Shown here: positions 1 through 9,944 of the stretch, piece after piece
Numbering within the stretch: the first letter of the stretch is position 1
How the letters are laid out: every line of letters begins with the position of its first letter
Virus record (IMG/VR): IMGVR_UViG_2740892431_000015
Length of the DNA: 9,944 bases
Strand: one strand, 5' to 3'
Source of the DNA: a virus
Taxonomy: Duplodnaviria > Heunggongvirae > Uroviricota > Caudoviricetes
Notes under the pieces: generated by a model
The model's input: only the letters and a program-made list of their open reading frames with translations
What the model was told of the DNA's origin: nothing
Database searches by the model: none
Translations under genes and position numbers: made by a program

Positions 1-27
1 CTAAATCAGTAAGTTGGCAGCATCACC
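1..27 (-). mobile_element. IS1 terminal inverted repeat (IRL-type end), 27-bp fragment; element body lies outside the window to the left
   Basis: Bases 1-27 CTAAATCAGTAAGTTGGCAGCATCACC are the exact reverse complement of the IS1 left terminus GGTGATGCTGCCAACTTACTGATTTAG as I remember it; perfect 27-bp inverted match with 9918-9944. Confidence 0.85.
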
Positions 28-36
28 GGGTGATTA

Positions 37-2142
37 ATGGCTAAAGCATGGAAAGATGTTATCGCCTCTCCACAGTATCAGGCGTTAGCACCAGAACAAA
101 AAGCGCAGGCTCAGGAGCAATACTTCAATGAAGTCGTGGCCCCGCAAGCCGGAGAAAGTGTAGCGCAGGCTAAGCAGGCTTTTTATGCTGCCTATCCACT
201 ACCATCAACGAATGAAATAGACCGATCCCAATCAGCAACTCAAAATATTCAACATACATCATCTGATAATTCTCTTGCGTCAGGGTATGCAAAGTTAGCT
301 ACTCAGCAAAGAGAGGGGCTTGAGCGTTCAGCAGAACAGGGAGCCAGTCTTGGGGCTGCGATGCGCGATGCTATAACAGGCGAAAGCCGAATGACTCCAG
401 AGATGGAGAGACTGCAAAATGTCGACCTTGCCCCAGAGTTAACCTCACTCAGCATGGGTGCTCTAAAAGCTCGATGGTCTCAACTTTTCGGCTCTGACGC
501 ATCTCAGGAAAAGATTCTTCAGAGCATGGGAGCGAAATTAAGGCAGGATGAGAAGGGTAACACTATCGTTTCCCTGCCATCCGGTGATTATGCTCTGAAC
601 AAGCCGGGTTTATCGCCGCAAGACGTGGCATCGTTTCTGGCTAATGCGCTGGCGTTTACACCAGCGGGCAGGGCTGGAACGGTGCTTGGTGCCATAGGAA
701 AATCAGCAGCTACAGATTTAGCACTACAGGGAGCCACCAGCCTTGCTGGTGGAGAAGATATTGATCCGTTACAAACGGTAATTTCTGCTGGCATTGGTGG
801 TATTGGTAAGGGGCTGGAAAATACAGCGAGTGCGGTTTCGAGGGCTGTTCGTGGTGATATGTCGCCTGAAGCAAAGGCTGCTGTCAACTTTGCATCGGAA
901 AGAAATCTGCCGTTAATGACCAGTGACATGCTGAAAGATAAAACCTTTATGCAGAGTCAGGCTCAGACATTAGGCGAAAGAGTTCCTTTTTTTGGAACCG
1001 GTAAGAATCGGCTGAATCAACAACAAGCACGAGAAAATTTAGTCAGAACATTTAGCGATGGTCTGGGTGGCATTTCTGATAAACAGCTTTATGAATCTGC
1101 GACTAAAGGGCAACAAAAATTCATTGAGGCAGCAGGAAAGCGATATAACCGCATAATTGACGCTATGGGGGATACCCCTGTCGATCTCTCAAACACGGTA
1201 AAAGCTATCGACAATCAGATTGCCGTGTTAAGCCGCCCGGGCAAATCTCAGGATAGAGCCGCGGTAAAAGTCTTGCAGCAATTTAAAGACGATATCACCA
1301 GCGGACCAAATGACCTGCGTCTGGCGAGGGAAAACAGAACCGATCTTCGAAAGCGATTTATGGCGTCATCTGACACTGTTGATAAAGATACGCTCCAGAA
1401 AGCCAGCGATATTATCTACAAGGCATATACGGCGGATATGAAAAAAGCCGTAGCCAAAAATCTTGGAGCAGACGAAGCCATTAATATGGCAAGGGTTGAT
1501 CGGTCATGGTCTAAATTCAATGACATGATGGGAAGAACGCGCGTTCAAAAGGCAATAGCCAGCGGTAAGGCCACGCCTGAGGATGTAACAAAACTCGTTT
1601 TTAGCCAAAGCCCATCAGAACGTTCTCAGCTTTACAGGCTTCTGGATGACAATGGTAGGCAAAACGCACGAGCAGCCATAGTTCAGAATGCTGTAGATAA
1701 GGCGACTGATCCGTCTGGAAATATCAGTGTTGAGAAGTTTATTAATGCGTTACACCGGAACAGGAAGCAATCAGCAACTTTCTTTAAAGGCGTACATGGA
1801 AAGGAACTGGACGGCGTTATTAAATACCTCAACGATACAAGACACGCGGCAAAAGCGAACGTTCAAAACTTAAATGGTCAGCAGCTTTATGGATTGTTAG
1901 TTGGTGGTGGCATCATAAACGCAGCAGTATTAGCGGGGATGCTAAAAACGGCTGCGTTTGTTGTTCCTGCTGCTGGTGCCGTAGGCGGAGCAGCGAAGGC
2001 ATACGAAAGCCCTGTTATACGAAATGCCTTGTTACGTCTGGCAAATACGCCAAAAGGTAGCACAGCATATGACAGAGCGATCAGTACGGTCACACAATCG
2101 CTCACCAGAGTCGCACAGGCATCACAAAAAGAAGCTCAATAA
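37..2142 (+). CDS. Large hypothetical protein (701 aa), Ala/Gln/Lys-rich and probably helical, with internal Gly-rich segment and C-terminal glycine-zipper-like hydrophobic hairpin; candidate membrane-active protein (bacteriocin-like toxin, or phage tape-measure/ejection protein)
   Basis: Long uninterrupted ORF in typical-GC DNA; ATG at 37 preceded by GGGTGA; in-frame TGA at 31-33 means the frame cannot extend upstream. Hydrophobic Gly/Ala-rich stretch LLVGGGIINAAVLAGMLKTAAFVVPAAGAVGGAAKAY near residues 623-662, followed by a ~40-aa polar tail. Antisense ORFs inside it are shadows. Confidence 0.8.
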   Translation: MAKAWKDVIASPQYQALAPEQKAQAQEQYFNEVVAPQAGESVAQAKQAFYAAYPLPSTNEIDRSQSATQNIQHTSSDNSLASGYAKLATQQREGLERSAEQGASLGAAMRDAITGESRMTPEMERLQNVDLAPELTSLSMGALKARWSQLFGSDASQEKILQSMGAKLRQDEKGNTIVSLPSGDYALNKPGLSPQDVASFLANALAFTPAGRAGTVLGAIGKSAATDLALQGATSLAGGEDIDPLQTVISAGIGGIGKGLENTASAVSRAVRGDMSPEAKAAVNFASERNLPLMTSDMLKDKTFMQSQAQTLGERVPFFGTGKNRLNQQQARENLVRTFSDGLGGISDKQLYESATKGQQKFIEAAGKRYNRIIDAMGDTPVDLSNTVKAIDNQIAVLSRPGKSQDRAAVKVLQQFKDDITSGPNDLRLARENRTDLRKRFMASSDTVDKDTLQKASDIIYKAYTADMKKAVAKNLGADEAINMARVDRSWSKFNDMMGRTRVQKAIASGKATPEDVTKLVFSQSPSERSQLYRLLDDNGRQNARAAIVQNAVDKATDPSGNISVEKFINALHRNRKQSATFFKGVHGKELDGVIKYLNDTRHAAKANVQNLNGQQLYGLLVGGGIINAAVLAGMLKTAAFVVPAAGAVGGAAKAYESPVIRNALLRLANTPKGSTAYDRAISTVTQSLTRVAQASQKEAQ

Positions 2143-2161
2143 CTGGTTAGCCATGGATGGC

Positions 2162-2776
2162 TTAGATATCTCTGCTGTCTCCATTAGGAAATAAAAGATA
2201 ATATGGATTTGCCTTTCTTGCTCTCCTTGCTTCACCCGGATACCTGTTAGTCAGTAGCTTGCATAATGAGCAGAGAACAACACTCAAGAAAATTCCGAAT
2301 GAGAAGATCAATATCTCACCAAAAATCAATGGCGATATTAAATTTTCAGGATTTAATGATAAGTCAATGTTAAAAACATATTGAGCAATACCAGTAAGTA
2401 TCAATAATATAATCCCTATGGAATACATTGCTGTTTCCCAAACATCAGACAGTCTATTTTTGAATTGTTCGCTGGAGTAGTAGTTTGTTATAAAGTCAGA
2501 AAAATCACTCTCATATGCATCATCTTTAGGTGATGTTAGAAATCCTCTGTCTCTCCATACCTTCTCCCAATTAGTCGATTCTTTTTTTAAGGAAAAATAA
2601 ATATGTATTCCCAAAAGGATAGCCAAAATTGGTGTTAGCTCTAAAAAATAGAATGTTATGGAATAAATAATACTGCCATGTTCAAACTCATCTGGGACTA
2701 TCATGTATGCACAAAAATAAATTGAAAAGTACACCATGCAGATAGTTAGCAATTCTTTAGTATCTTTTCTGCTCAC
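2162..2776 (-). CDS. Low-GC integral membrane protein, about four predicted TM helices (204 aa); candidate immunity or exclusion protein
   Basis: GTG start at 2776 with AGGGGG Shine-Dalgarno about 6 nt upstream on the minus strand; four hydrophobic stretches (LLTICMVYFSIYFCAYMIV, IIYSITFYFLELTPILAILLGIHIYF, AMYSIGIILLILTGIAQYVF, ISPLIFGEILIFSFGIFLSVVLCSLCKLL); strongly AT-rich compared with the flanking genes; convergent with the 701-aa ORF, stops 19 bp apart. Confidence 0.7.
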   Translation of the reverse strand: MSRKDTKELLTICMVYFSIYFCAYMIVPDEFEHGSIIYSITFYFLELTPILAILLGIHIYFSLKKESTNWEKVWRDRGFLTSPKDDAYESDFSDFITNYYSSEQFKNRLSDVWETAMYSIGIILLILTGIAQYVFNIDLSLNPENLISPLIFGEILIFSFGIFLSVVLCSLCKLLTNRYPGEARRARKANPYYLLFPNGDSRDI

Positions 2777-2885
2777 ACCAACCCCCTTTAGCGTTGTTTA
2801 GAATGGCAATCATCATATATCCAAGACATGGCATTTGGTACATAGCTTGGGTCGGGATTTCAAGTCCGCTCCCAGTTGATGGGGC

Positions 2886-3040
2886 CGTTACAGTACGCGC
2901 ATATCCGCTTTATGTGAAACAGGAAGATTTTTCTGATATCACTGCCACAGCAAAACACCAATTTCGTGACCAGTACGCGCGCGAGGGGTATCAGTTGCAA
3001 AATTTTTTGCAACTGCGTCCGACCAGTACGCACACGATGG
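2886..3040 (+). repeat. Three degenerate same-orientation copies of a CAGTACGCGCGCGA-type (CG)n-palindrome element
   Basis: cagtacgcgcatatcc at 2891-2906, gaccagtacgcgcgcgagggg at 2968-2988, gaccagtacgcacacgatgg at 3021-3040, in a ~520-bp stretch with no convincing gene. Confidence 0.6.
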
Positions 3041-3230
3041 CGGGGGATACCATAAAACTGTTCTCTACATGAGACAGAGTGGTGGTGATGTGTTGATTAT
3101 CGGCGTATATGCGCACAGGACGCGCTATGACGATGTTTTATGCGGGTACACCAATCACATGTATCTGGTGTGATAAATCGCGTTACATGACCTCTCATGT
3201 TGTGCTGGTGGTTATCACGACTTTCTGAAT

Positions 3231-3274
3231 CTGGCCTTTGCCTGATATTTTGCGACAAGTACGCGCGCGTAGCA
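3231..3274 (+). repeat. Copy of a ~45-bp repeat ending in GACAAGTACGCGCGCGTAGCA (contains perfect palindrome TACGCGCGCGTA)
   Basis: ctggcctttgcctgatattttgcgacaagtacgcgcgcgtagca; about 80 percent identical to the copy at 4608-4652; sits just beyond the 3' end of the minus-strand 73-aa gene. Confidence 0.65.
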
Positions 3275-3297
3275 TCGACAGCATACACATTGGATAT

Positions 3298-3519
3298 TCA
3301 TTTTGTGACCAATGCGATAAGTAGCGGGATAAGAATTGATAAAATCAACAGGCCGATGATCCACTTTTGATTTTCACTGGCCTTATCTCTATTTTCATCA
3401 ATCTTATCAATAATTCGACGCTCCAATCCGTGCATATCACCGCGAATGGCAATCATCTCATTGCGAACATCAGGGAAGTGGTTGGCTTGATGTTCAATGT
3501 GTGGCGTTCTGCCTTTCAT
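3298..3519 (-). CDS. Small tail-anchored membrane protein (73 aa): ~50-aa charged N-terminal region plus one C-terminal TM helix
   Basis: ATG at 3519 with GAGGA Shine-Dalgarno 6 nt upstream on the minus strand; C-terminal WIIGLLILSILIPLLIALV hydrophobic helix; 79 bp downstream of the RHH gene on the same strand, so probably co-transcribed. Confidence 0.55.
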   Translation of the reverse strand: MKGRTPHIEHQANHFPDVRNEMIAIRGDMHGLERRIIDKIDENRDKASENQKWIIGLLILSILIPLLIALVTK

Positions 3520-3598
3520 ATCTGATCCTCACCTATCGTCACTACCTGCTGGTGTATAAAGGTATTGGCCCAAGCAACTTTCCAATGGGCACTCATGT

Positions 3599-4054
3599 TT
3601 ATACGCTGACCTTACAATCAATCACTGCTTTTAGCTTTTCAGCATTGCTTCCCTGACGCTTCCACGCGCTGTAAATATCTTTATCCCACGCTTTACCAGC
3701 TTTTGTTTGATAGCCTGCTTCATTGATCCGTTCAGCTATCACACGCCCATTATCAAATCCCTGTTGGATGGTATCGGCAATGATCTTTATAACTGCCGTT
3801 TCGTTATATGGTTTTGGTGGGATGTTCGGCTTTCCGGCAATAAGCGACGCAGCGGCTTTTTCCATGCGCTCCACCAGCCCAAGCATTCGTGAATCAATAG
3901 ACTTTTCCGGCTGCCCCAGCTTCATGCGAATCGCATCAACAAGCCAGGAGGTTTTATCTCCTCCAGAAGCGAGAACAGACCGATTAAACTCATCCTGCAA
4001 TTCAGATGGGATGCGGAACGCGACCAGATTAGATTTGCTCATTGCAAAGACCAT
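3599..4054 (-). CDS. Ribbon-helix-helix (CopG/Arc/MetJ-like) DNA-binding protein with ~100-aa C-terminal extension (151 aa)
   Basis: N-terminus LVAFRIPSELQDEFNRSVLASGGDKTSWLVDAIRMKL fits the RHH pattern of beta-strand, helix, G-x-T/S turn, helix (my pattern recognition, not a search). First gene of a two-gene minus-strand unit; palindromic operator and iterons immediately upstream. Start may be the second ATG at 4042. Confidence 0.65.
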   Translation of the reverse strand: MVFAMSKSNLVAFRIPSELQDEFNRSVLASGGDKTSWLVDAIRMKLGQPEKSIDSRMLGLVERMEKAAASLIAGKPNIPPKPYNETAVIKIIADTIQQGFDNGRVIAERINEAGYQTKAGKAWDKDIYSAWKRQGSNAEKLKAVIDCKVSV

Positions 4055-4086
4055 ATCAGTGAGTAATATCCATACAGTATACCACT

Positions 4087-4103
4087 GTATAACACTGTTA
4101 TAC
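4087..4103. promoter_or_regulatory. Perfect 17-bp palindrome GTATAACACTGTTATAC, candidate operator in the promoter region of the minus-strand RHH operon
   Basis: Read directly: arms gtataaca / tgttatac around central C at 4095; lies 33-49 bp upstream of the minus-strand start codon at 4054. Confidence 0.4.
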
Positions 4104-4149
4104 GCTCAAATATCAGCCAGAAAATAACGGACCAATCACAAATCTATCG

Positions 4150-4268
4150 CTGTGTTGTTGGTTCAGAGCTGGGCTGTGTTGGTTCAAAATGAGTTGATGT
4201 TGGTTCAATATTTCAGAAAAAACACAATAAAAACAACAATCTTTACAAATTGAACCAACTGAACCAAC
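4150..4268. promoter_or_regulatory. Iteron-like array: three direct TGTTGGTTCA repeats at exact 21-bp spacing plus two tandem inverted TGAACCAAC copies, between divergent genes
   Basis: TGTTGGTTCA at 4156-4165, 4177-4186, 4198-4207; TGAACCAAC at 4251-4259 and 4260-4268; TATAAT at 4281-4286 just before the ATG at 4300. Confidence 0.55.
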
Positions 4269-4299
4269 TATGCTTATCTATATAATCTGAGAGGCAGAA

Positions 4300-4581
4300 A
4301 TGATAAGGGACAGGAAAGCTGAAGAGCTGGAGTCAAAAGGGCTATACCGGAGAGCTGCCGCACGATGGATGGAAGTCATGCTGTTATGCACCGAGGACGA
4401 TGATCGGGAATGGATAAAGCGCCGCCGTGAAACGTGTCTGGAGAACGTGAAGCGCCCGCCCGTGAAGGTTGAGGAATTTGGCGACCTGCATAAAGCTGTT
4501 ACCGAAACGCAACACCGCATGGGGATAGCGCAACCGAACGGTAACGCCTTCCGGTTAAATGGCGGCAAGAGGCAAAGGTAG
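4300..4581 (+). CDS. PerC-family-like transcriptional activator (93 aa)
   Basis: GAGAGG Shine-Dalgarno at 4289-4294; N-terminus MIRDRKAEELESKGLYRRAAARW resembles the PerC/Pch small-activator signature as I remember it; size fits (~90 aa). Family call is from memory, not a search. Confidence 0.65.
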   Translation: MIRDRKAEELESKGLYRRAAARWMEVMLLCTEDDDREWIKRRRETCLENVKRPPVKVEEFGDLHKAVTETQHRMGIAQPNGNAFRLNGGKRQR

Positions 4582-4585
4582 ACCA

Positions 4586-4607
4586 CCAGAGGGAAATCAT
4601 CCTCTGG
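4586..4607 (+). terminator. Possible weak intrinsic terminator hairpin after the PerC-like gene
   Basis: ccagagg (4586-4592) pairs with cctctgg (4601-4607), 8-nt loop; downstream T-content is only moderate. Confidence 0.25.
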
Positions 4608-4652
4608 CTGGCGGTTTCTGGTATTTCGGGACAAGTACGCGCGCGCGTAGCA
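4608..4652 (+). repeat. Second copy of the ~45-bp repeat ending in GACAAGTACGCGCGCGCGTAGCA (contains palindrome TACGCGCGCGCGTA)
   Basis: ctggcggtttctggtatttcgggacaagtacgcgcgcgcgtagca; same orientation as the 3231-3274 copy; lies just 3' of the PerC-like gene. Confidence 0.65.
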
Positions 4653-4878
4653 CCCAATCGGTGAGGAAATAGCGGCGACCTGAATGGTCAAAATCACAAC
4701 GCAGCTATCCCCGTAAGCAGCGCTTAACGGAATAGCAGTAACCTGAATCCAGTGGGGAGGGGGTAGTCAAATCTCTACAGCCCTGACTATCCGGGACTGC
4801 CCGCCCCATCGTTTTTTTATACCCGCGAAAAATGAAATTTAATCCGGGCGTGTTTCATTCTTCCAGAGGGTATGACGT

Positions 4879-5064
4879 ATGACACCACGCGAAATAGCCT
4901 TATTGACCATCGCCAAACTTGAGCACGGAGGCCACCAGCTTACACAGGCAGATCAACGGGAGATAGAACGATCAGTTAATGCCGATATAGCCCGGCGCGA
5001 CAGGTTCCGCGAAATGATGCGAGCACCTGCCTACCAGTGGAAGAAGCCAGCGCCGCGCAGGTAG
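4879..5064 (+). CDS. Small hypothetical protein (61 aa)
   Basis: ATG at 4879 with AGAGGG Shine-Dalgarno 8 nt upstream; same strand and immediately upstream of the pRiA4b-ORF3-like gene; no recognisable family. Confidence 0.4.
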   Translation: MTPREIALLTIAKLEHGGHQLTQADQREIERSVNADIARRDRFREMMRAPAYQWKKPAPRR

Positions 5065-5184
5065 ATATGGGATTATTCCACATGTAACTTATGCGTATTA
5101 AGCAAATTTCCTTTATTCACCTTTACAGAATTGTGAGTACGTCAGTATCGTTATCCTTCCGATTCGCATTTATTCAGGATTTGC

Positions 5185-5727
5185 ATGTACCAGCTAAAGA
5201 TAACCATCCGAGACAGCAAACCACCTATATGGCGGCGTGTGCTGGTTCCAGAGCAAATCCCCTTTAGTAAACTTCATGCCGTGATCCAGTTAGCTTTTGG
5301 CTGGAATGACGAACACCTGTATATGTTCGAGAAAGGGCGTAAAGGTGATCCAGGTAGCGAGTATCGCGTATGGGGTGAGGATGAAAGCATGGGTAACGCG
5401 GCAATCACGCCACTATGGGCGGCGCTCCAGAATGAGGGTGACAAGCTGGTTTACACGTATGACTTTGGCGACTGGTGGGATTGCGTCATTGTGCTGGAGA
5501 AGCAAACACACGATACGAGTAATCAGCCCATTAGCTGCCTGCGTGGGAAAGGCACCACCCCGGCGGAAAACTCAGGCGGCTTGCATGGTTACAATGAATT
5601 GCTATTACAGGCCAGAGAGTCTGATAATCCTGAGCAGGCCGAGATCCACAATTTCCTGATGCTGGATATTGAACGCCGGGTTTACGACCTGAGCCGCATC
5701 AACGACAGATTGCAGGCTATTAACTGA
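5185..5727 (+). CDS. pRiA4b ORF-3-like family protein (180 aa), the family of the IS1096 'TnpR'-like protein; function unknown
   Basis: N-terminus YQLKITIRDSKPPIWRRVLVPEQIPFSKLHAVIQLAFGWNDEHLYMF matches the conserved IWRR...LH.VIQ..(F/M)GW..HLY.F signature I recall for this family. Confidence 0.8.
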   Translation: MYQLKITIRDSKPPIWRRVLVPEQIPFSKLHAVIQLAFGWNDEHLYMFEKGRKGDPGSEYRVWGEDESMGNAAITPLWAALQNEGDKLVYTYDFGDWWDCVIVLEKQTHDTSNQPISCLRGKGTTPAENSGGLHGYNELLLQARESDNPEQAEIHNFLMLDIERRVYDLSRINDRLQAIN

Positions 5728-6079
5728 CCCGCATGTATTCACCTGATATTGCGTTGTCAGCGCCGCCAGTATCGCGCATAACAGCGCACTGACCGGGTAA
5801 ACCGTAGCGCACGACCGTTGCGTTAGTATCACCGCCGCGCCGTATCTGGCGCGATTCATACACTGTCACCCGCTCAAGCAGTCCACCAGCAACCATGCTT
5901 TCCAGTGTGCGCCGGGTTGATTCGAGCTGGTGACGCTTATCGAACGACACCATGCCATGAAGCAGGTAGGCCACACCCGACACATCGAACGGCGGCGCAC
6001 CAATCTCACCAGTCACCCATTCGAGGTTATCCGGTTCAAAGTAGCTAAGTATCTCTTTTTTGCGGCTGGTCATTCTCAT
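5720..6079 (-). CDS. Hypothetical protein (119 aa), possibly a winged-helix DNA-binding protein
   Basis: ATG at 6079 with AAGGAA ~11 nt upstream on the minus strand; imperfect 32-bp palindrome upstream; 3' end overlaps the convergent 5185-5727 gene by 8 bp. GC-rich region with long ORFs in several frames, so coding status is uncertain. Confidence 0.5.
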   Translation of the reverse strand: MRMTSRKKEILSYFEPDNLEWVTGEIGAPPFDVSGVAYLLHGMVSFDKRHQLESTRRTLESMVAGGLLERVTVYESRQIRRGGDTNATVVRYGLPGQCAVMRDTGGADNAISGEYMRVS

Positions 6080-6092
6080 GGCTGGCTGATTC

Positions 6093-6124
6093 CTTATTGT
6101 GGGATAGCACTATCATACAATAAG
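6093..6124. promoter_or_regulatory. Compound imperfect palindrome (CTTATTGT ... GATAG-CA-CTATC ... ACAATAAG), candidate operator upstream of the 119-aa minus-strand gene
   Basis: Read directly: 8-bp outer arms at 6093-6100 and 6117-6124 with a nested GATAG/CTATC inner palindrome; 26 of 32 positions symmetric. Confidence 0.4.
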
Positions 6125-6901
6125 TGGGTTAAAGGGAGAGCGTTACCGCCTGATATGCTGTATGAATAACAACCAAATTTCAGGGGCGGAAAAAGATATG
6201 GGGGTACTTTTGGGGGTATCTATAAAAAATGAACAATAAAAAAGGCAACAAAAACAAAGCTTATCGCCTATGTGTATTGTTCCTATTATCGCACAATCAA
6301 GAAAATCAATAACTTAGCTTAACTTCTCTAAGAAATTGTATCTTCTGTTATCACTTACAAACGCCTATACGTTGTTATGGGCTTTGGTAGTGTAACACGT
6401 ATGGGCGAGTAGTTCCCAGGCTCAACCTCGTAACAAGTTCCTTTGAAGCTGGAAGACGTGCCACCGTCTCTAAACCTTCTACCAAAACTCTTAGCAAGAT
6501 GTTCCACACCTGGCGCGGTGTCCAATGATGCTACACGTCGTGAGACGTTGCAGAGGATAAACAGGCTAAATGATGGGAAGAGTTTTAAGTGCAATAGTGG
6601 ATCAAAGCCCACCTCTTCAAAACCTAACTTGATCGGGAAAGAATCAAGCTCTAGCACGGTTTCGTCCACCGGAGTACAACGGGTGCCTGATAAGAGAAGA
6701 ACTGCTAAGACTTCATAGCTTTTGTGAAAAAGCCCTTTTAGTGGATACGCCTACGGCGCTTATTTTTTGGGGTAGCCCATCAAAGGCGCTTTATGGCTCC
6801 TATTGTCTTGAAAATGTATCTTTACTTGTATTGTGTTTTATGCGTAGTCTCCCTGTGTAGTATGTAACTTGTTAATTTTCATATGAATACAGAGGCACAC
6901 G

Positions 6902-7060
6902 ATGAAAAACATTGCAGCTATCAAACGTAATAACCGCAAGATTCACGCTCGTAAGTTCCTGTCTACGCCAGAAGGAAAAGCCTGGCTAGAGCGTAAACAG
7001 AGAGAGAACGAAGAAAGAAAACTCCTTAATGAGTTGAAATGGCTTAGAGAGGATTTCTGA
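6902..7060 (+). CDS. Small basic protein (52 aa), below the ORF-track threshold: MKNIAAIKRNNRKIHARKFLSTPEGKAWLERKQRENEERKLLNELKWLREDF
   Basis: ATG at 6902 with AGAGG Shine-Dalgarno at 6891-6895 (6-nt spacer); TGA at 7058-7060; sits alone in AT-rich DNA that is otherwise noncoding. Confidence 0.45.
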   Translation: MKNIAAIKRNNRKIHARKFLSTPEGKAWLERKQRENEERKLLNELKWLREDF

Positions 7061-7224
7061 AAATCTCCAGAACGCAACAGGACGCATTCTAACGCTATTT
7101 TCATTGCTTGGTATAGGGATGTATAGGTGATGTGTGTTTAATGCGTCTGTGCGCTTGTTTTGTGCCTTATTTTGCATTTTCATAATGCAGAAGAGAACAC
7201 GGAAAACCTTAAAATTAATTATTG

Positions 7225-7262
7225 GGGTATTTAAGGGTATTTTCAGGTGATTTAAGGGTATT
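7225..7262 (+). repeat. GGGTATT(T/A) direct repeats, including two 13-bp copies ATTTAAGGGTATT spaced 20 bp apart
   Basis: gggtattt at 7225-7232 and 7235-7242, gggtatta at 7256-7263; related GGGGGTA pair at 6199-6220. Confidence 0.5.
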
Positions 7263-7330
7263 AAACTTGATTTAATTGATTAAAATATAAACAGATAGTT
7301 GTGTATCTTATTGATTTATAAGGTTATTTT

Positions 7331-7390
7331 TAAATAAAGGTAAATAAAAAATAAATAGCCATAAATAGCTATAAATACATCTAAATACCT
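7331..7390 (+). repeat. Six tandem 10-bp units of (A/T)TAAATA-type, 10-bp helical phasing (probable intrinsically curved DNA)
   Basis: taaataaagg, taaataaaaa, ataaatagcc, ataaatagct, ataaatacat, ctaaatacct occupying consecutive 10-bp blocks 7331-7390. Confidence 0.55.
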
Positions 7391-7872
7391 ATATCCCTTC
7401 CCTTATGGCTAGATTGCGAGAGGTGCTTAACGCGATTTTCAGCGCCCCCCGATCTGGAAAATCCAGAATCCCCAAATATCAGCAAGGAATTTTCTTGCGT
7501 AATCAACATCGTTTTTACCTATTAAATCATTACACAGAAAGCCTTTCTGTAATGTCTCTCACTAAACTTTCACTAAACACGAGAATGATCGGTTTTATGT
7601 CGGATCAGATGCTAGAAACAGCACCACGTCTCACAAGGACTGTAAGCGATGAAACCAGTGTTTATGCGGGTGCAGGTCAAAATATAGGCCAAAATCAATT
7701 TAACATAATAAACGTAATATGCACTAAGGAACACATAGAACGCCTTGAGTTGATGTATCAGGGGAAAAAAGTGATGGATTTTTTACGTAGGAGCACGAGA
7801 GGGCTTCTGTTGACTTTTGTATGCTATGAAACATAATTAAAGGTTTTTTTGTTTTTATTGTGTGATGTAGTG

Positions 7873-7900
7873 GATTACACAGGGGAATAGATTAAATGGT
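7873..7900 (+). repeat. Iteron copy GATTACACAGGGGAATAGATTAAATGG (ATTACACAGG family)
   Basis: Shares the ATTACACAGGG-AATA...GATTA-TGG pattern with the tandem copies at 8224-8287. Confidence 0.45.
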
Positions 7901-8223
7901 GTTCTGTTTATACAGGTTTATTTGTTAGATCAACAATTTGGCATTTCTAAACAGATGTTTGAACGTTGCCAAATGTCTTGACAACACAAGAAAAGGGCTT
8001 GCTATGCCACGCATTACACGAAATAAGGCTGTAAAAACAAAATAAATTTTAAAATTTGCACAAACGAGAAAACTCGTTAAGAAACAAGCAGAACAATTTT
8101 TAGCCAACAATTTCTGATGGTGCTCTGTAGGCCGCACTACACAAGGATTTGCGAAAGTGATGTAAAAGTGAAGAAAGTAAGAATTGCACTTTTAAGCTAC
8201 TTTTCATTGAATTTTTAGTATGG

Positions 8224-8287
8224 AATTACACAGGAATAAGTTAGGGATATTCTATGATTTACACAGGGAATATAGGGGATTATGGCA
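8224..8287 (+). repeat. Tandem pair of ~32-bp imperfect direct repeats (ATTACACAGG family iterons)
   Basis: aattacacaggaataagttagggatattctatg (8224-8256) and atttacacagggaatataggggattatggcac (8256-8287); further single cores at 8013-8020, 8136-8146, 8303-8311 and 9405-9415. Confidence 0.55.
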
Positions 8288-8459
8288 CACACATAGAAAG
8301 GCATTACACAGAGTGAGTGCTATGTGATGATTGGTAGTAACGGTAGGTCATAGTGAGCTAGGGGGTAGGTCACTGTGAACTACAATAAGACTATTAATAA
8401 AACTATATTAGATTATTAATTAGATCATAATAATAATATTCTTTATATCTATATATATG

Positions 8460-8880
8460 ATCTTTTGCCTTCCGGCGTTAGCTTCACTCTCTGGCAAGCA
8501 GCCTTACTCCGCTACCTTTCGGGCTTCGTGGCTGGCCCGTTCCGCTCACACCGAAAGCAAAGCGTTACTTTCTTCGTGTAACTTCGTTGGCGGTAACGCC
8601 CACGAAGAAATCTATTGCGCTGTGCGCAGTAAGAGTAATCACCTAACCAATCATACTGATTGCTTATGTGTTAACTCTCTCTAACTCTTAATTACCCTCC
8701 TACATTTAATAACTCTGTTATTCTCTGTAGTTGTGTAATTACTCGAAGAGAGAGCGGCTAAAGCTCAATTACACTCTGCTTTCCTCGTGTAATTTCACTA
8801 AGCCTCAATACAATTTCACTTCCTACATTCTGTAGTCGTGTAATTGTTTTCGGTGGAAAAGCCAGAGGCGACACCGAAAG
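8460..8880 (+). other. GC-enriched structured island inside AT-rich DNA; candidate structured ncRNA or single-strand initiation/origin hairpins
   Basis: Hairpin 8516-8557 (ctttcgg / ccgaaag); hairpin 8570-8609 (9-bp stem ttcttcgtg / cacgaagaa enclosing GGCG-GTAA-CGCC, a GNRA tetraloop); hairpin 8848-8879 (tttcggtg / caccgaaa); 10-mer ACACCGAAAG repeated at 8548-8557 and 8871-8880. The 75-aa ORF here has no ribosome-binding site. Confidence 0.3.
8721..8845 (+). repeat. Two direct repeats TTCT(CT)GTAGT(T/C)GTGTAATT carrying the iteron core in reverse orientation
   Basis: 8721-8740 and 8828-8845; further reverse-orientation cores CGTGTAA(C/T) at 8575-8582 and 8785-8793. Confidence 0.45.
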
Positions 8881-8888
8881 AGAATTCT

Positions 8889-8950
8889 GATCTTATTAAT
8901 CTTATCTATCTTAGTTAATCTTCTTACTTATCTTACTTACTTTATCTACT
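8889..8950 (+). repeat. Degenerate 9-bp tandem repeat (ATCTTAnnn) in a G-depleted pyrimidine-rich tract
   Basis: TCTTA at 8890, 8899, 8908, 8921, 8930 (mostly exact 9-bp spacing); only one G between 8889 and 8965 on the top strand. Confidence 0.5.
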
Positions 8951-9481
8951 TTATTATTAATAATAGCTTTATAAGCTCTCTGTGTAGCTCTCTGACGCAA
9001 GAAACAGCATTCAGGAAGGGAATCACCTTAGAAAAGGTGTTCTTTGCGTCATAATGTGTTTTATGAAGGATTCAGAGGTGTTTCATAACAGGAATGTATA
9101 GAGAATACTTTAGGTAATTAAAAATAAGGGGTCTAAATGCTTCTCTAACAGCATTAAGCAGGGTAGGGAATGGAAACGCATTGCCTACATATAATAAACT
9201 CACTACAGGGCTTTACAGGGCGTTTTATAAAGTGACTCTCTGTTTTATATCTACAATCACCTTTTCATATACCTAACAAATACAAAATAAGCCCCTTAAA
9301 TAAGCCTCTGGCGAGCTAAACAGACATTACATAAGAGAATGTATTGCTTTTATCAAAACTTCGTTAGAACGCGTTTTAGAGCGTTTTAGCGGATAATGAA
9401 GAATAGCACTACACAGAAGAGCACGAATTGCTAAGACAAATTATAACATGCTGAAAAAGATCGATTTTTTCGAAAAGGGTA

Positions 9482-9510
9482 TTGACAAATGTTTCTTTAT
9501 ATGTAATAAT
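9482..9510 (+). promoter_or_regulatory. Sigma70-type promoter candidate with extended -10 (TTGACA, 17-bp spacer, TGtAATAAT)
   Basis: Consensus -35 TTGACA at 9482-9487; TG at 9503-9504 and AATAAT at 9505-9510; would give a ~105-nt leader to the ATG at 9624. Confidence 0.45.
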
Positions 9511-9623
9511 AGGTATTAGAGGGACAGAAAAACATTCTTCTCTAAATAATCAAAATCAATGCACTTTGAAGCCGTCAGGCTTGCAAGGTGTTTTATTTCT
9601 TTTAACTGAATAAGGAGTTTTTT

Positions 9624-9812
9624 ATGAAATGGTTTACACCGGAGCACGTCGTAAAGGCATTTAAAAAAGGTGAGCTTACACGCCACCAAATAGTAATGAA
9701 TCGTAATATGGCAAGGAGTCGAGGTTATCCAGAGCGAGCAGCTTGCTTCAATGAAGCACTCAAGATTATTGATGAACTAAGAAAAAATGAAAAAGAATCT
9801 GAAACAGAGTAA
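9624..9812 (+). CDS. Small hypothetical protein (62 aa)
   Basis: Strong AAGGAG Shine-Dalgarno at 9612-9617 with 6-nt spacer; candidate promoter upstream; followed 19 bp later by a second gene with its own ribosome-binding site. Confidence 0.6.
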   Translation: MKWFTPEHVVKAFKKGELTRHQIVMNRNMARSRGYPERAACFNEALKIIDELRKNEKESETE

Positions 9813-9831
9813 AGAAGAGAAGGAGAAAACT

Positions 9832-9939
9832 ATGAGCGAAGCTACAGAAAAGAAAAGACAACCACGCACTTGCTTTCATATTCCTGATGAAGTATTTCAG
9901 GTGTTGTTTAAAGAAGCGGTGATGCTGCCAACTTACTGA
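9832..9939 (+). pseudogene. Gene truncated by IS1 insertion: native N-terminal ~28 codons (MSEATEKKRQPRTCFHIPDEVFQVLFKEA) run into the IS1 end and stop at TGA 9937-9939
   Basis: ATG at 9832 with AGGAG at 9821-9825; the reading frame continues into the IS1 terminal repeat (from 9918), so the native C-terminus is missing. Confidence 0.5.
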
Positions 9940-9944
9940 TTTAG
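9918..9944 (+). mobile_element. IS1 terminal inverted repeat (IRL-type end), 27-bp fragment; element body lies outside the window to the right
   Basis: GGTGATGCTGCCAACTTACTGATTTAG matches the IS1 left terminus as I remember it and is the exact inverse of bases 1-27. Confidence 0.85.

Follow-up and report, generated by a model that had tools for sequence, protein, structure and literature searches.

The DNA analysed here (the window, 9,944 nucleotides) is a complete short-read contig of unique E. coli DNA that lies between two multicopy IS1 copies of the IS1A type. It belongs to a degraded prophage or satellite-like island integrated at the E. coli thrW tRNA gene, the position of CP4-6 in K-12. 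We consider it very probable that the window is resident island DNA that received its two IS1 copies in place, at separate times. The interior of the window is colinear with the resident island in AF3, which has the left IS1 only, and in 2014C-3057, which has neither copy, and this colinearity with genomes short of one or both copies argues for successive insertions in place. The finding is ordinary IS1 biology. The features of the window are collected in Table 1.

Table 1. Features of the 9,944-nucleotide window
Feature	Position	Strand	Basis or remark
Left IS1A IRL tip, 27 bp	1..27	-	Equals L001 6001-6027; element lies left of the window, transposase reads leftward
Left IS1 9-bp target-site duplication, GGGTGATTA	28..36	+	Split duplication in MSB1_4I
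P22 gp16-family DNA ejection (transfer) protein, 701 aa, intact	37..2142	+	ORF list
Island cargo block	2162..6079		ORF list, annotation, Pfam
Cargo ORFs of 204, 73, 151 and 119 aa	within 2162..6079	-	
PerC-family regulator	4300-4581	+	Pfam PerC, E = 3.7e-30
ORF of 61 aa	within 2162..6079, listed between PerC and PRiA4_ORF3	+	
PRiA4_ORF3 protein	5185-5727	+	Pfam, E = 1.1e-42
AT-rich, gene-poor stretch	6100..9812	+	GC 34-44%; three short genes called on L004
Short gene in AT-rich stretch, 52 aa			
Short gene in AT-rich stretch, 143 aa	7405-7836		
Short gene in AT-rich stretch, 62 aa	9624-9812		
5' part of 56-aa hypothetical gene (28 codons + 2 nt)	9832..9917	+	Translation; cut by right IS1
Right IS1 predicted 9-bp target site, TAAAGAAGC	9909..9917	+	Predicted from intact site ...TTTAAAGAAGC/CAGAAG
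Right IS1 IRL tip, 27 bp	9918..9944	+	Equals IS1A bases 1-27; element lies right of the window, reads rightward

The first 27 bases of the window are the exact reverse complement of the last 27 (9918-9944). This 27-mer occurs twice in the window with no mismatches (chance expectation 0.00 in 200 shuffles) and is identical to bases 1-27 of a complete 768-bp IS1A in E. coli AF3 (L001 5260-6027). In the AF3 element, the transposase gene begins 56 nt inside the window-facing end and IRR (GGTAATGACTCC...) is found at the end away from the window, which identifies the window end as IRL. Both ends of the window are IRL, and since a single IS1 cannot provide IRL twice, there are two separate IS1 copies, inverted and with IRL facing inward. 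The preliminary description had reported both the perfect 27-bp inverted ends of IRL type and the inverted pair of separate copies, and both points stand when compared with the AF3 termini. Within the window IS1 is represented by the 27-bp tips, and the IS1 bodies are deduced from relatives; in a sister contig (L004) the identity with IS1 lengthens to 53/53 bases at both ends. A longer inverted repeat of 37 nt (89%) was considered and rejected, as positions 28-37 and 9908-9917 are unrelated target DNA according to the uninterrupted sites. A circular molecule with one IS1 was also rejected; it would show one IRL and one IRR end.

The make-up of the island is a P4-like integrase, regulator and primase module combined with P22-like 14-7-20-16 ejection genes and a capsid gene. 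In related complete genomes the integrase lies by tRNA-Thr after proBA and is followed by an AlpA-like HTH protein, ash and a TOPRIM-DUF927 primase, then by DUF2824, the gp20-like and gp16-like ejection genes, PerC and the capsid gene. When compared with the P4-like/P22-like mosaic cryptic prophage at thrW, the island shares the integrase-tRNA-Thr, primase and ejection-gene layout. Only four complete genomes cover at least 80% of the window; the three that were inspected all carry it in a thrW-region island, and none of the four has both IS1 copies together. No plasmid covers at least 80% of the window, the best reaching 34%. Comparison with genomes in which the locus is intact, as the preliminary description had proposed, found both target sites uninterrupted: AF3 (99.83% identity to window positions 1-9917) carries the left IS1 and has an intact right site, and in 2014C-3057 gp20 overlaps gp16 and the downstream gene order is that of the window.

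The left junction, present in 3 of 5,426 complete E. coli genomes, adjoins a complete 768-bp IS1A with IRR and the insA/insAB' frameshift gene in AF3, MSB1_4I and SCU-172. In IS-free relatives the ATG of the gp16-family gene overlaps the stop codon of the gp20-like gene (TAATG), so that the left IS1 breaks an operon where two genes meet. The uninterrupted site reads ...CACTATG/GGGTGATTAATGG. In MSB1_4I the bases of positions 28-36, read on the other strand as TAATCACCC, adjoin IRL of one IS1 and the gp20-side IRR of its partner IS1, and this duplication matches the uninterrupted site in 2014C-3057. The gp20-like ejection gene upstream ends in the same nine bases, which supply its final codons G D stop, and its coding sequence beside the left IS1 is full-length, with the stop changed from TAA to TAG. 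The 701-aa ORF begins at 37 and IS1 ends at 27, and the spacing of 9 bp given in the preliminary description is therefore correct. The suggestion that IS1 displaces the promoter of this ORF is not supported, since what was split is the gp20/gp16 overlap and the 9 bp are the target-site duplication. We find a single promoter-like site at the left junction; its strand is the one that runs into IS1, in agreement with an IS1 promoter that overlaps IRL (PMC12428005). Because this site in IRL reads into IS1, gp16 would be cut off from upstream transcription, as judged from its sequence context.

Relatives carry rearrangements at the left copy. In MSB1_4I a 24-kb inversion lies between the left IS1 and another, inverted IS1; the two members of each duplication, TAATCACCC and CGTTTATTC, sit at different IS1 copies, and this proves both the left 9-bp duplication and the inversion. 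SCU-172 has the same 24-kb inversion, as judged from coordinates only. AF3 shows a 10,683-bp deletion beside the IRR end of the left copy, stopping inside an HTH regulator gene. As the left copy has a 9-bp duplication of its own, it represents a solo insertion. Both AF3 and MSB1_4I contain at least four IS1A copies within 50 kb, and such neighbouring copies account for the contig breaks at the window ends.

At the other end, IS1 cuts a gene after about 28 codons, as had been noted previously, and AF3 has the intact 56-aa gene (L001 15844-16014: MSEATEKKRQPRTCFHIPDEVFQVLFKEARSKRITVTDYILDMLKREAETLSNKSK), which the insertion probably inactivates. The cut gene reads on into IS1 up to a stop at 9937-9939, forming a 35-aa fusion ORF that exact look-up located on three other contigs. 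The right junction is present on three further draft contigs from different samples, one NCBI draft and two Logan runs (GCA_030005905.1, ERR4035871 and SRR30150937), at 0-2 substitutions from the window. Each of these three contigs ends 28 or 53 nt into IS1 (53/53 bases in L004, 28/28 in L005 and L006). The junction occurs in 0 of 5,426 complete E. coli genomes and in no entry of a one-genome-per-species collection. The right IS1 presumably has a body past 53 bp and a target-site duplication, and its reciprocal junction is predicted to read GTTGGAGTCATTACC + TAAAGAAGC + CAGAAGTAAACG. A protein search for this IRR junction, with the intact 56-aa product as query, yielded nothing but variants that were full-length or truncated in other ways, exact look-up in the protein collection found none of seven predicted fusion or partial ORFs (9-bp and 10-bp duplications), and a DNA pattern allowing 7-11-bp duplications gave no match in metagenome and genome contigs, among which E. 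coli isolates are barely sampled. These outcomes carry no information and do not speak against the insertion, because gene calling easily misses a 35-aa ORF that starts with TTG and the DNA collections are poor in E. coli isolates. Of the target-site duplications that the preliminary description had wished to see, the left one was thus found via MSB1_4I, and the right reciprocal copy was sought and not recovered.

In the order of events that we favour, the left copy is the older, an ordinary insertion that generated the 9-bp duplication exactly at the gp20-like/gp16-like overlap, and in relatives it later joined in the 24-kb inversion of MSB1_4I and the 10.7-kb adjacent deletion of AF3. The right copy is younger and limited to a small clone, and it split the 56-aa gene after codon 28. 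Most likely it came from one of the many genomic IS1A copies by ordinary copy-in insertion and took the inverted orientation by chance. Solo insertions of IS1 (IS1A) in E. coli have the same terminus, the same 768-bp insAB' element, a 9-bp duplication, adjacent deletion and inversion; the window differs from them only in its lineage-specific sites, the gp20/gp16 overlap and the 56-aa gene of the thrW island. The locus thus provides an example of how IS1 remodels one E. coli island, by insertion followed by an inversion of 24 kb, the loss of 10.7 kb and the gain of a second copy in inverted orientation. With two inverted copies in place, the 9.9 kb may now be invertible by recombination between them.

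Possible, though in our estimate rather unlikely, is a one-step origin in which the left IS1 transposed replicatively in trans into the 56-aa gene 9.9 kb away, so that the second, inverted copy and a flip of the segment arose together. Detailed accounts of replicative transposition in trans exist for IS26 and Tn4401, and it has been suggested to occur in the IS1 family too. Its geometry fits exactly, as an inverted original and a new copy always bracket inverted DNA (PMC4471558). Working through the strand transfer, we find that both inner ends have to be the end that first faced the segment, here IRL, and IRL is observed at both, an arrangement that simple insertion gives only half of the times. 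In 'cis', the same reaction yields an adjacent deletion such as the 10.7-kb one at the left copy in AF3. IS1 was replicative in 210 of the 210 intrachromosomal events tested in one study (PMC12428005), although donor retention there is no proof of a Shapiro-type intramolecular reaction. The window resembles an in-trans product in having an inverted, identical pair around a segment and one junction in common with single-copy genomes, but the diagnostic features, an inverted duplication and a flipped segment, are unreadable from a contig that independent insertion yields as well. The four junction sequences would be the same after an independent inverted insertion, whether or not recombination followed, and do not discriminate, and the genome offers many other IS1A donors. 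The window's own genome is known up to the 27-bp tips; the outer flanks of both IS1 copies, the way round in which the segment lies and whether the right IS1 is complete all fall beyond them; more generally, the same IS end at both edges of a short-read contig tells neither segment orientation nor transposon status.

We regard as very unlikely the further proposal that the right IS1 arose by duplicative inversion and that the window is a newborn, active IS1 composite transposon or invertible cassette which could spread to plasmids. If this were true, the cargo of the cassette would comprise the PerC regulator, the gp16-family ejection protein and other island genes.

Any two correctly oriented IS1 ends can in principle be used by the transposase, and the 9.9 kb, whose outer ends would both be IRR, could theoretically serve as a composite transposon; nothing indicates past movement. 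That a true composite transposon similar to Tn1681 brought the 9.9 kb here, or moved it, as a unit appears highly improbable to us. Inverted IS1 ends do enclose a discrete segment, and Tn1681, which is flanked by inverted IS1 repeats (PMC7554612), offers a precedent. Two IS copies surround the window segment, as seen at the level of the junctions, but we find neither a one-piece insertion that is foreign to its flanks and has a single outer duplication, nor a second genomic or plasmid location of the unit. The interior and both continuations are colinear with the resident island of AF3 and 2014C-3057, the duplication at the left copy marks a solo insertion, and the IS1-bounded unit is present on no plasmid and at no second chromosomal site searched. 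Tn1681, a heat-stable enterotoxin transposon, moves, whereas the window segment is resident island DNA found at no second location, and the likeness between the two, inverted IS1 copies around a cargo, covers the orientation of the copies only. Of the Tn1681-like arrangement put forward in the preliminary description the inverted IS1 pair thus remains and the composite transposon does not, as the interior is colinear with an IS-free island; its proposal that the whole 9.9 kb could be mobilised as a unit finds no counterpart in the relatives, plasmids or second sites.

An assembly artefact, in which IS1 tips were misjoined to the contig or are solo IR remnants without an element, can practically be dismissed: the ends fall precisely on contig edges, the four assemblies all break off at a fixed distance into IS1 and the body of the right IS1 is visible for 53 bp only, but the left junction comes with a full IS1 in three closed genomes, the right junction falls on the same base in contigs from different assemblers and samples with no shared homology to make a chimera, and at a real multicopy element contigs are expected to break off at a fixed k-mer distance inside the repeat. 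The contig ends are repeat collapse by the assembler, and both junctions are real. The worry that the 27-bp ends might be contig edges was justified insofar as they are such edges; these stem from a real repeat, not from a chimera.

Between the two IS1 copies, the product of the 701-aa gene matches phrog_770, 'DNA transfer protein' (E = 3.6e-159), and is annotated as 'P22-gp16 family' in AF3; PF26808 is precomputed for the identical L004 product. An Rfam scan of the window returned no match, and the 143-aa and 62-aa ORFs had none in Pfam or PHROG. The 204-aa ORF gave a weak SieA-like PHROG match alone (E = 4.4e-4). An annotation should name the product of the 701-aa gene an ejection protein of the P22 gp16 family, orphaned from the rest of its operon, and should mark the right-end 35-aa ORF as a fusion artefact of the 56-aa gene.

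The window opens with a 27-base sequence (CTAAATCAGTAAGTTGGCAGCATCACC) that recurs, as an exact reverse complement, in its closing 27 bases, and a 27-mer search allowing ≤3 mismatches returned these two ends as its sole matches (chance expectation 0.00). Comparison with the complete genome of E. coli AF3 (NZ_OZ547117) identifies the 27-mer as the left terminus (IRL) of IS1. AF3 contains a 768-bp element whose final 27 bases equal the left end of the window, whose far end opens with GGTAATGACTCCAACTTATTGATAG (IRR), and whose gene, annotated as 'IS1-like element IS1A family transposase, programmed frameshift', starts 56 nt inside the window-facing end. As described, IS1 measures 768 bp, its terminal repeats are imperfect, and a weak promoter overlaps IRL (PMC12428005). 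The inverted IRL copies proposed for both window ends in a preliminary description are thus borne out (27/27 exact, none elsewhere in the window), and its placement of a 701-aa ORF 9 bp past the left end and of a right-hand gene cut after ∼28 codons is correct. As both inner ends are IRL, two IS1 elements are required, and a single-IS1 circle is excluded.

Among 5,426 complete E. coli genomes, three (AF3, MSB1_4I, and SCU-172) cover the whole of a left-junction query made of 27 nt from IS1 and 58 nt of unique DNA. The junction adjoins a full 768-bp IS1A in AF3 and MSB1_4I, where we read the sequence, and is assigned to SCU-172 by match alone. The right junction is present in 0 of the 5,426 genomes. 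At this junction of the window, the cut gene runs on into IS1 to give a 35-aa fusion ORF (MSEATEKKRQPRTCFHIPDEVFQVLFKEAVMLPTY), which exact look-up located on three further contigs: a 10,010-bp draft contig of GCA_030005905.1 and the Logan contigs ERR4035871 and SRR30150937. They differ from the window by 0–2 substitutions and a few indels and therefore come from a small clone, not from the same assembly. All three end at a fixed distance inside IS1, the draft contig 53 nt in at both ends (all 53 matching IS1) and the Logan contigs 28 nt in; the body of the right IS1 would continue beyond these 53 bp. The contigs break because at least four IS1A copies lie within 50 kb of the locus, as seen in AF3 and MSB1_4I, and the window almost certainly represents an entire contig delimited by a multicopy repeat that the assembly collapsed. 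Of the contig-edge artefact foreseen as a possible refutation, only the edges hold, and these are due to real IS1, not to a chimera. Further copies in this IS1A-rich lineage interrupt ecpC, an oxidoreductase gene, and a lacA-like acetyltransferase gene within 50 kb of thrW.

Positions of the features discussed, in the window and in related loci (L001, AF3; L002, MSB1_4I; L003, an IS-free relative; L008 and L009, stretches with IS1A copies within 50 kb of thrW)
Feature	Sequence	Coordinates	Remark
IRL of left IS1	window	1–27	
IRL of right IS1	window	9918–9944	
IS1A element	L001	5260–6027	768 bp
IS2	L002	14694–16025	at window position 8674
Motif GACAAGTACGCGCGCG, + strand	window	2968–2983	extends to 2956–2983
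Motif, second copy, + strand	window	3254–3269	extends to 3242–3269
Motif, third copy, + strand	window	4630–4645	extends to 4618–4645
Segment replaced by Abi-family gene in L003	window	3279–3651	
9-nt tandem repeat TGAACCAAC	window	4251–4269	just upstream of PerC gene
AT-rich region	window	∼6100–9600	∼3.5 kb, 34–44% GC
Further IS1A copies	L008	7943–8710, 11445–12212	
Further IS1A copies	L009	12512–13279, 15984–16751, 33671–34438	

The IS-free island reads ...CACTATG/GGGTGATTAATGG, with the left IS1 at the slash and TAA, the gp20 stop, overlapping the gp16 ATG. The 9 bp ahead of the 701-aa ORF are the target site of this copy. In MSB1_4I, the left IS1 has TAATCACCC (the reverse complement of GGGTGATTA) beside IRL and CGTTTATTC beside IRR, and a second IS1A, 24 kb off and in opposite orientation, has CGTTTATTC beside IRL and TAATCACCC beside IRR, the latter followed by the gp20 gene and everything in the island from there leftward to thrW. 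Two 9-bp duplications, each divided between the inverted copies, reveal an inversion between them, prove that the 9 bp are the left IS1 target site, and show that a conventional insertion, duplicating 9 bp, first placed this copy here. By coordinates, SCU-172 is arranged alike. The duplication left the gp20 coding sequence complete, with an annotated end 1 nt into IS1. The break made by the insertion in the 14-7-20-16 ejection operon therefore falls between genes, which would orphan gp16 from upstream transcription. The idea that the insertion displaced a dedicated promoter of the 701-aa gene does not hold; the single promoter-like site at this junction falls within IRL and reads into IS1, in agreement with the described IS1 promoter (PMC12428005). 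In AF3 the IRL junction is unchanged; on the other side, a 10,683-bp deletion that adjoins IS1 and lacks a duplication has brought IRR up against DNA from within the int-proximal HTH regulator gene. Another AF3 IS1, at an oxidoreductase/LysR site, has a 31-bp deletion adjoining its IRL.

AF3 matches window 1–9917 with 99.83% identity and one substitution, and continues without interruption through an intact right target site (...TTTAAAGAAGC/CAGAAG). Since AF3 has the left IS1 and this intact site, the right IS1 arrived later, in a sublineage already having the left copy. It cuts, and presumably inactivates, the gene for a 56-aa hypothetical protein (WP_001570986), with TAAAGAAGC as the predicted target duplication. 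MSB1_4I and SCU-172 are not ancestors of this lineage, because an IS2 at window position 8674 removed the target; both lack all DNA from there to the IS2 site of AF3, including HTH and capsid genes, a pattern suggestive of an IS2-associated deletion inside this island. The reciprocal IRR junction was not recovered by protein search, fusion-ORF look-ups, or DNA pattern scans in collections that barely sample E. coli isolates. The cluster around the 56-aa protein (P0004, P0009, P0010, P0012, P0017) contains other truncated or extended forms from public assemblies (42–76 aa, their C-termini altered) and a single member of 399 aa, suggesting that the gene is often disrupted or fused.

For the origin of the pair we lean toward an independent event, in which a copy of any genomic IS1A, of which there are many possible donors, would have inserted in inverted orientation to form the right IS1. 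A less probable origin is that the left copy transposed replicatively 'in trans' within the molecule, which leaves a second, inverted copy and reverses the DNA between the two (PMC4471558). When the strand transfers are worked through, the segment-facing end (IRL) afterwards faces the segment from both sides, so that the orientation is guaranteed, whereas it is a coin-flip under independent insertion. Replicative IS1 movement accounted for 210/210 intrachromosomal events in one study (PMC12428005), and in AF3 the same left copy has already given rise to an adjacent deletion, the 'cis' outcome. The four junction sequences are identical under both routes, and once both copies are in place, recombination between them can turn the segment round, as in MSB1_4I at larger scale. 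A composite transposon that moved as a unit is rejected: the segment belongs to the resident island and is colinear with genomes without one or both IS1 copies, and the left copy has its own duplication. Searches of plasmids and complete genomes did not find the 9.9-kb unit on any plasmid or at a second site. The composite-like arrangement noted initially is real, an inverted IS1 pair resembling that flanking Tn1681 (PMC7554612), but its interpretation is only partly supported, and the biology is ordinary. The most fitting label is a pseudo-composite made up of two solo IS1 insertions, which is common and well understood. The 9.9 kb should be invertible and, in principle, mobilizable through the two IRR outer ends.

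The window interior is part of an island integrated beside tRNA-Thr (thrW), downstream of proBA. In the IS-free strain 2014C-3057 the order is thrW, integrase, a small HTH regulator, antA/antB, DUF4222, ash, and several unknowns, then a TOPRIM-DUF927 primase, DUF2824, a hypothetical, a gp20-like 'phage DNA ejection protein', and the 701-aa gene, followed by the rest of the window genes, an HTH protein, small ORFs, and the major capsid protein. The 701-aa gene encodes an ejection protein of the P22 gp16 family. Also among the cargo are a PerC-family regulator and a PRiA4_ORF3 protein, and the remaining window ORFs have no informative Pfam or PHROG match. Gene calls in the AT-rich, gene-poor region are limited to three short ORFs of 52, 143, and 62 aa. 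Several short tandem repeats of AT-rich sequence also occur there, Rfam gave no match, and the region may represent coding sequence that has decayed. Recombinase or IS3 genes occupy it in one genome and in a plasmid relative.

A 16-nt motif occurs in three copies (≤1 mismatch; chance expectation 0.01) that extend to ∼28 nt and are non-coding, with stops in all frames around them. The second lies just before the divergence point of L003, where an Abi-family gene replaces window DNA, and may be a boundary for module exchange. The PerC start is displaced by 14 and 23 nt in AF3 and MSB1_4I, respectively, and the sole difference between the window and the GCA_030005905.1 contig is 14 nt of indels; the 9-nt tandem repeat upstream of PerC is a likely site of this length variation.

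Follow-up and report, generated by a model that had tools for sequence, protein, structure and literature searches.

A short motif repeated in the non-coding DNA of an Escherichia coli island corresponds to a coding segment of the small terminase (terS) genes of Sf6-family phages, and the island copies would mimic the recognition (pac-like) site of a helper phage terminase, a reading to which we assign a probability of about one half. The copies were studied in a stretch of 9,944 nucleotides from the viral record IMGVR_UViG_2740892431_000015 (the window), in which a preliminary description had noticed a dispersed repeat family built around a (CG)n palindrome and placed at the 3′ ends of genes. 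The common denominator of the copies is, however, not this palindrome, but an asymmetric motif of 18-22 nt, TTTnnnGAnMArTACGCG(CGCG), whose counterpart in the phage genes is constrained at the DNA level.

The repeat copies of the window

All five copies of the preliminary description, each on the plus strand, were found again. Copy a (2891-2900; CAGTACGCGC) is degenerate and comprises the core MARTACGCG alone, with a low full-length matrix score, and copy c (3021-3036; GACCAGTACGCACACG) is equally degenerate, with several sites variable among relatives. Copy b (2962-2983; TTTCGTGACCAGTACGCGCGCG), which had been counted with these two as a degenerate copy within 2886-3040, carries the full motif, as do copy d (3248-3271; TTTTGCGACAAGTACGCGCGCGTA) and copy e (4624-4649; TTTCGGGACAAGTACGCGCGCGCGTA), so that three of the five copies are full. 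Copies d and e lie within extended units (3231-3274 and 4608-4652) which, as had been described, resemble each other across about 42-45 nt. Allowing up to two mismatches, TACGCGCGCGTA is matched four times in the window against 0.21 expected, a number reached in 0/200 shuffles, and the 18-mer TTTNNNGANMARTACGCG three times against 0.00 expected. The distances between copies (80, 53 and 233 nt) display no obvious helical phasing.

The exact palindrome is confined to d (12 nt) and e (14 nt), where it includes 8-10 bp of alternating CG, and is kept neither in copy b, nor in copy f of the related element PA45B, nor in the copies of other satellites; it is therefore not supported as the functional core. 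The (CG)n tract, which varies between four and five units, has its phage counterpart in the codons TAC GCG CGC GCG. These perfect palindromes, together with the position of d and e just past gene ends in the window, had invited a structural reading of the copies at the DNA or RNA level, as bidirectional intrinsic terminator, cruciform or Z-DNA. This is highly improbable, as a scan of 2500-5200 found no terminator-like site, the palindrome is not trailed by a T-run and is no conserved feature of b, f or the other satellites, and the two repeat units, folded as DNA, are no more stable than their shuffles (z = +1.4 and +1.0), nor is 4582-4830 folded as RNA (z = -1.3), while scans of the window with Rfam (E up to 1) and for tRNA and tmRNA found nothing.

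With respect to location, copy d ends 27 nt short of the stop-codon end (3298) of a minus-strand gene of 73 aa and copy e starts 43 nt past the stop (4581) of PerC. The placement at gene 3′ ends thus holds for these two copies in the window, but not as a general rule, because d is part of a conserved non-coding block and the cargo that follows d differs from strain to strain. This block (2814..3278, plus strand), which harbours copies a-d, is 96-100% identical in relatives with differing flanking genes, and a BLAST search with it found nothing among 50,697 phage records.

That the copies belong to a genuine protein-coding gene, for example the ORF at 2794-3072, which had been singled out earlier as a possible conserved gene, or a read-through extension of PerC, is scarcely credible. 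The ORF translates as ...QFRDQYAREGYQ... and copy e is in the PerC frame, past the TAG stop of PerC; however, 1-nt indels at 2869, 3003, 3041 and 3197 disrupt every longer ORF of the block, with the ORF at 2794-3072 frameshifted in four relatives (L002, L003, L083 and L008), Pfam has no match to this ORF, and the copies are spread over different reading frames. One relative (L162), in which the motif is fused to the interior of a 61-aa gene, carries the sole ORF beginning with the motif and had suggested the N-terminus of a small protein. This candidate was rejected, as all homologues have another start, MTPREIELL, which makes L162 a deletion joint. Likewise, the copy in the ash gene of contig L066 was dismissed as conserved coding sequence, as similarity to the PA45B Ash protein begins only past the motif, at residue 94.

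A DNA-constrained segment of Sf6-family small terminase genes

In Sf6-family terS genes (Pfam PF20901, Sf6_terminase), the motif codes for F-x-D-Q/K-Y-A-R/K-A. Search patterns derived from the island copies alone match, in IMG/VR, mostly terS genes of unrelated phages, and the matches are read in frame as F-x-D/E-Q/K-Y-A-R-A. To assess this segment, 78 terS genes with a median amino-acid identity of 43% were collected via C-terminal peptide patterns, a retrieval which leaves the sample unbiased at the motif. The motif segment is the only place in these genes with frozen synonymous sites, codon usage being mixed everywhere else: phenylalanine is encoded by TTT in 65/77 (84%), tyrosine by TAC in 76/78 (97%) and alanine by GCG in 53/64 (83%) of the cases, as compared to 29/267 GCG at other alanine columns (Fisher 3e-29) and 92/141 TAC at other tyrosine columns (4e-9) of the same genes. 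In neighbouring long ORFs on the same contigs, TTT is used in 36%, TAC in 55% and GCG in 28%, and the pair tyrosine-alanine is written as TACGCG in 17%. The segment is constrained at the DNA level, and its conservation extends to phages of unrelated hosts (GC content 0.36-0.66). In Sf6 itself, nt 166-183 of gene 1 read TTTCGCGACAAGTACGCG, which occurs a single time in the 39-kb genome and to which copies d and e are each identical at 17/18 bases.

A matrix built solely from the 78 phage genes recovers the full island copies. Copy e (28.6 bits) scores highest in the window, followed by b (22.0 bits) and d (13.7 bits), and the next site reaches 3.7 bits. True terS sites score 14.2-40.0 bits, a range in which b and e fall and to which d comes close, while in the control, 51 kb of flanking chromosome, no site exceeds 12.1 bits and the motif itself was not found.

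The surroundings of the copies do not resemble a terS gene. A TerS HMM compared with six-frame translations of the islands matches at HMM positions of about 46-76 only, and local alignments of the islands to Sf6 gene 1 end at the 18-20 nt motif with no further terS. As the island is devoid of a terS gene, the copies are mimics or isolated copies rather than a native site. They could be neutral terS relics, left by recombination with a helper or by decay of an island terS, duplicated in the island and now functionless. Codon-like variation (CGT/CGG/CGA/TGC/CAC at one 'codon', GAC/GAG and CAG/CAA/AAG at others) is in line with such an origin, and so are the decay of copies a and c and the peptide MAARGKGRPPEG, reminiscent of the TerS N-terminus, in a different frame just upstream of e. 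Moreover, conservation of the copies in aligned E. coli relatives is not visibly above that of the flanks, and copy d has TAT in one relative (L099); the polymorphisms of copy b hit degenerate motif positions (2967 and 2971). Nevertheless, we consider a relic unlikely: the remainder of terS is undetectable, decay would hardly yield copies of one and the same segment, on one strand but in different frames, non-coding or non-conserved sequence of at least two other satellite types contains the segment as well, and the positions retained are exactly those constrained at the DNA level in phages.

Pac sites are located inside terS in P22 (22 bp, asymmetric), Sf6 and others (PMC9611059, PMC8022706, bioRxiv 10.1101/851345). 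Pac has been genetically defined in few phages, and binding of TerS to pac in vitro is weak and non-specific (PMC9611059). The terS-internal element would be such a TerS recognition site, an identification that builds on synonymous-site conservation; the frozen sites could also serve another cis function, as an mRNA element or as a recombination joint at the boundary between DNA-binding domain and core. The proposal of the preliminary description that the repeat is a protein-binding site is accordingly a reasonable one insofar as the motif is a DNA-constrained terS element, with recognition by TerS being what we infer in addition.

The element shares with P22-like pac sites that it is short (18-22 bp) and asymmetric, natively situated in terS in or near the part for the DNA-binding domain, and present once per phage genome. 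The island copies differ from P22 and Sf6 pac in being non-coding and multiple and in residing in an island without terS, and the sequence of P22 pac is unrelated to the island motif. Leavitt and co-workers reportedly placed, in 2013, the pac site of Sf6 within the gene 1 sequence for the DNA-binding domain, which would presumably include nt 166-183. P22 requires a single pac site; an array of copies would consequently not be required, which counts against the packaging reading.

Tentatively, and with less confidence than for the mimicry as such, TTTnnnGAnCArTACGCG(CGCG) may represent the family-wide core recognised by Sf6-type TerS, which at least three kinds of enterobacterial satellites would have copied in non-coding form, the island of the window being a hijacker of two helpers. 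The phages spanned by such a family-wide core include those of Enterobacteria, Pseudomonas, Ralstonia, Flavobacterium, cyanobacteria and others.

The host island and its putative packaging routes

An intact version of the island, PA45B, is integrated between yicC and dinD with attL/attR repeats and codes for an integrase, an AlpA-like HTH protein, Ash, a DUF5906 primase and gp20/gp16-like ejection proteins; its annotation contains no head/capsid, tail or terminase genes. Sf6 gp12 and the gp20-like protein of PA45B share 43% identity, and Sf6 gp13 and the gp16-like protein of the window 33%. These gene contents assign the window to an integrative E. coli island that is satellite-like and akin to P22-like phages. 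A literature search on this island family gave nothing specific, and one genome_contigs scan of the loci of gp16-family relatives in other genera found neither motif nor block. The island family carries variable cargo, of Abi type and other.

Of 5426 complete E. coli genomes, 253 and 543 contain the units of 65-71 nt, at a median of one place and at most 2-3 places per genome, always on the chromosome and always in this island family. Contrary to the initial description, the repeat is hence not dispersed. On the other hand, its separation from REP/BIME and ERIC elements was well founded, since about one locus per genome is not REP-like: although these elements are also intergenic and partly palindromic, they number hundreds of loci, as opposed to about one for the island repeats, which have an asymmetric core and reside in mobile islands only.

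Other satellites carry the motif in other surroundings. A satellite-like contig (L149) has two same-strand copies outside the listed ORFs (39.8 and 23.8 bits), two further contigs (L145 and L147) have one copy each, adjoining GGTAACC repeats, and three (L066, L160 and L166) have one copy each in the non-conserved 5′ part of an ash ORF. In PA45B, copy f is located about 100 nt inside attR. The motif was considered as an att arm site and rejected, since attL and attR share another repeat, GTGTACATA, and the motif is missing near attL.

Copies that are multiple, asymmetric and on one strand of a conserved non-coding block could as well be binding sites of an island-encoded protein unrelated to the terminase, such as a regulator or the replication initiator, or accessory sites of integrase or excisionase, and the copy near attR and those beside the iteron-like region in L145, L147 and L149 would suit this. 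We give this only a slim chance: the three satellite types that bear the motif differ in their gene sets, the attL side is without the motif, separate repeats for regulation or replication exist (TGTTGGTTCA at 4156-4269), and the match to phage terS would be left unexplained.

Downstream of copy e, the window contains a cos site of the phiP27/SfV/SfII/ST64B type (4752..4860, plus strand), which matches the ends of phage genomes as well as the cos-site annotated in phiP27. The equivalent of the cohesive end, TGCCCGCCCC, occupies 4797-4806, about 150 nt past copy e, and the phiP27 cos aligned with the window reads CGCCCGCCCC. All motif copies and the adjacent cos site share one orientation. The cos site of the window island, which PA45B-type islands lack, could by itself explain packaging.

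If the copies do mimic the helper site, a P22-like helper with an Sf6-type TerS would grow in a cell bearing the island, its TerS ring would recognise the island copies as it does the pac region of its own gene, and headful packaging of island DNA would then begin in the plus direction; the copies may additionally titrate the helper terminase. With a phiP27/SfV-type cos site in the same orientation just downstream of e, the island variant of the window may be able to use a second class of helpers. The use of the copies in packaging and the identity of the helper are inferred; potential helpers with an Sf6-type terS do exist in E. coli, as such genes are present in 232/5426 genomes at >=80% coverage.

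P4 and Gram-negative PICIs carry helper cos sites and SaPIbov5 has both a pac and a cos route, to which a dual use of pac and cos by the window island might be a parallel. To our knowledge, pac-type satellites described so far carry their own TerS together with the matching site. A pac site has also been found in the Vibrio PLE satellite (bioRxiv 10.1101/2024.04.22.590561). The island is like satellites that capture packaging signals in having no capsid or terminase genes and a helper-type packaging site (cos by homology, pac by motif match). It is unlike the known pac-type satellites in its proposed bare, non-coding copies of a terS-internal segment and its P22-type ejection proteins.

The terS element, frozen at synonymous sites in genes whose products are only about 43% identical, would provide a concrete candidate for the recognition sequence of a large terminase family, 'validated' independently by satellites that copied it outside genes. 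Bare helper-pac mimicry, here combined with cos, would be a previously undescribed packaging route of Gram-negative satellites, and P22-like phages would serve as helpers for an island family common in E. coli, with about 10% of complete genomes carrying it. Should the copies be inert, the odd (CG)n repeat would still have an explanation, as a trace left by phage-satellite exchange.

Variable cargo and rare recombination between copies

The segment between d and e (3298..4581) consists of two minus-strand genes of 73 and 151 aa, a repeat-rich divergent control region and the plus-strand gene for PerC (PF06069). PerC is kept in most relatives, while the part adjoining d is replaced by other cargo, including Abi, ImmA/IrrE and HTH genes, and homology among relatives ceases a few bases past copy d. 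Such a break suggests that the copies might be linkers at module boundaries, which provide homology for cargo exchange or deletion, possibly aided by a recombinogenic (CG)n tract with its variable unit number. Module joints coincide with copies in a small sample of three relatives, namely L004, an exact d x e recombinant without the intervening 1.4 kb (the whole 3298-4581 segment), L086, in which the block is interrupted directly after copy c and joined to sequence resembling the flank of the ash-type copy, and the L162 fusion.

As the main role of the copies, such linkage is decidedly unlikely. A d x e hybrid junction is present in just one of the 552 genomes that carry the units and were surveyed for it, which speaks against frequent d x e recombination, and window-type and L002-type cargo do not have a second copy in common at any shared right-hand boundary. 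Linkage would, in addition, explain neither the identity with a DNA-constrained terS element nor its conservation across phages of unrelated hosts over the above range of GC content. The earlier idea of a recombination site therefore stands in so far as recombination between copies occurs, as in L004, but this is rare. A site-specific recombination site of the attC, att or dif-like kind is not indicated, as the cassettes contain no recombinase and the att repeats of the island are different.

The Sf6 record annotates 'boundary sequences' (bsq) at mosaic joints. Such lambdoid boundary sequences are short, conserved and situated at the edges of exchangeable modules, as the island motif may be too, with its homology break beside d and the rare recombinants between copies. 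Unlike them, the island motif has five same-strand copies in 1.8 kb, and we know of no boundary sequence that is a copy of a terminase-gene motif.

Repeat copies and the structural readings of them

On the plus strand of the window, five repeat copies were located: a at 2891-2900 (CAGTACGCGC), b at 2962-2983 (TTTCGTGACCAGTACGCGCGCG), c at 3021-3036 (GACCAGTACGCACACG), d at 3248-3271 (TTTTGCGACAAGTACGCGCGCGTA) and e at 4624-4649 (TTTCGGGACAAGTACGCGCGCGCGTA). Direct reading of the region agrees with the match counts, as TACGCGCGCGTA with at most two mismatches is matched four times in the window (0.21 expected; no shuffle reaches four) and the 18-mer TTTNNNGANMARTACGCG three times (0.00 expected), while the extended units at 3231-3274 and 4608-4652 are similar across about 42-45 nt; the five same-strand copies noted in the preliminary description are therefore real. 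The palindromic core around which the family had been described is perfect in copies d and e, but only in those two, the common core being asymmetric, and copy b, counted among three degenerate copies at 2886-3040, is a full copy. The family is also not dispersed, since units of 65-71 nt, found in 253/5426 and 543/5426 complete E. coli genomes, occupy a median of one place each per genome and are chromosomal in all cases. These low copy numbers uphold the initial impression that the repeats are unlike REP-type elements, and a REP-like element was rejected on the same count. The distances between the copies reveal no phasing, and in a small sample within E. coli they are no better conserved than their flanks; copy c is decaying in relatives and copy d has TAT in one of them (L099).

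A bidirectional terminator had been suggested for the palindromic core. The terminator scan at the copies found none, the repeat units fold no better than shuffles and an Rfam search of the window returned nothing, and a terminator or cruciform was consequently rejected. A recombination site had likewise been considered, and joints do fall at the copies in three loci: L004 contains a single hybrid copy with the left flank of d and the right flank of e, without the intervening 1.4 kb, L086 is broken directly after copy c, and in L162 the motif is joined to the interior of a 61-aa gene. The copies are thus able to recombine, but as only one of 552 genomes has the d x e junction, recombination appears to be a sporadic side effect of direct repeats and not their purpose.

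A segment shared with Sf6-type small-terminase genes

When the pattern GACNAGTACGCGCGCG, derived from the window copies only, was scanned against IMG/VR, it matched relatives of the island as well as small-terminase (terS) genes of unrelated phages, in which it encodes ...W.....F-x-D-Q-Y-A-R-A... and terL adjoins. The longer pattern ATTTYNNGASMARTACGCGCGCG (about 38 bits), taken from copies b, d, e and f, the last a further copy near attR in the island of strain PA45B, matches 56 stretches, of which 29 are terS genes with a GC content of 0.36 to 0.63, 6 are other satellite-like contigs, 1 is unclassified and the rest belong to this island family. The matched terS family is Pfam PF20901 (Sf6_terminase), with members including Sf6, Sf101 and Kapi1. 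Nucleotides 166-183 of Sf6 gene 1, the terS of this phage, read TTTCGCGACAAGTACGCG, a single occurrence in the 39-kb genome, with which copies d and e are identical at 17/18 bases and copy b at 16/18. The (CG)n tract simply spells out the most frequent run of codons, TAC GCG CGC GCG.

The terS relatives were fetched by two C-terminal peptide patterns, independent of the motif segment, and their codon alignment took in 78 distinct genes (median identity 43% at the amino-acid level). Outside the motif synonymous codons are mixed at conserved residues (Tyr27, TAC 40 and TAT 24) and GCG makes up 6-15% of the codons in four Ala columns, whereas within the motif Phe81 is TTT in 65/77 (Fisher versus other columns, 5e-12), Tyr85 TAC in 76/78 (4e-9), Ala86 GCG in 53/64 (3e-29) and Ala88 GCG in 33/77 (2e-9). 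Neighbouring long ORFs of the same contigs use TTT at 36%, TAC at 55% and GCG at 28%, and only 17% of their Y-A dipeptides are TACGCG. The confinement of the codon bias to the motif, together with these controls, shows that the segment TTT nnn GAn CAr TAC GCG is under constraint at the level of DNA (or RNA) and not merely of protein; the constraint is present across phages of very different base composition.

A weight matrix built from the 78 phage genes alone scores true terS sites at 14.2 to 40.0 bits and the Sf6 genome at 32.0 bits (next best 7.4). Within the window copies e, b and d reach 28.6, 22.0 and 13.7 bits (next best 3.7), against a maximum of 12.1 bits in 51 kb of flanking chromosome. 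The same positions vary in island copies and phage genes, namely the nnn triplet, GAC/GAG and CAG/CAA/AAG. That the copies are the remains of a decayed terS gene was rejected, as a TerS HMM matches six-frame island translations only at HMM positions ~46-76, local alignments of the islands to Sf6 gene 1 stop at the 18-20 nt motif and the reading frames of the copies differ from one another.

The motif also occurs outside listed ORFs in other satellite-like contigs with integrase and primase, twice on the same strand in L149 (6997-7026 and 11596-11625; 39.8 and 23.8 bits) and once each in L147 (8350-8379) and L145, where it adjoins GGTAACC repeats, while L066, L160 and L166 have one copy each within the ash ORF, in its non-conserved 5' part. 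One such satellite copy lies directly upstream of a dense GGTAACC/GGTTACC array which looks like an origin. The PA45B island also contains repeated copies of a further short sequence, AGTTTTnnGAGTCCATAAAAAA (L126 28614, 34390, 34547), which adjoins the terS-type motif in the other satellites (L147 ~8390, L149 ~11640).

A proposed pac-like role and the adjacent cos site

Leavitt et al. are said to have placed the Sf6 pac site, in 2013, in the part of gene 1 encoding the DNA-binding domain, which would include nt 166-183. The pac sites of headful phages are commonly inside terS, and that of P22 is a 22-bp asymmetric site in gene 3, with Sf6 and others alike (PMC9611059, PMC8022706, bioRxiv 10.1101/851345). 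On these grounds the frozen terS-internal element is proposed as the TerS recognition core, and its non-coding island copies would let an Sf6-type helper terminase begin packaging island DNA; Sf6-type terS prophages are present in 232/5426 E. coli genomes. We give about even odds to the reading that accounts best for the repeats, in which a satellite carries copies of the terminase recognition element of a helper phage, a variation on a known strategy. The frozen synonymous sites could instead serve another cis role.

Some 150 nt beyond copy e, at 4752-4860, lies a genuine cos site like those of phiP27, SfV, SfII and ST64B. Its equivalent of the cohesive end, TGCCCGCCCC, occupies 4797-4806 (CGCCCGCCCC in phiP27), and all copies and this site share one orientation. 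Packaging of the island variant in the window could be explained by the cos site alone. No terminase gene follows the site, and a 61-aa ORF occupies the terS position of the phages.

The island and its surroundings

Inverted IS1 ends bound the window (1-37 and 9908-9944, terminal repeats 89% complementary), so that the 9.9-kb segment sits between two IS1 copies; strain AF3, whose island at thrW is matched by the window, has the left IS1 only. PA45B contains an intact relative, an integrative element of ~18 kb that lies between yicC and dinD and has genes for integrase, an AlpA-like HTH protein, AntA/B, DUF4222, Ash, a DUF5906 primase and gp20- and gp16-like ejection proteins, then a small gene on the minus strand, a conserved non-coding block, variable cargo and PerC, and no head, tail or terminase genes in its annotation. 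Sf6 gp12 shares 43% identity with its gp20-like protein, and Sf6 gp13 shares 33% with the gp16-like protein of the window. GTGTACATA repeats are common to attL and attR of this element; as these differ from the motif, which is missing near attL, an att arm site was rejected for the motif copies.

Copies a-d are contained in the conserved block, 2814-3278, which is non-coding, since 1-nt indels break the frame of ORF 2794-3072 in four relatives (L002, L003, L083 and L008); as a Pfam search of the block gave no match either, a coding repeat was rejected. Between copies b and c the block includes a perfect hairpin (2992-3015, CAGTTGCA-AAATTTTT-TGCAACTG), in which indels and substitutions of relatives are confined to the A/T loop. 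Homology of the relatives ends a few bases past copy d, and the cargo from there to PerC (window 3279-4300; L002 4065-6095; L003 4065-6416) differs by strain, with Abi-family, ImmA/IrrE and partner, HTH or AlpA-like genes or, in the window, 73-aa membrane-like and 151-aa ribbon-helix-helix-like genes; this stretch is a cargo hotspot and may be one for defence. At 4156-4269, three direct TGTTGGTTCA repeats with exact 21-nt spacing (4156, 4177, 4198) and inverted copies at 4251 and 4260 (6 matches, 0.69 expected) flank AT-rich sequence in the region from which the 151-aa gene and PerC diverge, and they resemble operators or a replication origin.

Six exact Chi sites (GCTGGTGG; shuffle expectation 0.2) lie at 734-5890, two on the plus and four on the minus strand, one of them at 3204-3211 just upstream of copy d, and a Chi-like GCTGGCGG precedes copy e. 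After the gp16-like gene comes a 204-aa multi-pass membrane ORF (2162-2813) on the opposite strand, at the position of P22 sieA. Relatives have a different 131-aa gene in its place, the start and first 11 codons of which (MIAILNNAKGG) are kept out of frame in the window, indicating another mosaic joint near 2781. The AT-rich part at 7000-9900 (GC 0.34-0.40) has small ORFs only, and about 3.5 kb matching it in the AF3 relative is almost without annotated genes. In strain AHB1 (L004 5596-7595) two tandem dinD genes, one island-borne and one chromosomal, follow the island, pointing to an element that brings along, or duplicates, a part of the target into which it integrates.

What the first reader, a model, noticed from the sequence alone, without database searches (positions are those of the whole stretch)
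3298..4127. Two-gene unit: RHH DNA-binding protein plus tail-anchored 73-aa membrane peptide, with a perfect 17-bp palindromic operator
An RHH-type regulator with an unusual ~100-aa C-terminal extension is followed 79 bp later by a small protein with a charged N-terminal domain and one C-terminal TM helix, each with a Shine-Dalgarno. Upstream lies the perfect palindrome GTATAACACTGTTATAC. A regulator plus a small membrane peptide is reminiscent of toxin-antitoxin, abortive-infection or exclusion modules, but the order and sizes fit no classic family I can name.
Basis: partly seen in the sequence, partly recalled or inferred. Interest (0 to 1): 0.6.

Follow-up and report, generated by a model that had tools for sequence, protein, structure and literature searches.

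The report
Satellite repressor gene with truncated membrane-protein cargo
This stretch belongs to a phage-parasitic island of E. coli: a self-regulating DNA-binding protein gene with its conserved operator, followed by a separately acquired, shortened phage membrane-protein gene in a slot where sister islands carry anti-phage genes. It is not a toxin-antitoxin pair.

Summary
The ORFs, the 79-nt spacing and the palindrome are all real. The window is the right arm of an EcCIMP1-type phage-inducible chromosomal island, a satellite of P22-like phages; this copy is cut down by IS1.

**Regulator.** The true start is probably ATG 4042, giving 147 aa. It has an Arc/Mnt-like ribbon-helix-helix N-domain, a central helix and a near-invariant recombinase-like winged-HTH C-domain. 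It is a core gene of this island family across Enterobacterales (355 protein clusters).

**Operator.** Two 7-bp half-sites lie 10 bp apart (GTATAAC-N3-GTTATAC), directly upstream of an extended -10 box and 40-46 nt (one locus 53) from the start codon in 47 of 47 loci. A second clade has direct repeats (GTCTTAC-N3-GTCTTAC) together with changed beta-strand residues (L6/A8 to S6/T8). I infer autorepression.

**73-aa gene.**
- It is a real gene under purifying selection (dN/dS 0.19-0.31).
- It is an independently mobile, N-terminally truncated XhlA-like tail-anchored protein.
- In phages it lies downstream of mnt or cI, paired with a Zn-ribbon protein.
- Only about half of E. coli genomes with the regulator carry it; sister islands carry an Abi_2 gene there.

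The layout mirrors P22 mnt-orf59a-sieA. A lysogeny-type exclusion role is plausible but untested. The toxin-antitoxin reading is not supported.

The parts
4087..4103 (-). Operator: two 7-bp half-sites (4097-4103 and 4087-4093) 10 bp apart, with a variable 3-nt centre
   Evidence: Perfect palindrome. Half-sites are invariant and N3 variable in 27 class-A loci. They are replaced by direct repeats GTCTTAC-N3-GTCTTAC in 20 class-B loci whose beta-strand differs. No second copy elsewhere in the island stretches held.
4076..4084 (-). Putative extended -10 promoter element TGgTATACT (TG 4084-4083, hexamer 4081-4076), 5 nt downstream of the operator
   Evidence: Read from the sequence. A TAnAnT box occupies the same position in relatives, and TGn precedes it in roughly three quarters of them (TGATATAAT, TGGTAAAAT). 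The consensus scan requiring a -35 box found nothing. Promoter activity is inferred.
3599..4042 (-). Regulator gene, 147 aa (an alternative upstream ATG at 4054 gives 151 aa)
   Evidence: Family alignment starts at MSKS. 355 protein clusters across Enterobacterales. RefSeq annotates 444 nt.
3908..4042 (-). N-terminal Arc/Mnt-like ribbon-helix-helix domain (residues 1-45 of the 147-aa protein)
   Evidence: hhalign against Mnt is in register over strand plus both helices, E 5e-4; the Mnt sequence was verified against 1mnt. Pfam RHH_1 E 0.11 for a relative. PHROG 30270 E 3e-4. Beta-strand residues covary with operator type.
3620..3811 (-). C-terminal recombinase-like winged-HTH domain, nearly invariant across the family
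3520..3598 (-). 79-nt spacer. Its 3' part (3520-3557) is a decayed remnant of the phage gene's Gly-rich linker coding region, with an in-frame TGA at 3531-3529, and now supplies the SD AGGTGAGGA (3534-3526)
   Evidence: Nucleotide similarity to the P22-like prophage cassette starts at 3557. In-frame remnant YTPAGSDDR*GSD against phage HTPTGSGNGGGSD. No terminator-like site.
3298..3519 (-). 73-aa XhlA-like tail-anchored membrane protein gene (coiled coil plus C-terminal TM helix), an N-terminally truncated version of a 100-117-aa phage protein
   Evidence: PHROG 6324 at 5e-11 and 'holin' PHROG 689 at 3e-3. Relatives hit Pfam XhlA at 8e-7 to 1e-2, below the cutoff. AF2 gives a single helix 14-72. 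dN/dS 0.19-0.31, Fisher p 8e-5 to 0.03, in-frame 7-codon indel.
2162..2776 (-). Context: SieA homologue (204 aa), same orientation, 521 nt downstream of the 73-aa gene; possible third gene of the arm
   Evidence: BLASTP against P22 SieA 8e-8, RYPGEA motif. Motif and SieA types described in PMC10883804. PHROG SieA-like 4e-4.
4157..4268 (.). Adjacent, not part of the regulator's own system: five GTTGGTTCA/TGAACCAAC iterons (4157, 4178, 4199 and, inverted, 4251, 4260), one of two origin-like clusters of the island
   Evidence: A mirrored second cluster lies 3' of the primase gene in complete islands. The iteron sequence tracks the primase lineage.

Best explanation
The interval is the repressor arm of an immI-like region carried by an EcCIMP1-family phage-inducible chromosomal island, a satellite of P22-like phages.

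Proposed mechanism:
1. A promoter of the extended -10 type (TGgTATACT, 4084-4076) drives leftward transcription of a 147-aa protein.
2. The protein's Arc/Mnt-type RHH N-domain binds two 7-bp half-sites one helical turn apart (4087-4103).
3. These half-sites cover the -35/spacer region, so the protein represses its own promoter. This step is inferred from position, conservation and covariation.
4. The transcript probably continues into the 73-aa gene 79 nt downstream, where no terminator is seen, and perhaps on to the sieA homologue.

The 73-aa gene is not a cognate partner of the regulator. It is an independently mobile, N-terminally truncated XhlA-like membrane protein with a cytoplasmic coiled coil and a C-terminal anchor. 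It was captured from a phage cassette that normally sits downstream of the lysogeny repressors Mnt or CI. It occupies a cargo slot that holds Abi_2 or other genes in sister islands.

The most likely role of this cargo is a function expressed while the island is quiescent and acting at the inner membrane against incoming phage (superinfection exclusion or abortive infection), alongside SieA. That role is inferred, not shown.

The partner of the invariant recombinase-like wHTH C-domain is unknown.
For: **Element identity**
- 99.8% identical to an E. coli chromosome at tRNA-Thr. Relatives carry int, alpA-type HTH, AntA/B, Ash, a TOPRIM-DUF927 primase, P22-type gp7/gp20/gp16 and PerC.
- This is the published EcCIMP1 architecture, induced and packaged by the P22-like phage Kapi1 (PMC11773190).

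**Regulator**
- 355 clusters at 58-82% identity in Enterobacterales, with no Pfam or PADLOC hit and no tblastn hit in 50,697 phage records.
- It is convergent with the island's primase homologue wherever that gene is within reach, which was 23 of the 49 species loci.
- RHH assignment: in-register hhalign to Mnt, plus weak RHH_1 and PHROG hits.

**Operator**
- 27 of 27 loci with beta-strand L6/A8 have GTATAAC-N3-GTTATAC.
- 20 of 20 loci with S6/T8 have GTCTTAC-N3-GTCTTAC.
- The spacing to the start codon is nearly fixed (40-46 nt; one locus 53), the centre varies, and a TAnAnT box follows 5 nt downstream, preceded by TGn in roughly three quarters of the loci.
- The site is unique within each locus.

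**Cargo nature of the 73-aa gene**
- Found only in E. coli: 24 clusters; 169 genomes against 361 with the regulator.
- Replaced by Abi_2 in sister E. coli islands, and by Abi_2, DprA-like or membrane proteins in other genera.
- In MP1's EcCIMP1 the whole block 3279-4155 is swapped for alpA_1 plus another gene.
- Homologues lie in P22-like prophages as mnt > 123 aa > 77 aa, facing gene 16. In a lambdoid contig they lie as cI > 149 aa > 104 aa. They also lie in phages SPN3UB and ST101-KPC2phi6.1.
- Nucleotide similarity to the phage cassette covers only 3300-3557.

**Layout parallel to P22**
- Gene 16 | sieA < orf59a < mnt; the window's 204-aa protein is a SieA homologue.
Against: - No binding, transcription or phenotype data exist for either protein. 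Autorepression rests on operator position and comparative genomics.
- The RHH assignment is below every curated threshold, and AF2 as a monomer did not model the strand.
- The operator/beta-strand covariation amounts to essentially one evolutionary split between two clades.
- The 73-aa ORF has lost its N-domain and its Zn-ribbon partner. An in-frame stop lies just upstream, and frameshifted alleles exist, so it could be on its way to decay.
- The MP1 island in which superinfection immunity was measured lacks this very module, so that phenotype cannot be assigned to it.
- Co-transcription of the two genes is unproven.
Confidence: 0.65

Rival explanations
1. Dedicated toxin-antitoxin or abortive-infection pair: the RHH protein is the antitoxin and transcriptional autoregulator, and the 73-aa membrane peptide is its cognate toxin.
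For: The gene order (RHH first, small membrane protein second), the single autoregulatory operator and the tight 79-nt spacing resemble type II TA operons. XhlA and 'holin' profile similarities suggest a membrane-damaging potential.
Against: - The two genes do not co-occur obligatorily: 361 against 169 E. coli genomes, and no small gene in any other genus among 49 species loci.
- The small-gene family occurs without this regulator in phages.
- The regulator's C-domain is a DNA-binding-type wHTH, not a known toxin-neutralising tail.
- The small gene entered by recombination that ends 38 nt upstream of its ATG.
Confidence: 0.08
2. The 73-aa ORF is a non-functional leftover of a truncated phage gene, and only the regulator matters.
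For: - The N-terminal ~40 residues and the Zn-ribbon partner are missing.
- An in-frame TGA sits 4 codons upstream, inside a recognisable remnant of the Gly-rich linker.
- Several frameshifted or fused alleles are in the protein collection.
- The gene is absent from about half of the E. coli loci that carry the regulator.
Against: - Purifying selection among island-borne alleles that all share the truncation: pN/pS 0.08/0.34, Fisher p 8e-5, with two further pairs at p 0.02-0.03.
- The length variants differ by an in-frame 7-codon (heptad) indel.
- A strong SD lies at the right distance.
- The ORF matches over its full length in all 169 E. coli genomes that carry it.
Confidence: 0.15
3. The RHH protein is a replication, copy-number or origin accessory factor (like CopG, omega or ParG) acting on the neighbouring iterons.
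For: In E. coli, Salmonella, Serratia, Pantoea, Erwinia, Rosenbergiella and others, an iteron cluster lies 76-350 nt upstream of the gene. RHH proteins of plasmids do bind arrays of direct and inverted repeats (established knowledge).
Against: - The iteron sequence changes with the primase lineage while the regulator's C-domain is invariant.
- Morganellaceae and most Klebsiella-group islands (L008, L012) have no iterons near the gene; in L006 and L013/L014 the nearest lie 570-1140 nt upstream.
- The only site that covaries with the RHH beta-strand is the promoter operator.
- No rep or par gene lies downstream.
Confidence: 0.08
4. The protein acts in trans on the helper phage or on island excision, as the positional equivalent of EcCIMP1 alpA_1, which supports helper excision.
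For: In MP1 the same slot holds alpA_1, a small HTH protein that aids Kapi1 excision. The invariant recombinase-like wHTH suggests a second, conserved target.
Against: No second operator was found in complete islands or in P22-like immI loci at up to 3 mismatches. Operator matches in viral contigs were either its own promoter or scattered chance hits. The two slot occupants share no homology.
Confidence: 0.1

Closest known systems
P22 immI left arm: mnt-orf59a-sieA, with Mnt (Arc/Mnt RHH repressor) and its 17-bp symmetric operator
   Same: - Same neighbourhood and orientation: convergent on ejection-protein gene 16, with an RHH gene, then a small ORF, then sieA.
- RHH N-domain aligns in register with Mnt.
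- A 17-bp symmetric operator overlaps the promoter.
- Expression is expected in the quiescent (lysogenic) state.
   Different: - Sequence similarity to Mnt is marginal; no Pfam Arc hit.
- Instead of Mnt's C-terminal tetramerisation coil there is an extra helix plus a recombinase-like wHTH domain.
- There is no divergent arc-ant operon (PerC instead; the antirepressor gene is at the other end of the island).
- The element is a satellite, not a phage.
- The operator sequence is unrelated.
XhlA family (Pfam PF10779; PBSX-type lysis-cassette proteins) / PHROG 689 'holin'
   Same: Same size and architecture: an N-terminal coiled coil and a single C-terminal TM helix. Relatives match almost the whole XhlA profile.
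   Different: - All scores are below the Pfam cutoff, and the window protein itself gives no hit.
- It is not in a lysis cassette.
- In phages it is paired with a Zn-ribbon protein and placed behind lysogeny repressors.
- The window copy is N-terminally truncated.
EcCIMP1 (Pick et al. 2025, PMC11773190), a PICI of E. coli MP1 mobilised by the P22-like phage Kapi1
   Same: Same island family, attachment site (tRNA-Thr) and gene set; flanks are 97-98% identical.
   Different: In EcCIMP1 the segment equivalent to window 3279-4155 is replaced by alpA_1 plus a small gene, so the published work does not cover this regulator or the 73-aa gene. The window copy is truncated by IS1.
Lysogeny-repressor-linked exclusion operons (lambda cI-rexA-rexB; P22 sieA)
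   Same: Membrane-protein genes sit immediately downstream of, and co-oriented with, the maintenance repressor. Homologues of the 73-aa protein occupy exactly that position behind cI and mnt.
   Different: No sequence relation to RexA/B. The exclusion or abortive function is untested here.
Type II toxin-antitoxin operons with RHH antitoxins
   Same: An autoregulated operon with the RHH gene first and a small second gene.
   Different: The pair does not co-occur obligatorily. The second gene is a mobile phage moron. The regulator's C-domain is a wHTH, not a toxin-binding tail.

Membership tests
Arc/Mnt/CopG ribbon-helix-helix superfamily | Curated profile match (Pfam RHH_1 or Arc) above threshold | tested here: not met
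   No hit for the window protein. RHH_1 E 0.11, 12.9 bits against a cutoff of 20.5, for a class-B relative.
Arc/Mnt/CopG ribbon-helix-helix superfamily | N-terminal strand-helix-turn-helix pattern alignable with a solved member | tested here: inconclusive
   hhalign against Mnt (1mnt) is in register over 40 columns, E 5e-4 but probability 30%. Against Arc, 29 columns and probability 13%. The AF2 monomer gives the two helices but not the strand.
Arc/Mnt/CopG ribbon-helix-helix superfamily | Operator made of short repeats about one helical turn apart, with specificity set by beta-strand side chains | tested here: met
   7-bp half-sites 10 bp apart. L6/A8 goes with GTTATAC (27/27) and S6/T8 with GTCTTAC (20/20). 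Binding itself was not tested.
Type II toxin-antitoxin system | The two genes co-occur as a unit across genomes | tested here: not met
   361 against 169 E. coli genomes. The small gene is absent next to the regulator in 49 species loci of other genera. The small gene occurs elsewhere without the regulator.
Type II toxin-antitoxin system | Second protein is toxic and is neutralised by the first | not testable with these tools
   Needs expression experiments.
XhlA (PF10779) | Pfam gathering score | tested here: not met
   Window protein: none. Relatives score 16-29.6 bits against 34.7.
XhlA (PF10779) | Small protein with a coiled coil plus a single C-terminal TM helix | tested here: met
   AF2 helix 14-72. 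Hydropathy peak 3.0 at residues 54-72. A heptad-sized indel separates alleles.
XhlA (PF10779) | Located in a lysis cassette with holin and endolysin | tested here: not met
   It lies behind a repressor gene and next to sieA/gene 16, or behind mnt or cI in phages.
EcCIMP1-type PICI | Integrase at tRNA-Thr (or near dinD), alpA, TOPRIM-DUF927 primase, PerC and P22-type ejection genes in one ~20-kb island | tested here: met
   Complete relatives L001 and L061. The window's own copy keeps int but has lost the middle part to IS1.
EcCIMP1-type PICI | Helper-dependent excision and packaging | not testable with these tools
   Shown for MP1's EcCIMP1 only.
P22-type immI region | Order gene 16 | sieA < small ORF < RHH repressor | tested here: met
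P22-type immI region | Divergent arc-ant operon controlled from the same operator region | tested here: not met
   The divergent gene is perC, 196 nt from the operator with the iterons in between. The AntA/B gene is at the other end of the island.
SieA (context gene 2162-2776) | Polytopic inner-membrane protein with the cytoplasmic motif FxRYPxEAxxFNK | tested here: inconclusive
   BLASTP against P22 SieA 8e-8 over 108 residues. NRYPGEA is present but the FNK part is not.

The most novel reading that the evidence does not exclude
The RHH-wHTH protein is a satellite-specific switch. Its invariant recombinase-like C-domain would sense a conserved helper-phage or host component (or bind a second DNA target). 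Infection would then derepress a membrane-acting operon made of the XhlA-like protein plus SieA, which excludes or aborts competing phages. Separately, the XhlA-like / Zn-ribbon cassette behind mnt and cI would be an undescribed prophage exclusion system.
Probability: 0.15. Interest if true: 0.65.

Novelty: new variant of a known kind. Interest (0 to 1): 0.42.

Why it matters
- **Gap in the published description.** No repressor-type regulator was found in what was read of the EcCIMP1 paper. This gene is a widely conserved, uncharacterised core gene of one such island family, with a clean predicted operator.
- **A specificity-swap experiment.** The two natural operator/beta-strand classes are inverted GTTATAC with L6/A8 and direct GTCTTAC with S6/T8. 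They offer a ready-made test of how RHH proteins read DNA and tolerate half-site orientation.
- **An anti-phage gene hotspot.** The slot behind the regulator is a cargo hotspot (Abi_2, DprA-like, membrane proteins, XhlA-like, SieA), so it is a useful place to look for anti-phage genes in satellites.
- **Annotation.** The result removes a false toxin-antitoxin lead.

Tried and rejected
- **Iterons as targets of the C-domain:** rejected, because the iteron sequence follows the primase lineage while the C-domain is invariant.
- **Remote homologues of the N-domain:** a database search with the N-domain profile returned only fragments of the same family.
- **Alignment A2:** it contained one sequence I had completed from memory by mistake. 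It was discarded and replaced by A3, built from real sequences only.
- **PDB sequence searches:** nothing meaningful.
- **Protein searches against phage records:** no phage matches for the regulator, the 73-aa protein or the 204-aa protein at E up to 0.01-0.1. Only the 77-aa prophage allele found phage relatives.
- **Operator scans in viral contigs:** with the -10 tail, 49 of 56 hits were the regulator's own promoter and 7 were chance.
- **Other libraries:** Rfam nothing; PADLOC nothing.
- **LexA box in the promoter region:** considered and rejected by eye, because the half-sites are in the wrong orientation.
- **GCGTAC repeat clusters as a second target:** they are not universal among loci, so they are left unexplained.
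Full report
**1. What is in the sequence**

All features lie on the minus strand.
- ORF 3599-4054 encodes 151 aa.
- After a 79-nt spacer, ORF 3298-3519 encodes 73 aa.
- Upstream of the first ORF lies the perfect palindrome GTATAACACTGTTATAC at 4087-4103.

- The alignment of 44 relatives starts at MSKS. The real start is therefore most likely ATG 4042 (147 aa), as RefSeq annotates.
- Only the 73-aa gene has a convincing Shine-Dalgarno, AGGTGAGGA at 3534-3526.
- The conserved unit of the palindrome is 7+3+7, not 8+1+8.

A palindrome of this size is not rare by itself. The window holds 4, against 0.8 expected and up to 4 in simulations. Its significance comes from conservation (section 4).

**2. 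Where the window comes from**

The window is 99.8% identical to an E. coli chromosome, where it lies in an island at tRNA-Thr between proA and yagU. Near-identical copies sit next to dinD in other strains.

Complete copies carry these genes:
- a tyrosine integrase and an alpA-type HTH gene;
- AntA/B and Ash;
- a TOPRIM-DUF927 primase;
- P22-type ejection genes (DUF2824, gp7, gp20, gp16);
- the genes of this window, then PerC and a PRiA4_ORF3 protein.

This is the EcCIMP1 type of phage-inducible chromosomal island. It was shown to be excised and packaged with the P22-like helper Kapi1 and to add to superinfection immunity (PMC11773190).

In the window's own genome, IS1 abuts gene 16, and the primase and alpA are gone, so this copy is a remnant.

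In MP1's EcCIMP1 itself, window 3279-4155 (the 73-aa gene, the regulator gene and the operator) is replaced by about 1.2 kb carrying alpA_1 and a paralogue of the 61-aa gene. The break falls exactly at the edge of the iterons. The published work therefore does not cover this module.

**3. The regulator**

The protein has no Pfam, NCBIfam or PADLOC assignment and no tblastn match in 50,697 phage records.

It has 355 protein clusters of about 143 aa, spread across many genera:
- Enterobacteriaceae: Escherichia, Salmonella, Klebsiella, Enterobacter;
- Serratia;
- Erwiniaceae: Pantoea, Erwinia, Tatumella, Rosenbergiella;
- Morganellaceae: Providencia, Morganella, Proteus, Photorhabdus, Xenorhabdus.

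Wherever the island's primase homologue was within reach (23 of the 49 species loci), the regulator gene is convergent with it. In the Salmonella, Klebsiella and Serratia islands examined it sits at the island's end.

*N-domain.*
- It aligns in register with P22 Mnt over the strand and both helices (hhalign E 5e-4, probability 30%). The Mnt sequence was checked against 1mnt.
- RHH_1 scores E 0.11 for a relative, and a PHROG of unknown function scores 3e-4.
- All of these are sub-threshold.
- The AF2 monomer gives only the two helices with low confidence, as expected for an obligate dimer fold.

*C-domain.*
- Residues about 82-145 are modelled with pLDDT about 90 as a small helical HTH-like bundle.
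- Pfam Recombinase and HTH_62 ('recombinase-like HTH') score E about 0.06.
- An exhaustive search with this domain finds proteins built of several Recombinase/HTH_62 or wHTH repeats.
- I therefore call it a recombinase-like winged HTH. It is almost invariant across the family.

**4. The operator**

In 47 loci from different genera, a pair of 7-bp elements 10 bp apart lies 40-46 nt before the start codon (one three-repeat locus, L017, at 53 nt to the first pair). It is followed 5 nt later by a TAnAnT box, and TGn precedes that box in roughly three quarters of the loci (TGGTATACT, TGATATAAT, TGGTAAAAT). This is an extended -10 layout.

There are two classes:

| Class | Loci | Element pair | Beta-strand | Positions 6 and 8 |
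|---|---|---|---|---|
| A | 27 | GTATAAC-N3-GTTATAC, inverted | SNL[VI]AFR | L6 / A8 |
| B | 20 | GTCTTAC-N3-GTCTTAC, direct (three copies in one genome) | SLSVTFR | S6 / T8 |

- The association between element type and beta-strand is 27/27 and 20/20.
- By the Mnt alignment, positions 6 and 8 are the outward-facing strand residues.
- The central 3 nt vary freely: 9 different triplets in class A.
- The site is unique within every locus. This includes a 31-kb stretch that covers most of one island, from its alpA-type HTH gene to its right end (L001; its integrase end was not fetched), and P22-like immI loci.

In the window the site covers about -34 to -18 relative to the inferred start, so bound protein should exclude RNA polymerase. 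Autorepression is thus inferred from strong comparative evidence. The covariation amounts to one split between two clades, and nothing has been measured.

**5. The iterons next door belong to the primase**

Window 4157-4268 holds five GTTGGTTCA/TGAACCAAC repeats: three at 21-bp spacing and two inverted and adjacent.

- Complete islands have a mirrored second cluster directly 3' of the primase gene. From my own knowledge, this resembles the ori/crr arrangement of satellite P4.
- In islands with diverged primases the repeats 3' of the primase have other sequences (GGGATAACG, TGACACACT, GTTATCCCA, TGAACCGAC), and no cluster lies near the regulator. The regulator's C-domain nevertheless stays invariant.
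- I therefore reject the idea that the C-domain reads these iterons. Its target remains unknown.

**6. The 73-aa gene**

*It is a real gene.*
- Alleles differ by an in-frame 7-codon (heptad) deletion and a 5-codon insertion.
- dN/dS is 0.19-0.31.
- Among island-borne alleles alone, synonymous changes are significantly enriched (Fisher p 8e-5, 0.02 and 0.03).

*Fold and family.*
- AF2 gives one long helix, residues 14-72, with a strongly hydrophobic last 20 residues.
- The protein matches PHROG 6324 (unknown function, 5e-11) and weakly a 'holin' PHROG.
- Its relatives match nearly the whole Pfam XhlA profile at 8e-7 to 1e-2, below the cutoff.

*Distribution.*
- Next to the regulator, the family is confined to E. 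coli: 24 clusters, in 169 of 5,426 complete genomes against 361 with the regulator.
- Outside the islands, homologues sit in P22-like prophages in the immI region, as mnt > 123 aa > 77 aa > small membrane ORF, facing gene 16.
- In a lambdoid contig they sit as cI > 149 aa > 104 aa.
- They also sit in moron regions of Salmonella phage SPN3UB and a Klebsiella phage.

*The window copy is truncated.*
- In three of these phage settings, the preceding gene is a homologous ~120-aa protein with two CxxC pairs (phrog_4293).
- In the P22-like prophage and in SPN3UB that gene's end overlaps or abuts the start of the XhlA-like gene. The phage protein is also longer (100-117 aa), with an N-terminal segment and a Gly-rich linker.
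- Nucleotide similarity between the window and the prophage cassette covers only 3300-3557.
- The in-frame sequence upstream of the window's ATG reads YTPAGSDDR*GSD, against the phage's HTPTGSGNGGGSD.
- The window ORF is therefore an N-terminally truncated copy that restarts at an internal Met. Its Shine-Dalgarno is made of former glycine codons.

**7. The slot behind the regulator is a cargo hotspot**

| Where | What follows the regulator gene |
|---|---|
| Sister E. coli islands | A convergent Abi_2 gene replaces the 73-aa gene; the regulator and the sieA homologue stay |
| Serratia, Raoultella | Abi_2 |
| Klebsiella | A DprA-like pair |
| Other genera | Polytopic or secreted proteins, a Fic-like gene, or only the conserved convergent 62-aa gene |

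The window's next co-oriented gene (2162-2776, 204 aa) is a SieA homologue. BLASTP against P22 SieA gives 8e-8, and it carries the RYPGEA core of the published motif.

The overall order is: gene 16, then sieA-like, small ORF and RHH gene all pointing back toward gene 16. This matches P22's gene 16 | sieA < orf59a < mnt.

**8. Interpretation**

*Shown by the sequence and comparisons:*
- an autonomous regulator gene with a conserved operator that tracks the protein's specificity residues;
- a separately acquired, truncated XhlA-like membrane-protein gene under purifying selection;
- an immI-like neighbourhood with SieA;
- a variable cargo slot.

*Inferred:*
- autorepression;
- co-transcription of the cargo gene with the regulator gene;
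- a role for the cargo in exclusion or abortive infection.

*Not supported:* a cognate toxin-antitoxin pair, a partition or relaxosome function, and an origin-binding role.

*Rivals that remain open:* the 73-aa ORF could be a decaying remnant, or the regulator could have a trans target on the helper phage, like alpA_1 in the same slot of EcCIMP1.

**9. Novelty and score**

The island type, RHH autoregulators, SieA and XhlA-like proteins are all known kinds. New here are:
- the uncharacterised RHH-wHTH architecture as a core gene of this satellite family;
- the natural inverted/direct operator switch coupled to strand residues;
- the XhlA-like/Zn-ribbon cassette placed behind lysogeny repressors.

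I rate it a new variant of a known kind, of moderate interest.

Noticed in passing
window 4157-4268; L001 7901-8006; L061 18413-18505; L003 about 14387-14500: Five GTTGGTTCA/TGAACCAAC iterons lie between the regulator gene and perC. Complete islands have a mirrored second cluster just 3' of the TOPRIM-DUF927 primase gene, a P4 ori/crr-like arrangement. The iteron sequence changes with the primase lineage.
   Followed up: partly
window 2162-2776 (-): The 204-aa polytopic membrane protein is a SieA homologue (BLASTP against P22 SieA 8e-8, RYPGEA motif). The SieA paper reports that, in all cases it examined in detail, sieA genes lay in P22-like prophages. Here one sits in a satellite that also carries its own ejection-protein genes, which are the targets of SieA.
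   Followed up: partly
window 1-2142; L002 15101-20142: The window's copy of the island is a remnant. IS1 sits directly upstream of gene 16, and everything between the integrase-proximal gene and gene 16 (alpA, primase, gp7, gp20) is missing.
   Followed up: partly
window 2777-3297 (about 2898, 2978, 3031, 3264): The 521-nt ORF-poor gap between the 73-aa gene and the sieA homologue has four copies of a GCGCGTACTGGT-like motif. Clusters of CTGCGTACC at 12-bp spacing occur near the regulator gene in other genera. They could be arm-type integrase sites or another protein's sites. Unexplained.
   Followed up: partly
window 4879-5064 (+): A 61-aa ORF ending in YQWKKPAPRR is a conserved island gene. 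In most genera it lies convergent immediately behind the regulator gene, and MP1's EcCIMP1 has a second copy next to alpA_1. Function unknown (PHROG 7271).
   Followed up: partly
L062 5517-6234; L073 4535-5204; L074 4562-5213: In phages the XhlA-like gene follows a homologous ~120-aa protein with two CxxC pairs (phrog_4293). In the P22-like prophage and SPN3UB the two genes overlap or abut. This recurrent two-gene cassette in immunity and moron regions has no described function.
   Followed up: partly
L017 about 8943-8969: Tatumella terrea has three tandem GTCTTAC repeats at 10-bp spacing instead of two, so the operator can grow by adding units.
   Followed up: no
window 6100-9600: About 3.5 kb with almost no long ORFs and only two tiny annotated hypothetical genes in the matching RefSeq record. 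Not examined.
   Followed up: no
window 4300-4581 (+): The PerC-family gene is divergent from the regulator gene. The identical protein (WP_000617443.1) is annotated at the matching position of MP1's island, where the paper's EcCIMP1_025 represses rather than activates LEE1 in Citrobacter rodentium. The locus-tag-to-accession link is inferred from position.
   Followed up: no

Follow-up and report, generated by a model that had tools for sequence, protein, structure and literature searches.

Origins of phage-inducible chromosomal islands (PICIs) lie 3′ of rep and consist of two repeat sets placed around an A+T-rich region, an arrangement that is functional in EcCICFT073 (PMC6092414). In SaPIs, the Rep and Pri-Rep proteins are self-loading initiator-helicases, and the C-terminal winged-helix domain of Rep recognises repeats that flank an A+T-rich centre just past rep (PMC9371898). 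EcCIMP1 is a PICI that is excised and transduced when its P22-like helper phage, Kapi1, is induced; its published description makes no mention of a replication origin or of iterons (PMC11773190).

Satellite phage P4 has repeat clusters in two places, ori and crr, which share the type-1 repeat and are bound by the alpha primase-helicase. Its annotated record places crr immediately past the alpha gene and ori at a distance of 4.7 kb, in the region between sid and the divergent AlpA-like ORF88; the functions of ori and crr are taken from this record and from general background.

Here we analyse an intergenic array of short repeats at positions 4156–4268 of a 9,944-nucleotide stretch of viral DNA (the window; that is, the whole stretch that was analysed). 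The comparisons below make it probable that the array is a repeat unit from the replication origin of a PICI of the EcCIMP1 type. A small origin, which an earlier note on this DNA had offered as an alternative to a binding array for a DNA-binding protein, possibly that of the adjacent gene, fits the evidence best, the plan being that of PICI and SaPI origins.

Judged by sequence, the window is an IS1-truncated EcCIMP1-like PICI at thrW. It matches E. coli chromosomes at 99% identity, and the integration site of the island is tRNA-Thr (thrW), with a tyrosine integrase gene adjoining. Its PerC protein shares 100% identity with EcCIMP1_025, from E. coli MP1, and two further products, that of the 61-aa ORF and the pRiA4b-ORF3 protein, have the same accession numbers as their identical EcCIMP1 counterparts. 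Positions 1–36 of the window are identical to the near-identical locus L001 from its position 16602, directly beside the annotated IS1A transposase; in this locus IS1 sits directly between the integrase region and the gene for a P22 gp16-like ejection protein. Intact islands carry ejection-protein genes and the primase gene upstream of the point at which IS1 truncates the window; the IS1-associated truncation thus leaves the window without the primase-helicase gene and the first origin unit, to the left. The features that bear on the argument are these:

1–27: IS1 terminal inverted repeat, marking the truncation of the island
3599–4042, − strand: RHH-like gene, a variable neighbour of the array; its product has 147 aa if it begins with MSKS and 151 aa if it begins at the ATG upstream, at 4054
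4071–4103: RHH-proximal repeat block CATACAGTATACCACTGTATAACACTGTTATAC, likely the RHH-like protein's own operator
4156, 4177 and 4198 (block 4156–4207), + strand: in-phase side of the unit, three TGTTGGTTCA repeats 21 bp apart
4157–4165, 4178–4186 and 4199–4207, + strand: exact copies of GTTGGTTCA, start-to-start distances 21 and 21
4208–4250: A+T-rich centre, 43 bp, 81% A+T, a candidate DNA melting site
4228–4236: conserved block TAAAAACAA, inside the A+T-rich centre
4240–4250: conserved block TCTTTACAAAT, inside the A+T-rich centre
4251–4268, − strand: tandem side of the unit, two abutting copies of GTTGGTTCA with a 9-bp period; the + strand reads TGAACCAAC
4251–4259 and 4260–4268, − strand: exact inverted copies of GTTGGTTCA
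4269–4270: scar of a 14-bp deletion and one substitution, with loss of a third tandem repeat, from alignments to loci L001–L009
4281–4286, + strand: TATAAT, a −10-like hexamer found by eye 13 nt upstream of the PerC start codon, possibly a PerC promoter element
4300–4581, + strand: PerC-family gene (PF06069, E 3.7e-30), right neighbour of the array in E. coli

The earlier note had described three direct repeats at 21-bp spacing followed by two abutting inverted copies, between divergent flanking genes, and this description is borne out: all five copies are exact, with the RHH-like ORF on the − strand and PerC on the + strand. The remaining match to GTTGGTTCA in the 9,944 bp is at 1013, with one mismatch. 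In 200 shuffles of the window, the largest number of clustered copies of one 9-mer was 2 in 195 shuffles and 3 in the other 5; the five copies of one 9-mer that are observed within 120 bp were never reached. The spacer at 4208–4250, with its 81% A+T, stands in a window that is 57% A+T as a whole, and the blocks TAAAAACAA and TCTTTACAAAT inside it are invariant alignment columns, the copy beside the primase gene included. Close relatives have three abutting inverted copies, and the window has two because of the 14-bp deletion and the substitution at 4269–4270. Searches of Rfam gave no family in the whole window at the gathering threshold, or in 4000–5000 at E ≤ 1, and folding of 4585–4835 gave a z of −1.68, which is not significant.

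Complete islands share a gene order: integrase, AlpA, AntA/B, Ash, Icd-like and a TOPRIM/DUF927 primase-helicase, continued by DUF2824, P22 gp7/gp20/gp16-like ejection proteins, an AlpA or RHH-like gene, and PerC. Three intact islands were examined (L010, L011 and EcCIMP1 itself, L077). In each of them GTTGGTTCA forms two clusters, with six copies apiece; every copy is exact in L010 and L077, and L011 has a single copy with a mismatch. From the primase-helicase stop codon to the start of the primase-side cluster the distance is ~26 bp. The distal cluster, to which the copy in the window corresponds, lies ~7.5 kb away and inverted, upstream of PerC, in the intergenic region between PerC and a divergent regulator gene (AlpA or RHH-like). 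The repeat unit is ~120 bp long, and the two units are inverted copies of each other over ~140 bp, A+T-rich centre included. By alignment and gene order, the array in the window is the distal unit, with one tandem repeat deleted, and orphaned, because the primase-helicase gene is missing through IS1.

The array is kept in E. coli variants that have, to its left, an AlpA gene plus a small ORF or else genes of other kinds. None of these variants departs from the three direct repeats or from their 21-bp spacing, although the spacers between them have diverged. The number of abutting copies ranges from 2 to 4 in the variants examined; one Erwinia locus has 7 in its primase-side unit. For many genomes, homology to the window starts exactly at repeat 1 or repeat 2 (query positions 558 and 579, corresponding to window positions 4156 and 4177). 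The end of the primase-helicase gene together with the adjoining repeat unit is present in 363 of 5426 complete E. coli genomes.

With the last 318 aa of the primase-helicase as query, a search that took a single genome for each species yielded 64 loci in Enterobacterales and one in Glaesserella. Sequence past the primase-helicase stop codon was sufficient in 53 loci from other species, and in nearly all of these a repeat cluster lies 27–60 bp past the stop codon; the exceptions are three loci in which the cluster lies ~100–170 bp past the stop codon and one, L046, without a clear cluster. A motif-first scan of IMG/VR placed a cluster no more than 120 nt from the primase stop codon in 48 of the 48 loci that contain the primase C-terminus. 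The spacing is kept to the base: 9, 9, 52, 11 and 21 in the primase-side unit, and 21, 21, 52, 9 and 9 in the second unit, the latter series being found in Escherichia, Cedecea, Lonsdalea, Rosenbergiella, Chimaeribacter, Serratia, Pantoea, Leclercia and Erwinia. Lack of conserved spacing in homologous loci, which the earlier note had named among the grounds for giving up a binding array, is not what we find, because the 21/21/52/9/9 series is kept across these nine genera. The second unit adjoins the first or lies 0.3–9 kb away, and in about a dozen loci none was detected within 10 kb, which argues against a universal need for it. Where both units are present in a locus examined, one repeat type is common to both, every time. 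The right neighbour of the homologous unit in other genera is often a gene other than PerC, encoding, for example, a membrane protein or a CAT-like protein.

Ten repeat types occur among these loci: TGAACCAAC, TGAGACAAC, TGAACCGAC, TGAACCAC, ACGGGTTA, GTGGGTTA, TGGGATAA, CCGGGATA, GGGACAAC and TAGTCCAA. The results indicate that repeat type tracks a short patch of the primase-helicase ~25 residues from its C-terminus, as follows:

repeat TGAACCAAC: C-terminal patch RG[YF]QRKSPR[IV], in 39 of 39 loci
repeat TGAGACAAC: C-terminal patch RGYQGRV-RE
repeats of the ...GGGTTA types: C-terminal patch K[RK]KAL[KR]
repeat TGGGATAA: C-terminal patch QIRTPRLKH
repeat GGGACAAC: C-terminal patch QGRTPRLKH

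Between the TGAGACAAC and TGAACCAAC groups the patch differs and the remaining C-terminal part is ~86% identical. When protein pairs are matched for an identity of 0.84 over the body, the tails are identical at 0.71 if the two loci share a repeat type and at 0.52 if they do not. The co-variation is in part confounded by shared ancestry, a concern that the matched-identity comparison and the localised TGAGACAAC swap reduce and do not remove.

The C-terminal region of the primase-helicase models as a winged-helix domain like those of SCCmec Cch helicases. An AF2 model of the last 217 aa (pLDDT 85) consists of helices followed by a helix-helix-hairpin, and the variable patch lies in the loop of the hairpin. 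The best structure matches of this model are the SCCmec Cch helicase 5dgk (E 3.6e-5) and 5vfx, a winged-helix protein bound to oriT DNA (probability 0.99), and a weak Pfam match to the Cch HTH domain agrees with them. These matches come only from the structure model; when PDB sequences were searched with a profile of this domain, nothing meaningful was returned. The helicase part matches PDB 8tch, 'Pathogenicity island protein', with an E of 2.4e-11. From position, co-variation, predicted fold and what is known of the family, we infer that the primase-helicase binds GTTGGTTCA. The relatives of the window thus contain a candidate cognate initiator-helicase whose predicted C-terminal winged-helix domain is matched to the repeat. 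The proposal of the earlier note that the repeats are a binding array for an oligomeric DNA-binding protein is supported, the array being conserved and the primase-helicase being the candidate binder.

The unit resembles the origins of PICIs and SaPIs (EcCICFT073; SaPI1 and SaPIbov1) in having opposite repeat sets (three on the + strand and two on the − strand) on either side of an A+T-rich centre of 43 bp, in having a copy 3′ of pri-rep, in the homology of the helicase to a staphylococcal pathogenicity-island protein (8tch), in the predicted C-terminal winged-helix domain that co-varies with the repeat, and in belonging to an experimentally mobilised family of elements (EcCIMP1). It differs from them in that the copy in the window is not beside rep, there being no pri-rep gene in the window, and in that intact relatives have a second, inverted copy ~7.5 kb away. 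The repeats of the island are 9–10 bp long, unlike the penta- and hexanucleotides of SaPIs, and the two sides of the unit are strongly and conservedly asymmetric (9-bp tandem versus 21-bp in-phase). The position immediately 3′ of pri-rep is occupied in intact relatives by the paralogue of the window unit, 26–60 bp past the stop codon in most loci. Since it is this paralogue, and not the window copy, that lies 3′ of pri-rep, the window copy is a displaced second copy rather than the canonical one 3′ of rep.

The likeness to P4 is one of layout. In the three intact islands, as in P4, one cluster lies right after the primase-helicase gene and the other lies in a divergent regulatory intergenic region, between an AlpA/Vis-like gene and a rightward operon, and the backbone likewise has integrase, AlpA, Ash and Icd-like genes; of this two-cluster layout the window keeps just the distal cluster. 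Unlike in P4, the helicase and DNA-binding parts are DUF927/Cch-like and not D5_N/Pox_D5, the C-terminal domain has no sequence relationship to its counterpart in alpha, the repeat is GTTGGTTCA and not TGTTCACC, the sid/delta/psu module is absent, and in many relatives the second unit is missing or adjoins the first. Only the N-terminal 360 aa of the island primase-helicase (Zn-ribbon/Toprim) align with P4 alpha, at 33% identity, and neither an alpha-family protein nor the TGTTCACC type-1 repeat is found. On these grounds, the island system resembles P4 in layout but falls outside the alpha/TGTTCACC system.

Iteron plasmid origins (pSC101, pPS10 and R6K, with RepA-type initiators) share three features with the unit: direct repeats spaced by ~21–22 bp, a stretch rich in A+T, and partial repeats that lie inverted shortly before the next gene. 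The unit differs from them in that its conserved core is just 9–10 bp, its predicted initiator is a self-loading primase-helicase, and the next gene encodes PerC and not a WH1-WH2 Rep; because the downstream gene is PerC, we rejected an origin of the plasmid RepA type.

The RHH-like gene adjacent to the array has repeats of its own. They lie ~30–60 bp upstream of its start codon and are 10-bp-phased. Alleles with the predicted beta-strand SLSVTFR have two to three copies of GTAAGACA, with a 10-bp period, at the same position as 4071–4103. The allele with the predicted beta-strand SNLVAFR has CTGTATAAC-type repeats, the block in the window being CATACAGTATACCACTGTATAACACTGTTATAC. A Serratia allele (L048) keeps the 4071–4103 block amid diverged flanks. 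Because the RHH-proximal repeats change with the predicted beta-strand, the RHH-like protein most likely autoregulates at 4071–4103. The designation 'RHH' is itself plausible rather than firm, because the protein has no curated family in Pfam or NCBIfam, with just a weak match to phrog_30270, because its hhalign alignment to the N-terminus of Arc is weak (single-comparison E 0.003, probability 10%), as is that to CopG, and because its AF2 single-sequence model is of low confidence (pLDDT 42, with a strand-helix-helix at residues 9–45); the model was left out of the fold search.

The earlier note had preferred the adjacent RHH protein as the partner of the array, which would make the array an operator at which cooperative dimers control the divergent promoters. 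RHH proteins commonly bind phased repeats, the RHH-like gene starts ~100 bp from the first GTTGGTTCA repeat, and RHH homologues adjoin the in-phase side of the distal unit in six loci (L017, L027, L032, L045, L052 and L070). We nevertheless consider this reading very unlikely. RHH homologues occur both with and without adjoining GTTGGTTCA arrays; in L034, L037 and L044 an RHH gene and its own repeats are present without any such array, and, conversely, many loci have the array but no RHH gene, among them E. coli variants in which AlpA or another gene stands to its left, and no RHH gene is near the mirror copy after the primase-helicase gene. The beta-strand allele of the RHH-like protein co-varies with the 4071–4103 repeats and not with GTTGGTTCA, the type of which tracks the primase-helicase C-terminus; repeats that co-occur and co-vary with the RHH gene, as expected of its operator, are thus not what the array consists of. 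The likeness to operators of RHH proteins (Arc, Mnt, CopG, omega and ParG), that is, short phased repeats near a small RHH-like gene, suits the separate 4071–4103 block and not the GTTGGTTCA array, which is independent of that gene. The RHH-like gene adjoins the distal unit in 6–7 of the 11 non-E. coli loci that have a distal unit. We read this as a common cargo position, and a functional link between the RHH-like module and the distal unit may exist.

According to a further reading, which we judge improbable, the array serves chiefly in transcriptional control of PerC, with PerC, AlpA or the primase-helicase bound at and upstream of a −35 element. The tandem repeats end 12–70 bp upstream of PerC in E. 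coli and L014, in three-copy alleles the last repeat is at the position of a −35 element, 17 bp from a hexamer that relatives keep as TATAAT or TATAGT, and across genera PerC is usually the first or second gene past the repeat region. However, PerC is not the right neighbour of the distal unit in L017, L045, L052, L070 and L072, and in E. coli a paralogous unit lies after the primase gene, without PerC. In other genera PerC follows the opposite side of a unit, or another ORF. L022 has a PerC that is 92% identical to that of the window, yet its repeats are TGAGACAAC, for which reason autoregulation by PerC was rejected. The earlier note had placed the inverted copies next to the PerC promoter. 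The sole sign of this promoter is the by-eye TATAAT at 4281–4286; a scan of 3900–4900 for consensus promoters and terminators gave no match, so that statements about the promoter are by eye only, and a transcript begun at TATAAT would have a leader of just 6–7 nt. Because the tandem repeats in E. coli end 12–31 bp upstream of the conserved TATAAT/TATAGT, a protein bound to them would cover the −35 region of the putative PerC promoter and might conceivably affect PerC expression. Least probable of all, to the point of being hardly credible, is a recombination or partition site, that is, arm-type sites for integrase or excisionase, or a centromere. Tandem abutting repeats do resemble clusters of arm-type sites, and the homology of island variants breaks exactly at repeat 1 or 2; but L010 and L011 have identical repeats with integrases that are 29% identical and different integration sites, which led us to reject integrase arm sites. 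Rather than lying within att arms, the array is far from att sites: in island variants that close with PerC, ~0.7–1 kb separates it from the end of the island, and in the window further island genes follow. A centromere-like site, also raised by the earlier note, was rejected because ParA is absent: neither the ORFs and Pfam matches of the window nor the annotation of the intact islands include a gene for ParA or ParM, and adjacent genes for a ParA/ParM-type NTPase and a centromere-binding protein were not found. Tracking of repeat type with the primase-helicase C-terminus argues against recombination and partition alike.

The reading that we prefer, that the array is one repeat unit of a PICI replication origin, suggests a mechanism. 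The fused primase-helicase (Zn-ribbon, Toprim and DUF927 SaPI-Rep-like helicase) would bind GTTGGTTCA through its C-terminal winged-helix domain, assemble on both sides of the A+T-rich centre, and then melt the centre. There being no primase-helicase gene in the window, function in the window cannot be autonomous, and firing of the orphan unit would depend on a matching primase-helicase provided in trans.

A more far-reaching version, to which we give a low but appreciable probability, is that the two units make up a true two-part origin, in the manner of P4 ori and crr, with inverted units that bracket exchangeable cargo and with orphans that respond in trans. The segment that would be the cargo carries P22-type ejection-protein genes and an AlpA or RHH-like gene. 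If this version were true, orphan units of decayed islands might answer the primase-helicase of a co-resident intact island, and induction of a helper phage would over-replicate the thrW region in place, altering the dosage or expression of PerC.

The preferred reading, a PICI origin unit, assigns a putative cis-acting replication element to a widespread, little-studied family of PICIs. The class of origin is already known; the P4-like duplication, with the origin split into two units around a variable cargo segment, is undescribed for PICIs in the literature searched. The correspondence between a short C-terminal patch and repeat sequence, over ten types, offers a testable read-out. For annotation, the case warns that intergenic repeats should not be assigned to the nearest small DNA-binding gene, since the RHH-like protein here has a separate candidate operator. 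Finally, PerC of this island family represses LEE1: in Citrobacter rodentium, EcCIMP1_025, which is PerC-like, lowered expression from a LEE1 reporter (PMC11773190). If occupancy of the origin were coupled to PerC expression, this would therefore bear on virulence regulation.

The abutting 9-bp repeats of the probable origin unit, which in the window lies between the RHH-like gene and the PerC gene, vary in number from allele to allele. The window has two (4251-4270), the E. coli variants examined have two to four, and an Erwinia locus (L041, 3988-4050) has seven in its primase-side unit. The variation in number looks like the product of replication slippage. The window allele also carries a 14-bp deletion that is absent from its closest E. 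coli matches.

The non-coding and coding features that flank this origin unit in the window are as follows:
4071-4103, repeat block CATACAGTATACCACTGTATAACACTGTTATAC, separate from the array and immediately upstream of the RHH-like gene
4582-4878, non-coding stretch of 297 nt, from PerC to a 61-aa ORF
4879-6079, trio conserved after PerC in EcCIMP1-like islands: the 61-aa ORF, a gene for a protein of the pRiA4b ORF-3 family (PF07929), and an ORF of 119 aa in convergent orientation

The CATACAGTATACCACTGTATAACACTGTTATAC block is kept in one Serratia locus despite divergent flanks, and loci with the other predicted beta-strand allele of the RHH-like protein have GTAAGACA repeats in its place. 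The block at 4071-4103 probably serves the RHH-like protein as its operator. The 297-nt stretch 3' of PerC contains ACAAGTACGCGCGCG and ends with a T-run near 4823; the fold predicted for it falls short of significance (z = -1.68), and it has no match in Rfam. Two sequences similar to ACAAGTACGCGCGCG are present in a Serratia locus (L048), in the interval that separates the RHH-like gene from the origin unit. Within the conserved trio, the product of the 119-aa ORF has no family match and, by eye, looks like a winged-helix protein, and a homologue of the 61-aa ORF occurs also upstream of the array in some island variants (L002, L004, L005).

The segment at 6100-9944 has a low G+C content (34-44%), is almost devoid of long ORFs, and shares ~94% identity with a stretch of the IncF plasmid NZ_CP126938 that adjoins recombinase and IS3 genes. 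Its counterpart in the near-identical E. coli locus L001 runs into a second element, with a major capsid protein gene and an integrase of its own. The segment appears to be a separate element, integrated in tandem.

The left-hand part of the window comprises the following features:
1-27, IS1 terminal inverted repeat, adjoining the region where the gp16-like gene starts
37-2142, P22-type DNA-ejection protein gene (gp16-like); in the intact island L010, the ejection-protein genes occupy 20473-25131
2162-2776 and 3298-3519, minus strand, two ORFs in the interval from the ejection-protein gene to the RHH-like gene

The island segment from the integrase region to the gp16-like gene is missing, as in L001, and with it the first origin unit as well as the gene for the primase-helicase. 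Of the two minus-strand ORFs, one encodes a membrane-like protein of 204 aa whose weak PHROG match is SieA-like (superinfection exclusion), and the other a protein of 73 aa whose weak PHROG match is holin-like or unknown; they are possible anti-phage cargo. Intact relatives have, in addition to the gp16-like gene, gp7-like, gp20-like and DUF2824 genes, and the island contains no virion genes other than those for ejection proteins. Because Kapi1, the known helper phage, resembles P22, the ejection proteins of the island may substitute for, or alter, those of the helper itself.

Follow-up and report, generated by a model that had tools for sequence, protein, structure and literature searches.

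Positions 4177–6297 of the window, by which we mean the whole stretch of 9,944 nucleotides analysed, are the attR-proximal end of a phage-inducible chromosomal island (PICI) of the EcCIMP1 type. It is a satellite of P22-like phages and is integrated at thrW. The four genes at this end, for a PerC-family regulator, the small protein p61, a pRiA4b ORF-3 family protein and the protein p119, do not form a single unit; they belong to modules that assort independently and make the region a mosaic. Taking the evidence together, we consider it likely that the satellite end consists of independent modules throughout, including a p119 that would regulate itself through a conserved palindrome and a pRiA4b gene that is a passenger. 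The element has already been published as a PICI and is not novel, and the region is mostly ordinary.

The attR-proximal end of an EcCIMP1-type PICI

Over 2.1 kb, the stretch 4177–6297 showed 98.3% nucleotide identity to the distal end of EcCIMP1, the PICI of E. coli MP1 that the P22-like phage Kapi1 mobilises (Pick, Stadel and Raivio, ISME J 2025; PMC11773190), and this homology stops at position 6297. Excision and transfer of EcCIMP1 by Kapi1 were shown experimentally (PMC11773190). The near-identity to an element proven to excise and transfer with its helper, together with att repeats and site-specific integration at a tRNA gene, identifies the element as a Gram-negative PICI. Its right boundary is the att core (6281–6294), a partial copy of the tRNA-Thr 3' end (TCCTATTATCG-CAC) that agrees with the thrW 3' end in the related locus L001; the MP1 junction was also analysed. 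By direct-repeat search, a pair of integrase arm-type repeats (TGGGGGTA twice, 6197–6220) was found in the P' arm of attR. A near-identical arm-type block (ATGGGGGTACTTATGGGGGTAT) adjoins int at attL in L001, and MP1 has similar repeats. Like EcCIMP1, the element occupies the thrW site between proA and yagU with the same att core, and the WP accessions of PerC, p61 and pRiA4b are identical between the window and MP1.

On the other hand, the window differs from EcCIMP1 to the left of 4177, where it encodes a 701-aa gp16-family protein, a SieA-like protein, p73 and RHH151, and MP1 has a 906-aa transglycosylase and a short HTH protein as the counterpart. The gp16-SieA-RHH synteny had prompted the idea that the whole region is a P22-like prophage remnant, which was dropped in favour of a PICI once siblings encoding a P4-type primase, AlpA and Icd had come to light along with the EcCIMP1 paper. 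Integrase, AlpA and primase, whose genes would fall beyond the window, are all three carried by the sibling elements. In the genome of strain AF3, which is the best match (99.8% identical), int is present and the alpA-primase region is replaced by IS1; MP1 keeps this region. The copy in the window, truncated by IS1 as in AF3, may be inert because the alpA-primase region is missing. A scan of the whole window against Rfam gave no match at E of 1 or below.

PerC, p61 and the assortment of the modules

The open reading frames lie at 4300–4581 (PerC, plus strand, 93 aa), 4879–5064 (p61, plus strand, 61 aa), 5185–5727 (pRiA4b, plus strand, 180 aa) and 5720–6079 (p119, minus strand, 119 aa), exactly as the first-pass annotation had drawn them. 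All four are under purifying selection. The first of them matched PerC (PF06069) with E=3.7e-30 and 104.5 bits against a cutoff of 22.6 over residues 1–85 of 93, as expected of a family member, and phrog_994 with E=1e-37; its dN/dS was 0.11–0.35. The protein (WP_000617443.1, the same accession as in E. coli MP1) is identical to EcCIMP1_025, for which the published cloning primers match 4300–4319 and 4564–4581, both ends of the reading frame. EcCIMP1_025 silenced LEE1-lux in C. rodentium, whereas perC of EPEC activated it (PMC11773190). Thus, the family named by the first-pass annotation for this "PerC-like activator" stands, while the label of activator is unsupported because the reading frame is that of a LEE1 silencer. 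The ANR model NF033650 gave a borderline 31.1 bits (E=1.6e-7), just under the curated NCBIfam cutoff of 32; the LEE1-repressor phenotype fits ANR-like action, with ANR membership itself not established. PerC alleles carried by Gram-negative PICIs were already known.

Between PerC and p61, a terminator-like GC-rich hairpin (4754–4807, plus strand) is followed by a T7 run (4812–4818). The hairpin was seen in both MFE and centroid folds, and a simple terminator scan did not flag 4754–4818. Judged from the sequence, transcription may terminate here, and the PerC/ANR-like regulator would then probably be cut off from the downstream genes and act on other transcription factors or promoters, not on its neighbours. 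The next gene, p61, is a CDS annotated by PGAP for a small basic protein and matched phrog_7271 (E=2e-6). Its homologs occur in most related loci, usually convergent with p119, and show a dN/dS of 0.11–0.35 and no in-frame stops down to 42% identity.

The assortment of these genes was compared among related loci. About 18 of 27 species-level loci have p119 without pRiA4b, and p61 and p119 are directly convergent in L012, L021, L023 and L027. L002 and L009 carry an inserted PanA toxin-antitoxin, and L016 an inserted IS256-type transposase. L041 has the trio p61-pRiA4b-p119 but no PerC, and L004, L039 and L040 have PerC but not the trio. In L003 and L037 additional genes lie between PerC and p61, and in Pantoea and Klebsiella elements PerC is kilobases off, beside SSB and primase. 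Some loci have further cargo beyond p119, namely a GmrSD pair (L035) and a dinD-like gene (L003). Across these loci, the recurrent backbone of the satellite lineage consists of p61, p119 and the RHH gene, PerC is semi-core, and only the pRiA4b gene behaves as cargo. Therefore, of the earlier view that the region is the regulatory cargo of a mobile element, the mobile element was confirmed and the cargo narrows to a single gene.

This pattern bears on the alternative that PerC, p61 and pRiA4b are a co-transcribed regulatory operon with a PerC-type activator, and that p119 is its antisense or overlapping counter-regulator. The three genes are adjacent on the same strand not only in the window but also in MP1 and in 269 E. 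coli genomes that match over the full length, the scan tool flagged no canonical terminator between them, and a convergent overlap without a terminator permits transcriptional interference. However, the hairpin with its T7 run follows PerC, other genes can stand between PerC and p61, PerC and the trio assort independently, and EcCIMP1_025 repressed its only tested target (PMC11773190). The pRiA4b gene also has a promoter-like site of its own (see below). We thus regard such an operon as improbable, and the three genes are no longer to be taken as the functional unit proposed at first pass; the mosaic of separate modules is preferred.

p119 and the palindrome upstream of its gene

p119 is encoded by the final backbone gene before attR. 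It has 542 homologs, a dN/dS of 0.09–0.23 and no in-frame stops in homologs down to 61% identity, so that both it and p61, for which coding signatures had been called for, are real genes. Searches of p119 against Pfam, NCBIfam and PHROG placed it in no family at the sequence level, and PDB sequence searches with the single sequence and with a profile found nothing meaningful. The structure prediction suggested at first pass was run. AF2 on 24 close homologs reached a pLDDT of only 44, which was unusable, and the model became usable after divergent representatives were added (pLDDT 76.5, with the last 20 residues disordered). This model has a three- or four-helix bundle followed by a beta-hairpin wing, which is the arrangement of a winged helix-turn-helix fold, and the Foldseek E-values were weak (0.013 or higher). 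By its model, p119 is a predicted DNA-binding protein of winged-helix fold, from a family in Enterobacterales that has no name.

Upstream of p119 lies a conserved palindrome of 32 bp (6093–6124; consensus in p119 sense CTTAtTGTATGATA-nnnn-TATCCcACAaTAAG), which overlaps a TATGAT −10-like hexamer, abuts the SD of p119 and is 13 nt from its start codon; attR adjoins it. The arms of 15 nt are 87% complementary around a 2-nt centre, and both half-sites read CTTATTGTRKGATA with 0 mismatches; at two or fewer mismatches, 3 half-sites were found in the whole window against 0.35 expected by chance. The palindrome is kept in 24 of 24 related loci with a mean pairwise identity of 87%, against 32% for the adjoining outer 30 nt. 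Moreover, 18 of its 32 positions are invariant across loci in which p119 is 61–71% identical and dS is above 1.3. Homology ends exactly at the outer edge, with an unrelated flank beyond. The first-pass annotation had described a compound palindrome, and the 32-bp element is indeed there; its inner GATAG-CA-CTATC is not conserved and the central 4 nt vary freely. A second full site was not found elsewhere in the elements checked, the sole exception being an isolated half-site with one mismatch in L003.

The two half-sites keep an asymmetry (TATGAT versus ATCCCA), which fits a −10 element in one of them. TATGAT is preceded by a variable flank with no conserved −35, and scanning for promoters gave no sigma-70 site there; thus, transcription of p119 may need an activator or start elsewhere. 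Pairing of the palindrome was kept in 80.8% of cells compared with 81.0% in shuffles, and there were no compensatory changes. A hairpin or terminator was ruled out by this lack of covariation and by the conserved mismatches. An element terminus was also rejected, since the att core lies about 160 nt farther out and some siblings have cargo beyond p119. With no pairing covariation and an occurrence only at p119, the palindrome reads as an operator, and probably an autoregulatory one: a p119 dimer would bind it over the −10-like hexamer and repress its own transcription. The K. pneumoniae 'plasmid' CP033626 is a circular form of such an element (int <- attP -> p119), where 13 nt again separate the palindrome from the p119 ATG. 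In the excised circle the operator would therefore border attP, and p119 and int would be read away from it in opposite directions.

Alternatively, the palindrome might not be an operator of p119. It could belong to attP and be bound by RDF, Int or IHF, it could be the site through which AlpA or a helper-phage factor turns p119 on at induction, or it could form a hairpin in RNA or DNA. The Int arm repeats are about 70 nt and the att core about 160 nt away from it, the palindrome stands at the edge of the int-p119 intergenic region in the circle, and the lack of a conserved −35 suggests activator dependence. On the other hand, the cargo in L035 and L003 parts p119 from the element end and the spacing of 13 nt to the p119 ATG is still kept, so that the palindrome tracks p119 and not att. 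Moreover, Int arm sites vary between integrase types but the palindrome does not, and the hairpin version is at odds with the absent covariation and the conserved mismatches. We regard these alternatives as doubtful and prefer the operator of p119. A milder variant, in which p119 is a new satellite regulator that couples attP/int activity to cargo expression via the operator at the attP edge, seems quite unlikely to us.

The pRiA4b passenger and comparison with known systems

The assignment of the 180-aa protein to the pRiA4b ORF-3 family (PF07929, MM3350-like) was borne out by Pfam (E=1.1e-42, 146.2 bits against a cutoff of 26.6), and the protein matched PDB 2i1s with E=3.2e-21 over residues 1–167. 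Its dN/dS is 0.04–0.09 in good-quality pairs; a value of 0.53 for L037 was discounted because it comes from a metagenome contig with fragmented genes. A sigma-70-like promoter candidate (TTTACA-18-TATCGT, 5122–5151, plus strand) precedes the gene, with 9 of 12 matches in a consensus scan whose count of candidates was not above shuffle expectation. The upstream spacer accompanies the gene in L003, L037 and L041, and the Serratia copy (L038) has a similar TTTACA...TATTGT upstream. Elsewhere, PF07929 genes are found in transposons (ISAzba1 group), in 2,697 plasmid records, or alone among housekeeping genes. The neighbourhood analysis proposed at first pass revealed a slot of variable content in the sibling elements, while distant homologs stand alone with no recurrent partner. 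The gene is probably a facultative, moron-like passenger that brings a promoter of its own and has entered the gap between p61 and p119, two convergent backbone genes. Among the siblings this slot is either empty or occupied by PanA-type toxin-antitoxin modules as well, with Phd/Doc modules at the analogous element end in a sibling.

The pRiA4b gene and p119 overlap tail to tail by 8 bp (5720–5727, TTAACTGA), as had been noted before, and the overlap contains both stop codons. It is kept in every pRiA4b-bearing locus of the lineage, including L016 (pRiA4b/p119 74%/71% identity) and L037 (pRiA4b 61–66% identical), and this retention may point to a functional link between the two in this sub-lineage. 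They might even be a functional pair of an effector and a winged-helix regulator or antidote, like toxin-antitoxin or abortive-infection systems, that could underlie the superinfection immunity given by EcCIMP1. The location among toxin-antitoxin cargo agrees with this, as does the fact that the authors of EcCIMP1 found no recognisable defence system. However, p119 with the same operator and position lacks pRiA4b in most genera, and pRiA4b (77% identity) occurs without p119, beside Phd/Doc, in the Serratia locus. A type II toxin-antitoxin would be a co-oriented operon with obligate co-occurrence, and the pair fails on both counts because its genes point towards each other and loci with only one of them exist. 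Searches of the pRiA4b gene with PADLOC and PHROG gave no match, PADLOC-DB 2.0 on 8 proteins gave nothing at E of 0.1 or below, and distant PF07929 genes have no conserved partner. We therefore think a functional pair unlikely and retain the passenger.

A literature search for a function of PF07929, pRiA4b or MM3350 turned up just Agrobacterium vector papers and annotation mentions. We infer that the role of the pRiA4b protein is most likely accessory, directed to host or phage via protein binding. That the PF07929 passenger, alone or with p119, is the determinant of EcCIMP1 superinfection immunity against the P22-like helper has, in our view, only a slight chance of being right. If true, this would be the first function, phage interference, for a family on thousands of plasmids, transposons and satellites.

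As found, the region is of little consequence in itself, since both the element and its PerC gene had been published before, and Gram-negative PICIs are well known to carry PerC alleles. The EcCIMP1 paper is silent on pRiA4b, p61, p119 and the palindrome (PMC11773190), and what our study adds is a map of the attR-proximal end of a satellite lineage (p61, cargo slot, p119, operator, arm sites and core). In addition, p119 stands for a family without a name, predicted to be winged-helix, whose putative operator is strongly conserved across many Enterobacterales genera, and PF07929, a widespread family with a solved structure, acts here as swappable satellite cargo near toxin-antitoxin modules. 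E. coli MP1, phage Kapi1 and an existing deletion toolkit provide a tractable system for testing PF07929 function, and the same system could reveal the source of EcCIMP1 superinfection immunity.

Finally, each module can be set beside a known system. The PerC protein resembles PerC/Pch of EPEC and EHEC by its full-length PF06069 match and ANR (Aar) by its near-threshold match; in contrast to EPEC PerC and EHEC PchABC, which activate LEE1 (ler), the identical PICI protein repressed LEE1. The pRiA4b protein shares the motifs YTYDFGD-W and P-E(N/D)SGG-GY with MM3350 of Methanosarcina mazei (PDB 2i1s), the founding structure of PF07929, but its gene is here the passenger of a phage satellite. Compared with autoregulated winged-helix repressors of the ArsR, MarR and Fur types, p119 has no ligand or metal domain, and its 20 C-terminal residues are predicted to be disordered. 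The region as a whole differs from the accessory and defence hotspots of satellites (P4-like, Rousset et al. 2022, PMC9122126; PICI accessory regions) in its satellite lineage and flanking genes, and pRiA4b is not recognised as a defence gene. It is similar to them in that a set position close to its end, with conserved genes on either side, takes variable cargo, which is here nothing, pRiA4b, a PanA toxin-antitoxin with pRiA4b, or an IS.

Boundary and identity of the satellite end

The region at 4300-6124 forms the accessory and regulatory end of EcCIMP1, a phage satellite already published as a phage-inducible chromosomal island (PICI) of commensal E. coli MP1. EcCIMP1 is excised only upon induction of the P22-like prophage Kapi1 and is transduced by Kapi1 (PMC11773190). 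Over window 4177-6297 the sequence matches the distal end of EcCIMP1 at 98.3% identity, the PerC, p61 and pRiA4b proteins (defined below) share their WP accessions between MP1 and AF3, and the published 'EcCIMP1_025' primers align to 4300-4319 and 4564-4581. Therefore, the element and its PerC gene were already known. What is new is the anatomy of the attR end of the satellite, an unnamed family of predicted winged-helix proteins (p119) with a strongly conserved putative operator at the attP edge, and the cargo status of the Pfam family PF07929.

Of 5,426 complete E. coli genomes searched by megablast, 681 contain the 2.2-kb region, 269 of them over its full length. In the AF3 genome (99.8% identical), it sits in an island at tRNA-Thr (thrW), with proA on one side and yagU on the other, in the order int, IS1, P22-gp16-family ejection protein, SieA-like protein, two small genes, PerC, p61, pRiA4b and p119. 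Sibling elements occupy either thrW or the yicC/dinD site and carry an integrase, AlpA-type HTH, AntA/B antirepressor, Icd-like protein, P4-type TOPRIM/DUF927 primase, SSB and P22-like ejection proteins, with no capsid, tail or lysis genes. Just left of the window in AF3 (L001 15176-15873), IS1A immediately precedes the gp16-family gene, and EcCIMP1's alpA-to-primase block is absent; the satellite copy in the window is probably defective.

Homology to EcCIMP1 ends at 6297, 6281-6294 (TCCTATTATCG-CAC) is a copy of the tRNA-Thr 3' end, and 6197-6220 (ATGGGGGTACTTTTGGGGGTAT) is nearly identical to the block adjoining int at attL, which places the P' arm and core of attR at 6125-6297 and assigns the DNA further out to another island next to it. 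Thus, p119 is the last gene of the satellite and is transcribed inward. The adjacent island (6298-9944) extends in AF3 into genes for HTH, capsid and baseplate proteins and a second integrase; a stretch of about 2.5 kb within it (~7100-9600) has no PGAP-annotated ORF and no Rfam hit.

A circular 22.9-kb 'plasmid' of K. pneumoniae (L046, NZ_CP033626.1), whose record holds a ~4.5-kb assembly duplication, is a circular and apparently excised relative. It carries int, AlpA-like HTH, Ant, Icd, primase, SSB, PerC, a tape-measure-like protein, pRiA4b and p119; int and p119 diverge from a ~440-bp attP region, and the palindrome described below lies at its edge, 13 nt from the p119 ATG. Together with CP031370.2 and NZ_CP146545.1, this record belongs to a set of Klebsiella/Raoultella circular 'plasmids' of 17-23 kb typed as non-mobilizable, of which it is the one inspected. 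Such small circles look like excised circular PICIs of the EcCIMP1 lineage, which PLSDB may have wrongly filed as plasmids.

Coding content and modular assortment

The first-pass annotation had described a PerC-like activator (93 aa, 4300-4581, +), a 61-aa ORF (p61, 4879-5064, +), a pRiA4b ORF-3-like gene (180 aa, 5185-5727, +) and a convergent 119-aa gene (p119, 5720-6079, -). The ORF list and raw sequence agree with it in every coordinate, including the 8 bp shared by the last two genes (TTAACTGA), which contain both stop codons. Both family assignments are borne out well over the Pfam gathering scores (PF06069, E=3.7e-30; PRiA4_ORF3 PF07929, E=1.1e-42), and the 180-aa protein matches 2i1s, the sole solved structure of its family (E=3.2e-21). 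The two small ORFs carry a coding signature: dN/dS is 0.09-0.23 for p119 and 0.11-0.35 for p61, homologs as distant as 61% and 42% identity, respectively, contain no in-frame stop, and the indels among 542 p119 homologs across Enterobacterales are multiples of three codons. Purifying selection on the pRiA4b gene is strong (dN/dS 0.04-0.09). The earlier observation is confirmed, and its interpretation is partly supported.

To compare gene content, a genome collection was scanned with a p119 profile, giving 27 species-level loci, and the window proteins were then run against these by tblastn, with the annotated E. coli loci considered alongside. It is evident that the genes are modules rather than one unit. 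p119 occurs with pRiA4b in 8 of the 27 loci and without it in about 18, where it is either directly convergent with p61 (L012, L021, L023, L027) or in tandem with the gene for the 151-aa ribbon-helix-helix protein, RHH151 (L017, L018, L022). The p61-pRiA4b-p119 trio is also found without PerC, and PerC with nothing, or another gene, downstream. The slot between p61 and p119 holds a Panacea-domain (PanA) toxin-antitoxin pair ahead of pRiA4b in L002 (10301-11193) and L009, and an IS256-type transposase in L016. An AlpA-bearing Serratia element has a 77%-identical pRiA4b at its end, adjoining Phd/Doc (L038 2300-2892), without p119. Downstream of PerC is a hairpin (4754-4807) with a T7 run, and a TTTACA-18-TATCGT site upstream of pRiA4b moves together with the gene. 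Therefore, pRiA4b occupies an accessory slot as a moron-like passenger, while p61, p119 and RHH151 are recurring backbone genes in the loci compared. Defence or toxin-antitoxin cargo is recognisable at accessory slots of sibling elements, also as a GmrSD-type pair beyond p119 in Pantoea (L035 6106-9337) and an Abi-family gene adjoining RHH151 (L040 5536-6498); a dinD-like gene lies beyond p119 in L003.

PF07929 is a recurrent passenger of mobile DNA, carried by ISAzba1-group transposons and, as distant relatives (<60% identity), by 2,697 of 72,556 PLSDB plasmid records (869 Klebsiella, 504 Escherichia), most of them typed conjugative (1,816). Only 4 phage records have it, and its distant homologs on chromosomes are solitary genes, with no neighbour that recurs among those examined. 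It is thus a very common plasmid passenger in Enterobacteriaceae, for which we found no functional report in the literature. Kapi1 lysogens gain superinfection immunity from EcCIMP1 without a recognisable defence system (PMC11773190). Because it is placed among toxin-antitoxin cargo, pRiA4b is one candidate source of this immunity, a speculation that we regard as improbable.

p119 and its putative operator

p119 has no sequence match in Pfam, NCBIfam, PHROG, PADLOC or PDB, and its family is small (91 clusters at 50% identity among 1.84 billion proteins). Among phage records, only Klebsiella phage vB_KpnP_ZX1 has a relative (MW722080.1 10167-10433), a protein annotated as hypothetical that is 37% identical over 97 residues (E=1e-9). 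In essence, p119 is a gene of satellites and not of phages.

The palindrome at 6093-6124 in the p119 leader has 15-nt arms (13/15 complementary) around a 2-nt centre, with a perfect match to CTTATTGTRKGATA in both half-sites; the half-site motif was found three times at ≤2 mismatches, against 0.35 expected by chance. It lies upstream of p119 in all 24 loci inspected (p119-sense consensus CTTAtTGTATGATA-nnnn-TATCCcACAaTAAG), with 18 of 32 positions invariant and a mean pairwise identity of 87% versus 32% for the adjacent 30 nt, and is kept even where p119 is only 61-71% identical (dS > 1.3). The 32-bp palindrome reported earlier therefore stands, but its 'compound' inner part is not conserved, because the central four bases vary freely. 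A hairpin would call for compensatory change, which was not seen at paired columns (80.8% paired cells versus 81.0% in shuffles; covariation score 0.051 versus 0.056), and the central pair of mismatches (AT opposite CC) is conserved, so that the promoter-proximal half retains a -10-like hexamer, TATGAT. These features speak against a hairpin and are the signature of a protein-recognised operator. Half-sites are restricted to the region upstream of p119 in the elements checked, except for one isolated one-mismatch half-site in L003. The simplest reading of these alignments is that a p119 dimer would bind the palindrome as an autoregulatory operator. No -35 element is conserved in the loci compared, because the flank is an integrase-specific att arm that varies with integrase type.

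In Pantoea, Erwinia and Buttiauxella elements, an RHH151 homolog follows p119 on the same strand after ~60-80 nt (L018 / L035 10001-10889; L022; L017), likely as an operon. In the E. coli window, the RHH151 gene lies beside PerC, having moved 1.7 kb away. These two DNA-binding proteins, p119 by prediction, may work jointly.

PerC and the helper-like block

PerC alleles on Gram-negative PICIs were noted as early as 2018. EcCIMP1_025 silenced LEE1-lux in Citrobacter rodentium and EPEC perC activated it, and an ANR-type function was proposed by the authors (PMC11773190). The near-threshold score of our PerC protein with the ANR model (31.1 bits, cutoff 32) agrees with this proposal. In Pantoea and Klebsiella elements, PerC adjoins SSB and primase, kilobases off.

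Between PerC and the divergent RHH151 gene, 4156-4268 contains five copies of GTTGGTTCA, three direct with 21-bp spacing (4157, 4178, 4199) and two inverted (4251-4259, 4260-4268). Because the primase gene of EcCIMP1 in MP1 is directly followed by an 82%-identical copy of this block (L036 19296-19388), the block may be the satellite's replication origin or a shared regulator site.

Further left, in window 37-4054, the genes run from a 701-aa ejection protein of the P22 gp16 family through a SieA-like membrane protein (phrog_7745, weak match) and small genes to RHH151. This order parallels that of P22-like phages in their gene 16 - sieA - mnt/arc (immI) region, and the satellite seems to have captured the ejection and immunity block of its helper.

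Follow-up and report, generated by a model that had tools for sequence, protein, structure and literature searches.

The gene-poor stretch between positions 6130 and 9620 of the 9,944-nucleotide DNA analysed here (the window) probably carries the replication origin of a phage-like, 13-kb island that is common in E. coli. There is good reason to read the interval as the left-end non-coding control region of an element integrated at thrW, with a lambda-style replication origin as its core. The likely origin takes up about 120 bp (window 8342-8460), in which two palindromic iterons adjoin an A+T-rich stretch; the non-origin remainder of the 3.3 kb is a patchwork of further non-coding modules. A preliminary description of this DNA had proposed an iteron-type replication or partition origin over the whole interval. 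The observation itself, a gene-poor and repeat-rich region, is largely real, and an origin-like site is present, its putative cognate initiator gene lying just beyond the window; the site, however, is built on other repeats and covers only those ~120 bp.

A gene-poor, probable control region at the left end of an integrated element

The features of the region are as follows (window coordinates; strand where assigned).

6243-6269, - strand: terminator-like hairpin closing the neighbouring island A, outside the element
6281-6297, + strand: degenerate copy of the thrW (tRNA-Thr) 3' end, TCCTATTATCGCACAAT, the att core and left boundary of the element by homology to KSC64
6298-7055: conserved left-end module M1, non-coding except for the 52-aa gene
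6902-7060, + strand: 52-aa gene annotated in RefSeq; 5 of 7 substitutions among loci at third codon positions
7166-7881: exchangeable cassette M2, with 10-bp phased repeats (7225-7262 and 7351-7377), a phage-terminus-like element and a decayed ORF
7404-7500, - strand: terminal-repeat-boundary-like element, with a 46-mer (7408-7453), a hairpin (7454-7466), CCCCAAATATCA (7470-7481) and a second hairpin (7482-7498)
7868-8341, + strand: left arm of the candidate origin, 8096-8340 being conserved in every variant
8342-8382: two type-A iterons, GGTAGGTCATAGTGAGCTA and GGTAGGTCACTGTGAACTA, imperfect palindromes starting 22 bp apart (8342, 8364)
8383-8460: A+T-rich stretch, candidate DNA-unwinding element (77 bp, 8384-8460, 88% A+T)
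8461-8900, - strand: right arm, flank type W, a hairpin chain closed by a long-range helix
8890-8957: 9/13-bp tandem array (CTTATCTTACTTA)
9210-9481, + strand: conserved block upstream of the operon promoter, with 1.9 copies of GCGTTTTAGA at 9371-9389 (3.0 copies in L010)
9482-9510, + strand: sigma-70-type promoter candidate, TTGACA-17-AATAAT with TG before the second hexamer, 11 of 12 matches
9624-9812, + strand: 62-aa gene, first of the operon, with an AAGGAG ribosome-binding site at 9612-9617
9832-9917, + strand: 5' part of the 56-aa second operon gene, cut by the right-hand IS1
9918-9944: IS1 terminal inverted repeat, exact reverse complement of window 1-27

The G+C content is 0.31-0.41 across 7000-9600 and 0.45-0.56 to the left of it, and the 52-aa gene is the sole RefSeq CDS between 6130 and 9620, the next being the 62-aa gene at 9624; the AT-rich, gene-poor character first described is borne out. 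The 52-aa gene is probably genuine. The largest ORF of the region (143 aa, 7405-7836), considered as a gene, was rejected as non-coding because it is frameshifted in 5 relatives and its substitutions are spread evenly across codon positions. Pfam matched none of the ten ORFs of the region, PHROGs gave just two marginal matches to them (E 0.015 and 0.025), and tRNA and Rfam searches of the region returned no match. The DnaA box TTATCCACA is absent from 6130-9620 at up to one mismatch and the window holds no Rep or Par gene, both as previously stated; the 9-bp and 10-bp tandem arrays were likewise found where they had been placed. The IS1-free loci, which the preliminary description proposed to inspect for an adjacent rep or par gene, do contain an initiator gene (see below). 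As for a partition or centromere site, that part of the proposal finds no support: the annotation and domain scans of the element reveal no ParA, ParM or TubZ-type motor and no centromere-binding protein, and the element is chromosomally integrated.

Taking the interval as one region holds from position 6281 only, the first 150 nt (6130-6280) belonging to a different island (island A) that stops at the degenerate thrW copy. In KSC64 the homology begins inside the annotated thrW gene, position 15001 of L002 corresponding to window 6281. The adjoining module M1 is 97-98% identical among thrW loci and 92% identical in L009, and its part 6348-6805 also occurs in a tRNA-Leu-integrated element; owing to 1-nt indels among the loci, it holds no conserved ORF aside from the 52-aa gene.

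The cassette M2 is replaced by a DNA-invertase cassette in other variants. Its 46-mer is identical at 44 of 46 positions to positions 318-363 of phage phi92, a segment that spans the point where the left terminal repeat, annotated at 343 bp, ends, and the second hairpin is preserved through differing sequences in phi92, Tr1, a Klebsiella phage and L011. Of 73 distinct loci, 30 have the terminus-like core and 11 have a variant of it; two alternative cassettes hold segments like the terminal-repeat end of two phage genera. This terminus-like segment is a module separate from the iteron array, at a distance of 0.6-1.0 kb.

The whole element, roughly 13 kb at thrW, runs in the order att, non-coding region, small genes, initiator, capsid and tail genes, integrase. 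It encodes an integrase, a replicon, its own capsid protein and only two tail genes, namely a Dit-like protein 58-61% identical to the tail-tube initiator of Justusliebigvirus and a 613-aa protein 30-32% identical to its tape measure; no terminase, portal or protease gene was recognised in it. The same architecture is seen at thrW, tRNA-Leu and tRNA-Gly sites, and the region has matches in 764-1003 of 5426 complete E. coli genomes, O104:H4 and O26 strains included. Nearly every copy is chromosomal; just three plasmid records match the region, of which one is a true plasmid and two are chromosome-sized. In L001 the annotation places an IS1A copy on the left.

Palindromic iterons and the A+T-rich core

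The window contains two 19-bp palindromic copies of GGTAGGTCAYWGTGARCTA, 22 bp apart. Relatives carrying the same initiator class have 2-6 copies; arrays of 3-6 units in relatives are spaced at 22-23 bp, as exemplified by L002, which has five. In all seven loci measured, both types of right flank included, the array is followed by a 60-nt core of 87-90% A+T. Neither the 22-bp-spaced palindromes (8342-8382) nor the 88% A+T stretch (8384-8460) had been remarked upon in the preliminary description.

The right arm that follows is structured, with folding z-scores of -9.2 (RNA, - strand), -6.6 (RNA, + strand) and -6.7 (single-stranded DNA, + strand), and the non-homologous alternative right flank is likewise structured. 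Further to the right, the promoter candidate at 9482-9510 would drive the operon leading to the initiator gene.

The predicted initiator and its pairing with the arrays

In intact relatives a gene for a winged-helix protein lies ~140 bp past the position of the right-hand IS1 (starting at 18925 in L001) and 1.7 kb to the right of the candidate origin, which is therefore upstream of the gene. The N-terminal domains of this protein fall into classes that are mutually at most 32% identical. All four classes tested match phrog_270, 'replication initiation protein' (E 1e-9 to 7e-6), and, weakly, at least one 'replication initiation O-like' PHROG family (E 1e-4 to 1e-5); three of the four match a DnaD-like loader family and none a PHROGs repressor family. 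In Pfam the protein matches HTH_36 only, Pfam and NCBIfam scans giving no initiator family, and RepA_N, in a scan that covered classes 1-3, matches neither the class-1 initiator nor the class-2 and class-3 domains of phage protein inny gp184. A PDB profile search yields weak, generic winged-helix matches, one of them TubR-like (E 0.04) and the sole hint of a partition function, and the databases name the protein 'transcriptional regulator' or 'hypothetical' (one allele 'LexA family').

Each N-terminal class goes with one type of palindromic array: type A accompanies class 1 (that of the window), type D (ACCTAGGAAATGAGTTCC) class 2, type E (TGTAACGnnnCGTTACA) class 3, type B (CCCACAGAATTCTGTTA) class 4 and type C class 5. 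Class and array match in every one of the 28 E. coli genome and IMG/VR loci that are readable for both parts (L004, L022 and L027 among them). In an independent metagenome set 26 of 30 loci match, two match in modified form and two are discordant (L042 and L058); of the modified matches, one combines a class-1 variant, 87% identical to class 1, with a palindrome that is likewise a variant, and the other is a compound array containing two A units. All eight type-C loci of the metagenome set encode the previously unseen fifth N-terminal class, and one initiator class was forecast from the array ahead of finding the protein. Overall, five classes (plus one sub-variant) pair with five array types, with two discordant of about 66 loci, a count that amounts to some 5-6 independent class pairings plus recombinant backgrounds, since the loci are mutually related.

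The pairing is kept despite reassortment of the 0.45-kb right flank, of the 62-aa gene type and of the initiator C-terminal domain; in two loci with chimeric initiators (class-4 N-terminus, class-1-like C-terminus) the array fits the N-terminus. Origin and initiator N-terminal domain are thus swapped together as modules, as in the PLE replicon discussed below. Judging by this covariation, it is the palindromes at 8342-8382, and not the ATTACAC repeats, that pair with the predicted initiator.

The ATTACAC repeats

The ATTACAC repeats stressed in the preliminary description exceed chance, in line with what it had asked of them: ATTACACRG occurs in 4 exact copies against 0.19 expected, and with one mismatch in 12 copies across the window, the region accounting for 11, against 4.06 expected; none of 200 shuffles reached either figure. 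The 'at least a dozen' copies of ATTACAC(A/G)G hold for such a relaxed core, exact copies being just 4, and the three supposed ~30-bp iterons (7873-7900, 8224-8255 and 8256-8287) share only about 16-20 nt, ATTACACAGG(G)AATA.... In the left arm, where every copy is on the + strand, ATT[AG]CAC lies at 7874, 8013, 8183, 8225 and 8303 and, in degenerate form, at 8136 and 8258, while in the right arm ATTACAC lies on the - strand at 8576, 8733, 8787 and 8838, i.e. at the places where reverse-orientation copies had been reported, with one + copy at 8769. The right-arm copies sit in the stems of repeated hairpin modules. Across 24 distinct origin regions the left arm has 88 '+' and no '-' copies and the right arm 55 '-' and 9 '+', so that the repeats point toward the A+T core, and this inward orientation holds in two non-homologous right flanks. 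The ATTACAC repeats are identical across all initiator classes and form a second repeat family, whose ATT[AG]CAC sites most likely bind an accessory factor other than the initiator.

Captured initiator domains in lytic phages

Four lytic phages encode proteins in which two captured initiator N-terminal domains, 88-100% identical to those of the islands, are fused to a GIY-YIG-type domain. Among them, inny gp184 has class 3 (88%) and class 2 (89%) domains, muut_154 class 5 and class 2 domains, and QNJ49226 of Mt1B1_P17 class 4 (100%) and class 2 domains; the captured binding domains reach 100% nucleotide identity over 312 nt. Class 1 is the only class for which no such phage protein has been seen so far. 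The C-terminal domain shares 44-51% identity with ORFs whose annotation reads homing endonuclease or GIY-YIG nuclease; its assignment as a nuclease is weak, since MUG113 gives 22.3 bits, just equal to the gathering score, and T5orf172 gives 15.5, below the cut-off. The presence of island-initiator domains on a likely nuclease in large lytic coliphages suggests a phage-versus-parasite arms race over the origin.

The phage ICP1 protein Odn binds iterons in the PLE origin and cleaves them (PMC8263062). The coliphage fusions share its design, an initiator-derived DNA-binding domain joined to a T5orf172/GIY-YIG domain, which by analogy may be taken as an independent functional hint for the origin reading. 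Several links connect the islands to phi92-like lytic phages (Stephanstirmvirinae), namely the tail-gene homologues, the 46-mer and the captured initiator domains.

Proposed mechanism and alternative explanations

In the mechanism that I infer from these sequence comparisons, which extends to binding, unwinding, replication, cleavage and helper dependence, winged-helix initiator dimers would bind the palindromic iterons at 8342-8382, on one face of the helix since the iterons are about two helical turns apart, and would open the adjoining 77-bp A+T-rich stretch (8383-8460), whereupon the initiator C-terminal domain would recruit a helicase or the replisome. Signals for priming or loading, or else an RNA, may come from the hairpin-rich right arm, and the phi92-like terminal-repeat-boundary copy upstream of the origin is a candidate signal for the packaging or expression machinery of a helper. 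The copy in the window may be inactive, because IS1 interrupts the operon ~140 bp ahead of the initiator gene and no more than two iterons are left. Several observations speak against an origin: the window has just these two iterons with the initiator gene outside it, and the site is neither inside nor directly beside that gene, unlike in lambda and most iteron plasmids; to these come the missing DnaA box, the database names of the protein, the Pfam, NCBIfam and PDB results given above, the relatedness of the loci and the two discordant ones.

The winged-helix protein might instead be a repressor, the arrays being operators of a promoter in the A+T stretch, such as one for a transcript of the structured right arm, and the classes immunity types rather than replicon types. 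Matched repressor/operator classes are known from phage immunity regions, dimeric repressors fit palindromic sites, the NCBI names of the protein ('transcriptional regulator', 'LexA family') agree with such a role, and a weak promoter-like site does occur in the A+T stretch (- strand, 8451-8424). This reading is nonetheless unlikely, for all four classes tested match initiator or loader PHROGs and none a repressor family, and 3-6 sites at 22-23 bp followed by ~90% A+T are origin-like, whereas operators usually number 2-3 and overlap a promoter beside the regulated gene, the operon promoter here being 1.1 kb off. Moreover, an N-terminal specificity domain on exchangeable C-terminal domains is found in lambda O and PLE RepA (PMC8263062). 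It is quite improbable that the ATTACAC(A/G)G repeats themselves are the iterons of the initiator or a partition centromere, as first proposed; despite their excess over chance and their consistent inward orientation in the 24 regions and both right flanks, they are invariant across initiator classes and so cannot carry the specificity of the N-terminal domain, their right-arm copies lie within hairpin stems, and the element has no ParA, ParM or TubZ-type gene.

A pac/cos-type recognition region for a terminase small subunit would also account for repeats that flank a central site in both orientations, an arrangement known from cosB and pac sites, and would suit an element with a phage-terminus-like segment close by and no terminase gene seen; yet the arrays pair with an initiator-like protein and not with TerS, and the terminus-like segment stands apart from them, which makes such a function highly improbable. 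Nor is there much to be said for decayed prophage DNA with repeats devoid of present function, to which I give hardly any probability: the window copy is flanked and cut by IS1, contains a decayed ORF and has an array down to two units, but the architecture is kept at thrW, tRNA-Leu and tRNA-Gly sites and in many hundreds of genomes (764-1003 of 5426), array type and protein class remain matched through recombination, and lytic phages hold recently captured copies of the binding domain.

Going beyond the origin reading, the balance tips slightly toward the islands at thrW, leuX and glyU being undescribed satellites, or satellite-derived defence islands, of phi92-like and phAPEC8-like Stephanstirmvirinae. 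Their origin would be hit by dual-specificity phage nucleases made from captured initiator domains and would evade them by swapping matched modules (at least five classes), while the cassette would mimic the terminal-repeat boundary of the helper, possibly for packaging, the whole being a counterpart of PLE, ICP1 and Odn. In keeping with a phage satellite, the element is small and integrated, has its own integrase and replicon, an incomplete set of virion genes and specific links to putative helper phages. If true, this would give the Vibrio PLE-ICP1 system a tractable counterpart in E. coli: an element parasitic on large lytic phages, with at least five orthogonal initiator-origin pairs, against which phage nucleases were apparently retargeted by domain capture. 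Phi92-like and phAPEC8-like phages are in use in therapeutic and biocontrol cocktails, so that islands interfering with them and phage counter-genes would alter their host range; the initiator-iteron pairs and the two-domain nucleases are possible engineering parts. For annotation, a 3.3-kb 'empty' stretch would become a structured control region with a definable origin, linked to genes so far annotated as hypothetical.

Comparison with known replicons and satellites

The lambda origin, by established knowledge, consists of several ~19-bp dyad iterons at about two helical turns, then an A+T-rich stretch, then palindromic DNA, and lambda O joins an N-terminal specificity domain, which varies among relatives, to a C-terminal recruiting domain. 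The island shares these traits, its A+T-rich region directly adjoining the iterons and the cognate initiator having a DNA-binding domain that matches the repeats by association. It differs in that the origin lies between genes, 1.7 kb upstream of the one for the initiator and not inside it, that Pfam gives no Phage_rep_O match and no P-like loader was recognised in the island, and that additional oriented ATTRCAC arms are present. Unlike iteron plasmids of the F, P1, R6K, RK2 and pSC101 type, it has no DnaA box beside the iterons and no rep gene adjoining the array.

Like the present element, SaPIs and PICIs are chromosomal islands related to phages that have an initiator of their own together with a matching iteron origin, an A+T-rich region being part of it. 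In PICIs, however, the initiator is fused to a helicase, ori sits directly downstream of rep, and the tRNA-proximal end is occupied by the integrase and the alpA or stl genes; here the initiator is a small winged-helix protein with ori upstream, and the integrase is at the far end. Like cfPICIs, it is a small island encoding its own major capsid protein, but instead of a recognised terminase, portal and protease it has homologues of a myovirus tape measure and tail-tube initiator.

The likeness to the PLE replicon of Vibrio cholerae (Barth et al. 2021, eLife, PMC8263062) lies in a semi-palindromic iteron origin within a large, variable non-coding region, and in a lytic phage encoding a chimera of the initiator binding domain and a T5orf172/GIY-YIG-type domain. 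The island initiator, by contrast, is not detectably of the RepA_N family (Pfam: HTH_36 only), and host and phages are E. coli and Stephanstirmvirinae. The islands have at least five specificity classes versus two in PLE, and the coliphage proteins contain two tandem captured domains at 88-100% identity as against 42% for Odn.

Genomic setting of the region

The interval 6130-9620 is best explained, from comparison of its sequence across loci, as the non-coding control region of a phage-derived island; the core of the interval (8342-8460) would be an initiator-dependent origin. The window is chromosomal E. coli DNA lying between two IS1 ends, its edges 1-27 and 9918-9944 being exact inverted copies of each other. 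NZ_OZ547117 matches the interval at 99.9% identity. Of 5426 complete E. coli genomes, 1003 contain parts of the interval, nearly always in chromosomal DNA, and 206 contain 80% or more of it (764 and 209, respectively, if the count is made for 6298-9620). In NZ_OZ547117, proA and the tRNA-Thr gene thrW are followed by an island that has an integrase of its own (window 1-6280) and by the region under study, to the right of which lie small genes, a helix-turn-helix protein, the major capsid protein, a 613-aa protein, a 'baseplate' protein, a leftward integrase and yagU. Strain KSC64 is devoid of the first island and the region begins inside thrW itself (position 15001 of locus L002, equivalent to window 6281); therefore, 6281-6297 represents a degenerate 3' end of thrW, at which a second element, ~13 kb long, has its left boundary. 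Related elements are also found at tRNA-Leu and tRNA-Gly genes, with their layout unchanged. Incidentally, a contig titled 'Bacillota MAG' (L008) contains a copy of the E. coli element (97-99% identity), a probable mislabelling of the public record.

The neighbouring island has features of its own, namely an orphan gene for a P22-gp16-family DNA-ejection protein beside IS1 (37-2142), and an iteron-like cluster (4157-4268) between a 151-aa gene (- strand) and a PerC-family gene (+ strand), in which three copies of GTTGGTTCA at exact 21-bp spacing are accompanied by two inverted tandem copies (five in total vs 0.08 expected). Four same-strand copies of GACMAGTACGCRCRCG, with none expected by chance, lie at 2968, 3021, 3254 and 4630.

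Coding content and mosaic structure

The region is effectively non-coding. Its description as AT-rich and gene-poor holds, G+C being 0.31-0.41 and RefSeq annotating a single gene of 52 aa, which is probably real, since third codon positions account for five of the seven substitutions observed between loci. A 143-aa ORF was rejected as a gene, being frameshifted in five relatives and showing no codon-position bias. Ten ORFs of the region gave no Pfam match and two marginal PHROGs matches only, and tRNA and Rfam scans of the window returned nothing. DnaA boxes were sought and none was found in the region, as had been noted, and the tandem 9- and 10-bp arrays of the preliminary description are present. 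Two short tandem units differ in copy number between the window and locus L010: ATAAATAGCC (7351-7377; 2.7 vs 4.7 copies) and GCGTTTTAGA (9371-9389; 1.9 vs 3.0 copies); the latter, ~100 bp upstream of the operon promoter, could be an operator.

Comparison among loci splits the region into the following modules.

Modules of the region
6298-7055: conserved left-end module
7166-7881: exchangeable cassette, replaced in O104:H4 and others by a cassette with a Hin/Gin-type DNA invertase gene
8096-8340: left block, conserved in every variant
Between the conserved left block and the right flank: short hypervariable stretch
~0.45 kb: right flank, one of two unrelated types
Upstream of the promoter candidate: conserved block
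9482-9510: strong sigma-70-type promoter candidate

The serine invertase genes of the alternative cassettes lie at 13324-13875 in L003, 3334-3873 in L011 and 4012-4563 in L009, and no invertible segment was recognised with them; remnants of invertase or other cassette genes were sought in the window and none was found.

Palindromic arrays and their probable initiators

In every variant, palindromic units of ~19 bp at 22-23 bp spacing stand directly to the right of the conserved left block and are followed by ~60-80 bp of 87-90% A+T, the sequence of the unit varying from variant to variant.

Array unit types
Type A: GGTAGGTCAYWGTGARCTA, at window 8342 and 8364; five copies in KSC64
Type B: CCCACAGAATTCTGTTA
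Type C: CCCTATCAAnnnTGATA
Type D: ACCTAGGAAATGAGTTCC
Type E: TGTAACGnnnCGTTACA

Compound arrays with several iteron types occur in six loci (L033, L031, L024, L043, L056 and L079), that of L033 reading A2 B2 C2 D4 E2, and most arrays contain single 'vestigial' non-cognate units.

Each element encodes, ~1.7 kb to the right of the array and in an operon behind the promoter, a protein of 190-240 aa whose N-terminal winged-helix domains form classes at most 32% identical to one another. The gene is absent from the window only because the right-hand IS1 cuts the operon ~140 bp before it; the same IS1 disrupts a 56-aa gene (ATG at 9832) and stands between the probable origin and the initiator gene. 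Each of the four classes tested matches phrog_270 ('replication initiation protein') along with one or more O-like families, and three of the four match a DnaD-like loader family as well. Other searches were less informative: PDB sequence searches gave generic winged-helix matches only, NCBIfam nothing useful, a large protein database nothing beyond near-identical E. coli proteins under uninformative names, and a profile search of genome contigs with the initiator alignment two loci only.

Loci were gathered from E. coli genomes and 22 IMG/VR contigs by means of the invariant 25-mer GAAAGTGATGTAAAAGTGAAGAAAG, and the pairing was scored on the multi-copy array type. Array type follows N-terminal class (1-A, 2-D, 3-E, 4-B) in 28 of 28 loci with both parts readable, including two where type-B arrays accompany a chimera that is class 4 at its N-terminus and class-1-like at its C-terminus. 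Classes 1, 2 and 3 are each found with both right-flank types, their arrays unchanged; the pairing of protein and array thus survives reassortment of the intervening DNA. In a second, independent set (64 metagenome contigs yielding 30 loci), 26 of the 30 are concordant and two more are so with modifications: in one, a variant of the class-1 protein (87% identity to class 1) occurs with a correspondingly altered palindrome, and the other has a compound array including two A units. Two (L042 and L058) are discordant. Type-C arrays are accompanied in eight of eight loci by a fifth N-terminal class not seen before, a prediction borne out outside the original sample. An initiator and its iterons would be expected to pair in this way.

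A second repeat family converging on the A+T core

The preliminary description had centred on an ATTACAC core, the enrichment of which is genuine: ATTACACRG has four exact copies vs 0.19 expected, and TTACAC 18 vs 4.4, neither count being reached by any shuffle. The dozen or more copies it had reported were an overstatement, being obtained only if one mismatch is allowed (12 vs 4.06 expected, again reached by no shuffle); its ~30-bp iterons were overstated too, the common part spanning only 16-20 nt. The sites, in the broader form ATT[AG]CAC, are independent of protein class, and three sit in the block conserved in all variants. Across 24 distinct origin regions the left arm, i.e. the left flank of the A+T core (8383-8460), has 88 sites, every one of them on the + strand, and the right arm 55 on the - strand and nine on the + strand, a right-arm polarity that holds in both unrelated flanks. 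ATT[AG]CAC is a real second repeat family, converging on the A+T core. In the early region of phi92, ATTRCAC enrichment is located at gene junctions.

In the right arm of the window the sites lie within the stems of repeated hairpin modules; the arm as a whole folds far better than shuffled sequence, its z-scores being -9.2 (RNA, - strand), -6.6 (RNA, + strand) and -6.7 (single-stranded DNA, + strand), the alternative flank scoring -5.3 on both strands. RNA, single-stranded DNA and cruciform forms are inseparable here, because the 11 right-arm homologues are 96-100% identical and offer no compensatory changes. Purine and GC skew around the origin was discarded as an argument, being confined to the window's flank type (W) and absent in the alternative flank.

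Links to lytic phages

In 50,697 phage records the sole match of the whole region is window 7408-7453, identical at 44 of 46 positions to phi92 318-363, a stretch that runs across the end of the terminal repeat annotated there (343 bp); weaker matches to this segment reach 78 nt in Citrobacter and Klebsiella relatives. A hairpin downstream of the 46-mer is kept through differing sequences, and the terminus-like core is present in 30 of 73 distinct loci, with a variant in 11 more. In the alternative invertase cassette the corresponding segment matches, at 81% identity, the terminal region of Phapecoctavirus phages, which have it twice per record; in both loci inspected, L003 and L011, the invertase gene is directly upstream of the terminus-like segment. 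Four 'Campylobacter phage' records of 146 kb (MG065639, MG065645, MG065656 and MG065689) share the 46-mer with phi92-like coliphages, and are probably mislabelled. Tail genes are also related: the Dit-like protein of the element is 58-61% identical to the Justusliebigvirus tail-tube initiator and its 613-aa protein 30-32% identical to the tape measure, the two genes being neighbours in the element and ~0.6 kb apart in phage records listing both matches.

A link to the phi92-like lytic phages (Stephanstirmvirinae) is suggested most tellingly by a protein of four of them, composed of two tandem initiator N-terminal domains and a C-terminal domain.

Phage proteins with initiator N-terminal domains
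inny gp184 (L102 3414-4517): class 3 (88%) and class 2 (89%)
muut_154 (L104 328-1326): class 5 (88%) and class 2
Mt1B1_P17 QNJ49226 (L103 514-1500): class 4 and class 2
BI-EHEC protein (72% identical to inny gp184 over residues 55-366): untyped first domain and class 2 (90%)

In QNJ49226 the identity of the class-4 part is 100%, both over 104 aa and at the nucleotide level over 312 nt. Class 2 is the second module in the inny, muut and Mt1B1_P17 proteins and class 1 is in none of the three; the class-1 domain, which is that of the window's element, was not found in any phage protein. Since these four phages (six records) are the only phage carriers of the class-2 domain, its gene is accessory rather than their own initiator. 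For MUG113 the C-terminal domain attains the gathering score of Pfam; its T5orf172 match is weak, and it shares 44-51% identity with ORFs that carry homing or GIY-YIG endonuclease annotations; the PDB and a large protein database, searched by sequence with this nuclease-type domain, gave no match.

Alternative readings

The main rival to an origin is a repressor-operator (immunity) module, in which the arrays would be operators bound by the winged-helix protein; the initiator-family matches of that protein, the geometry of the array and its distance from any regulated promoter make it less likely. The ATTACAC sites were also considered as integrase arm sites, a reading rejected on account of the 1.2-2.6 kb between them and the att core. 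A plasmid origin was likewise rejected, just three plasmid records matching the region, all in part. There is little to support a partition site, a packaging site made up of the arrays, or junk DNA.

Comparison with known systems

The origin of phage lambda consists of phased palindromic iterons with an adjacent A+T stretch, and the phased palindromes of the island, their adjoining A+T stretch and the pairing with a protein match this design. Replication and binding are inferred here, as are nuclease activity and helper dependence. In the literature covered, which is incomplete, no paper was found linking satellites with Stephanstirmvirinae or describing an Odn-like system in E. coli, and a prior description is possible. 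The Vibrio cholerae satellite PLE has modular RepA_N-ori pairs (PMC8263062), which the pairing of class and array resembles. An arms race over the island's origin would fit what is seen: at least five matched initiator/iteron classes, a mosaic region and chimeric phage proteins. The nuclease Odn of phage ICP1 copies the binding domain of PLE RepA, binds the PLE iterons and cuts the origin (PMC8263062); the four phage proteins have the same design, an initiator binding domain joined to a nuclease-type domain, here putative.

Follow-up and report, generated by a model that had tools for sequence, protein, structure and literature searches.

The window, by which we mean the whole stretch of 9,944 nucleotides of viral DNA that was analysed, was 99.8% identical to the chromosome of the E. 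coli isolate AF3 (NZ_OZ547117), in which the locus is a chromosomal island adjoining tRNA-Thr; strains of serotype O26 have the element as well. The RefSeq annotation of AF3 contains no feature at window positions 7074-9636. On the 3' side of this annotation gap, two small genes are followed by a Rep-like initiator, which lies just beyond the end of the window and belongs to HTH_36/DUF6945 and to phrog_270, the PHROG family named 'replication initiation protein'. Past Rep, the locus encodes a Phage_cap_E major capsid protein, followed by a protein of ~613 aa that resembles a tape measure, a Dit-like protein and an integrase. In strain 20KM2222, the ~13-kb unit is positioned directly at tRNA-Thr and a P4-like satellite comes next. 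Since neither portal nor terminase genes were annotated or detected in the ~13-kb element, we term it satellite-like. It appears to be an integrative, capsid-encoding, phage-satellite-like element of the Enterobacteriaceae, and the element itself is apparently undescribed. No repressor gene divergent from the Rep operon was evident.

Within the annotation gap lies a structured segment, hereafter the island, whose features and neighbours are summarized in Table 1. The GC content of the island (8460-8880) was 44.9%, compared with 11.8% and 20.0% in the flanks at 8384-8459 and 8881-8975, respectively, and with 35% in the wider non-coding stretch at 7074-8339; in addition, the GC skew goes negative over the island. 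When we folded the 431-nt stretch 8455-8885, the minimum free energy (MFE) was -132.9 kcal/mol on the plus strand (z -5.9) and -155.9 kcal/mol on the minus strand (z -7.6), and none of 100 dinucleotide shuffles matched this stability on either strand. In a 200-nt sliding scan of 7000-9700, the region 8300-8900 was the longest unbroken run with z <= -3 on both strands, and the same level was also reached in isolated 200-nt segments at 7900-8099 and 9000-9199.

Table 1. Features of the island and of its origin-side and Rep-side surroundings in the window (strand: +, plus; -, minus;., not assigned to a strand)
Feature	Position	Strand	Remarks
Two 22-bp iterons, GGTAGGTCAYWGTGARCTAGGG	~8342..8383	.	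Repeat family D18
AT-rich block with GATC sites, 11.8% GC	8384..8459	.	Candidate DNA-unwinding element; arrangement recurs in other types
Structured island	8460..8880	-	~8-9 hairpins; minus is the favoured functional single strand
Weak promoter-like site, GTGAAG-17-AAAGAT	8460..8488	-	Origin-proximal end of the island, facing the AT-rich block
Core three-tier hairpin	8492..8538	-	Most conserved part; nearest the AT-rich block
Variable slot, two hairpins including GGCG-GTAA-CGCC	8549..8609	-	From folding
Small hairpin GCGC-ACA-GCGC	8617..8627	-	Same sequence in almost every E. coli and K. pneumoniae type
Hairpin slot Hp5	8640..8670	-	Stem maintained, sequences differ by type
Long hairpin Hp4	8674..8755	-	Paralogue of Hp2; common ACAACUACAG...GUAG core
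Hairpin Hp3	8756..8804	-	Conserved GGCU/AGCC closing pairing; inner stem type-variable
Hairpin Hp2	8811..8846	-	From folding
AT-rich linker, 20% GC, pyrimidine-rich on plus	8881..8975	.	Specific to the window's sequence type
Conserved block, two tandem copies	~8976-9070, 9130-9235	.	Conserved region reaches ~9235
Candidate extended -10 promoter, TGTTATAAT	9440..9448	-	Leftward transcript, predicted start near 9432 (consensus match)
Strong sigma-70 promoter TTGACA-17-AATAAT with TG	9482..9510	+	Predicted to drive two small proteins and the Rep-like initiator

A preliminary description of this DNA, made from the letters alone, had proposed a GC-enriched island holding three well-formed stem-loops, two of them with the same 3' arm, flanked by repeats and overlapped by a single implausible ORF, and these statements agree with our results. 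The three stem-loops fold as claimed, with energies of -11.8 (8516-8557), -16.1 (8570-8609, with the inner GGCG-GTAA-CGCC) and -13.2 kcal/mol (8848-8879), and the common arm, ACACCGAAAG, is found at 8548-8557 and 8871-8880 (repeat family D12). The repeats around the island include the 22-bp iterons and ATTACACAG, of which there are nine copies against 2.6 expected, a number reached in none of 200 shuffles. The motif ATTACAC/GTGTAAT occurs at hairpin bases in the window type and also upstream as direct repeats, and it is restricted to this one sequence type. The only ORF of at least 40 aa in the island (8457-8684, plus strand, ATG-initiated, 75 codons) is not a real gene, as its frameshifts in close relatives indicate. 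What changed is the place of the three hairpins in the structure: they are present in the window, and yet two are specific to its type, the third is located in a variable slot, and the conserved architecture described below is a different one. Two of the identities suggested in the preliminary description were not borne out. A retron-like element finds no support, as the window, its flanks and the related loci show no reverse transcriptase annotation or domain, and a plasmid leading region does not suit the context, which is a chromosomal, integrase-bearing, capsid-encoding element with Rep and not a conjugative plasmid.

In BLAST searches, the region was found in 752 of 5426 complete E. coli genomes, approximately one in seven, and the island is ~97% identical among close relatives. 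Two short BLAST matches led to divergent versions of the island elsewhere, and these exposed a ~60-nt stretch with very little variation between types. When this stretch was used in exact-pattern scans, 88 loci were obtained, with 69 unique sequences in ~15 clusters. Because these loci were chosen by an exact match inside the stretch, its near-invariance is partly a matter of ascertainment. We countered this bias by searching for homologues of the capsid protein and then examining their contigs. The gene order was the same throughout, with a non-coding gap of 1.1-2 kb, and profile searches of these capsid-neighbour contigs detected the island in K. pneumoniae, K. aerogenes, Citrobacter, Cronobacter, Enterobacter and Dryocola. 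Overall, it spreads over ~15 sequence types and six genera. In the relatives from Serratia and Sodalis, neither the profile search nor the covariance model revealed an island, and no comparable structured block was seen; the Sodalis element without the island nonetheless has a DUF6945 Rep. It seems from this absence that the island is dispensable for some members of the family. The Enterobacter locus L103, whose capsid protein is the same as that of L101, has another replication module and no island.

The non-coding status of the island is evident from the close relatives. Among near-identical sequences, ORF 8457-8684 is frameshifted into at least eight different lengths and frames with products of 41-121 aa, and the indels are not multiples of three. 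The view that a protein gene has decayed here, or that hairpins have clustered by chance, for which the ATG-initiated 75-codon frame could be cited, is effectively refuted by these changing frames and by the indels out of step with codons, together with the compensatory substitutions in the stems and the failure of all 100 shuffles to reach the observed stability. The preliminary description had named homologues showing a gene remnant as evidence against its own proposal; the homologues show the frameshifted ORF instead, and the island is no remnant of a gene.

Comparison of the folds between types depended on the way of alignment. A whole-length MAFFT alignment analysed with RNAalifold dropped most helices, since the hairpins are not homologous between types, and we replaced it by segments delimited by anchors. 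Every type has a stable hairpin in each anchor-bounded slot despite the differing sequences. Variation was seen in 43 pairs within clusters sharing at least 80% identity, and 12 of these pairs showed two or more Watson-Crick types while 15 switched between Watson-Crick and G-U pairing. In the Hp5 slot, both sides had changed in 5 of 11 pairs. For the core hairpin, 90.9% of cells were paired, compared with 18-38% when partners were slid, and both-side changes were observed in five of the six pairs of the P2/P3 helix across genera, where P2 appears as CAGCC/GGCUG, GUGUCC/GGACAU, UGACC/GGUCA or UC[GA]ACC/GGU[GA]GA. The covariation score of the core was 0.395 against 0.189 after shuffling, and none of 500 shuffles reached 0.395. 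The covariance model of the core gave one match per island-bearing locus, scoring 34-52 bits, with no further match in 324 kb, and the matches always lay on the strand opposite to the Rep and capsid genes. The covariation analysis that the preliminary description had called for thus revealed changes preserving the stems in homologues. Taken together, it is firmly established that the island has a conserved, strand-biased fold with compensated stems and that it goes with the origin/Rep module.

The structural examination of the minus strand revealed a conserved set of parts, which consists of the core at 8492-8538, the GCGC-ACA-GCGC hairpin, the hairpin closed by GGCU/AGCC, the ACUACAG...GUAG hairpins and CCUCUGGC at the right edge. 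The core is formed by P1 (GGC/GCC), P2 (CAGCC/GGCUG with a CUU bulge), an internal loop, which in other E. coli types is 3x3 (GUA/GAA), and the tip CCC-GAAA-GG. Covariance model R1 recognized the core hairpin of the window on the minus strand with 45.7 bits and an E-value of 8e-11. The slot at 8549..8609 is filled in other types by different hairpins or by a three-way junction, and the counterpart of the small hairpin at 8617..8627 in Cronobacter, K. aerogenes and Citrobacter is GCGC-ACACG-GCGC. The tip of Hp2 is extended in other types by GAUAAC-GGUA-GUUAUC or AAUAAC-GAGA-GUUAUU, and in L004 (Escherichia sp. E1V33) Hp4 and Hp3 are both deleted. K. aerogenes and Enterobacter do not retain the long-range helix that closes the MFE fold. 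The arms of the hairpins at 8516-8557 and 8848-8879, which are the ACACCGAAAG copies, are confined to the sequence type of the window, and since other types lack these copies, the two hairpins stand outside the conserved design.

We then compared the two strands. Summed over the consensus folds of the segment clusters, the minus strand gave 514 pairs, 39 of them invariant G-U pairs, at -501 kcal/mol, and the plus strand gave 475 pairs with 11 invariant G-U pairs at -368 kcal/mol. The MFE was lower on the minus strand by 12-34 kcal/mol in all 14 types, and the z-score was more negative on that strand in the window and in all eight further types, four other genera included. The one-base mismatches within helices on the minus strand are G-G, A-G and A-A, and its unpaired bases are A (44%), G (24%), U (19%) and C (12%). 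Unpaired bases rich in A are the usual make-up of folded RNAs. Based on the G-U pairs, the shuffle-corrected z-scores, the A-rich unpaired bases and the candidate promoters described below, all read from sequence, we take the minus strand to be the more likely functional one. The typing of tetraloops was equivocal as a strand test, with four GNRA tetraloops on the plus strand and one on the minus strand. The proposal of a structured ncRNA or ssDNA element in the preliminary description thus stands as far as a conserved non-coding single strand is concerned, while its GNRA loop had been read on the plus strand and the minus strand is the one now favoured. As a separate observation, G-T pairs and hairpins would suit single-stranded DNA equally well.

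The surroundings of the island follow a constant order on the plus strand, namely type-specific iterons, the AT-rich GATC block, the island, a block of 110-130 nt and the Rep-operon promoter. The iterons and the AT-rich region together probably form a replication origin; DnaA boxes were not enriched. The 22-bp repeats number from two to five among close relatives, and other element types have unrelated iterons at the equivalent position. In L004, an island of the window's type is joined to the iterons of another type, indicating that the island is part of the origin/Rep module and yet is not matched to the DNA specificity of a single initiator. To the right of the island, the conserved block follows directly in other types and ends with RUACAGGNNGUUUURU; it folds better on the plus strand, shows no conserved fold and has a short terminal U run.

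Candidate promoters were examined on both sides of the island, all of them as consensus matches, and the minus-strand candidates of the window itself are weak except for the extended -10 site. The promoter-like site at the origin-proximal end has stronger counterparts in other types (GTGACA/GTGACG-17-AATGAT/AATAAT), and the scanner lists the homologous sites in L005 and L101. A weak TTAACT-17-TAAGAT lies on the minus strand of the linker (8918-8890). The TGTTATAAT site is arranged back-to-back with the Rep-operon promoter, as is a minus-strand TTGATG-18-GATAAT found by promoter scan in L005, and the aligned -10-like boxes at this place in other types read GATAAT, GATCAT, TATAAT, or TGTGGTAGAAA with an extended -10. 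Scans of the window, L005 and L101 found no intrinsic terminator after the island on the minus strand. When the island was paired with the Rep-operon leader using RNAduplex, the program returned meaningless full-length duplexes.

Comparison with databases did not assign the island to a known class. None of the Rfam 15 models, including ROOL, GOLLD, OLE, raiA, HEARO, RNAI, C4 and retron msr, matched the window at E <= 1, and a search with permissive filters of L002, L005, L006 and L018 gave tRNAs, a TPP riboswitch and chance-level matches, with zero in the island; the Rfam check suggested in the preliminary description thus ended with no match there. BLAST against phage records showed no similarity over the island, and BLAST against a plasmid collection that includes R1, F, R6K and ColE1-type plasmids gave matches solely outside it. 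In the searchable literature, a full-text search with the core sequence and keyword searches yielded no description. Several other identities were considered and rejected. A sponge of the CsrB/RsmZ type does not fit, as GGA occurs at or below expectation in 14 types (6 against 8.9 expected in the window). A switch inverted by a recombinase is contradicted by the single orientation of the island relative to the capsid gene in all homologues found through the capsid; moreover, the window type has no nearby small tyrosine recombinase, and the flanking inverted repeat is missing in K. aerogenes and Enterobacter. The island is common to elements at different tRNA genes, which speaks against an attachment site, and by eye it bears no resemblance to the cos sequences of lambda or P2.

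We give about an even chance to the reading, drawn from sequence comparison, that the island is the conserved folded part of an undescribed minus-strand ncRNA in the origin/Rep module, which would be transcribed toward the origin and affect replication. Orientation, the missing terminator and the conservation gradient toward the origin favour an origin-directed RNA acting as activator, primer or regulator. We infer that the active molecule would be RNA rather than ssDNA, that it would originate at the divergent promoter and that it would act on the neighbouring origin. Transcription would start at the promoter back-to-back with that of the Rep operon and head leftward, the RNA would fold into the core hairpin and a set of variable hairpins, and it would end at or within the AT-rich block in the manner of a transcript that meets no terminator. 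More speculatively, transcription and the origin-proximal RNA end might help to open, prime or regulate the Rep-dependent origin, the whole resembling an activator/primer RNA or an origin made of a promoter and an unwinding element, and the near-invariant core hairpin might be bound by a conserved factor of the host or of the element. A more specific version, which we put forward tentatively as a possibility, is that the island represents a new class of large structured ncRNA (at least 430 nt, possibly 650-970 nt) from an uncharacterised family of integrative satellites of Enterobacteriaceae that encode capsid, tape-measure and Dit proteins. Such an RNA would occupy the position, divergent from the replication operon, that a master repressor gene has in comparable elements, and it would couple the Rep-dependent origin to a conserved host or helper factor via the near-invariant core hairpin, as an RNA that regulates or primes replication of the satellite. 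Since island type is independent of iteron type, the island is less likely to be directly paired with one particular Rep, and the absence from Serratia and Sodalis together with the loss of two hairpins in L004 argues against an indispensable role.

Here, we need to consider that a folded single strand beside an origin need not be RNA. The hairpins adjoin the candidate unwinding element on the template of the rightward leading strand, and once unwound they might recruit primase or PriA for the start of DNA synthesis, in the way of single-strand initiation or primosome-assembly signals. Any single strand would be compatible with the strand bias and the compensatory changes, neither a clear terminator nor a strong minus-strand promoter was found, and a core hairpin that hardly varies could well be recognized by a conserved host enzyme. 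We regard such a priming signal as a serious rival, though a less likely one, since the island, with ~430 nt and 8-9 hairpin slots, is several times the 70-140 nt of described signals, the plasmid collection contains nothing similar to it, its A-rich unpaired bases and purine-rich internal loops are like those of folded RNAs, and a conserved divergent promoter faces it. Double-stranded DNA is a still less probable functional form. An array of palindromes or cruciforms bound by proteins of the element, whether to enhance the origin, to act in a partition-like manner or to direct packaging, would agree with ATTACAC/GTGTAAT at the hairpin bases and in the upstream direct repeats of the window type, and with a location in an origin/promoter zone rich in protein binding. 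However, the stems differ wholly between types while pairing is retained and no half-site is common to them, the asymmetries in G-U pairs (39 against 11) and in z (8/8 types) distinguish the strands, the ATTACAC motif is limited to one type, and island and iteron types assort independently.

An RNA of the opposite polarity was weighed as well. It would begin within the AT-rich block, cross the island to the right and stop at RUACAGGNNGUUUURU just before the Rep-operon promoter, and the better plus-strand folding of the right-hand block with a short U run at its end, the GNRA loops GUAA, GAGA and GUGA of the variable slot on the plus strand, and a promoter-like site within the AT block of L101 all point in this direction. 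On the contrary, the comparisons of energy, G-U pairs, unpaired bases and z over the island favour the minus strand, no upstream promoter-like site on the plus strand was seen in the window or L005, the right-hand block lacks a conserved fold, and folded RNAs do not usually have unpaired bases rich in C and U, so that we consider a plus-strand RNA improbable.

Among known systems, ColE1 offers parallels for an origin-directed minus-strand RNA to be compared with. RNA II of ColE1 is a hairpin-rich untranslated primer RNA of several hundred nucleotides that is transcribed toward the origin from a promoter lying several hundred nt upstream and that forms an R-loop at the origin, where RNase H cleaves it and DNA polymerase I extends it; ColE1 replicates without a plasmid-encoded initiator and has no origin iterons, and the antisense RNA I of ~100 nt overlaps the 5' part of RNA II. 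As in RNA II, the origin-proximal part of the island is the most conserved, the upstream hairpins are variable, and no terminator precedes the origin. Unlike RNA II, the island lies beside a Rep gene and type-specific iterons and shows no similarity in sequence or in Rfam. A counterpart of RNA I might be sought in the plus-biased block of 110-130 nt, which has neither a conserved fold nor a clear promoter. The activator and silencer RNAs of R6K gamma and rctA of Vibrio cholerae chromosome II are cases in which untranslated transcription modulates Rep initiation at an iteron origin. They resemble the island in their position next to such an origin and in GATC-rich surroundings, without a sequence relationship; they are short or act via transcription itself, and are not known to have a large conserved fold. 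The origins ori(uvsY) and ori(34) of phage T4 are R-loop origins composed of a promoter and a downstream unwinding element. Likewise, GTGACG-17-AAWRAT at the end of the island would fire into the AT block, although the site is weak in the window; the T4 origins are not known to need an iteron-binding Rep or to have a large folded RNA upstream.

Signals and RNAs of other kinds were compared in the same manner. Single-strand initiation signals of the G4 and phiX174 types, such as the G-site beside oriR of plasmid R1, have in common with the island the strand-specific hairpins, the adjacent Rep-dependent origin and the location on the leading-strand template, but the island is 3-6 times larger and contains many variable hairpin slots. 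Such signals support priming on SSB-coated ssDNA, and those of the G4 type have sequence blocks in common; no phage or plasmid record was similar over the island. ROOL and GOLLD are prophage-associated ncRNAs of obscure function. The island is similar to them in its length of more than 400 nt, its many hairpins and its occurrence in phage-like mobile elements near tRNA genes, while it differs in giving no match to their covariance models (E <= 1), in its hosts, the Enterobacteriaceae, and in its fixed position on the origin side. The CI immunity RNA of P4 (~69 nt) is encoded on the strand of its target operon, which it controls by pairing with sites in the leader. The present element would be another satellite possibly using an RNA, not a repressor protein, in the control region of its replication operon, although the RNA of the island is predicted from the strand opposite to the Rep operon and is far larger than ~69 nt. 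Finally, ssDNA promoters of the Frpo type are found in the leading region of conjugative plasmids by oriT and consist of one long imperfect hairpin in which -35 and -10 sequences are restored, unlike the many short hairpins of this chromosomal element at tRNA-Thr with its Rep, capsid and integrase.

If the island is indeed transcribed into the predicted minus-strand RNA, about one in seven complete E. coli genomes, as well as relatives in several clinically important genera, would carry an unannotated and strongly folded RNA. Such an RNA would be an enterobacterial addition to the short list of large bacterial ncRNAs, and it would provide a genetically tractable case in E. coli of an untranslated RNA cooperating with an iteron-binding initiator. 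Should the hairpins act as single-stranded DNA instead, the priming signal would be of unusual size and modularity. In both cases, a 2.5-kb stretch left empty by annotation pipelines is functional sequence.

In the core hairpin (window 8503-8531; also in the related loci L096 and L097), which is the most conserved part of the structured island, a 3x3 internal loop with GUA opposite GAA is kept, and the two sides of this loop are exchanged in the K. aerogenes core hairpin. A U-rich bulge of 3 nt is likewise kept, and the P2 helix of the K. pneumoniae-type cores contains tandem G-A pairs. By their appearance, the internal loop, the bulge and the tandem G-A pairs look like RNA tertiary motifs. 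In island types other than that of the window (L018, L030, L006, L036 and others), we also observed a hairpin tip of the form C-G(G/U)UA-G, which occurs one to three times per island, where about 0.2 would be expected by chance according to our own estimate, not computed with a tool. This tip may represent a recurring contact motif for protein or RNA. The motif ATTACACAG was found only in the sequence type of the window. The window has 9 copies of it versus 2.6 expected; those upstream of the iterons are arranged as direct repeats, and inverted copies sit at the bases of three island hairpins.

The Table gives the positions of further features. A promoter-like site overlaps the conserved end of the island and is directed into the AT-rich block, and the spacer of this site holds a GGCG-N5-CGCC hairpin. 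To the right of the island, every type has a conserved block, present in two copies in the window; Enterobacter L101 has an additional copy at 2270-2385, left of the iterons. The blocks and the shorter GCGTTTTA repeats may represent small RNAs of the plus strand, terminators or sites for proteins.

Table. Positions of features in the window and in related loci or contigs (L-numbers).
Feature	Location	Strand	Remarks
Promoter-like GTGACA/GTGACG-17-AATGAT/AATAAT	L005 5030-5002; L101 2726-2698; window 8488-8460	minus	
Conserved block, two copies in window	window about 8976-9070 and 9130-9235	G-rich on plus	ends in RUACAGGNNGUUUURU
Shorter GCGTTTTA repeats	window 9364-9388, 9581-9595		recurring as far as the Rep-operon leader
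ATTACACAG copies	window 7529-8311; 8731-8739	plus; minus	
22-bp iterons, then 76-nt block	window 8342-8459		two iterons; block with 11.8% GC and GATC sites
Second, smaller structured patch	window 7900-8099	z -3.5 plus, -4.8 minus	left of iterons
Terminator-like hairpin AAGCC-GUCA-GGCUU, then U-rich stretch	within window 9511-9623		Rep-operon leader
Tyrosine-recombinase-like gene	L005 3429-3989; L091 2968-3585; L094 3138-3689; L095 3576-4133; L096-L103	minus	
Region with P22-gp16-family DNA-ejection protein gene	window 37-2142; L001 14275-14972		IS1 copy immediately adjoining the gene
Integrative element family, ~13 kb	L001 24636-34478; L002 with L090; L091-L103		

The iterons together with the AT-rich block form a candidate replication origin. 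The window has two iteron copies versus four to five in close relatives. The iterons found at this position in other element types are unrelated, and one locus pairs an island of one type with iterons of another. In the K. pneumoniae elements, a Dam methylase gene (L091 4394-5083) directly adjoins the GATC-rich origin region. The second structured patch contains inverted repeats at 7903-7955 and 7837-8052.

The elements of the integrative family of ~13 kb encode Rep, major capsid, tape-measure-like and Dit-like proteins as well as an integrase, and no portal or terminase was recognisable in them. They sit at tRNA genes in Escherichia, Klebsiella, Citrobacter, Enterobacter, Cronobacter, Dryocola, Sodalis and Serratia, and we found no description of the family. 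Most members of types other than that of the window have the tyrosine-recombinase-like gene at the left end of the non-coding gap; its product (183-205 aa) is similar in size to the FimB/FimE-type invertases. The island was not seen inverted. The P22-gp16-family gene is followed by PerC-family and pRiA4b ORF-3-family genes, and this region seems to be a prophage remnant or cargo region that is separate from the element and abuts it.

Finally, since a terminator-like hairpin lies in the Rep-operon leader of the window and clear terminators are present in the corresponding leaders of other types, these observations suggest that the replication genes are controlled by attenuation or antitermination.

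Follow-up and report, generated by a model that had tools for sequence, protein, structure and literature searches.

The window, by which we mean the whole 9,944-nt stretch of DNA that was analysed, carries near its right-hand end a promoter, a structured leader, an intact gene of 62 codons (gene 1) and the beginning of a second gene (gene 2) that runs into the end of an IS1 copy (Table 1). A sequence-only reading had taken this region for a promoter-driven pair of tiny genes, possibly a self-contained toxin-antitoxin, anti-defence or regulatory module. Anatomy, conservation, coding status, the fold of gene 2, the run of same-strand genes and the IS1 break were all computed here. The individual parts named in that reading were recovered, namely the 62-aa gene with its Shine-Dalgarno sequence and, 19 nt after it, a second gene with its own ribosome-binding site.

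Table 1. Features located in the 9,944-nt window.
Feature	Position	Strand	Description
Second IS1 copy, IRL	1-27	-	Points out of the window; reverse complement of the 27-nt IS1 IRL
Degenerate thrW 3'-end copy (att-like junction)	6281-6303	+	Left border of the element in the window
UP-element-like A/T-tract region	9453-9479	+	5' of the -35; GATC site at 9459-9462; read from sequence
Sigma-70 promoter	9482-9510	+	-35 TTGACA 9482-9487; 17-nt spacer; -10 AATAAT 9505-9510 after TGt (extended -10)
5' leader hairpin	9520-9543	+	Roughly +3 to +27 relative to the predicted start site of transcription; RNA folds
Intrinsic-terminator-like hairpin	9561-9603	+	13 bp, one bulge, loop GUCA; 9561-9591 folds at -17 kcal/mol, with the U-run UUUAUUUCUUUU directly 3'
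Gene 1	9624-9812	+	62 aa; SD AAGGAG 9612-9617; ATG 9624; stop 9810-9812
Gene 2, native part	9832-9917	+	28 2/3 codons of a 56-aa RHH protein; SD AAGGAG 9820-9825; ATG 9832
IS1 left inverted repeat	9918-9944	+	GGTGATGCTGCCAACTTACTGATTTAG; same orientation as the operon; 27/27 match to the IS1A end in AF3

The two small genes

Both genes behave as coding sequences: in frame, pN/pS is 0.26 over 21 alleles of gene 1 and 0.11 over 5 alleles of gene 2, versus values above 1 in the other frames. The AF2 model of the gene 1 product consists of three helices (pLDDT 88). Its family profile is matched by 78 database proteins, whose named sources are Escherichia, Enterobacter, Klebsiella, Cronobacter and Citrobacter, and the related loci, gathered with sub-family alignments of gene 1, extend these genera to Kluyvera, Kosakonia and Buttiauxella. 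Nothing significant was found for gene 1 in Pfam, NCBIfam, PADLOC, PHROGs or PDB profiles. Fold searches returned only designed helical bundles from the PDB (E > 3) and small uncharacterised phage proteins from BFVD (E > 0.1). We conclude that gene 1 is a conserved, family-specific first product and a marker of its element family. On inspection by eye (P0040), long proteins that match the profile of gene 1 resemble TPR-type repeat proteins. A resemblance of gene 1 to a TPR-like helical hairpin is suggested, which says nothing about its function.

An intact, longer gene 2 had been predicted to exist in relatives, and a 56-aa allele is indeed present in AF3, E2865 and the O26 strain 11368. In its AF2 model (pLDDT 83.5), residues 12-17 are extended and are followed by helices at 19-31 and 36-55, giving the N-terminal beta-strand and two helices within about 45 residues of a ribbon-helix-helix (RHH) fold. 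The leading Foldseek matches in the PDB are overwhelmingly RHH proteins (VapB12, Arc, CopG, ORF56 and AmrZ), with probabilities of 0.7-0.99 and E-values all above 0.1; the antitoxins AtaR and TacA are also among the top matches. No RHH family of Pfam or NCBIfam is matched at E <= 1, and the profile matches obtained are weak, to PHROG 582 'Arc-like repressor' (E = 0.013) and to the PDB profile of the VapB12 antitoxin (E = 1.2). As modelled, the gene 2 product is a small RHH protein and a putative DNA-binding regulator.

This fold bears directly on the idea of a two-gene toxin-antitoxin or anti-defence module, with the RHH protein as antitoxin to a 62-aa partner. In its favour, many antitoxins are RHH proteins, and VapB, AtaR and TacA are among the top fold matches; the genes are small and closely spaced; and one metagenomic sequence in which genes 1 and 2 are fused by read-through carries the label 'HicB family' from its source. 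However, the three-helix gene 1 product shows no toxin fold or family (PADLOC, Pfam, NCBIfam, PDB), gene 2 matches no toxin, antitoxin or defence family of PADLOC, Pfam or NCBIfam, and the gene 2 protein consists, in the AF2 model, of the 45-aa DNA-binding fold only, lacking the C-terminal toxin-binding tail. The pairing is not fixed either, given that the gene 2 slot is filled by seven or more sequence types that show an RHH-like pattern, that RHH alleles are exchanged independently of gene 1, and that gene 1 is followed by a different, non-RHH gene in three related loci (L003, L009 and L010). Furthermore, the operon does not end here: no terminator follows gene 2, and a replication initiator gene begins 53 nt on, on the same strand. 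With no recognisable adjacent toxin and no autonomous, fixed two-gene operon, we regard a type II toxin-antitoxin or anti-defence module as very improbable, and the self-contained pair first proposed is not upheld.

Promoter and leader

The near-consensus sigma-70 promoter that had been proposed is present, with 11 of 12 consensus positions and a TGn in addition. Sites scoring at least 9/12 are about as frequent in this AT-rich region as expected by chance (3 found versus 3.6 expected in the promoter scan), so the consensus match alone is little proof. The reality of the promoter is supported rather by its conservation: among 35 distinct upstream variants drawn from 40 related loci, TTGACA lies at the same distance from gene 1 in 34. 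The equivalent promoter of an Enterobacter locus (L005) was also picked up by the scan. The A/T tracts 5' of the -35 look like a putative UP element, and an AAAA(A/T)GATC motif is seen repeatedly upstream of the promoter in many variants.

This promoter had also been taken to drive gene 1 directly, but a conserved terminator stands between the two. Both this terminator and the 5' hairpin that precedes it had been missed in the sequence-only reading. The terminator-like structure is a stable, G+C-containing hairpin followed by a U-run, on the transcribed strand and in the interval between promoter and gene. Promoter, 5' hairpin and terminator are kept in 34/35 upstream variants, from several genera. 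The 5' hairpin is found in most lineages, with compensating changes in its stem (AGAA/UUCU, AGGAA/UUCCU, GAAGG/CCUUC), while the terminator position is filled by three unrelated stem sequences among lineages; one of these, type (a), shows a paired A/U deletion within the stem. At L005, the equivalent hairpin is called a terminator by the scan (12 pairs plus a T-run), and in lineage L003 gene 1 is present without a leader terminator. RNAalifold, run on a MAFFT alignment of 18 leaders, recovered almost no structure because the three hairpin families are out of register, and our conclusions on leader structure rest on per-sequence folds. Searches with the leader gave only noise among deposited phages, with no phage carrying it, and only two E. 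coli records, one of 4.9 Mb, in the plasmid collection.

The same arrangement is found a second time within the element, where another strong promoter precedes a leader that is highly structured (z = -6.1) and contains a terminator-like hairpin, ahead of the structural genes. A TAT..G-GGG motif lies 3' of the -10 at both element promoters, 2-6 nt away; in the window its residues make up the 5' strand of the leader hairpin (RNA fold). A role of this motif as a sigma-dependent pause element is not supported, since the spacing varies and the motif overlaps with the 5' hairpin.

One alternative is that the leader is a stand-alone sRNA gene, either Hfq-type and trans-acting or a P4 CI-like immunity RNA, with gene 1 expressed by leakage or from elsewhere. 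Its strong promoter, 5' stem-loop, single-stranded conserved CUAAAUAAUCAAA and Rho-independent terminator give it the layout of many bacterial sRNAs. The type (a) terminator sequence, moreover, hardly differs between lineages that share only about 40% identity in the gene 1 protein, which suggests selection on sequence as well as structure. Nevertheless, other lineages swap the whole leader sequence and keep its shape, which fits a cis element better than a conserved seed, and no Rfam family matches either leader (whole window, three distant loci and full E2865 element). As no promoter was found by scan between the terminator and gene 1, the operon would still need read-through, and the sRNA and leader roles are not exclusive. 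On balance we think a separate sRNA gene unlikely, though it deserves some weight.

The parent element, its phage connections and the IS1 break

The gene pair belongs to a larger element. Homology to the element of O26 strain E2865 begins at the att-like junction of the window, inside the 3' end of tRNA-Thr, and in E2865 a 23-bp direct repeat ACTCCTATTATCGGCACCATTAA flanks 12,386 bp. The query region 9400-9944 is matched in 585 of 5,426 complete E. coli genomes (about 11%), and the carriers include the reference EHEC O26:H11 strain 11368. According to the gene tables of AF3, E2865 and O26:H11 11368, the same-strand genes of intact loci run on to a wHTH replication initiator (PHROG 270, 1e-9), small genes, a capsid protein (Phage_cap_E), a tape-measure-like protein (PHROG 16051, 1e-54), a Dit_like protein (3e-29) and, last, a DUF6538 tyrosine integrase. 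Terminator prediction gave none from gene 1 up to the capsid gene and a strong one just 3' of the latter. Gene order is the same in E. coli, Klebsiella and Enterobacter relatives with about 35-45% gene 1 identity. Scans of the element proteins against Pfam, PHROG and NCBIfam revealed no antiterminator family, and no repressor gene is recognisable in the element. Repeats of TTACACAG were noted at 7530-8311, with an island at 7929-7974 in the window. The element was not described in the literature that we searched on thrW satellites, on DUF6538 and on satellites of Justusliebigvirus or Phapecoctavirus. From its partial structural gene set, we infer that this element of about 12.4 kb at tRNA-Thr (thrW) is phage-satellite-like and depends on a helper.

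Several observations point to virulent phages. The closest phage relatives of the Dit-like and tape-measure-like proteins are in Stephanstirmvirinae, where they are encoded by neighbouring genes in the single genome compared. Furthermore, one RHH allele and the spacer 3' of it match the virulent Justusliebigvirus phage muut at 99.6% identity over 242 bp, and the same allele occurs, by protein match, in the Justusliebigvirus phage inny. The 242-bp cassette shared with muut begins at the RHH ribosome-binding site and leaves the promoter out. In muut, the RHH gene is followed by muut_154, a chimera that joins a Rep-like wHTH domain to a MUG113 nuclease. Judged by the 99.6% identity, element and virulent phage have evidently undergone a recent exchange.

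These data also bear on the view that the region is the inert leftover of a decayed prophage, its promoter-like and hairpin-like features being due to chance. The left 3.3 kb of the element is nearly without ORFs, the element is broken by IS1 in the window, and promoter-like hexamers occur at chance frequency in such AT-rich DNA. However, both genes are under purifying selection, the same architecture recurs with different sequences in several genera, the element is carried by about 11% of complete E. coli genomes, and the apparent exchange with a virulent phage is recent. We therefore give inert decay hardly any credence.

The break itself is as first described: IS1 interrupts gene 2 after about 28 native codons, the 86 native nucleotides amounting to 28 codons plus 2 nt. 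The IS1 terminal inverted repeat GGTGATGCTGCCAACTTACTGAT is present, with 27 nt of IS1 inside the window and the transposase outside. Homology to all intact loci ends at 9917. Codon 29 stays Ala by chance, after which the frame reads VMLPTY and stops within IS1 at 9937-9939. The break falls inside helix A. Insertion at codon 29 is predicted to destroy the RHH fold and to sever the replication, capsid, tail and integrase genes from the promoter. Hence, only the leader and gene 1 would still be expressible in this genome, in which the element appears inactivated. Gene 1 had been described as a possible orphan; this is correct insofar as IS1 cuts it off from the rest of the operon, and in no other sense.

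No match across the gene 2-IS1 junction was found in the collection of complete E. coli genomes. The junction at the other end of the window (1-27) recurs in strain AF3, beside an annotated IS1A transposase. The 9-bp duplication TAAAGAAGC and the rest of gene 2 directly past IS1 would indicate a simple insertion; presence of that remainder next to the other IS1 copy would indicate inversion of the 9.9-kb segment by intramolecular IS1 transposition.

Interpretation and comparison with known systems

Taken together, our results favour the reading, to which we assign a probability of roughly 60%, that this region holds the start of a phage-satellite-like element's main rightward operon, with its control head and two leading genes, gated by a leader terminator and here cut by IS1. 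A very strong host-type promoter, with its consensus -35, extended -10 and A/T-rich upstream region, would fire first. The transcript would open with a small 5' hairpin and meet, about 45 nt on, an intrinsic terminator located about 20 nt before the gene 1 ribosome-binding site. Most transcripts would probably stop at this hairpin and yield a leader RNA some 75-90 nt long, starting near 9517 and ending at 9592-9603. Expression of gene 1 and of all that follows it (RHH gene, replication initiator, later genes) would then require read-through, which we infer to increase upon infection by a helper phage. Against this reading stand the failure to recognise an antiterminator gene in the element, the lack of the leader in deposited phages, and lineage L003 with its missing leader terminator. 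The lack of a recognisable repressor, together with the presence of conserved terminators after both strong promoters, suggests that the element is controlled by transcription termination rather than by repression.

The RHH protein, encoded as a swappable cassette with the replication-initiator module, would by analogy with CopG most likely control replication or downstream expression. Autorepression is common among RHH genes that precede rep genes, as is established for CopG of pMV158, and the gene order promoter, RHH, Rep would suit a negative-feedback loop in which the RHH protein acts on the 9482-9510 promoter, like CopG at Pcr or Arc at Pant. However, the same promoter and leader are found with different RHH alleles and the same allele behind different promoters, and the 242-bp cassette shared with muut excludes the promoter. 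The RHH alleles show no co-variation with promoter or leader type and only a loose one with Rep type, and no operator could be assigned from co-variation with any of the three. The core of the spacer between gene 2 and gene 3 is common to both main RHH alleles. As the alleles do not track the promoter, autorepression at this site is unlikely, and we hold the feedback loop to be distinctly improbable.

By itself, a gene pair clipped by IS1 would be a minor matter, and its importance comes from the parent element, which is apparently undescribed and carried by roughly one complete E. coli genome in nine. The tail genes and the 99.6%-identical regulator cassette point to virulent phi92-like phages as candidate helpers. 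Phages of this group are being studied as therapeutics and could suffer interference from satellites. The phage-borne cassette beside a Rep-like/nuclease chimera may reflect an arms race; a chimera of this kind has so far been known from the Vibrio phage ICP1 and its satellite PLE. A bolder and quite speculative extension, to which we attach a low probability, is that the terminator-gated element belongs to an undescribed satellite family whose helpers are large virulent myoviruses of E. coli (phi92-like Justusliebigvirus and relatives). Leader terminators behind constitutive promoters, not a repressor, would silence its early and structural operons, with read-through only on helper infection; gene 1 would be the first effector, and the RHH-Rep cassette a specificity module captured by phages and fused to a nuclease as a counter-weapon, like Odn of ICP1.

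Among known systems, VapBC, AtaRT and TacAT share with this locus the RHH fold (gene 2) and small, closely spaced genes; unlike in those systems, no toxin was found here, the antitoxin C-terminal tail is missing, the unit is non-autonomous and the partner gene varies between loci. A closer parallel in gene order is offered by CopG-RepB of pMV158 and ORF56-ORF904 of the Sulfolobus plasmid pRN1, in which, as here, a 45-56-aa RHH protein is encoded immediately before the replication gene, in what would be a single transcript here too. Both CopG and ORF56 figure among the top structural matches of gene 2, and here the RHH gene travels as one cassette with the beginning of the Rep gene. Unlike in both of these systems, however, the RHH gene comes here only after gene 1 and a leader terminator; unlike CopG, the RHH alleles do not track the promoter, and gene 2 has no sequence-level membership in the CopG family.

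With respect to control, the late unit PR'-tR' of lambda, where Q allows read-through, and P4 immunity, where transcripts from the constitutive PLE promoter end prematurely in the leader, likewise combine a strong, apparently constitutive promoter with an intrinsic terminator within about 100 nt, before the controlled genes, and the second promoter-leader-terminator unit before the structural genes can be compared with the same layout. Unlike in lambda and P4, the element has no Q, N or CI-RNA homologue and no Rfam match. Q-type antitermination is not recognisable, as its proteins include no antiterminator family, and its leader is much shorter than the lambda 6S RNA. The resemblance is thus one of layout only, with neither a pause element nor an antiterminator identified.

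As a whole, the element resembles P4-like satellites, PICI, cf-PICI and PLE in being small and tRNA-integrated, in encoding an integrase and a replication module of its own, and in having only part of the virion genes. The hallmarks P4 alpha, sid, psu and delta, AlpA, TerS, ppi, portal and protease are all absent by Pfam and PHROG from every annotated element protein. Unlike these four groups, it encodes its own capsid, tape-measure-like and Dit-like proteins, a combination that we did not find described in the literature. PLE of Vibrio cholerae has virulent myovirus helpers, as the candidate helpers here would likewise be. The Odn protein of ICP1 has an N-terminus 42% identical to the PLE RepA_N, plus a T5orf172 domain (PMC8263062), and both it and the phage-side chimera described here join a Rep-like DNA-binding domain to a GIY-YIG-type nuclease.

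Promoter, leader and IS1 break

The sequence-only reading had placed a near-consensus sigma70 promoter ahead of a 62-aa gene with a Shine-Dalgarno sequence (gene 1), followed after 19 nt by a second gene (gene 2) with its own ribosome-binding site and interrupted by IS1. Each of these parts was confirmed (see the table), and the promoter is conserved upstream of relatives of gene 1. Given that promoter-like hexamers are not enriched in the AT-rich DNA here (3 observed versus 3.6 expected in a scan), the promoter call rests on the quality of the match and on its conservation. Both frames are real genes, since their pN/pS is low: gene 1 is under purifying selection, at 0.26 in frame versus 1.1 and 2.5 in the other frames (21 alleles), and gene 2 stands at 0.11 among five alleles of the window's type. 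Gene 2 retains 86 native nt, after which the frame continues as VMLPTY to a stop at 9937-9939.

Upstream regions of 260 nt 5' of gene 1 were aligned from distant relatives, and 35 distinct upstream variants were then gathered from 40 loci. All but one of the 35 share a common layout. An upstream tract rich in A/T, frequently containing AAAA(A/T)GATC, precedes a TTGACA -35 and a good -10, in many cases a TG-type one; the predicted transcript opens with a small hairpin at its extreme 5' end and runs through an A-rich spacer into a strong hairpin with a U-run that ends ~20-45 nt 5' of the start codon. The 5' hairpin stem shows compensating changes (AGAA/UUCU, AGGAA/UUCCU, GAAGG/CCUUC). At the terminator position three unrelated stem sequences are found, and some members of stem (a) lack one A jointly with its pairing U. 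RNAalifold on a MAFFT alignment was uninformative because the three stem families are not in register; hence, the case for the terminator is its conserved shape and position rather than covariation between alignment columns. In L005, one of the related loci collected for comparison, a scan picked up the promoter (11/12) and the terminator (12 pairs, 8 of them G-C, with a T-run) independently; the window's own terminator escaped the scan because of its bulge. No promoter was found between the terminator and gene 1, so expression of gene 1 and of all the genes after it would require read-through.

A second strong promoter lies further along the element in E. coli E2865 (locus L002). It is followed by a 288-nt leader (promoter-leader region 14548-14868) that is much more stably folded than its shuffled versions (z = -6.1, with none of 200 shuffles as good) and that places a 13-bp terminator-like hairpin and U-run just 5' of the structural (capsid, tail) genes. 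Neither leader matches an Rfam family.

A GATC (Dam) site in the A-tract (window 9459-9462) is conserved ~20-60 nt 5' of the -35 in many lineages; it may belong to an UP element or act as a methylation-sensitive site.

Each of the two window ends (1-27 and 9918-9944) carries the IS1 left inverted repeat in inward orientation, so that the 9.9-kb segment sits between two oppositely oriented IS1 copies. The left junction is also present in E. coli AF3 and the right one is absent from it. Two histories would fit: a second IS1 insertion, independent of the first, or inversion via intramolecular IS1 transposition.

Features of the control region and of the intact element (window numbering unless a locus or strain is named)
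Feature	Position	Strand	Details
Sigma-70 promoter	-35 TTGACA 9482-9487; -10 AATAAT 9505-9510	+	17-nt spacer; -10 after TGt (extended -10); 11/12 consensus positions
5' hairpin	9520-9543		window leader
Terminator hairpin	9561-9591		13 bp, one bulge, -17 kcal/mol; then UUUAUUUCUUUU
Terminator stem (a)			GCACUUUGA(A)GCC...GGC(U)UGCAAGGUGU; E. coli, Klebsiella, others
Terminator stem (b)			AGCCCUGGGCGG...CUGCCUGGGGCU; Enterobacter, Citrobacter, Kluyvera, Kosakonia, Buttiauxella group
Terminator stem (c)			AAGCCUCCUCC...GAGGGGGCUU; loci L011, L012
Gene 1	Shine-Dalgarno AAGGAG 9612-9617; ORF 9624-9812	+	62 codons; sequence reading and ORF list
Gene 2, native part	AAGGAG 9820-9825; start 9832	+	AAGGAG within the 19-nt gap from gene 1; sequence reading and ORF list
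IS1 left inverted repeat	from 9918		27/27 nt identical to end of annotated IS1A in AF3
Second promoter	L002 (E2865) 14548-14576		TTGACA-17-TAATAT with TG
Genes after gene 2, in order	AF3, E2865, 11368	same as gene 2	230 aa; 92, 136, 112, 70, 120 aa; 342-aa major capsid protein; 67, 609, 237 aa
230-aa protein			winged-helix replication initiator; HTH_36; PHROG 270, 1e-9 (profile search)
342-aa capsid protein			Phage_cap_E (profile search)
609-aa protein			tape-measure-like; PHROG 16051, 1e-54 (profile search)
237-aa protein			Dit_like, 3e-29 (profile search)
Tyrosine integrase	after 237-aa gene	opposite	DUF6538 + Phage_integrase type (profile search)

The intact locus and its element

A query of 9400-9944 matches 585 of 5,426 complete E. 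coli genomes, and in all of the best-matching ones the alignment ends at 9917, the IS1 junction; AF3 is 99.8% identical to window 1-9917. The intact downstream gene that the earlier reading had proposed to look for in relatives is present in AF3, E2865 and the reference EHEC O26:H11 11368, where it encodes 56 aa (MSEATEKKRQPRTCFHIPDEVFQVLFKEARSKRITVTDYILDMLKREAETLSNKSK). A long run of genes follows it on the same strand, and a scan found no convincing terminator between gene 1 and the capsid gene and a strong one after the latter. Thus, the 'two-gene unit' opens a long operon that belongs to a small element. The suggestion that it forms a toxin-antitoxin or anti-defence pair is not supported, as it heads this gene run and, by the sequence and model comparisons made, does not qualify as a toxin-antitoxin module.

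In E2865, the element lies directly 3' of the tRNA-Thr gene thrW, and its flanking 23-bp direct repeats are 12,386 bp apart. Homology of the window to this element starts only at 6281, in a degenerate copy of the tRNA 3' end; therefore, 1-6280 is a different island, inserted in tandem. With predicted replication and integration genes of its own and a partial set of virion genes, the element has the profile of a phage satellite. The hallmark genes of known satellite families were not detected in it, and literature searches, with incomplete coverage, found no description of it.

Among the genes of the tandem thrW island (37-6280) are one for a 701-aa protein annotated in RefSeq as 'P22-gp16 family DNA ejection protein', one for a PerC-family regulator (4300-4581) and one for a pRiA4b ORF-3 family protein (5185-5727); several others have no assigned function.

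The left 3.3 kb of the element (6281-9480) is AT-rich (31-48% G+C, mostly 34-41%) and almost ORF-free, with a single 52-aa ORF in the RefSeq annotation (6903-7061). It is a mosaic of blocks common to different relatives, without an Rfam match. The + strand carries five copies of TTACACAG in a span of 800 bp (7530-8311), and the whole window has six versus 0.29 expected. This cluster is found only in loci with the 230-aa winged-helix (wHTH) initiator, and L003-L006, which have another replication gene, hold zero or one stray copy; the repeats are candidate iterons or a candidate origin. A 45-nt island at 7929-7974, with the inverted repeat TTGGCA...TGCCAA, is 85-95% conserved in otherwise unrelated left arms, in Enterobacter and Buttiauxella elements and in uncultured viral contigs, and may be a packaging, origin or protein-binding site. 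E2865 carries ~440 bp extra (window 8315-8342 versus L002 10519-10963), adjoining a 19-nt tandem repeat, GGTAGGTCATAGTGAGCTA / GGTAGGTCACTGTGAACTA, at 8342-8382.

Products of the two small genes

The gene 1 protein has no sequence match in Pfam, NCBIfam, PADLOC or PDB. Its AF2 model (pLDDT 88) consists of three helices, at 6-14, 20-33 and 36-61. Fold searches with this model returned no significant PDB neighbour, and the BFVD matches were all small phage proteins that are uncharacterised. When 1.8 billion representatives were searched by profile, ~29 relatives emerged, several of them long proteins in which 5-10 repeated stretches match the gene 1 profile; one of these, P0040, resembles a TPR-type repeat protein by eye, which suggests a TPR-like hairpin for helices 2-3. 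A wider search gave 78 database proteins, with Escherichia, Enterobacter, Klebsiella, Cronobacter and Citrobacter as named sources, to which the gene 1 loci add Kluyvera, Kosakonia and Buttiauxella. The gene 1 protein comes first among the products and is second in conservation only to the leader, which makes it a candidate early effector.

The AF2 model of gene 2 (pLDDT 83.5) has an extended segment followed by two helices, and its leading structural matches are overwhelmingly ribbon-helix-helix (RHH) proteins, namely VapB antitoxins, Arc, CopG, pRN1 ORF56 and AmrZ (probability 0.7-0.99, all E-values > 0.1). Sequence profiles gave only a weak Arc-like PHROG match (E = 0.013). The modelled structure shows gene 2 to have the RHH fold, which cannot form in the window because the IS1 cut falls inside helix A. 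A small ORF with an RHH-like pattern lies downstream of gene 1 in most loci and falls into at least seven sequence types, among them MSETTEKKRQPRTCFHIPDEVF..., MSETKKPIPRTYLHVDPEIF..., MKINFTPETYEAL..., MMNIRFSPEVYEAL... and MNINFDSATYNAL...; next comes a replication protein, which is of one of several types, with wHTH initiators (189-245 aa) and helicase-like proteins (428-485 aa); in L003, L009 and L010, gene 1 is followed by something other than an RHH-like ORF. The RHH alleles are shuffled relative to promoter/leader type and, to some degree, to Rep type. This shuffling argues against a fixed partnership of gene 1 and gene 2, and against repression of the gene 1 promoter by the RHH protein. 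Both main RHH alleles have a common core in the spacer that separates gene 2 from the replication gene, and no RHH operator could be assigned by co-variation.

Virulent phages, proposed control and known systems

The whole element has no match among deposited phages, and its capsid protein resembles only Pseudomonas myovirus capsids (~25% identity). Its Dit-like and tape-measure-like genes (L002 16789-19363; 62% and ~36% identity) have their closest phage relatives in Stephanstirmvirinae, in the virulent E. coli myoviruses Justusliebigvirus and Phapecoctavirus (145-150 kb); in vB_EcoM_ESCO8, the one phage genome listed for both, the two genes are adjacent. A translated search with the window-type RHH protein found two phages only, muut and inny (both ~146-147 kb), which match equally strongly at the protein level; the muut record (MN850573) is classified as Justusliebigvirus. 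The muut protein muut_153 is identical at 56/56 residues to 'type B', the element family's second common RHH allele. Furthermore, a 242-bp stretch with 99.6% identity between element (L022 3197-3438) and muut (within L045 3989-5218) spans the RHH ribosome-binding site, ORF, downstream spacer and first bases of the next gene.

That next gene in muut, muut_154, encodes 332 aa with two initiator-type wHTH stretches, one of which is 40% identical to the element's 217-aa Rep, including a run of ~20 near-identical residues. Its C-terminus is a MUG113 (Pfam) or 'endonuclease' (PHROG 681) domain; MUG113 belongs to the GIY-YIG clan, like T5orf172. The Odn protein of phage ICP1 joins an N-terminus 42% identical to PLE RepA_N to a T5orf172 nuclease, and cuts the satellite origin (PMC8263062). 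Like Odn, muut_154 fuses Rep-like domains to a nuclease-type domain, and it looks like an Odn-type anti-satellite nuclease. There is good evidence that the element and Justusliebigvirus-type phages meet and recombine. The same findings suggest, less firmly, that the element has its helpers or targets among these phages and that in function the RHH gene goes with the replication module.

Taken together, the feature is, as far as sequence can tell, the control head of a satellite-like element, terminator-gated and disrupted by IS1. We propose that the promoter is strong and largely constitutive, and that most transcripts would end at the leader terminator to give an RNA of ~75-90 nt. Read-through, probably raised by phage infection, would switch on gene 1, the RHH gene and replication, and the RHH protein would control replication or downstream expression in a CopG-like manner. 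In this genome, IS1 would abolish the RHH protein and uncouple the downstream genes, if these are still present. The two-gene finding alone is of moderate interest, and gains weight because it leads to the element family and to the connection with phages. Among known systems, CopG-RepB and ORF56-ORF904 are the closest analogues in gene order and fold, lambda PR'-tR' and leader termination behind the P4 promoter PLE in promoter-terminator layout, and the satellite PLE and ICP1 Odn in the arms-race pattern.
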